DNA of 27,220 bases from an archaeon (GTDB lineage Archaea; Iainarchaeota; Iainarchaeia; Iainarchaeales; 1-14-0-10-31-34). The position numbers were made by a program, and so were the translations under genes. The notes under the pieces are model-generated. The model saw only the letters and a program-made list of their open reading frames with translations, was not told the DNA's origin and ran no database searches. Location: assembly GCA_043815885.1 (NCBI GenBank), contig JBDRIL010000039.1, forward strand, positions 1-27,220. Direction: 5' to 3'. Below, one piece after another: positions 1 through 27,220 of this stretch (positions within the stretch are counted from its first letter, which is position 1; each line of letters begins with the position of its first letter).

Positions 1-1
1 C

Positions 2-76
2 ATTCTGTTTATTCAGAAAATGTTTTACAAGCTAGGAATAGAAAGTAATACCATAGTATTGATTGCAAGAAAGTAA
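2..76 (+). CDS. 3' end (partial) of a class I SAM methyltransferase, paralog of 2783..3427
   Basis: Frame 2 reads ILFIQKMFYKLGIESNTIVLIARK*, 20/24 identical to the C-terminus ILFIQKLLYKLGIKSNTIILIARK* of 2783..3427. Truncated by the window edge. Confidence 0.85.
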   Translation: MLFIQKMFYKLGIESNTIVLIARK

Positions 77-103
77 TTGACAAAATTCGCTACAAACCGA
101 AAT

Positions 104-1201
104 TCAAAGTAGTTTTTGGTATACCTCAACATATTTTTTCATTACTTTATCCTTGTTGAACAAATGAGCGATTTTTTCTGAAATTTTAGCTGCAGTTTCA
201 CGGAACTTTTTGTCAGTTAAAATCTTTTCAAGCAGTCCAGAAAGCTCTTCACTGTCATTTCGTTTCACAATAATTATTTCCTCTTTTTCATTAGATGAAG
301 AACCAACTCCATCAGTGCAGATAACGGGTTTTCCTATAGCCACTGCTTCCATTAGACTCAATCCAAATGCATCTCCATGTAGTGCTGGTACAACAACTAC
401 CTCACTTAAACAGTACCACTTATTTAATTCTTTATCCGAAATAAATCCTTTAACTTCGACAAATTCGTCCATTTTAAGCTCTTTTATTTTTTGCTCTAAT
501 TTGTCTTTTTCGTGAGGAGGCCCTATAAAAACGAGTTTTGCTTGCCCCCTTTTCTTTATTTTTGCAAAGGCTTCAAGTAACACGAAAATACCTTTTGATT
601 CATCTATTCTACCAACAAACAAGATGATTTTTTTTGAAGGTTTTTCGTATTTTTTTTCCTTGAACCTGTTTTCAGCCCAACCTTGCAAGGTAGTTATATT
701 TTTTTCCTTGAAATATTTCTCTTTAAGGTAATGTTCTAAATTCCATGTATAAGTTGTAATTTTATCTGCTTTTTTCAGTTTATTAAGCAAAAATAATTTT
801 TTTATGGGATTTGGGAAATTTTTTTCCATTTGTTCTCTTCCAAAAAAAGTTATGACAGATTTTGATTTCATTTTTTTGGCGAGATCTATTGTCGCAATCA
901 ATGGAGGCATTGTGTAAAAACCATGATATACATCATATTTTCCTAATGTTTTCCCTGCATTAACGTAATCCCTTATCCTCTGCAGAGGTTTTGTTTTCTC
1001 AATTTTGTGTGTATTAAACCTGTAAATAGTAAGCCCTTTTACTGTTTCTTCTTCTTTTAAGTTATCCCAATTTGGGGTAAGAATATCTGTTTTAATTCCT
1101 CTTTTGTTTAACCATTCAGCCGCCCCAAAAACAAGCCTCTCTGTTCCAGCTTTAACAGGAAAAGCAAAATCAGATATTAAAAGAACTCTTTCTGGTTTCA
1201 T
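104..1201 (-). CDS. Glycosyltransferase family 4 (GT-B fold)
   Basis: N-terminal 'P..AGTER' motif, 'ILFVGRIDESKG', 'DAFGLSLMEAVAIGKPVI' (the E-x7-E motif has D in the first position). 365 aa. Confidence 0.93.
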   Translation of the reverse strand: MKPERVLLISDFAFPVKAGTERLVFGAAEWLNKRGIKTDILTPNWDNLKEEETVKGLTIYRFNTHKIEKTKPLQRIRDYVNAGKTLGKYDVYHGFYTMPPLIATIDLAKKMKSKSVITFFGREQMEKNFPNPIKKLFLLNKLKKADKITTYTWNLEHYLKEKYFKEKNITTLQGWAENRFKEKKYEKPSKKIILFVGRIDESKGIFVLLEAFAKIKKRGQAKLVFIGPPHEKDKLEQKIKELKMDEFVEVKGFISDKELNKWYCLSEVVVVPALHGDAFGLSLMEAVAIGKPVICTDGVGSSSNEKEEIIIVKRNDSEELSGLLEKILTDKKFRETAAKISEKIAHLFNKDKVMKKYVEVYQKLL

Positions 1202-2466
1202 TTACCATCTTTCCCTATTATCTTGAATTTAGGCAATGGAACAATGAATTTTCCTCCTGACTCAAGAAACTCTTTTTCTCTTTCCTTAAATTCTTTCAAG
1301 AAATGCCATGGCAAAATTAAAAAATAGTCTGGTTTTTCTTTTCTTGCTTGTTCTTCAGAAATTATTGGGATTAGAGTCCCCACAGTTCTTCTACCTACTT
1401 TGTCTGGATTTCTCTCAGCAGCAGCTTTGATTAATTTATTGTTCAGATTAAAGAATTGCAATAGTGTGTTTCCTTTGGTTGATGCCCCATAGACGTAAAT
1501 TTTTTTCCCTTTTGAATTTTCTTTTTCAATGAATCTGGATAACTTTCTTTTGATTTCCATTACTCTTTTTGCAAATTCTTCATACATTTTTTTGTTTTGC
1601 AATCCCAGCTTTTCTTCATAATCCCTTAACTTAATCAGTTTTTGCTTATCTTTTTCCAATCCTCTTAATTTGCTTTCTTTATGTTTTATATAACTCCTAA
1701 AGCTTCCCCCGTTAACATCATTCAATTCTACTCCAATTATTTCCATGTCGTGTCTTTTTAGTAAATTTTCAAGGGAAGTCAAAGAGTAATACTCTAGATG
1801 CTCGTGACAGATATTATCGAATGCATTTTGTTCTAGCATAAGAGGAAGATAACTCATTTGAATTATCCATACGCCGTCTTTATCAAGGCATTTTTTTATG
1901 TCTTCAACAAATTCATTTGGCTTTTCCAGGTCATAAAACATCGCAATACTTGTTATTATTTTTGCTTTTTCTTCTCCAAACTCTTTTTGAAATGTTATTG
2001 CACTAAAGAAATCAGAAATTATGTTTGTTGTTCCTTCTATGGAATATTCAAGAAGATTTTTTGCTGGGTCAAATCCTACAAATTTCAGTTTTTTTGTTTT
2101 ATAACTTCTTAGAAGGGTTCCATCATTACACCCGATATCAAGAACTAAGTCCTTTTCTTTTAATGGAACTATCTGCTCTGCTTTTTCCGTTATATCACTT
2201 AAAGCCGAAATCATTGTTTTGTTTACTCCAGACCTATACCAATAATTTCTATAGAGTAGATTTGAAGTTGTGGTGTGCCTTAATTGAAGTAACCCGCAGC
2301 CACCTGAACCAACATCACACAAAACAAGCTCTAATGGAATTTTTAGTTGCCGTTCTTTAGAAAAACCAATGAAATTTGATACAAACAGATCTCCCAAAGA
2401 AAGTATCTTAATAAAATTTATGTTTCCGCAAATCCTGCATTTTTTTATCATAATTGAAAATTTCAT
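1198..2466 (-). CDS. NDP-hexose C3-methyltransferase-like (Zn-binding N-domain + SAM domain + C-methyltransferase C-terminal domain)
   Basis: CRICG...LVLC...GCGLLQL Zn site, YWYRSG, LDIGCNDGTLL, HEHLEYYS, GASTKGNTLL, PDYFLILPWHF. This is the TcaB9/KijD1/MtmC architecture. Confidence 0.88.
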   Translation of the reverse strand: MKFSIMIKKCRICGNINFIKILSLGDLFVSNFIGFSKERQLKIPLELVLCDVGSGGCGLLQLRHTTTSNLLYRNYWYRSGVNKTMISALSDITEKAEQIVPLKEKDLVLDIGCNDGTLLRSYKTKKLKFVGFDPAKNLLEYSIEGTTNIISDFFSAITFQKEFGEEKAKIITSIAMFYDLEKPNEFVEDIKKCLDKDGVWIIQMSYLPLMLEQNAFDNICHEHLEYYSLTSLENLLKRHDMEIIGVELNDVNGGSFRSYIKHKESKLRGLEKDKQKLIKLRDYEEKLGLQNKKMYEEFAKRVMEIKRKLSRFIEKENSKGKKIYVYGASTKGNTLLQFFNLNNKLIKAAAERNPDKVGRRTVGTLIPIISEEQARKEKPDYFLILPWHFLKEFKEREKEFLESGGKFIVPLPKFKIIGKDGK

Positions 2467-2560
2467 TTATGGCCGCCTAAAATAAGTTTATATATTTGTT
2501 TTGTTAACAATTTAAATAGTTAATCTCACTGTTTAAGGAAAGATTCGAAAAAAATAAGAC

Positions 2561-2605
2561 GCTCTCATCTAACGGCTTAAAAGCCGCAGGCTTCCCGTGC
2601 CCGCA
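2561..2605. mobile_element. Possible IS200/IS605-family (or REP-like) terminal hairpin remnant
   Basis: GC-rich island CTCTCATCTAACGGCTTAAAAGCCGCAGGCTTCCCGTGCCCG in AT-rich DNA, with stem CGGCT-TAAA-AGCCG (2573-2586). No transposase in the window. Confidence 0.45.
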
Positions 2606-2782
2606 CCAATTAAAAAGTTTGTTATTTAAAATATTATGTCTGATATCAGTGAATAATATAATGAAGAAAAAGGAAGTAGTTTTGTTTCAGCCAGGGGAAA
2701 AGAGTAAGGGGAATAGGTGAATTAATTATGAAAAAAGAATGGAAAGCTTATCTATTTATTACAAGGAATACAAGGTGAATTG

Positions 2783-3427
2783 ATGAGTTATTACGTTGAA
2801 AAACAATTCGTTTCACACACGCTTGATAAAGCAGAAACAAGCGTGATGTTTTACACTTACTTTAGAGACGTAAAGGGAAAGATCCTGGATGTGGGTTGCA
2901 GTATTGGGGCTTTTATTTTGCTTGATCCTAATCGGATTCAAGGGATAGACATTGACAAAAAGGCATTAGAAGAAGCAAGAAAGAAAGGACTTAAGGTTCA
3001 ACACATGGATTTAAGAAAAAAGTTTAAGTTGAAAGACAATGAATTCTCTGCAATCTTTTCCTCTTACACTATTGAACATATTGAAAACCCCCTGAACATG
3101 ATGAAAGAAATCTACAGAATATTAAAACCTAAAGGAAGATTGGTATTAATGACTACTGACTGGATTAAAACCCATGGAAGAAGCAAGAGCAATTTTTATG
3201 ATGACTATACGCATGTAAGCCCCTTTACAATTCAGTCATTAAAACAAATTGCATATGATAGTGGATTCAGAGACTATGCTGTAAGATACGATTTTAAAGC
3301 AGTGAGGGGGTTTGGTTGGGCTGTAAGAAAAGGACTTCTTAAGCCTTCTCAAATTTTGTTTATCCAGAAACTGCTTTATAAGCTAGGGATAAAAAGTAAT
3401 ACTATAATACTGATTGCAAGAAAGTAG
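2783..3427 (+). CDS. Class I SAM-dependent methyltransferase (Methyltransf_11/23-like)
   Basis: ILDVGCSIG, GIDID, TIEHIENP, RILKPKGRL, DYTH motifs. GGTGA RBS precedes TTG2780/ATG2783. Confidence 0.88.
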   Translation: MSYYVEKQFVSHTLDKAETSVMFYTYFRDVKGKILDVGCSIGAFILLDPNRIQGIDIDKKALEEARKKGLKVQHMDLRKKFKLKDNEFSAIFSSYTIEHIENPLNMMKEIYRILKPKGRLVLMTTDWIKTHGRSKSNFYDDYTHVSPFTIQSLKQIAYDSGFRDYAVRYDFKAVRGFGWAVRKGLLKPSQILFIQKLLYKLGIKSNTIILIARK

Positions 3428-3429
3428 TT

Positions 3430-3489
3430 TTATGAAAAAAATTTGACATACTCTTTCATCACAGAATCTAATTCAAAATCCTTTGCCCT
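3430..3489 (-). pseudogene. C-terminal remnant of a GT4 glycosyltransferase
   Basis: Minus strand reads RAKDFELDSVMKEYVKFFS*, aligning with the tail AHLFNKDKVMKKYVEV of the GT4 at 104..1201 (A, F, D, VMK, YV shared). Confidence 0.55.
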
Positions 3490-4958
3490 TATAAATTACC
3501 TCTAAAAAATAATTTTTTAATTATTAGTTTGTCTTCTTTATCAAATAACCGCAAGAGAAAAATGACAAAGAAATAAATAAAAGCTGAAATAATGACTAGA
3601 ATGAAGAGATTTAAGAAGAAAAACAAATAAATAAATAGAACCATTAAAAGACAGCCTATCAATATTTTTGTTATAGGCCCAAAAATTCCTTTAATCCCAA
3701 ACTTAAAGTACTTTGAGATAAGGTAATAACATGAAATAAAGAAGATGAGTTCTGACAAAACACTTGCAATAGCTGCACCAGCAAAGGAATAGATTGGAAT
3801 CAAGAATAGATTGAACACTACATTAAAAATCAATGCTATAAACAAGAACAATACAGTCCTTTTCTCGTACGCTGTAGAAGTAAGAAGACTCAAGAAGAAA
3901 ATATTTATGAAAGAAAAAACAGAGAACCATACAAGTATAAGTAATGCAATAGAAGCAGGACTGAAATCATTAGTCGCAGTAGTGGGGTAAATCAAAGCAA
4001 TAATTCTTCCAGCAAGGAGTGTTGTTCCAAAAGCTATTGGAAGGACTAACGCTAACAGGTAAGTGAAGGATTTCTTGATTATTGTCAAAAGAGACTTATT
4101 TCTCTGAGCAAAAAAAGAAGACATAATTGGAAACATAGAAGAAACAAACATTGACGGAATAAAGGCAAGAGAGTTGGTAAGCCTGTTAGCGGCATTATAG
4201 TAGCCTACATCAATGTTTCCCTTGAAGAAAGAAAGCATTACCGAATCAATCGACCCATAGATCGAGGCAAATATTGCAATAAAACAGAAAGGAAGTGCCC
4301 TCAAGATAACTGCTTTGTAGTGCTTGAAATCAATTCTTATCACGGGTTTTGGAAACTTGAATAAGACAAGCAATACGCTCAAGAACAGGTTCAAGAGACT
4401 TGATAAGGCTGCAACAAGAAATACAAGCAACAAACCATAGCCCAAAAACAGTACAAAGAAACTTAGCATGGTTAAAACAATCTTGTATGCCGTGTTCACT
4501 ATAAAATCATATTCCATCCTCTCAAATGCAAAAAATATTGTTCTAAACAGACCAGCCAATGAATCAAGCACCATTGAACCAACCATAATAAAAACAAAGA
4601 GAAACATTATTGGAGGATAACTCTCTGGCTTCAGTAAGTTTAGGACAAAGAGAGAAAGAAAAGCTAAGACGAACACAAAAAACATAAGCAATAACTTTAT
4701 CGCCAATGCATCTCCAAGAAGTCTGCTTGTATTTGACTTGTTCTTTGGGATCTCCCTAAAGATTAATACGCTTACTCCTAAATCTCCAAAGATCGTGAAC
4801 AGGATAACAAAAGAAAGAATAAAAGAGTAAACGCCAAAATCCCCTATTCCAAGCCTATGTGCAATGTATACAATCAAAACAAGTGTTAAAAACTTTTGGA
4901 TTATGCTTCCAACCAACAGAAAACTAAAGTTTTTGAATATTCTTTTTACTGTCCTCAT
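3489..4958 (-). CDS. Oligosaccharide flippase (Wzx/RfbX/AglR-like, MOP superfamily)
   Basis: 489 aa polytopic membrane protein with 'LGIGDFGVYS', 'DLG', 'IDSVML...VGYYNAA' and 'LNLFLIP...GAAIA'-type motifs. Confidence 0.92.
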   Translation of the reverse strand: MRTVKRIFKNFSFLLVGSIIQKFLTLVLIVYIAHRLGIGDFGVYSFILSFVILFTIFGDLGVSVLIFREIPKNKSNTSRLLGDALAIKLLLMFFVFVLAFLSLFVLNLLKPESYPPIMFLFVFIMVGSMVLDSLAGLFRTIFFAFERMEYDFIVNTAYKIVLTMLSFFVLFLGYGLLLVFLVAALSSLLNLFLSVLLVLFKFPKPVIRIDFKHYKAVILRALPFCFIAIFASIYGSIDSVMLSFFKGNIDVGYYNAANRLTNSLAFIPSMFVSSMFPIMSSFFAQRNKSLLTIIKKSFTYLLALVLPIAFGTTLLAGRIIALIYPTTATNDFSPASIALLILVWFSVFSFINIFFLSLLTSTAYEKRTVLFLFIALIFNVVFNLFLIPIYSFAGAAIASVLSELIFFISCYYLISKYFKFGIKGIFGPITKILIGCLLMVLFIYLFFFLNLFILVIISAFIYFFVIFLLRLFDKEDKLIIKKLFFRGNL

Positions 4959-5001
4959 TTAAAATCAGTTAATTCCTTTTTAAATAATAAAACAAAAAAA
5001 A

Positions 5002-5718
5002 TCAATGTCTTTTCTCTCTCATGAAAGTTGCTGCTCTGTGCATTGAATCAAAGGCCCCTGCATCACTCCAGAAACCTTTGAGGACTGTTGCCTTCAATGA
5101 ATTGCTTTTAATGTACTTATTATTCACGTCTGTTATCTCGTACTCGCCTCTTCCAGAAGGTTTCAGGTCCCTGATTACATCAAATACACTGGAAGAATAC
5201 ATATACAATCCAGTGACAATGAAATTGGTTTTGGGGTTTTTTGGTTTTTCTTCTATTCCAACAACGCTTTCTCCATTCAATTCCACTACCCCGAATCTTT
5301 CGGGATCTGGGACTTCCTTAATAAATATCCTTGCCTCTTCCTTTCCATTGGAGAATTCTTCAACATCCTTCTTTATGTTGTCTTCAAATATGTTGTCTCC
5401 TAAAATCACTGCAAATTTGTCATTATCAACAAAGTCTTCCCCCAAGGCCAGTGCCTGGGCAATCCCTCCTGCATCTTCCTGCAATTCATAAGTGAATTTT
5501 GCATTGAATTCCTTTCCAGAACCAAGCAATTTAAGGAAGTCTCCTGCGTGCTCTTTTCCTGAAATAATTAAAATATCCTTTATCCCTGCTTCAAGTAAAG
5601 TGTTTAAAGGATAATAAATCATTGGTTTGTCGTAGACTGGGAGAAGGTGCTTGTTTGTTACCTTAGTGCAGGGATAAAGCCTTGAACCAGTGCCTCCAGC
5701 AAGGATGATTCCTTTCAA
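5002..5718 (-). CDS. rfbA: Glucose-1-phosphate thymidylyltransferase (short form)
   Basis: MKGIILAGGTGSRLYP, NKHLLPVYDKPMIYYPL, LGDN, EEKP, PSGRGEYEITD. Lies in the rfbCBD operon. Confidence 0.92.
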   Translation of the reverse strand: MKGIILAGGTGSRLYPCTKVTNKHLLPVYDKPMIYYPLNTLLEAGIKDILIISGKEHAGDFLKLLGSGKEFNAKFTYELQEDAGGIAQALALGEDFVDNDKFAVILGDNIFEDNIKKDVEEFSNGKEEARIFIKEVPDPERFGVVELNGESVVGIEEKPKNPKTNFIVTGLYMYSSSVFDVIRDLKPSGRGEYEITDVNNKYIKSNSLKATVLKGFWSDAGAFDSMHRAATFMREKRH

Positions 5719-6614
5719 ATGAATTTCACTTCCTTTAACTGGAACTTTAATTTCTTTAACCCCAATTCAATAGTTGACATACTGATTTCTTCTTCTGTCA
5801 GTTTTTTGATGTCCAGGGAAGAATTTTCAGGACGCCTTGCCTTTGCTCCTGGAATGAGGTCTACTTTTTTTATTTTTGATTCATCCAGTGAAAAGATTTC
5901 AGCAATCTTTTTCGCTAAATCATATCTGGAAATAGCCTCAGAGCCGGCAGTATGGAAAACCCCTTTAGCATTTTTTTCAATTAAATTCAGAGTTGCATCA
6001 GCCAAATCATCAATCAGGGTAGGGGATGTTATTTGAGTGGAGGCGCTTACTTCCTGATTTTGGGATATTTGTTTTACCACGAATTTCACAAAAGTGTTTT
6101 TGTCATCCAAGGAATTGAATCCATAAAGAGTAGAAGGTCTGAGGATAAGGCTGTCCTCTAATTCCTTTACGATTTTTTCTCCCTCTTCCTTGGTTTTACC
6201 GTAATGGTTAATTGGATTACAGGAATCTTCTTCATTATACTTTCCCTTTGCTCCGTCAAACACGTAATCAGTTGAAAAGAACACTAGTTTTGATTTTGTT
6301 TCCTTGCATGCATCCACTATATTCCTTGTTCCAAGCATGTTAACGCTTTCTGCTTCCTTTGGATGAAGTTCACAGTAATCGACATTTGATATTGACGCAG
6401 TCAAAATTATTGTATTAGGATTCAATTTCTTGATTAATTCAATCGTCTTTTCTCGGTTGGTTAAGTCAAGGACTGCATCACAGCCTTTCTCGATTCCTGC
6501 TGTAGAGATTTGAAGGTCTTTCTCTGAAAAGACATTCTTAATCTTTTCTCCCAGGAATCCCTTTCCAACCAATAAAATTTTGTTAGACCTTATTTGACTA
6601 ATGGTTCCCACCAC
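5715..6614 (-). CDS. rfbD: dTDP-4-dehydrorhamnose reductase
   Basis: GxGFLG, NVDYCE, STDYVFDG, PINHYGKTK (YxxxK), SPT, ARRP. Exact start uncertain. Confidence 0.9.
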   Translation of the reverse strand: MVGTISQIRSNKILLVGKGFLGEKIKNVFSEKDLQISTAGIEKGCDAVLDLTNREKTIELIKKLNPNTIILTASISNVDYCELHPKEAESVNMLGTRNIVDACKETKSKLVFFSTDYVFDGAKGKYNEEDSCNPINHYGKTKEEGEKIVKELEDSLILRPSTLYGFNSLDDKNTFVKFVVKQISQNQEVSASTQITSPTLIDDLADATLNLIEKNAKGVFHTAGSEAISRYDLAKKIAEIFSLDESKIKKVDLIPGAKARRPENSSLDIKKLTEEEISMSTIELGLKKLKFQLKEVKFI

Positions 6615-8635
6615 CCTTTATTTTTTGAATACCATTCAATTGTTTCCTTCAAGGCTTCATCAAAGTCTTTTTCTGGTTTCCAGCCTAATTCCATTACTTT
6701 GCCGCAATTCAATGAATATCTCCTGTCATGCCCAATCCTGTCTTTCACGAACTCAATAAAAGATTCATCCCTACCTAGTTCATTTAAGATTATCCTTGTT
6801 AACTCAATATTTTCCTTTTCATTGCTTCCCCCGATATTGTATGCCTCTCCATTCCTTCCATTCCTTAAAAGCAATTCAATTGCTTTGCAGTTGTCTTTCA
6901 CATACAGCCAGTCCCTTACATTCTTTCCGTCCCCATAAAGAGGAACTTTTTTGTCTCTTAAAATATTTGTAATGAATAGGGGAATGACTTTTTCAGGGAA
7001 TTGGTTCGGTCCAAAGTTATTGGAGGAACGGGTAATTATTACTGGAAGCCCATAAGTAATGAAGTAAGAATAAGCTAATGAATCAGCTCCTGCTTTTGAG
7101 GCAGAGTAAGGATTTCTTGGTTTTAAAGGAGAGGTTTCAGTAAAACTTCCTTCTTCAATGCTTCCGTACACTTCATCTGTATTCCCACAAAAGTCAAACT
7201 TTCCTTCTCTTTCAATTAAAAAATTCTTATTGTCTTTAACTTTTAAACACCAAATTTTTCCTTTATAATTTAACTTTTTTATCATTTTCTTAGAAATTGA
7301 TTTAGTAGTTTTAGAAACAACGATATAATAAGAATCTCCTTCTATTTTTCTTTCATTTAGAAAAGACAACGTGTGCCTTTTTCCGACACTTGCTTTTAAT
7401 CCTAATTTTATACAAAGTTCACAAAAACTACTTACTAGTTTTTCTGAAACAGTGTAATAAATTTTTTCTTTATGTCCGTCGGAATCCATTAACCCCTCAA
7501 ATAAATACTTTAGATATTTTGGAGAATATTCCAATACCCATCCTGAAATGTCTTTATTATGAGCTCCCTTGCCAAATTGTTTGAAAAAATTCAGCCAGGC
7601 TTTTGAAGAAAAATATAAATGAGTTCCTGCTTTCCCACAATGTTTGTTATACCTTATTCCTAGATTTTTTAATGTTTTTTCAACTTTTATTCTGCATTTG
7701 TCATTTTCTGGAATATCAAAGAAAATTCTATAACCTCTACAAAAAGCTTCGTAGCCACTCTCGTTTTCAATTTTTTTAAATTTGCCTGCACCATCTCTTG
7801 CTTCTTTAAGAAAATCTTCTCTGTTCAAACCACTTTTAGTTTTGACTTTTTTTTCTTGATAAGCGAGAAAGCCATCGCCTATAAAAATTCCAATAATGTA
7901 AAATAAGTCTTTGGTTTTGACTTTTCCGTGTCCTTCAACAGAGCAATATCCATCTTCTTTTCCATTCCATTTTGTCGCAGGCATGAAAAAAATACTTCTT
8001 TTGGATGCTTCTTCTGCACTCTCAACAACAAGCTTTTTTCTTGTGTTTAAAATAAACATTCTGTGGTTTGGCGTAACTTTTATGTCAACACGTTTGTTTT
8101 TGAAATGAATCATTTTGCCTTCATAATCCTGTATGATGACTTTTTCTATAGCCTTGACTTCAATTTCTTGTGTATGGGGGTTTATAGAAAAAACATTGTC
8201 CCCTTTCTTTAATTCATTGAATTTTTTTAATCCATCCGTTGTCAAAGCCCTTGTTTTTTCATCATAACAGCTTATCTGGATGAACTTCTCCAAATCATTT
8301 TTTCTTGCTTCCTCCAATAAAGTGTAGGTTCCAATTACATCTGTTTTAATGAATGCTTCAGGAGAAGAAATCGCTTTATCCACAAAGCTTTCAGCAGCAA
8401 AATTAATTACTGCATTGCATTCCTTCATTGCTTTCTTCACTGTCTTCTTATCACAGATGTCTCCCTTAATGAATTCATAGTTGGAATTAGCTTCTACTTC
8501 TGTTAAGTTCTCCAGTCTTCCGGCATAAGTGAGTTTATCTAAATTCATTATCTTCCATTCAGGGTGTTCTGAGAAAAGGAGTTTAATGAAGTTGCTTCCA
8601 ATGAAACCGCATCCACCAGTAACCAATAACTTCAT
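6590..8635 (-). CDS. rfbB: dTDP-glucose 4,6-dehydratase containing an intein
   Basis: TGGCGFIGSNF, DKLTYAG, NFAAES, (S)TDEVYG, PYSASKA, NNFGPNQFPEK, GHDRRY. Removing the 363-aa insert leaves a normal 318-aa RfbB. Confidence 0.95.
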   Translation of the reverse strand: MKLLVTGGCGFIGSNFIKLLFSEHPEWKIMNLDKLTYAGRLENLTEVEANSNYEFIKGDICDKKTVKKAMKECNAVINFAAESFVDKAISSPEAFIKTDVIGTYTLLEEARKNDLEKFIQISCYDEKTRALTTDGLKKFNELKKGDNVFSINPHTQEIEVKAIEKVIIQDYEGKMIHFKNKRVDIKVTPNHRMFILNTRKKLVVESAEEASKRSIFFMPATKWNGKEDGYCSVEGHGKVKTKDLFYIIGIFIGDGFLAYQEKKVKTKSGLNREDFLKEARDGAGKFKKIENESGYEAFCRGYRIFFDIPENDKCRIKVEKTLKNLGIRYNKHCGKAGTHLYFSSKAWLNFFKQFGKGAHNKDISGWVLEYSPKYLKYLFEGLMDSDGHKEKIYYTVSEKLVSSFCELCIKLGLKASVGKRHTLSFLNERKIEGDSYYIVVSKTTKSISKKMIKKLNYKGKIWCLKVKDNKNFLIEREGKFDFCGNTDEVYGSIEEGSFTETSPLKPRNPYSASKAGADSLAYSYFITYGLPVIITRSSNNFGPNQFPEKVIPLFITNILRDKKVPLYGDGKNVRDWLYVKDNCKAIELLLRNGRNGEAYNIGGSNEKENIELTRIILNELGRDESFIEFVKDRIGHDRRYSLNCGKVMELGWKPEKDFDEALKETIEWYSKNKGWWEPLVK
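7181..8269 (-). mobile_element. Intein with LAGLIDADG homing endonuclease (363 aa) in rfbB
   Basis: Starts at Cys (CYDEKT) after QIS. Block B VTPNH; LAGLIDADG motifs YIIGIFIGDG and LFEGLMDSDG; block F IWCLKV..NKNF; ends CGN followed by the +1 Thr of TDEVYG. Confidence 0.93.
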
Positions 8636-8644
8636 TTCCCTTAT

Positions 8645-9100
8645 TCACCTATTTTTCAAGTCCCATTTATAGGGAATTTCCTTTGAATCAAATGGAATCC
8701 TGAATTCATCAGGCTTATCGTAATTATACAATTTATTTGGACAATTAATTATGTACGCTTCTTTTGCTCCGGTTGCCTTGAATCCGTGAGCAACACCAGC
8801 AGGAATTCTTAAGAGTATTGGATTGAGTTCTCCAATAAAGAATTCATTTACCTCTCCCTTTGTCTTTGAATTCTCTCTCCTGTCATAGAGAACCACTTTT
8901 GCCATTCCCTTAATACAAGAAAAGAAGTCAGTTTGTTTTTCATGGTAATGCCATGCCTTAACTGCTCCTGGATAAGCAACAGTAACATATACTTGACCGA
9001 ATTCTTCGAATAACTCGCCATCAGAACGAAGCAATTCCATCAAGAAACCCCTTTCGTCAGGAATCAGTCTAAGCTGTTTTACTCTTACTCCATCAATCAA
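8645..9100 (-). CDS. rfbC: dTDP-4-dehydrorhamnose 3,5-epimerase family (cupin)
   Basis: DERGFLME, KAWHYH, QTD, IPAGVAHGF. The likely start is TTG at 9100 behind a GGAGG RBS, not 9136. Confidence 0.88.
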   Translation of the reverse strand: MIDGVRVKQLRLIPDERGFLMELLRSDGELFEEFGQVYVTVAYPGAVKAWHYHEKQTDFFSCIKGMAKVVLYDRRENSKTKGEVNEFFIGELNPILLRIPAGVAHGFKATGAKEAYIINCPNKLYNYDKPDEFRIPFDSKEIPYKWDLKNR

Positions 9101-9157
9101 TTGAAAGCCTCCAGACAACCAATTACTATTAATCAAAGAAAAAGGTTATTAAGTTAA

Positions 9158-9207
9158 TTTAAAAACCAACGGTTTTTAAAGCTTTAAAAAAATCGAATTT
9201 TTTTAAA
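9158..9207. repeat. Tandem double inverted repeat between uxs and rfbC
   Basis: TTTAAAAACC-aac-GGTTTTTAAA (9158-9180), GC, TTTAAAAAAAT-cga-ATTTTTTTAAA (9183-9207). Confidence 0.7.
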
Positions 9208-9216
9208 TTAATTTTT

Positions 9217-10155
9217 TCATTCTAGTCTTGTACCAAAGTAGCTTATTGTCTGCTTTAATCCTTCTTCCAGTGAAACCACTGGCTTCCAATTCAATTCCTT
9301 TTCCGCTCTTGAGATGTCTGGTTTTCTTTGTTTTGGGTCATCAGAAGGAAGTTCCTCGAATACTATTTCTGAATTGCTTTTAGTTAATTGCTTTACTTTT
9401 TCAGCCAAATCAATCAGCTTCATTTCATTTGGATTGCCTAAATTAACTGGTTCAATGAAAGAAGAATTCATTAAATTGATTAATCCTTGCACCATGTCAG
9501 AGATAAAGCAGAAGCTTCTTGTCTGCTCTCCGTCTCCATAAACAGTTATTGGTTCTCCATTTAAAGCCTGAGTGATGAAGTTAGGGACAGCTCTGCCGTC
9601 TTCCTGCTGCATTCTCGGGCCATAGGTATTAAAGATTCTTGCAATTCTGGTGTCCAATTTATGTACTCTATTGTAAGTCATTACAAGTGATTCAGCAAAA
9701 CGCTTGGACTCATCATAGCAACTTCTGATTCCGATAGGATTAACATTCCCCCAGTAATCCTCTCTCTGGGGATGCTCCAATGGATCACCATATACCTCAG
9801 AAGTGGAAGTGTGAAGAAATCTGCTTTTGTTTTTTAAAGCCAAATCAAGGATTTGCTTTACTCCAACAGAACCAACCATTAAAGTCTCAATCGGTTTTTC
9901 TTGGTAGTCAAGAGGAGAGGCAATAGAGGCAAGGTTATAGATTTGGCTGAATGGCTTTTCCAAATCTGATTTATTGCAAATGTCTGCCTCAATTAATTCA
10001 AATAAATCGTTTTCCATTAATTCCTTAATGTTTTCTTTGGAGCCAGTAACGAAGTTATCAATACAGGTAACCTTATTTTCCTTTTTCACTAACCTTTCAC
10101 AGAGATGGCTTCCAATAAACCCTGCTCCGCCAGTAACAAGAATTCTTTTAGCCAA
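9217..10155 (-). CDS. uxs: UDP-glucuronate decarboxylase (UDP-xylose synthase)
   Basis: TGGAGFIGSHL, LASIASP, STSEVYGDP, EDYWGNVNPIGIRSCYDESKR, RIFNTYGPRM, DDPKQRKPDI. Confidence 0.92.
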   Translation of the reverse strand: MAKRILVTGGAGFIGSHLCERLVKKENKVTCIDNFVTGSKENIKELMENDLFELIEADICNKSDLEKPFSQIYNLASIASPLDYQEKPIETLMVGSVGVKQILDLALKNKSRFLHTSTSEVYGDPLEHPQREDYWGNVNPIGIRSCYDESKRFAESLVMTYNRVHKLDTRIARIFNTYGPRMQQEDGRAVPNFITQALNGEPITVYGDGEQTRSFCFISDMVQGLINLMNSSFIEPVNLGNPNEMKLIDLAEKVKQLTKSNSEIVFEELPSDDPKQRKPDISRAEKELNWKPVVSLEEGLKQTISYFGTRLE

Positions 10156-10170
10156 AAAAACCTTCTCCTT

Positions 10171-11043
10171 TCAAATAACTGACTTCAAGTAGGCTTTTAG
10201 TTCTTTACTTAAGTCCTTTCTATCCAAAGCGTATTCAATTACTGCCTTTAAGTAACTTAACCTGTCCCCAACAGTAAGCCATTTTCCATCAATCTCTTTT
10301 GCCATCATTTTCTCCATGTTATTGTAAATCCTTAAAGCATCAGTTAGCTGCAATTCATTTCCAATACCAAAAGGGGTTTCCTCCAGAATCTTAAAGATTC
10401 CGGGTTTTAAAATCAGTCTCCCTAAAACAGCAAGATTTGAAGGAGCTTCTTTCAGGGAAGGTTTTTCAATTAAGTCCTCAATCATTAAGTCATTATTGAC
10501 TTTCTTGTACTTAATTATTCCATACTTTGGAATGTCTTCGTCCGGAACAGCTGCCACGCCTATTACCCCAGAATTATGCCGTTCATATACTTCAATAAGC
10601 TGCTGTATTGCGGGTTTCTTGCTTAAAACCAAATCATCTCCATAAAACAATGCAAAAGGTTCGTTCCCGACATGCTTTTTGGCACAAAGGACAGCATGAC
10701 CTAACCCAAGAGGTTCTTTCTGCCTGATGTAATGAATGGAAGCCATATTCTCTATTTTCTCTAATTCACTCAATAAATCCATCTTGTTTCTTTCTCTCAG
10801 CATTGAATTCAATTCAACATTCTTATCAAAATGATCCTCAATCGCTCTCTTATCCCTTCCAGTGACAATCAATACATCATCAATTCCAGCTGAAACAGAT
10901 TCCTCAATCAAGTACTGCATTACAGGTTTATCCACTATCGGCAGCATTTCCTTTGGCTGGGCTTTTGTAGCTGGAAGGAACCTTGTCCCTAAACCAGCAG
11001 CAACAATAACTGTTTTCTTAATTGAAGATTCTTTTTTATCCAT
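10171..11043 (-). CDS. galU: UTP-glucose-1-phosphate uridylyltransferase
   Basis: AAGLGTRFLPATKAQPKEMLPIVDKP, IEDHFD, RQKEPLGLGHAV, EKP, ELQLTDA. Confidence 0.95.
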   Translation of the reverse strand: MDKKESSIKKTVIVAAGLGTRFLPATKAQPKEMLPIVDKPVMQYLIEESVSAGIDDVLIVTGRDKRAIEDHFDKNVELNSMLRERNKMDLLSELEKIENMASIHYIRQKEPLGLGHAVLCAKKHVGNEPFALFYGDDLVLSKKPAIQQLIEVYERHNSGVIGVAAVPDEDIPKYGIIKYKKVNNDLMIEDLIEKPSLKEAPSNLAVLGRLILKPGIFKILEETPFGIGNELQLTDALRIYNNMEKMMAKEIDGKWLTVGDRLSYLKAVIEYALDRKDLSKELKAYLKSVI

Positions 11044-11049
11044 AAAATA

Positions 11050-12321
11050 TCACCAACAAATTCCTTCATAATTTTTTGGGCTTGCTTTATTTTTAAAGAT
11101 ATTCCTTCCATCAAAAACCTTTTTATCCTTGAAATCCAATTTAGAGAAGTGCTCCCACTCAGTTAAAATAAAGATTATCTCGCTCTCATCAACAAGCTTT
11201 TGGGCTGAATCAAAGTAATTTACTTCAGAAAAAATCCTTTTCATGTTTTCCTCTGCTTTTGGATCGTGGGCAAGAACCTTTGCCTCCTCCTTCAATAATT
11301 CATTAATCACTGGAATGGCTCGGCTTTCGCGAACATCATCTGTTCCAGGTTTAAAAGCTAAACCCAGTATTCCAACCTTTTTGTTTTTCAATTCTGTTTT
11401 CTTTTTGGCTAATTCAATTAACTTTGAAGGCTGTCTCTCATTTACCTCTATAACTGAATCCAATAAAGGAGAGCCAACTCCAACCTCCCTTGCCTTTGAG
11501 GCAAGAGCCCTAACGTCTTTCGGGAAACAGCTTCCACCAAAACCAATCCCTGCATTAAGGAAGAAAGGAGAAATCCTTTTATCCATTCCAACCCCCTCAG
11601 CAACATTATAGGTATTAATGCCTAACTTCTTGCAGAGGTTCCCAATTTCATTAATAAAGGAAATTTTTGTTGAAAGAAAGGAATTGCTTGCATACTTAAT
11701 CATTTCAGCCTCAGAAAAAGAGGTAAAGAGAATCTTTGAATTAAAAGAAGAGTAAATTGAATTCATTATTTCCCTGGTTTTTTCATCGCTTGTTCCACAT
11801 ACAATCCTGTCAGGTTTCAAGAAATCCTCTAAAGCGAAACCCTCTCTCAAAAATTCAGGATTCATGCACAAACCAAAATCCTTTCCGCACTTTTTTCCAG
11901 AAGCTTCTTCCAGTAAAGGAAGAACGATTTTTTCAGTTGTAGTGGGAACAACAGTACTCTTCACTACAACTACGTGGAAGGAATTATTTTCCTTTAAAGC
12001 AGAACCAATCGATTTTACAACTGCTTCCACCGCATTCAGATTGCATTTTCCTTCTTCATCGCAAGGAGTTCCAACGCAAACAAAACTCGCATCAGAATTT
12101 AAGACAGCTTCTTTCAATCCAGTTGAAGCCCTCAGTTTTTCTGGAACGAGTTTCTTCAATGCCTCCTCCAAACCGAGTTCATAAATAGGGGGCTTTGCTG
12201 AATTAATTAATTCAACTTTCTTTGCGTCATTATCAATGCACTCAACTTCATGGCCGTTTAAGGCTAAGCCTACACCGCTTATTAAACCAACATAACCAGA
12301 ACCAATTACTGCCAGCTTCAT
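11050..12321 (-). CDS. ugd: UDP-glucose 6-dehydrogenase
   Basis: GSGYVG, CVGTP, KSTV, NPEFLREG, IKYASN, GFGGSCFPKD (catalytic Cys), AFKPGTDDVRES. Confidence 0.93.
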   Translation of the reverse strand: MKLAVIGSGYVGLISGVGLALNGHEVECIDNDAKKVELINSAKPPIYELGLEEALKKLVPEKLRASTGLKEAVLNSDASFVCVGTPCDEEGKCNLNAVEAVVKSIGSALKENNSFHVVVVKSTVVPTTTEKIVLPLLEEASGKKCGKDFGLCMNPEFLREGFALEDFLKPDRIVCGTSDEKTREIMNSIYSSFNSKILFTSFSEAEMIKYASNSFLSTKISFINEIGNLCKKLGINTYNVAEGVGMDKRISPFFLNAGIGFGGSCFPKDVRALASKAREVGVGSPLLDSVIEVNERQPSKLIELAKKKTELKNKKVGILGLAFKPGTDDVRESRAIPVINELLKEEAKVLAHDPKAEENMKRIFSEVNYFDSAQKLVDESEIIFILTEWEHFSKLDFKDKKVFDGRNIFKNKASPKNYEGICW

Positions 12322-12353
12322 ATCAACACAATATAAAGGAATAAAGAGAAATG

Positions 12354-12396
12354 TTTAAAAATAATAACAAGTAATACATAGTATGATAAAGTATGA
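12354..12396 (+). promoter_or_regulatory. TATA-like box plus 10-bp-phased AGTA(T/A)(G/T)A repeats upstream of RHH-NTase 1
   Basis: TTTAAAAA at 12354; AGTAATA 12370, AGTATGA 12380, AGTATGA 12390. No RBS, so the transcript may be leaderless. Confidence 0.45.
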
Positions 12397-13208
12397 GGAA
12401 CAGAGTTACCATTACAATTAAGGAGGATTTATTGGAGCAAGTGGACAGGCTTGTGGATGGGTTAACAATCAGAAGCAGGAGCCAGGCAATCGAGTATTTG
12501 CTGAGTAAATTCCTTTCCGATTTCAAGCTGAAGAACGCTTTAGTATTGGCCGGAGGAAAGGATTCACGGATGTTTCCTTTGACGAAAAACAAGCCTAAAT
12601 TCATTCTCAGGATAAAAGAAAAAACACTTCTTGAGCATGTAATGGATTATATTAATGGATTCAATGTAAGCAATTTCTTTGTGTATGTGGATTATTTTAA
12701 GGAAAAAATAAGGGAAGAATTGAATGGAATCAATGAGTATAATGTTAACTTCATTGAATCAGATAAATCAAAGGGAACAATTGAGCCATTGCTGAGGGCA
12801 AAGAGTTTCTTCAAGGACACTTTTTTGGTTGTGAATGGAGACACAATCAGTTCAGTTAACCTGAATGAAATGCTCTTGTTTCACAAAAAGAATAAATCCA
12901 TTGCAACCATTGCACTCACCACTGTAAGCAATCCAAAGGATTATGGTGTTGCAATGCTTCAGGGAGACAAGGTAAATGAATTCAAGGAAAAACCCAAAAA
13001 AGAGGCAGGAAGTTATTTGGTCAGCGCGGGATACTATATCTTTGAACCAGAAATCTTCAAGTATATCTCAAGGGAAATGAAGAGCATGGAAAAGGAATTA
13101 TTTCCGAAACTGGCGGAAAAGGGGCTGCTTTATGGTTATCCATTCCAGGGAATATACATTAATGTGAATACAGTTGAAGACTTTGAAAAAGCGAAAAGAA
13201 TTCTATAA
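12393..13208 (+). CDS. Ribbon-helix-helix domain fused to a sugar-phosphate nucleotidyltransferase-like domain (copy 1, degenerate motifs)
   Basis: N-terminal RVTITIKEDLLEQVDRLV...RSRSQAIEYLL (RHH pattern), then LAGGKDSRMFPLT..KPK, VVNGD, FKEKP, SAGYYIF. Confidence 0.85.
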   Translation: MRNRVTITIKEDLLEQVDRLVDGLTIRSRSQAIEYLLSKFLSDFKLKNALVLAGGKDSRMFPLTKNKPKFILRIKEKTLLEHVMDYINGFNVSNFFVYVDYFKEKIREELNGINEYNVNFIESDKSKGTIEPLLRAKSFFKDTFLVVNGDTISSVNLNEMLLFHKKNKSIATIALTTVSNPKDYGVAMLQGDKVNEFKEKPKKEAGSYLVSAGYYIFEPEIFKYISREMKSMEKELFPKLAEKGLLYGYPFQGIYINVNTVEDFEKAKRIL

Positions 13209-13213
13209 AAAAA

Positions 13214-13804
13214 TTATCTCATTTTTTTTCTTATAATTCTATTAACTAATTTTATCACAATTGGGGGTTTTCTCTTAAATAATTTTATCAGAGTTCTTGG
13301 GATTTCTGTTTTTTTAATATCATTCCAGAATATTTTTATCTCGAGTTTCCGCACTGCCTCTCTATAAGAACATGGTTTTGTTTTACTAATTCCTGCTTTT
13401 CCCAGGTGTTTCACTGCTTTGCTAGAGCCAAGATTAACAAATTCTAATTGAGGATGTCTTTTTTTCATTTCTCTTATTACAATTAAATCAAGTTTACTAG
13501 CAATACCCTTATGATTAAAAATCCCGTTAGGAGCATTAGAAAAATGGTGACTGTATACCCATTCCACGGTTTTTTCCCCCTCGGAAAACTTAAGCGTGAC
13601 AAACCCAATATATCTTTTAAAACTTTGTGGGTTTTTTAAACGCTTGGCGTATTCACTTATTGCTTGTCTTATTTGAGGCGTGGAAATAAAATCTTCAGAA
13701 GGGATTCCTTTCCCAACAGTAAAAGAAACATTTAACATATCATAAATACAATGATTCGGTTTGCGATACTCAATTCTTATGCCAGGCACTTCTTTTTTTC
13801 CCAC
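13214..13804 (-). CDS. Hypothetical basic protein (orphan)
   Basis: 196-aa ORF (GTG start) that exactly fills the gap. No family recognised. Confidence 0.55.
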   Translation of the reverse strand: MGKKEVPGIRIEYRKPNHCIYDMLNVSFTVGKGIPSEDFISTPQIRQAISEYAKRLKNPQSFKRYIGFVTLKFSEGEKTVEWVYSHHFSNAPNGIFNHKGIASKLDLIVIREMKKRHPQLEFVNLGSSKAVKHLGKAGISKTKPCSYREAVRKLEIKIFWNDIKKTEIPRTLIKLFKRKPPIVIKLVNRIIRKKMR

Positions 13805-13822
13805 AATAAAAGAAAGTCTTTT

Positions 13823-14645
13823 CTAGTATAAAACCCTTTGCACTAATTTTTTTTCTTCAAGGATTTCTTCTACTGTAATATTCTTGAAGTGTTCAAGGAT
13901 AATTGGAAGCTGTTTTAGGTTTGGAATGTCTTGAATGAGTTTTAAATCTTCTTTTTTTGCCGGGAGATGGATATTGGAATCGGCTGGAACGTGCAAGTGG
14001 ATTTGGGTTATTTTTTCCTTTAATTCAAGGAGAGAATTAATTGTATTGTCGGCAATTGCGTGGCCTAAATCGAAAAGTAAGCTGAGAGAAGGGAATTGAT
14101 TGAAGATTTTCTGGAAGTCGTTTCCCGTGACTAAGGCGTTGTCTTCATTGGAGTCAATGTTTTCAATTGCAATCTTTATTCCAATGGAATTATTTTTTTT
14201 TTACAACGTAATCAAGGACTTCCAGCAATTTTTTTGTGGCTTTTTCTTTGTTGAGTTTTTTGGCCAAGACAGCTTCAGCATAGCCTTTTGGATTTTTCCT
14301 GTATTCCACGACTCCTAAAAAACCTGGATGGAAGCTGATTATTTCTGCTTCAAGTATTTCTGCTGCCCTGAATAAATTATCAATTACTTTTTTGTTCCGA
14401 GGGGTTAAGCCGAGAGCGGGATTGAACCAGAAGTTTTCTTTCCATGGAGGAAACAATCCATGGATAGTGAATTGCAGTTCAGGAAAATCTTTTTTGATTT
14501 TTTTTGTGGTTTCAAAAAGGTTTTCCTCGAATTTGTGGGCTGCGCCTATTTCAGCTAAATTAAAGCCTAGTTCACTGATGTTTTTGACTGAATCATAGAT
14601 GGAAAAGTTTTTTGAAGCAAAATAGCTTGAGCTTAAGCCAATCAA
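13823..14645 (-). pseudogene. Sugar phosphate isomerase/epimerase (xylose-isomerase-like/AP endonuclease 2 TIM barrel), frameshifted at an A10 tract
   Basis: The 5' part has AEIG, TIHG and SFHPG. After the A10 run (14193-14202) a second frame gives KIAIEN, LLFDLGH, IHLH, HLP, IILEH and ends at TAG 13823. An A9 tract would restore a 273-aa ORF. Confidence 0.85.
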
Positions 14646-14680
14646 TTTGTTTCACCTTCAAAAGAAAGAAATACGGAGTA

Positions 14681-14714
14681 TTTAAAAAATTATATATTTC
14701 ATAATACTTATGAA
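14681..14714 (+). promoter_or_regulatory. TATA-like box and 7-bp inverted repeat upstream of RHH-NTase 2
   Basis: TTTAAAAA at 14681; TTCATAA-tac-TTATGAA at 14698-14714, 5 nt before the ATG. Confidence 0.5.
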
Positions 14715-14719
14715 TTTTT

Positions 14720-15565
14720 ATGAAGGAAAAAGGGAGAAAAGAGCGAGCCACAATTAACATTGATTCTTCTTTGCTTTCAAGGGTGGATTTGCTTGTTGAT
14801 GGGCAAAAGATAAGAAACAGGAGCCATGCAGTTGAATCACTTATCACTAAAGCTTTGAGCAAACAGGGAATTACTACTGCTTTTGTATTGGTTGGAGGAA
14901 AGGGAACAAGGTTAAGGCCTTTAACGAATAAAGTGCCTAAACCAATGATTCCAGTGAAAGGCAAACCAATACTCCAATACGTAATAGAGTTACTTAAAAA
15001 ACACGAGGTAAACAATATTGTTCTGGCTGTAGGCCATATGAATGAAAAGATTCAGGAATACTTTGGGGATGGGAGAAGGTTTGGAGTGAATATTGAATAT
15101 GTTCTGGAAGAAAAGCCTTTAGGGACAGGCGGGCCGTTAAGGCTGGCAAAAGATTTCCTGAAAAAAGAATTCTTTATGTTCAATGGAGACAATCTGACTA
15201 ATATTGATTTGCTTGATATGTATTCATTCCATAAAAAGAATAATGCGTTTTGCACGATTGCTTTAAAGGCAGTGGAAGACGCCTCGCATTTTGGGGTAGT
15301 GGAAGTGCAGGGAAATAAAGTAGTGAAGTTTATTGAGAAACCAAAGAAGCCAAAATCCAATTTAATTAATCCTGGAACATATATACTGAATCCAGAGATA
15401 ATAGAAATGATTCCGAAAGGATTTTCATTGATAGAGGAAGCAGTGTTTCCTAAACTGGCAAAGGAAGGAAAACTGTACGGATATATTTACAATGGCCAGT
15501 GGTTTCCGACTGACACAATGGAGAGATATGAAAAAGCAAAAAGAGAATGGAATGGAATAAATTAA
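14720..15565 (+). CDS. Ribbon-helix-helix domain fused to a sugar-phosphate nucleotidyltransferase (copy 2; mannose-1-P/heptose-1-P guanylyltransferase-like)
   Basis: RATINIDSSLLSRVDLLVDGQKIRNRSHAVESLI, then LVGGKGTRLRPLT..PKPM, EEKPLGTGG, NGD, FIEKP, INPGTYIL. Confidence 0.87.
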   Translation: MKEKGRKERATINIDSSLLSRVDLLVDGQKIRNRSHAVESLITKALSKQGITTAFVLVGGKGTRLRPLTNKVPKPMIPVKGKPILQYVIELLKKHEVNNIVLAVGHMNEKIQEYFGDGRRFGVNIEYVLEEKPLGTGGPLRLAKDFLKKEFFMFNGDNLTNIDLLDMYSFHKKNNAFCTIALKAVEDASHFGVVEVQGNKVVKFIEKPKKPKSNLINPGTYILNPEIIEMIPKGFSLIEEAVFPKLAKEGKLYGYIYNGQWFPTDTMERYEKAKREWNGIN

Positions 15566-15577
15566 GGAGGGGAAAAA

Positions 15578-16567
15578 ATGAAAAGAGTGTTGATAACAGG
15601 AATAAATGGTTTTGTTGGAAGCCATTTAAGTGAATTCATTCTGGACAATGACTTAGGAGAGGTTTACGGAACAGTAAGAACCACAAATGAAAGCATGAGA
15701 AACATTCACCAGATAATGAACAAAATAAACCTGATTAACTGTGATATAACTGATTTTCATTCAATTGACAGAGTGATAGAGGATGTCTGTCCTGACTATA
15801 TTTTTCATTTGGCTGCACAGGCATTTGTTCCAAGCAGCTGGAAGGCGCCGGTAGAAACAATTAACACTAACGTGATTGGTTCACTGAATTTATTTGAGGC
15901 AGTGAGAAAGAATGAATGCAATCCAACAGTACAGATTGCAGGAAGCAGTGAAGAGTATGGAATGGTTTACGAGAACGAAGTTCCAATAAAGGAAGACAAT
16001 CCTTTAAGGCCTTTAAGCCCTTATGGGGTTAGCAAGGTAGCAATGGATTTACTGGGGTACCAGTACAATAAAAGCTATGGATTGAAAATTATCAGGACAA
16101 GAGGATTCAATCATACCGGACCAAGAAGAGGAGAAGCTTATGTCTGCAGTAACTGGAGCCAACAGATTGCAGAAATAGAGGTGAAGGGAAAGGAACCATC
16201 AATTTATGTAGGCAATCTTGAATCAAAGAGAGACTTTACCGATGTAAGGGACATGGTGAAAGGATACTGGACTGCAGTAGAGAAATGCACTCCAGGGGAA
16301 GCATACAATCTCTCTTCCCAAAAGACATGGAAAATGAAGGAAGTACTGGATTTATTGCTGGGAATGAGCAAGAAGAAAATAGCAGTAAAGCAGGATCCGG
16401 CAAGAATGCGTCCAAGCGATGTCCCAATTCTATTGGGGGACAGCACTAAATTCAGGGAAAAAACCGGGTGGAAAAATGAAATTCCGTTTGAAAAAACATT
16501 AAAGGATACATTGGATTACTGGAGAGATAAGGTAAAGAAAAGGGTGAGGAATGAAAAGGATGAATGA
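15578..16567 (+). CDS. gmd: GDP-mannose 4,6-dehydratase family extended SDR
   Basis: LITGINGFVG, FHLAAQAFVPSSW, GSSEEYG, PLSPYGVSK, FNHTGPRRG, GNLESKRDF, RMRPSDV. A reductase (Rmd-type) function is not excluded. Confidence 0.75.
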   Translation: MKRVLITGINGFVGSHLSEFILDNDLGEVYGTVRTTNESMRNIHQIMNKINLINCDITDFHSIDRVIEDVCPDYIFHLAAQAFVPSSWKAPVETINTNVIGSLNLFEAVRKNECNPTVQIAGSSEEYGMVYENEVPIKEDNPLRPLSPYGVSKVAMDLLGYQYNKSYGLKIIRTRGFNHTGPRRGEAYVCSNWSQQIAEIEVKGKEPSIYVGNLESKRDFTDVRDMVKGYWTAVEKCTPGEAYNLSSQKTWKMKEVLDLLLGMSKKKIAVKQDPARMRPSDVPILLGDSTKFREKTGWKNEIPFEKTLKDTLDYWRDKVKKRVRNEKDE

Positions 16568-17090
16568 AGAAGAATTAAAGGAAAAAATAAGGAATGTTCC
16601 TGATTTCCCAAAAAAAGGAATTGTTTTCAGGGACATTACTACATTGCTTCAGGATCCAAAGGCATTAAAGCTATCAATAAGGGAAATGCTTAAGAGAGTG
16701 GAAGGAAAAAAAATTGATGTAGTTATTGGAGCGGAATCAAGGGGATTCATTTTTGGTTCTCTTATAGCCTATGAATTAGGGGTTCCGTTTGTTCCTGTAA
16801 GGAAGCCAGGCAAACTTCCATTCAAAAAAATAAAAAAGGAATTCCAGACAGAGTATTCAACTGATTCACTTGAAATCCATGTGGATGCAATCAAGAAAGG
16901 AGATAATGTATTAATTGCAGACGACCTGCTTGCAACAGGAGGCACATCCAAAGCAATCTGTGAATTAGTTGAAGAGTTAGAAGGAAATGTTGTGGCATTA
17001 ATTTTTTTAATTGAATTGAGTTTCCTGAAAGGAAGAGAGAAAATAAAGGATTATGAAGTTTTTTCCCTGGTTGATTACGAGAGTGAATGA
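16551..17090 (+). CDS. apt: Adenine phosphoribosyltransferase
   Basis: PDFPKKGIVFRDIT, ESRGFIFG, RKPGKLP, ADDLLATGGT. The start may be ATG 16560. Confidence 0.95.
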   Translation: MKRMNEEELKEKIRNVPDFPKKGIVFRDITTLLQDPKALKLSIREMLKRVEGKKIDVVIGAESRGFIFGSLIAYELGVPFVPVRKPGKLPFKKIKKEFQTEYSTDSLEIHVDAIKKGDNVLIADDLLATGGTSKAICELVEELEGNVVALIFLIELSFLKGREKIKDYEVFSLVDYESE

Positions 17091-17093
17091 AAA

Positions 17094-17864
17094 ATGATTG
17101 GATTGATTGGAGGAACTGGAGTATATGATCCAAAAATGCTGAAGAATGCTGAGGAAAAGGAAATAGAGACTCCTTTCGGAAAGCCGTCAGATTCAATTAC
17201 AGTTGGAGAGCTGAATGGAAGAAAGATTGCTTTTCTGCCAAGGCATGGAAGCAAGCATTCGATTCCCCCCCATAAGATAAATTTCAGGGCAAATATCTGG
17301 GCATTAAAGGAATTGGGTTGTGAGAGGGTTCTTGCAACATGCGCGTGTGGTTCACTGAAAAAGGAATTAAAGCCAGGAACAATTGTTTTTCCAGACCAAT
17401 TCATTGATTGGGGAAAAGAAGTAACTACTTTCTACGATGAAGGAAAAGTCTATCATGTATGGATGGCTGACCCATTCTGCAAGGAAATGGGAAAGGAATT
17501 GATTGAAACAGCAAAAAAATTGAAGCTGGACTTTCATGAAAAAGGCACTTATCTAAGGATTTCCGGACCGCAATTTTCCACTAGAGCTGCCTCAAAGATG
17601 TATTCACAATCTGCTGATTTAATTGGAATGACTGGCGTGCCTGAAGCAATTCTCTGCAGGGAAAAAGAAATGTGTTTCTCAATAATTGCAACCATTACAG
17701 ATTATGATGTATGTTTAGGAAGCTTTACTCAATTCAAGGACATAAAGAAAACAATGAAACAGAATCTGGATAACACAAAGAAACTGATTGAAGAAGTGGT
17801 TCCACTGATTCCGGAAAAAAGAGAATGCGAATGCAGTAATTCATTAGAAGGAGCAGAAGCTTAA
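17094..17864 (+). CDS. mtnP: S-methyl-5'-thioadenosine phosphorylase
   Basis: IGGTG, TPFGKPS, RHG..H..PPH, RANIWAL, DQFID, GPQFSTRA, IGMT, TDYD, C-terminal CEC. Confidence 0.9.
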   Translation: MIGLIGGTGVYDPKMLKNAEEKEIETPFGKPSDSITVGELNGRKIAFLPRHGSKHSIPPHKINFRANIWALKELGCERVLATCACGSLKKELKPGTIVFPDQFIDWGKEVTTFYDEGKVYHVWMADPFCKEMGKELIETAKKLKLDFHEKGTYLRISGPQFSTRAASKMYSQSADLIGMTGVPEAILCREKEMCFSIIATITDYDVCLGSFTQFKDIKKTMKQNLDNTKKLIEEVVPLIPEKRECECSNSLEGAEA

Positions 17865-17898
17865 TTTAAAATAATTTCATTCTACTTTATTATAAGAA

Positions 17899-18237
17899 AT
17901 GGAAAAATACGAATCTAATCTCATATTCTTTGGATACAATCCATTCATCAGGATGCTTGATGCATTCATTGATAATACTGGAAGCGATTACCCAAAGAAA
18001 GAAATCCAGGAATTGGCTGGAATAAGCAAAGGCGCCTTGTTCAAGCACTGGAATAAATTAGAGAAAATGAATCTGGTTAAAAAAACAAGAAGTTTTGGAA
18101 ATACCACTCTTTACACTTTAAATACTGGCAATGACACAGTAAAGATTTTATTGAAACTGGAAATGCATTTAATTGAGGAAACTGCCCCAAAAGAAAAGGA
18201 GAAAATAAAGGCAGTCGTGCGAGGAAAAACAAAATAA
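17899..18237 (+). CDS. Winged helix-turn-helix protein
   Basis: KEIQELAGISKGALFKHWNKL HTH and TRSFGNTTLYTLN wing. Paralog of 25399..25746. Confidence 0.75.
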   Translation: MEKYESNLIFFGYNPFIRMLDAFIDNTGSDYPKKEIQELAGISKGALFKHWNKLEKMNLVKKTRSFGNTTLYTLNTGNDTVKILLKLEMHLIEETAPKEKEKIKAVVRGKTK

Positions 18238-18238
18238 T

Positions 18239-18802
18239 CTACTTCAGTAAAGCCATTCCAAGTGAACTCAATTCAAAGAAGCCAATGGTTATTAGGGTTA
18301 CAAGGAATGCAGCAATCACTACCCCAACAGCGTTAGCTATAAGGAATTTCTTGTAGCCCAATCCAATAAGGTAGGCTCCTAGTGCGCCGGCATAACTGCC
18401 GCTTCCGGGAAGGGGGACAGCAATAAATAATGCCACTCCTAAAACACCGTATTTTTCTACTATGGGTTCAATTCTTCTTTGGGTGCGCCTTACAATTGCG
18501 TTATAGTATCTGGAGAGAAAGGAATTCATGAAAAACAAGTGAAAGAATTTATCCAATAAGAAATAAATTACTGGACCAAGAATAATGTTTGTAATAACAC
18601 ATACAAAGAAAACAATCCATAAATCCATTCCTAAACCATTCAGGGTTAAACCAAAAGGAAGATTAATAGAGCCATTCAGCAAGCCTAAAGGAATACTGGC
18701 CCTTAATTCAAAGAAAGGAATCAGGGTAAACAAGATTAAAAGCATTATTCCAGAGAATTCCATCAAAAGAAGTAACAATAAAAGGATTAAAAACATTTTC
18801 AT
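18239..18802 (-). CDS. Small multidrug export-like membrane protein (COG2426-type)
   Basis: PFFELRASIPLG and LFIAVPLPGSGSYAGAL motifs. The start may be ATG 18763. Confidence 0.82.
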   Translation of the reverse strand: MKMFLILLLLLLLMEFSGIMLLILFTLIPFFELRASIPLGLLNGSINLPFGLTLNGLGMDLWIVFFVCVITNIILGPVIYFLLDKFFHLFFMNSFLSRYYNAIVRRTQRRIEPIVEKYGVLGVALFIAVPLPGSGSYAGALGAYLIGLGYKKFLIANAVGVVIAAFLVTLITIGFFELSSLGMALLK

Positions 18803-18887
18803 TGAAGAATAATTATATTAAATGTCTTCTTTTGCAAAGAAAAAGAAGACTTATACATAACCTAAATATTGGTGGGGGGGCGTTTAT

Positions 18888-21335
18888 TTGAAGAAAAATT
18901 TTTTCATCATAACAATGTTAGTATTTTTTGCTTCCTTTGTTTTTGCGGGAGCGCCTACAGTAACAGTAATTCAACCTACTTATGGAAATTATTTTAAGAA
19001 CGGTTTTGTGGATATAAACTTCACTGTAATGGATTCTGATTCTCCGAGTGAAATGAAAGCATTCATTTACTATGACGTGATACAAGGGGGGCAATCCAAT
19101 ACAATTATTGATAATTTGAATTTATTTGGAATTGATGTATGTGAAGATAATGATTTCACTGACGTGACCAATTGCTGGTACAGATGGAACATGAATATTT
19201 CAACCGATGGAAATTACTACATCGACGTTAACGTAGCTGACCTAACCTATAATGATGATGCTAATGCTGACTCAGGAAGCTTTTACGTTGACAATACGCC
19301 CCCAATTACTTCATGGGACGGAAATGAATCCTGGATGAATTCAGATCAAACAATTACTTTAACTTGTAACGATAATGGAGCTGATTGTGACAGCAGCTCA
19401 CCTCAATTTAATTTAGACTCAAATGGATTCCAGAAATACGAGAACCCAATATTAATATCTGAAGAAGGACAGCATTCGCTGGAATTCTATTCAGTGGATA
19501 ATGCAAATAATGAAGAAAGCCATCAAACCAAAACAGTGGGGATTGATAAAAACTCTCCAACCAAAGTAAGTGGATTGAGTGTTAGCGCCGGACACCAGCA
19601 AGTGAGTTTAAGCTGGACTGCTTCCACTGATTCTGTTTCAGGGGTAATGGAATACAGGGTTTATAGAAGTGATGTAAATGCCTTTGATGTTAACATTCTA
19701 GCTGGAGCTACTTCCAATACTAATTACACTGACTCCAGTTTAATTAATGGACAAACCTATTACTACAGGGTTATTGCTTCTGACCATGCTGGAAATGACT
19801 CCAATCAATCAGATATTGTTTCTGGAACTCCAAACGATACCTCTAAACCCAGTACCAGCTGGAATGGAAGCGAGAGCTGGAGGAACTCTGATTTGAGTGT
19901 AAGCCTTACATGCAATGATGGAAGCAGTGGAAGCGGATGCAAGACCGTTTACTGGAAGATTGGAGGAGGTTCATGGAATTCCATTAATGGCTCTACAGTT
20001 AACTTTACTGTAAACAGTGAGGGAGAGCAGACGATTGAATTTTATTCAGTGGATGACGCAAATAATGAGGAAGTACATCAGACAAAAACAGTGAGGATTG
20101 ATAAGACGCAGCCTAATTCCATTAGTCTGAGTGCTTCTGCAAACAATAACGGAGAAGTTGATTTAAGCTGGAATTCATTCTCTGACAACTCTCCGAGTTC
20201 TGGTTTAAGGGAAGTACAGGTTTGGAGAAAGGAAAGCAGTGGAAGCTACAGTAATATCCATACTACGTCCTCAAGTATAACTTCATATACTTCTTCTGGT
20301 TTAGGGAACGGGACAACTTATTACTTTAAGGTAAAATACATTGATAATGCAGGAAATGAAAGGGAAAGCAATGAAAGGTCTGCTACGCCAACAAACAAGT
20401 GCAGTGCTTCTGTTACATTGACTGCCCCAAGCTATGTCAGTGATGGAACATTCACTGCAAAAATTAGTTCTGATGAAAGGCTGCATGACGGAACTTTTAG
20501 TTTCTGTGCCAGCTGGAAGGCGGGCTGTACTGAATACAGTGGATTGAGTGGAAGCACTATTTCAAAGAACTTTACTGTTTCTTCCGGGGACAGGGGAAGC
20601 ATTACAGTGGAATTCAGTGGTTATGATGAGGACGGAAAGGAATGCTTAAGGGAAAAGGATGTAGTGGTTGATGCAGTTGAACCTGAAATTGAATGGCTTT
20701 CGCCGGAAGAAGGAGCAGTAATTGAGGACTACAATATTTCACTTACTGTAAAAATAAGCGATAAGGGAAGCAGCATTGCAACCCTGTATTTTTATGAGAG
20801 AGCAAAAGGACAAACAGAATGGGAATTAATCACAAGTGTTTCCAATCCAAGACTGGATGAAATGACCAGATACTGTGACATGAGTGAACACGCTGAAGGA
20901 GAATACGAACTAAAGTCAGTATTGGAGGACAGGGCCGGAAATAAGTCGGAAGAGATAATTACCATTATGCTGGGGAGCGAAATAGTTGAAGAAGAACCAA
21001 AAAAAGAACCAATTGTTTTGGAGGAGGAAGATACTGCCCCAAAAACTTTGAGCGAAGAAAATAATGACTTGGAGACTACTGCCCCCGTGACAGGGCTGAT
21101 TACTGGAGAAATTGTTGATTTAGGTGCAAAAGCATTGGGTGCAATAATAGTGATTGCCGTGATTCTTGCAGTGGTCTTGATTGTAAAGGGAAGAATGGGC
21201 GATGGAAAAGGAGAGGTAGTTTACAGTGGAATTCCTTCATCGGAAAATAAAGGAAGGGGTTTTTCTTTCCCGAAAATAATTGGAAAAAAGAATGAGCCAG
21301 AAGAGAGAAAGCCCAAATGGAGTTATGAGGGTTAA
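18888..21335 (+). CDS. Secreted, C-terminally anchored surface protein with Ig-like and fibronectin-III domains
   Basis: N-terminal signal peptide, two (Ig-like + FN3) units, many N-x-S/T sequons, acidic linker, TM segment and short basic tail. Confidence 0.85.
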   Translation: MKKNFFIITMLVFFASFVFAGAPTVTVIQPTYGNYFKNGFVDINFTVMDSDSPSEMKAFIYYDVIQGGQSNTIIDNLNLFGIDVCEDNDFTDVTNCWYRWNMNISTDGNYYIDVNVADLTYNDDANADSGSFYVDNTPPITSWDGNESWMNSDQTITLTCNDNGADCDSSSPQFNLDSNGFQKYENPILISEEGQHSLEFYSVDNANNEESHQTKTVGIDKNSPTKVSGLSVSAGHQQVSLSWTASTDSVSGVMEYRVYRSDVNAFDVNILAGATSNTNYTDSSLINGQTYYYRVIASDHAGNDSNQSDIVSGTPNDTSKPSTSWNGSESWRNSDLSVSLTCNDGSSGSGCKTVYWKIGGGSWNSINGSTVNFTVNSEGEQTIEFYSVDDANNEEVHQTKTVRIDKTQPNSISLSASANNNGEVDLSWNSFSDNSPSSGLREVQVWRKESSGSYSNIHTTSSSITSYTSSGLGNGTTYYFKVKYIDNAGNERESNERSATPTNKCSASVTLTAPSYVSDGTFTAKISSDERLHDGTFSFCASWKAGCTEYSGLSGSTISKNFTVSSGDRGSITVEFSGYDEDGKECLREKDVVVDAVEPEIEWLSPEEGAVIEDYNISLTVKISDKGSSIATLYFYERAKGQTEWELITSVSNPRLDEMTRYCDMSEHAEGEYELKSVLEDRAGNKSEEIITIMLGSEIVEEEPKKEPIVLEEEDTAPKTLSEENNDLETTAPVTGLITGEIVDLGAKALGAIIVIAVILAVVLIVKGRMGDGKGEVVYSGIPSSENKGRGFSFPKIIGKKNEPEERKPKWSYEG
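19290..20390 (+). repeat. Intragenic tandem duplication (~182 aa unit)
   Basis: EGQHSLEFYSVDNANNEESHQTKTVGIDK vs EGEQTIEFYSVDDANNEEVHQTKTVRIDK. Units start at ~19290 and ~19836. Confidence 0.85.
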
Positions 21336-21348
21336 TCTTCTTCTTTTT

Positions 21349-21723
21349 TTATTTTTTTGTAAGCAACCTAGTGAAAATCAGGTCAACGGATTCTTCTTTT
21401 TTTACTTTTGGAAAAATTCCATAGAGAGGGGAAGGCACTGGAATTCTTTCAGTTCTAATCATCCAGATGACAAACCCTAAAACAATTAATGCAATCAAAC
21501 TCCCAAAGGCACTGGAGTAATCGATTGGAATACTGAATAACTGGTTTTCTATTAATACGAGCAATGGAAGAAAGGAAATGGAGAATACAAGAGAAAAGGT
21601 TAATCTTTCAATTGAATCAATCTCTTCTTTCTTTGGAAAGAAAGCTAATGTAAGGAAATATCCTGGAAGAGTAATGACCAAAACCAGAATAATTAATCCA
21701 AATATTAAGTCAATTGGAGTCAT
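21349..21723 (-). CDS. DUF1616-like small membrane protein
   Basis: LPGY.LTLAFFP....ID.IER..FS..FS pattern with 3 TM segments. Confidence 0.75.
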   Translation of the reverse strand: MTPIDLIFGLIILVLVITLPGYFLTLAFFPKKEEIDSIERLTFSLVFSISFLPLLVLIENQLFSIPIDYSSAFGSLIALIVLGFVIWMIRTERIPVPSPLYGIFPKVKKEESVDLIFTRLLTKK

Positions 21724-21778
21724 TTAAGTATTAAAATTGGATAAATTAATTTAAATGAATAGCCTTTTTTGAGGTAAA

Positions 21779-21867
21779 ATCAAAGGACAAAAGTATAGAA
21801 ACAAAATTTGTCCTTTGATGGCTATCAAAAGACATAAAAAAAGCTCTATAAGTAATGTCTTTTGATA
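21779..21867. repeat. Tandem pair of 13-bp inverted repeats sharing the half-site ATCAAARGACA
   Basis: ATCAAAGGACAAA-N15-TTTGTCCTTTGAT (21779-21819), then TATCAAAAGACAT-N19-ATGTCTTTTGATA (21823-21867). Confidence 0.9.
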
Positions 21868-21924
21868 TAAAATCAAAAAGAATATTAATAGAACAACCAC
21901 ATTTATTACAGGGAGAGGTTTGGC

Positions 21925-23061
21925 TTGAATCTAATTACTGTTGTTGGCGCAGGCCCGATTGGATTGAGTACAGCGATTGGATTGAAGGAAGAGGGATGGG
22001 AGACAACAGTAATAGAAGAACACCCCGAAATAGGAAAGCCAGTGAATTGTGCTGGTCTGATTAGTAAGAGCGGAGTGGAAGAAAACAGGATTAAATTGAA
22101 TGGCGAAGTAATAGTAAATAAAATTAACGGAGCAAAGATTTTTTCTCCCAATAAGACAATACTTAAGCTGGAGAAAAAGAATGTTGCATTAGTTATAGAC
22201 AGAGAGAAGTTTGACAAAAGATTATACAGTGAAGCAAAAAAGAAGGGAGTAGAAATTTTAACTGAAACCAAGCTGATTGATGTAAGGAACGAGACACTCT
22301 TCATTCAATACAGGCAGAGAGGAGAAATGCTGAAAAGCAAAATACTGATTGGAGCCGACGGAGTGAACTCAAGGGTAAGGCATTTAATGAATCTGGAGGT
22401 TAAGCCACAAAACTTTGTTTACTCTTTTCAGGTAAGGGGCAGGGGTTCTTTTGAAGACAAATTCGTTGAAATGCATTTTGGAGACCATTCAAAAGGCTTT
22501 TTTGCTTGGGTAATTCCTGAAAGCAAGGAAATTGCCAGAATAGGCGTTGGGGTAGAGCATGGAATGAATTCAAGGCACTCATTGCAGGAATTCTTGAGGG
22601 AAAGAGAGATAGAGGTAATAGAGGAGTCAGCTTCAATGATTCCAATAGGAAAACCAATAAAGGAAATAGTCAAGGAAAACATGATGCTGGTGGGAGATGC
22701 TGCATTCCAGACCAAGGCAACCTCTGGCGGAGGAATAATTACCGGAAGCATTGCAGCAAAAGCAGCAGCAAAAAGTATTTCAAATCACTTGAAGCATAAA
22801 GTGCCTTTAACTGATTACCTAAAGGAATTAAATCCATTAAACAGGGAACTGGAACTGCACTGGAAGATAAGAAAATATTTTAATTCACTGAATGAAGGGC
22901 AATTGAATAAATTGTTCTTGAAGTTAAAGAATGCAGGAATAGAAGAATTTTTGGAAGAACATGGAGACATGGATGTTCCAAGCAAATTCTTAAACAAAAT
23001 GTTATTCTCCCCAAAGAAGTGGTCACTGCTTCCAATGGGATTAAGGATAATGATGAAGTAG
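21925..23061 (+). CDS. Geranylgeranyl reductase family FAD-dependent oxidoreductase
   Basis: GAGPIG, IGKPVNCAG, DREKFD, GADGVNS, FFAWVIP, LVGDAA...SGGGI. Confidence 0.88.
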   Translation: MNLITVVGAGPIGLSTAIGLKEEGWETTVIEEHPEIGKPVNCAGLISKSGVEENRIKLNGEVIVNKINGAKIFSPNKTILKLEKKNVALVIDREKFDKRLYSEAKKKGVEILTETKLIDVRNETLFIQYRQRGEMLKSKILIGADGVNSRVRHLMNLEVKPQNFVYSFQVRGRGSFEDKFVEMHFGDHSKGFFAWVIPESKEIARIGVGVEHGMNSRHSLQEFLREREIEVIEESASMIPIGKPIKEIVKENMMLVGDAAFQTKATSGGGIITGSIAAKAAAKSISNHLKHKVPLTDYLKELNPLNRELELHWKIRKYFNSLNEGQLNKLFLKLKNAGIEEFLEEHGDMDVPSKFLNKMLFSPKKWSLLPMGLRIMMK

Positions 23062-23131
23062 CCCCGGAGAGATTCGAACTCTCGTCACAAGCTCCAGAGG
23101 CTTATATGCTTGGCCACTACACTACGGGGCT
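23059..23131 (-). tRNA. tRNA-Gln (anticodon CTG)
   Basis: AGCCCCG acceptor stem (A1-U72), TAGTGTAGTGGCCAAGCAT D-arm, TAAGC-CTCTGGA-GCTTG anticodon arm, GAGAG-TTCGAAT-CTCTC T-arm, discriminator A. No intron and no CCA. Confidence 0.96.
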
Positions 23132-23176
23132 TTAATACAGTAAGAAATTATTTAGAGGGAATAATTAAAAGGAGTT

Positions 23177-23875
23177 TTATTTTCCGAACTTTCTTTCTCT
23201 TTCAGTGAATTCATTTATTGCCTTGTCTAAATCTGCCTCTTCGAGTTCAGGCCAGTACTTGTCAAGGAAGTAGAGTTCAGAGTAAGAGGACTGGTAAGTG
23301 AGAAAACCTGAAAGCCTTTTTGTTCCACTGGTTCTGAGAATTAAGTCTGGGTCAGGAAAAACAGAGTAAAGATAATTCTTGAATGAACCAGGAGTCAAAG
23401 AATTGAGTTTTAATTTATTGTTCTTGAAGTCCCATGCAATCTTTTTTGCTGCATCAACTATTTCTGCCTGCCCGTTATAGCCTATGGCAAGATTAATTAC
23501 TTTTTTCTTGTAGTCAGCAGTGTATTCTTCTGTCTTCCTTATTTTTTCCTGGAGTCTTTTGGGAAAGGCATTAATTCTTCCAATGAACTTCAATCTCATT
23601 TCCCTTGAATCAAACACTCCAGAGGTTTTAACCCTCTCTAATTCTTTCTCGAATATCCTGAATAAAATATTTAATTCAAGCTTATTTCTGCTTAAATTCT
23701 CCAGAGAAAGAGTGTAAAATGTTCCTGACTTTATCTTTGGATAGTTGTGCAGCCAATCAATTACTTCCCATGCCTTCTGTGTTCCAAGCTTGTAGGAGGT
23801 AAATAGGTTTATATGCGATTTCTTTGCATATCTTCTGTTTCCATCAGGAATAAAAGCAATCGATTGAAGATTCAA
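23177..23875 (-). CDS. uppS: Polyprenyl (undecaprenyl-type) diphosphate synthase, cis-prenyltransferase
   Basis: IPDGNRRYA, LSLENLSR, GYNG..EI, PDLILRTSG..RLSGFL.YQ..YSEL...WP, ERKFG. Confidence 0.94.
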   Translation of the reverse strand: MNLQSIAFIPDGNRRYAKKSHINLFTSYKLGTQKAWEVIDWLHNYPKIKSGTFYTLSLENLSRNKLELNILFRIFEKELERVKTSGVFDSREMRLKFIGRINAFPKRLQEKIRKTEEYTADYKKKVINLAIGYNGQAEIVDAAKKIAWDFKNNKLKLNSLTPGSFKNYLYSVFPDPDLILRTSGTKRLSGFLTYQSSYSELYFLDKYWPELEEADLDKAINEFTERERKFGK

Positions 23876-23992
23876 TTCAATTCACCCAGAGTAATGACTC
23901 TTTTTATATAAAACAATCAAAATATTAATAAATGATTATAGGATATTATACGAAAAAAACAGAATTTAAACCTATCCCTTTTTATTCCTCTA

Positions 23993-24196
23993 ATGCACAC
24001 TATTTTCAATATGAATAAGGAAGAGCTTGAAAGGCTTTTAAGAGGGAGAAAGCTTATTGAAGAGATGTCTGTAAGGATAGAAGAGAAAGAGGAATTAAGG
24101 AAGCTTGTTTTAGAGAAAATGGCTTCAGCTTCGATTAGACTGAAAACAGAGTTAGAGGAAATAAGGGTGCCTTCACTTCAATCCTTAAAAGAATAA
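23993..24196 (+). CDS. Small helical hypothetical protein
   Basis: 67-aa E/K/R-rich ORF coupled (TAATG) to the next gene. Confidence 0.55.
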   Translation: MHTIFNMNKEELERLLRGRKLIEEMSVRIEEKEELRKLVLEKMASASIRLKTELEEIRVPSLQSLKE

Positions 24197-24567
24197 TGAA
24201 TGCAAATTCTTACATGCTATTAAATAAAACCAATAACAGGAAAATAATTGAAAGAATTAGGTTGGCTGATTCTTACTGGAAAAAATTAAAGGGATTAATG
24301 TTTTCAGGAAAGCATGATTACGCATTAATATTTGATTTCGGGGGAGAGAGCAGAATCAAAGCAAGCATTCACATGCTGTTTGTATTTCATTCAATTGACT
24401 TGGTTTACTTGAGTGAAGGAAGGAAGGTTGTTGATTTGGTTGAGGGAATAAAGCCTTTTACACTGAATTACACTCCAAAAAAGAATGCAAGGTATTTAAT
24501 TGAATTGCCTGAAGGGACAATAAAGAAAAACAGGATTAAGTTGGGAGATGAAGTGGATTGGAGATAA
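24196..24567 (+). CDS. DUF192 (UPF0127) family protein
   Basis: LADSYWKKLKGLMF, IHMLFV..SIDLVYL, ARYLIELPEG. Confidence 0.88.
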   Translation: MNANSYMLLNKTNNRKIIERIRLADSYWKKLKGLMFSGKHDYALIFDFGGESRIKASIHMLFVFHSIDLVYLSEGRKVVDLVEGIKPFTLNYTPKKNARYLIELPEGTIKKNRIKLGDEVDWR

Positions 24568-25019
24568 AGGTTAGGGAAAACTTTGAATTTGTTACTGGGA
24601 AAAGAAAAATTCGCATTATCATAATGGAAGCCAATAAACAATTGTTTCTTTGCTGGAGAAGTAGAACCCCGCCCAGATGGGTTGCTTCTCCTTTCCTGAC
24701 TTCATTTACTCAAGATTTTCCATGGCTTTATAAGAGATACCCAGAAGGAAGAAAGGAGTTGATGCTCAGCGAACGCATTTCCAATAGATTGGATAAATTA
24801 AAACCAAAGACTTCCTTAAATAAAACAAAAGAATTAGTGAGAAAAGTGGGCTTTTATGGTTTGTTTCTTGAAAATCACTTTCAACGAAAACCAAGAGAGT
24901 TATTCGAGATTCATCAATATTTTTTAAGACAATTGGAAAAGTTGAATAAACAGAAAAGAGTTAAATTGAATGAAGTTGGGGTTCCCAAAGCAGGCAGAAA
25001 AAGAATTAGAAGGAATTGA
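24558..25019 (+). CDS. Hypothetical basic protein (orphan)
   Basis: 153-aa ORF overlapping the DUF192 stop. No motif recognised. Confidence 0.5.
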   Translation: MEIKVRENFEFVTGKRKIRIIIMEANKQLFLCWRSRTPPRWVASPFLTSFTQDFPWLYKRYPEGRKELMLSERISNRLDKLKPKTSLNKTKELVRKVGFYGLFLENHFQRKPRELFEIHQYFLRQLEKLNKQKRVKLNEVGVPKAGRKRIRRN

Positions 25020-25287
25020 TTCCAAGCAATATTCTTACTTCTTTGGATTTTCTTGGATTAATTGAAACGTGTTTTTCATTTGTTGACTATTTTGCAAGAA
25101 GTAAATTGTCATTAATTAATTCTTTTATTGCCTTTTCAATTAATTTCTTTCCTTTTTTGGTTGAAGAAAAATGAGAGGGGAATCCTTTGCTTAAATTGAT
25201 TAAAGCTGTATGGCTTCCTCCAATCTTTCTCTTGTTGATTAGCCTTCTTAGAATAAGTTTTTTCACTAAATCAAGGTCAGGAGGCAT
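25006..25287 (-). pseudogene. Small basic protein interrupted by an in-frame TAG (25087-25089)
   Basis: ...KIGGSHT...NLSKGFPSH...LLLAK*STNEKHVSINPRKSKEV...F*. The frame continues 26 codons past the TAG with an HVSxNP motif. Confidence 0.6.
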
Positions 25288-25398
25288 AAGGGAAAAAGGA
25301 TTGGAATTAAATAAAAGCTTGTGTCTTCGACATGGTACGTTAATATACCAAAACAGAAGATTTAAATTTTATTTGTTTCCAATAATTTATTGGTTTAA

Positions 25399-25746
25399 AT
25401 GGGCAAGAGCATTTTCCTGGATTTTATGGGGGATTCACCAACCACCAGAGTATTGGAGTTTCTGATTATTGGGAGAGAGTTTGATTACTGTTTAACAGGT
25501 ATTGCATCCAATTCAAGGATTGGCTGGACTACTTTGCACAGGATTTTTCCTTCGCTGGAAAAAAGAGAGATAGTTGTTCCAACGAGAACTATTGGGAGAG
25601 CGAAACTGTACAAGCTTAACCAAGACAGTTATTCAGTGAAGAAACTGATTTCCCTGTACGACAGCTTATTGGGGAAAGAATTGAATGAAGCAGAAGAAAA
25701 AAGCAAAGAGAAAGTAATGGCCAGAACAGAGAAAACAAGAAGATAA
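25399..25746 (+). CDS. Winged helix-turn-helix protein
   Basis: GDSPTTRVLEFL..FDY....IA..S.IGWTTL...TRTIGRAKLYKLN. Paralog of 17899..18237. Confidence 0.78.
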   Translation: MGKSIFLDFMGDSPTTRVLEFLIIGREFDYCLTGIASNSRIGWTTLHRIFPSLEKREIVVPTRTIGRAKLYKLNQDSYSVKKLISLYDSLLGKELNEAEEKSKEKVMARTEKTRR

Positions 25747-26106
25747 GTTAACTGAAAAAATTTCATTAAAAAATAGAAGAAGGAAAGCCCGAATTGAACT
25801 TTCCTCCTTTGCCTTTGTCTTCCTTTGCAGAATTCGGGGTGATATACCCTTATACTATACCCACTTTCTCATATAATAACTTTGTGGTTAAAAATCCGAA
25901 ATTTTGGCCCTCAAATTATTTGGAAAAACAAGTCAATTTGGGGTGGGCTGGTTTTTTTCTAATCAAATTATTGGATTTTTATTTATTTCTGTGGGAAAAA
26001 TCCTTTAAGGGAGAAAAAATGGATTTTGGGCGGTACTTATTTGCAGTGAAGAATGCCAGAGAAGACACCTCACTGAAGAATCTTAGAATTTTTTTGTTGA
26101 TGCAAA

Positions 26107-26676
26107 ATGCTTGAAGAAATCAGGAAAGAATTAAAGGAGAGCATTAACGTAAAAAAGGCGGTAATGGACTATTGCTTGGAGGATACAAAAAAAGCAATTG
26201 AACTAATAATTGATTCGCTAAAAAGTGAAAATAAGATTTTATTGTGCGGGAATGGGGGAAGTGCGGCTGATACACAGCACGTTGCAACAGAGCTAGTCCA
26301 AAAATTAAGGAAAAAAAGGAAGGCCCTTCCTGCTTTATCTTTATGCACTGATAGCTCAATCCTGACTGCAGTGGGAAACGATGACGGATTTGAGAATATT
26401 TTCAGCAGACAGATAGAAGCTTTGGGGGATAAAGGAGATGTATTGATTGCTATTTCTACTAGCGGTAATTCATTGAATGTATTGAAGGCAGTTGAAGAGG
26501 CAAGGAAAAAAGGAATGAGGATTATTGGATTGACTGGAAGCAATGGAAAATTAAAGGAAGTGAGTGATGTAAGCATTAAGATTCCTTCTTCCAGTGTAGC
26601 AAGAATACAGGAAATGCATTTATTGATTGAGCACATCATCTGCAACAGGATAGAGGAAGAGTTCAAGGAAGAGTGA
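26107..26676 (+). CDS. gmhA: D-sedoheptulose 7-phosphate isomerase
   Basis: CGNGGSAADTQH, TAVGND, FSRQ, ISTSGNS, RIQEMH. Confidence 0.92.
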   Translation: MLEEIRKELKESINVKKAVMDYCLEDTKKAIELIIDSLKSENKILLCGNGGSAADTQHVATELVQKLRKKRKALPALSLCTDSSILTAVGNDDGFENIFSRQIEALGDKGDVLIAISTSGNSLNVLKAVEEARKKGMRIIGLTGSNGKLKEVSDVSIKIPSSSVARIQEMHLLIEHIICNRIEEEFKEE

Positions 26677-26680
26677 ATCA

Positions 26681-27217
26681 ATGAATAAAGCGGTTTTTCT
26701 GGATAGAGACGGAACAATAAATGAAGAAAAAAATTACTTATCCAGAGAAGAAGATTTTAAGTTTATTCCGGGAACAATTGAAGGCTTAAAGCTTTTAAGA
26801 GAAAAAGGATTCAAATTAATTGTAGTTACAAATCAATCAGGGATAGGAAGAGGTTTTGTGGAAGGGAAACAGGTTGAAAGAATCAATAAAAAAATGAAGG
26901 AAGAACTGAAGGAAGAAGAAGTGGAATTGGATGCAGTCTATGTTTGCCCTCATACCCCGGAGGAAGGATGTGATTGCAGAAAACCAAAAAATGCGTTGGT
27001 TAAGATAGCGGAAAAGGAATTCAAACTGGACCTGAAAAAGAGTTTCTTTGTTGGGGACAAGACAATTGACATTCAATTGGGAAAGAATTGCAACGGGAGA
27101 ACAATTCTATTGAAGACAGGTTATGGGGGAAGTGACAAAAAATTTAAAGTAAAGCCAGATTACATTGCTGAAGATTTAAGGAATGCAGCAGAAATTATTT
27201 TGAGTGAAGAAAAATGA
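26681..27217 (+). CDS. gmhB: D-glycero-D-manno-heptose 1,7-bisphosphate phosphatase (HAD IIIA)
   Basis: FLDRDGTIN, TNQSGIGRG, CPH....CDCRKP, VGDK..D. Another ATG follows at 27218. Confidence 0.92.
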   Translation: MNKAVFLDRDGTINEEKNYLSREEDFKFIPGTIEGLKLLREKGFKLIVVTNQSGIGRGFVEGKQVERINKKMKEELKEEEVELDAVYVCPHTPEEGCDCRKPKNALVKIAEKEFKLDLKKSFFVGDKTIDIQLGKNCNGRTILLKTGYGGSDKKFKVKPDYIAEDLRNAAEIILSEEK

Positions 27218-27220
27218 ATG

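Follow-up and report, generated by a model that had tools for sequence, protein, structure and literature searches.

Genes and features of the locus

The window, a 27,220-nt stretch of archaeal DNA, carries two paralogous genes (copy 1 and copy 2; Table 1), each encoding a ribbon-helix-helix (RHH) domain fused to a nucleotidyltransferase (NTase) fold. Open reading frames, BLASTP alignment, and Pfam assignments agree on this architecture, which had been recognized in the initial annotation. The two proteins are identical at 112 of 270 aligned positions (41%, BLASTP E 1e-68), with the N-terminal 45 residues included in the alignment, and both match the Pfam family NTP_transferase (PF00483; E 5e-35 for copy 1 and 3e-47 for copy 2). 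The NTase domain forms the C-terminal end of both proteins, and their PDB matches span that domain alone. The absence of a hexapeptide tail, singled out in the same annotation, is thus real but not a peculiarity, as many short NTases normally have none.

Table 1 Coordinates of the genes, domains, and candidate promoter elements
Feature	Position	Strand	Basis or remark
uxs-like, galU, and ugd genes, divergent from copy 1	9217..12321	-	family searches
UXS-like SDR	9217-10155	-	divergent from copy 1
galU	10171-11043	-	TIGR01099, 349 bits, above the 326.8 cut-off
ugd	11050-12321	-	divergent from copy 1
TATA-like box TTTAAAAATAA, halfway from the ugd start codon to that of copy 1	12354..12364	.	read from sequence; function inferred
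Candidate operator 1, TAATAC-ATA-GTATGA-TAAA-GTATGA	12372..12396	.	half-site motif and conservation
Copy 1, RHH plus degenerate NTP_transferase, candidate sensor-regulator	12393..13208	+	271-aa ORF
Copy 1 RHH domain, residues 1-45	12393..12527	+	Pfam RHH_1; NikR match; AF2 helices
Copy 1 NTase-like domain, residues 48-271	12534..13205	+	GGKDSRMFPLT loop; NVN replacing DxG
Short palindrome ATACGGAGTAT adjoining the copy 2 TATA-like box	14671..14681	.	significance uncertain
TATA-like box of copy 2	14682..14689	.	read from sequence; function inferred
Candidate operator 2, TCATAA-TAC-TTATGA-ATTTT-TATGAA	14699..14724	.	start codon inside last half-site
Copy 2, RHH plus NTP_transferase with all catalytic motifs, probable enzyme-regulator	14720..15565	+	281-aa ORF
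Copy 2 RHH domain, ~residues 6-50	14735..14869	+	aligned to copy 1 RHH; strand KERATINI
gmd-like, apt, and mtap genes, probable operon with copy 2	15578..17864	+	downstream of copy 2
gmd-like gene	15578-16567	+	next after copy 2

The RHH domain of copy 1 scores 25.2 bits against Pfam RHH_1 (PF01402; cut-off 20.5), and its AF2 model (pLDDT 91.7) places helices at residues 11–20 and 29–40, following the strand RNRVTITI. Copy 2 gives no RHH_1 match at E ≤ 0.01 in the Pfam search; RHH_1 is found in 25 of 61 close copy 2 homologs and in 35 of 65 close copy 1 homologs. The strand residues and the N-terminus of helix 2 (R, T, T, and RSRS or RNRS) are near-invariant in both clades, with Asn in the copy 2 strand at the position of a copy 1 Thr. 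A Foldseek comparison of the copy 1 model with solved structures returned none that spans both domains, and the top matches of its NTase-like domain are GDP-mannose pyrophosphorylases, aligned over ~230 columns. Homologs of both copies are all named sugar-phosphate nucleotidyltransferases in databases, and no description of an RHH-NTase family was found in the literature searched.

The neighboring genes are those previously assigned: ugd, galU, and uxs run divergently from copy 1, and copy 2 is followed by a gmd-like gene. Both contexts recur. In 25 of 34 loci, a copy 1-like gene has ugd in divergent orientation within 400 nt, and the order copy 2-gmd-apt-mtap is seen again in loci L001–L003, L006, and L016. 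In L016, L025, L031, L035, and L036, a copy 1-like gene is followed after 13–37 nt by an active paralog that has no RHH.

Catalytic motifs of the two copies

The signature motifs reported for each protein are present, GGKDSR (residues 54–59) and YINVNT (255–260) in copy 1 and GGKGTR (59–64) and WFPTDT (261–266) in copy 2. Copy 2 has the nucleotide loop GGKGTRLRPLT, in a clade where GGxGTRLxPLT occurs in 120 of 120 proteins, and its sequence offers D157 and WFPTD as candidate metal ligands. The view that WFPTDT sets copy 2 apart does not hold: in the WxDxG region of this active clade, P is present in 30/120 proteins and D two residues later in 32/120, making WxPxD a common variant, and the WxPxD form is active in CDP-glucose pyrophosphorylase. 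The best NCBIfam family for copy 2 is the mannose-1-phosphate guanylyltransferase NF052502, at 195.7 bits versus a cut-off of 440, and no NCBIfam equivalog cut-off was reached. The gmd-like gene also scores below its equivalog cut-off (179.6 versus 415), and because both genes do so, the sugar is uncertain.

Copy 1 belongs to a clade from Iainarchaeota and Aenigmatarchaeota, well supported in a quick SH-aLRT tree, in which the GGxGTRLxPLT loop has decayed. Across 113 NxN-type copy 1-like clusters, the six most frequent residues at the GxG position do not include Gly, the loop Arg is present in at most nine, and the Pro column is a gap in 96. The same clusters keep D157 (112/113), K207 (113/113), and K/R74 (111/113), and the active clade has these loop and pocket positions in 120/120. 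The window's copy 1 retains D150 at the metal site, with NVN in place of the second acidic ligand motif. The Asp-to-Asn exchange was set aside as proof of a dead enzyme, for intact loops with Asn were found: four Woesearchaeota-type clusters join GGxGTRL to WxNxG. GlmU, too, has Asn at the metal position.

The proposal that copy 1 is a pseudoenzyme is supported by the decay of the loop across its clade but weakened by the loop of the protein itself. Because the loop Arg is retained, loss of activity is less evident for the window's copy 1 than for most members of its clade, and the protein might instead be a working nucleotidyltransferase with an odd loop and another sugar or nucleotide specificity, that is, a second trigger enzyme. 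Consistent with activity are the preserved Arg59 and PLT of GGKDSRMFPLT, Lys69, Asp150, and Glu199-Lys200-Pro201, as well as the metal-site Asn found beside intact loops elsewhere. The loops of its nearest relatives differ freely (GGKDSGM, GGKDARM, GGKDLIK, and others), a pattern of relaxed constraint, and copy 1 has Asp, Ser, and Glu in place of Gly62, Glu130, and Gly138, each present in 120/120 active-clade proteins. With these replacements, an active copy 1 appears improbable.

Candidate operators and the NikR resemblance

In both promoters, a group of half-sites is placed between the TATA-like box and the start codon. Candidate operator 1 comprises three half-sites at 9–10 bp spacing, with the start codon within the last; the arrangement is kept upstream of copy 1-like genes, and most orthologous spacers have a TATA-like word ~10–12 nt upstream of the palindrome. 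The arrangement of candidate operator 2 is identical in four orthologous loci. The short palindrome adjoining the copy 2 TATA-like box was rejected as an operator, being missing from orthologous copy 2 promoters.

A statistic on the pattern ATAC-N3-GTAT was discarded as biased, the pattern having been picked after viewing both promoters, and was replaced by an unbiased 6-mer test. For this test the window was left out, and the 110-nt upstream regions of 60 RHH-NTase genes from other species were compared with those of 600 control ORFs. The top 6-mer, GTATGA/TCATAC, occurs in 43/60 versus 43/600 (p 1e-29); TTTAAA is also enriched (49/60 versus 155/600), and because the control upstreams rest on crude ORF calling, with non-genes among them, enrichment of promoter-like words is inflated. 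With start codons excluded, GTATGA is present upstream of 26 of 30 copy 1-like genes versus 24 of 601 controls, the palindrome CATAH-N3-DTATG in 22/30 versus 22/601, and TCATAC upstream of 14 of 30 RHH-bearing copy 2-like genes versus 24/601. Upstream of 14 RHH-less enzyme paralogs, no palindrome was found.

Half-site and DNA-reading strand covary. Five genes with the strand R-T-N carry TCATAA/TTATGA 11 times and TCATAC/GTATGA twice, compared with 11 and 59 times, respectively, for 52 genes with R-T-T. The covariation is confined to one clade and so counts as a single event. Within the 1.16-Mb genome, candidate operator 2 is the sole match to TCATAM-N3-KTATGA, and the composite motif has three matches, the two promoters and one dissimilar site on contig C60. 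A search of this genome for a wider regulon yielded the two promoters alone, apart from a weak C60 match and a 17-nt identity, TTATGAATTTTTATGAA, that precedes a PEP-synthase-like gene at C61:14058.

The best solved match of the copy 1 RHH is E. coli NikR (1q5v, E 0.027), with RVTITL aligned to RVTITI, and the two share a near-identical reading strand, RVTIT. In silico, the half-site GTATGA/TCATAC is also the hexamer of the E. coli NikR operator, GTATGA-N16-TCATAC, as given in an excerpt of PMC7055735 and in PMC545781. The overall plan is similar as well: NikR (1q5v; P. horikoshii 2bj1) has an N-terminal RHH and a C-terminal body that binds ligand and oligomerizes. That body is an ACT-like nickel domain, NikR_C (PF08753), in NikR; Pfam found no NikR_C in either copy, assigning NTP_transferase instead. 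The half-sites of the copies, at 9–10 bp spacing, form an inverted pair with an added direct repeat, unlike the N16 arrangement, and their ligand is presumably a sugar nucleotide, in contrast to the metal of NikR. A true NikR, with RHH_1 and NikR_C, is encoded in the same genome (C60:1242-1649), and its strand is dissimilar (KRISVSV). It could in principle bind sites similar to the operators of the copies.

Regulatory interpretation

Copies 1 and 2 are probably NikR-like one-component regulators in which the NTase fold serves as the ligand-binding body, with copy 1 a sensor and copy 2 a trigger enzyme. The RHH heads would dimerize and read GTATGA-type half-sites between the TATA box and their own start codons, so that each copy would repress its own promoter. 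Copy 1, its NTP loop decayed and much of the sugar/nucleoside pocket kept, may be a dead-enzyme sensor working at the compact promoter region that it shares with the ugd-galU-uxs operon. Control of ugd itself is a guess, because candidate operator 1 lies toward copy 1, not ugd, from the TATA-like box. Copy 2 would supply the gmd that follows with an NDP-hexose, GDP-mannose being the likeliest, and would autoregulate the gmd operon via the variant operator TCATAA/TTATGA. Retained pocket residues and gene context suggest nucleotide sugars as candidate ligands. The earlier proposal of a nucleotide-sugar-sensing regulator system is supported in part: its regulator idea gains in silico backing from the NikR-like RHH, by a conserved operator that is absent from RHH-less paralogs, and by loop decay in the copy 1 clade together with divergent ugd synteny.

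Both proteins could alternatively be ordinary enzymes, as the database names of all their homologs have it, in which the RHH merely dimerizes in place of a beta-helix tail and the repeats are promoter or initiator elements or are bound by another factor, for example the genome's own NikR, a gene for which is indeed present on C60. Because the last half-site takes in the start codon, some of the conservation could stem from the context of translational or transcriptional initiation. The palindromic half does not include the start codon, however, and its enrichment persists when start codons are removed. In addition, the DNA-reading strand residues and helix-2 N-termini are near-invariant in both clades, the presence of the operator follows that of the RHH on the gene product, and the NikR of this genome has a different strand, KRISVSV. 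Taken with these points, purely enzymatic roles seem very improbable, and the regulator interpretation remains preferred.

The NikR-like RHH, the GTATGA-type candidate operators, and the loop-decayed copy 1 clade are new. Conserved repeats in the promoters of both genes suggest that the two may encode undescribed switches for cell-surface sugar genes. More tentatively, the copies may belong to a large DPANN-wide family of NikR-derived regulators with live or dead NTase sensors, the paralogs here forming two insulated circuits. On that wider reading, they would have diverged in a reading residue (Thr to Asn) and an operator base (TCATAC to TCATAA), the circuits would serve a UDP-sugar branch and a GDP-sugar branch, and cross-talk could occur if the enzyme folds form mixed oligomers. 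The genomes of DPANN archaea are tiny and encode few recognizable regulators, and these archaea rely on the cell surface for host attachment. If the regulatory role is correct, widespread regulators labeled as plain enzymes would partly fill the DPANN regulator gap, and copy 1 would add a new case in which a pseudoenzyme has taken on a sensor role. Operator, target promoters, and candidate ligands are predicted specifically enough for direct tests with recombinant protein, with no culture needed.

Relationship to other enzyme-regulator systems

PutA carries an N-terminal RHH on an enzyme that is also an autogenous repressor, according to an excerpt of PMC5293562. Because an RHH-enzyme fusion there acts in this way, PutA is a model for copy 2, which likewise joins an RHH to a predicted competent enzyme in one chain and has a candidate operator in the promoter of its gene. 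The enzyme domains of PutA are unrelated to that of copy 2, and PutA has no dead paralog. PutA switches by membrane association upon proline oxidation, a mode of which the copies give no sign.

The closest solved folds to the NTase domains of both copies are those of GMPPA/GMPPB and VTC1/KONJAC. In each of these pairs, as described in an excerpt of PMC11228364, a catalytic enzyme is joined by a non-catalytic, product-binding paralog. These proteins differ from the copies in having no DNA-binding domain, in bearing their own C-terminal left-handed beta-helix, and in regulating allosterically, not transcriptionally. By analogy with GMPPA and GMPPB, copy 1 might bind copy 2 via the enzyme folds and tune it allosterically, an arrangement that could replace transcription control or run alongside it. 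Pseudoenzyme partners have been solved for this fold (GMPPA/GMPPB, 7d72; VTC1-KJC2, 8yre), and the five loci in which an RHH-less active paralog closely follows a copy 1-like gene are compatible with such pairing. When the two NTase domains were modeled as a complex, the score was 0.75 versus 0.00 for the best control. Among solved complexes 116 of 157 attain this mark, and among mismatched pairs two of 215, although the calibration is approximate because custom alignments were used. At least 93% of contacts are common to the runs, and the partners have pLDDT of at least 89. The modeled interface is nonetheless pseudo-symmetric, with equivalent residues on both chains, and would also serve homodimers; close paralogs are known to pass the same test. 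The C-terminal beta-helix that helps to hold GMPPA/GMPPB together is missing from the copies, and an allosteric complex leaves the conserved operators unexplained. Of the pseudoenzyme/enzyme heterodimer raised in the initial annotation, contact between the enzyme folds is supported by the model, with heterodimer and homodimers inseparable, and allosteric tuning of copy 2 by copy 1 is judged unlikely, if still worth considering.

GalF/GalU offers a further likeness, in that a sugar nucleotidyltransferase has a paralog with a regulatory role (NCBIfam TIGR01105, "GalU regulator GalF"), differing from the copies in being bacterial and in having no RHH. The galU of the window is a separate, ordinary gene.

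Domain architecture and distribution of the paralogs

Copy 1 and copy 2, the two genes whose products fuse a ribbon-helix-helix (RHH) head to a sugar-1-phosphate nucleotidyltransferase (NTase) fold, are 41% identical across 270 residues (E 1e-68), the first 45 residues included. The sequence motifs quoted for them in the initial annotation are all found in the ORFs, and the neighbours are in place: uxs-like, galU, and ugd genes are oriented divergently to copy 1, and copy 2 is followed by gmd-like, apt, and mtap genes. Pfam matches NTP_transferase in both proteins and RHH_1 in copy 1 (25.2 bits versus a cut-off of 20.5); copy 2 itself has no RHH_1 match at E 0.01. The family is matched in 25 of 61 close homologs of copy 2 and 35 of 65 of copy 1. 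For copy 1, AF2 predicts (pLDDT 91.7) two helices, at residues 11-20 and 29-40, preceded by ten unstructured N-terminal residues, the appearance expected of an RHH modelled as a monomer. The nearest solved structures to the enzyme part of both paralogs are GDP-mannose pyrophosphorylases, and no solved structure spanning both domains was found.

Copy 1 would most likely act as an autorepressor at the ugd operon, with its decayed enzyme domain serving as the sensor. For copy 2 the most likely role is that of an active NDP-hexose pyrophosphorylase, which would also repress its own operon. All statements here on the DNA binding, ligand, and activity of the two proteins, and on repression by them, are inferences. 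The sugar used by copy 2 is uncertain because it falls below every NCBIfam cut-off, including that of its best-scoring family, mannose-1-phosphate guanylyltransferase.

Coordinates of the paralogs, predicted operators, and other features
Feature	Position	Strand	Length or sequence
Copy 1 ORF	12393-13208	+	271 aa
Copy 2 ORF	14720-15565	+	281 aa
Operator 1 (predicted)	12372-12396		
Operator 2 (predicted)	14699-14724		TCATAA-TAC-TTATGA-ATTTT-TATGAA
TATA-like word	12354-12364		
ORF between copy 1 and TIM-barrel gene	13214-13804	-	196 aa
TIM-barrel gene	13829-14645	-	
ORF after mtap	17899-18237	+	112 aa
True NikR, same genome	C60:1242-1649	+	135 aa
Partial operator 2 match, same genome	C61:14058-14074		17 nt

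The 1.16-Mb genome (62 contigs, about 92% complete; the window is contig 39) carries five NTP_transferase genes. Full-length homologs of both paralogs, 265-285 aa long, are numerous in metagenomic archaea labelled Diapherotrites/Iainarchaeota, Micrarchaeota, Aenigmatarchaeota, Woesearchaeota/Nanoarchaeota, and Altiarchaeota, plus one Asgard genome; databases name them only as sugar-phosphate nucleotidyltransferases. A search of 1.84 billion representatives with the 47-residue RHH head (E<=1e-3) returned 113 matches, 77 of which, at 100-700 aa, were scanned for families. Because 50 of these 77 carry NTP_transferase, this RHH subtype is essentially tied to the NTase fold. One has HATPase_c. Of the remainder, one has homing-endonuclease repeats and the others show either RHH_1 alone or no family at E<=1e-4; many of this remainder are short proteins, perhaps fragments. 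No paper on an RHH fused to a sugar nucleotidyltransferase was found in the full-text literature searched, in which subscription journals are largely uncovered; the passages of PMC6393860 matching the search terms deal with other proteins.

Catalytic residues in the two clades

Column counts were taken over the 120 best matches of each paralog. The NTP loop and pocket are fully conserved in copy 2-like proteins, with G62, R64, P67, T69, K74, E130, G138, D157, and E206-K207-P208 each present in 120/120. At the second metal position, 81 have the Asp of WxDxG; for the alternative form, WxPxD, the Pro is counted in 30 and the Asp two residues further along in 32. Because this alternative recurs in the clade, the WFPTDT of copy 2, at first regarded as a peculiarity, is an ordinary variant. 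The WxPxD form also occurs in CDP-glucose pyrophosphorylase.

Loop counts for copy 1-like proteins refer to the 113 with an NxN motif, in which the two Asn are invariant by definition of the subset. The loop has decayed in these proteins: Gly is absent from the six commonest residues of the G62 column, the loop Arg persists in at most nine proteins, and 96 have a gap where the Pro would align; E130 and G138 are substituted as well. Several pocket residues are fixed (D157 in 112, K207 in 113, K/R74 in 111), a sequence pattern that fits loss of catalysis with continuing selection on part of the pocket. In a quick tree, these proteins form one clade (SH-aLRT 99) of 34 rows from Iainarchaeota and Aenigmatarchaeota. 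Two points call for caution: the least decayed member is copy 1 of the window, whose loop, GGKDSRMFPLT, still has the Arg, and four Woesearchaeota-type clusters combine Asn at the metal position with an intact loop. Other RHH-NTase proteins, at loci L054-L059 and L066, have decayed NTP loops but WFD-type motifs and branch, with weak support, outside the main copy 1 clade; given these proteins, loop decay may have occurred more than once.

A complex model of the copy 1 and copy 2 enzyme domains scored 0.75, versus 0.00 for the best control. In the calibration, 116 of 157 solved complexes reach that mark, as do 2 of 215 mismatched pairs, counts that are approximate here because our own alignments were used. 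At least 93% of contacts recur across the runs, with partner pLDDT of at least 89. Because the modelled interface is built from equivalent residues of both chains, it represents a dimer surface of the fold and reveals no preference for the hetero-pair.

Candidate operators and comparison with NikR

The two upstream spacers have a short palindrome in common, ATAC-N3-GTAT, of which the window contains two copies, one ahead of each gene, versus 0.10 expected. This pattern was chosen after both spacers had been viewed, and the idea was therefore tested on other species. Upstream regions of 110 nt were taken from 60 RHH-bearing homologs in other genomes, leaving out the window; their top enriched 6-mer is GTATGA/TCATAC (43/60 versus 43/600 control ORF upstreams, p 1e-29). 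With start codons removed, GTATGA is present in 26/30 copy 1-like upstreams versus 24/601 controls, the palindrome CATAH-N3-DTATG in 22/30 versus 22/601, and TCATAC in 14/30 RHH-bearing copy 2-like upstreams versus 24/601; as control upstreams came from a crude ORF caller, promoter-like words are inflated too in these comparisons. Copy 1-like promoters run in the order TATA-like box, 10-12 nt, TCATAY-ATA-GTATGA, 3-4 nt, and a GTATG containing the start codon, and in Woesearchaeota genes TCATAC is directly repeated every 10 nt on the upstream side of the TATA-like box. Genome-wide, the composite motif has three matches, comprising the two promoters and one dissimilar site.

The best solved match to the RHH head is E. 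coli NikR (E 0.027), whose DNA-reading strand is RVTITL versus RVTITI here. PMC7055735 (section 2.1) and PMC545781 give the E. coli NikR operator as GTATGA-N16-TCATAC, so the hexamer singled out by the blind test is the one expected for this reading strand. The palindrome lies upstream of 0/14 RHH-less enzyme paralogs, nine separately placed and five directly after a copy 1-like gene. Five genes with R-T-N in the reading strand, copy 2 among them, have TCATAA/TTATGA 11 times and TCATAC/GTATGA 2 times, versus 11 and 59 times in 52 R-T-T genes; because the five form one clade, this covariation is a single evolutionary event. The RHH-less result and the covariation tie the sites to RHH-NTase proteins. 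The genome also encodes a true, canonical NikR (RHH_1 plus NikR_C), whose reading strand, KRISVSV, is unlike that of the RHH-NTase proteins.

On another contig, a sequence that matches the 3' part of operator 2 exactly holds two TTATGA-type half-sites 11 nt apart, centre to centre. This possible third target site is intergenic, has a TATA-like word adjoining, and lies some 120 nt upstream of a PEP-synthase-like gene (- strand). In the 71-nt ugd/copy 1 spacer there is only one clear TATA-like word, about 36 nt from both start codons; this single box might serve both directions, or a second box might be weak.

Gene neighbourhood

At 25 of 34 loci, a divergent ugd is found no more than 400 nt from the copy 1-like gene, and five of the remaining nine loci have under 700 nt of upstream sequence. 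The spacers are compact, most of them 62-141 nt long. Downstream, the copy 1-like gene is accompanied by an active-type paralog, which has an RHH in the window's lineage (five rows) and lacks one in 14 other Iainarchaeota loci, in five of which it follows the copy 1-like gene by 13-37 nt.

Divergent from copy 2 is a xylose-isomerase-like TIM-barrel gene with a frameshift near 14196-14200; the frame -3 translation aligns to residues 1-148 of its ortholog at locus L002 and the frame -1 translation to residues 146-269. The orthologs are intact, at about 270-290 aa, and the split may reflect either a genuine pseudogene or an error in the assembly. The 196-aa ORF beside it belongs to no Pfam or NCBIfam family and occurs only once in the genome, and none of the 80 related loci contains a homolog; it looks like a lineage-specific insertion in an otherwise conserved locus. 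The ORF after mtap gives weak MarR/SarA-like matches, below Pfam cut-offs.
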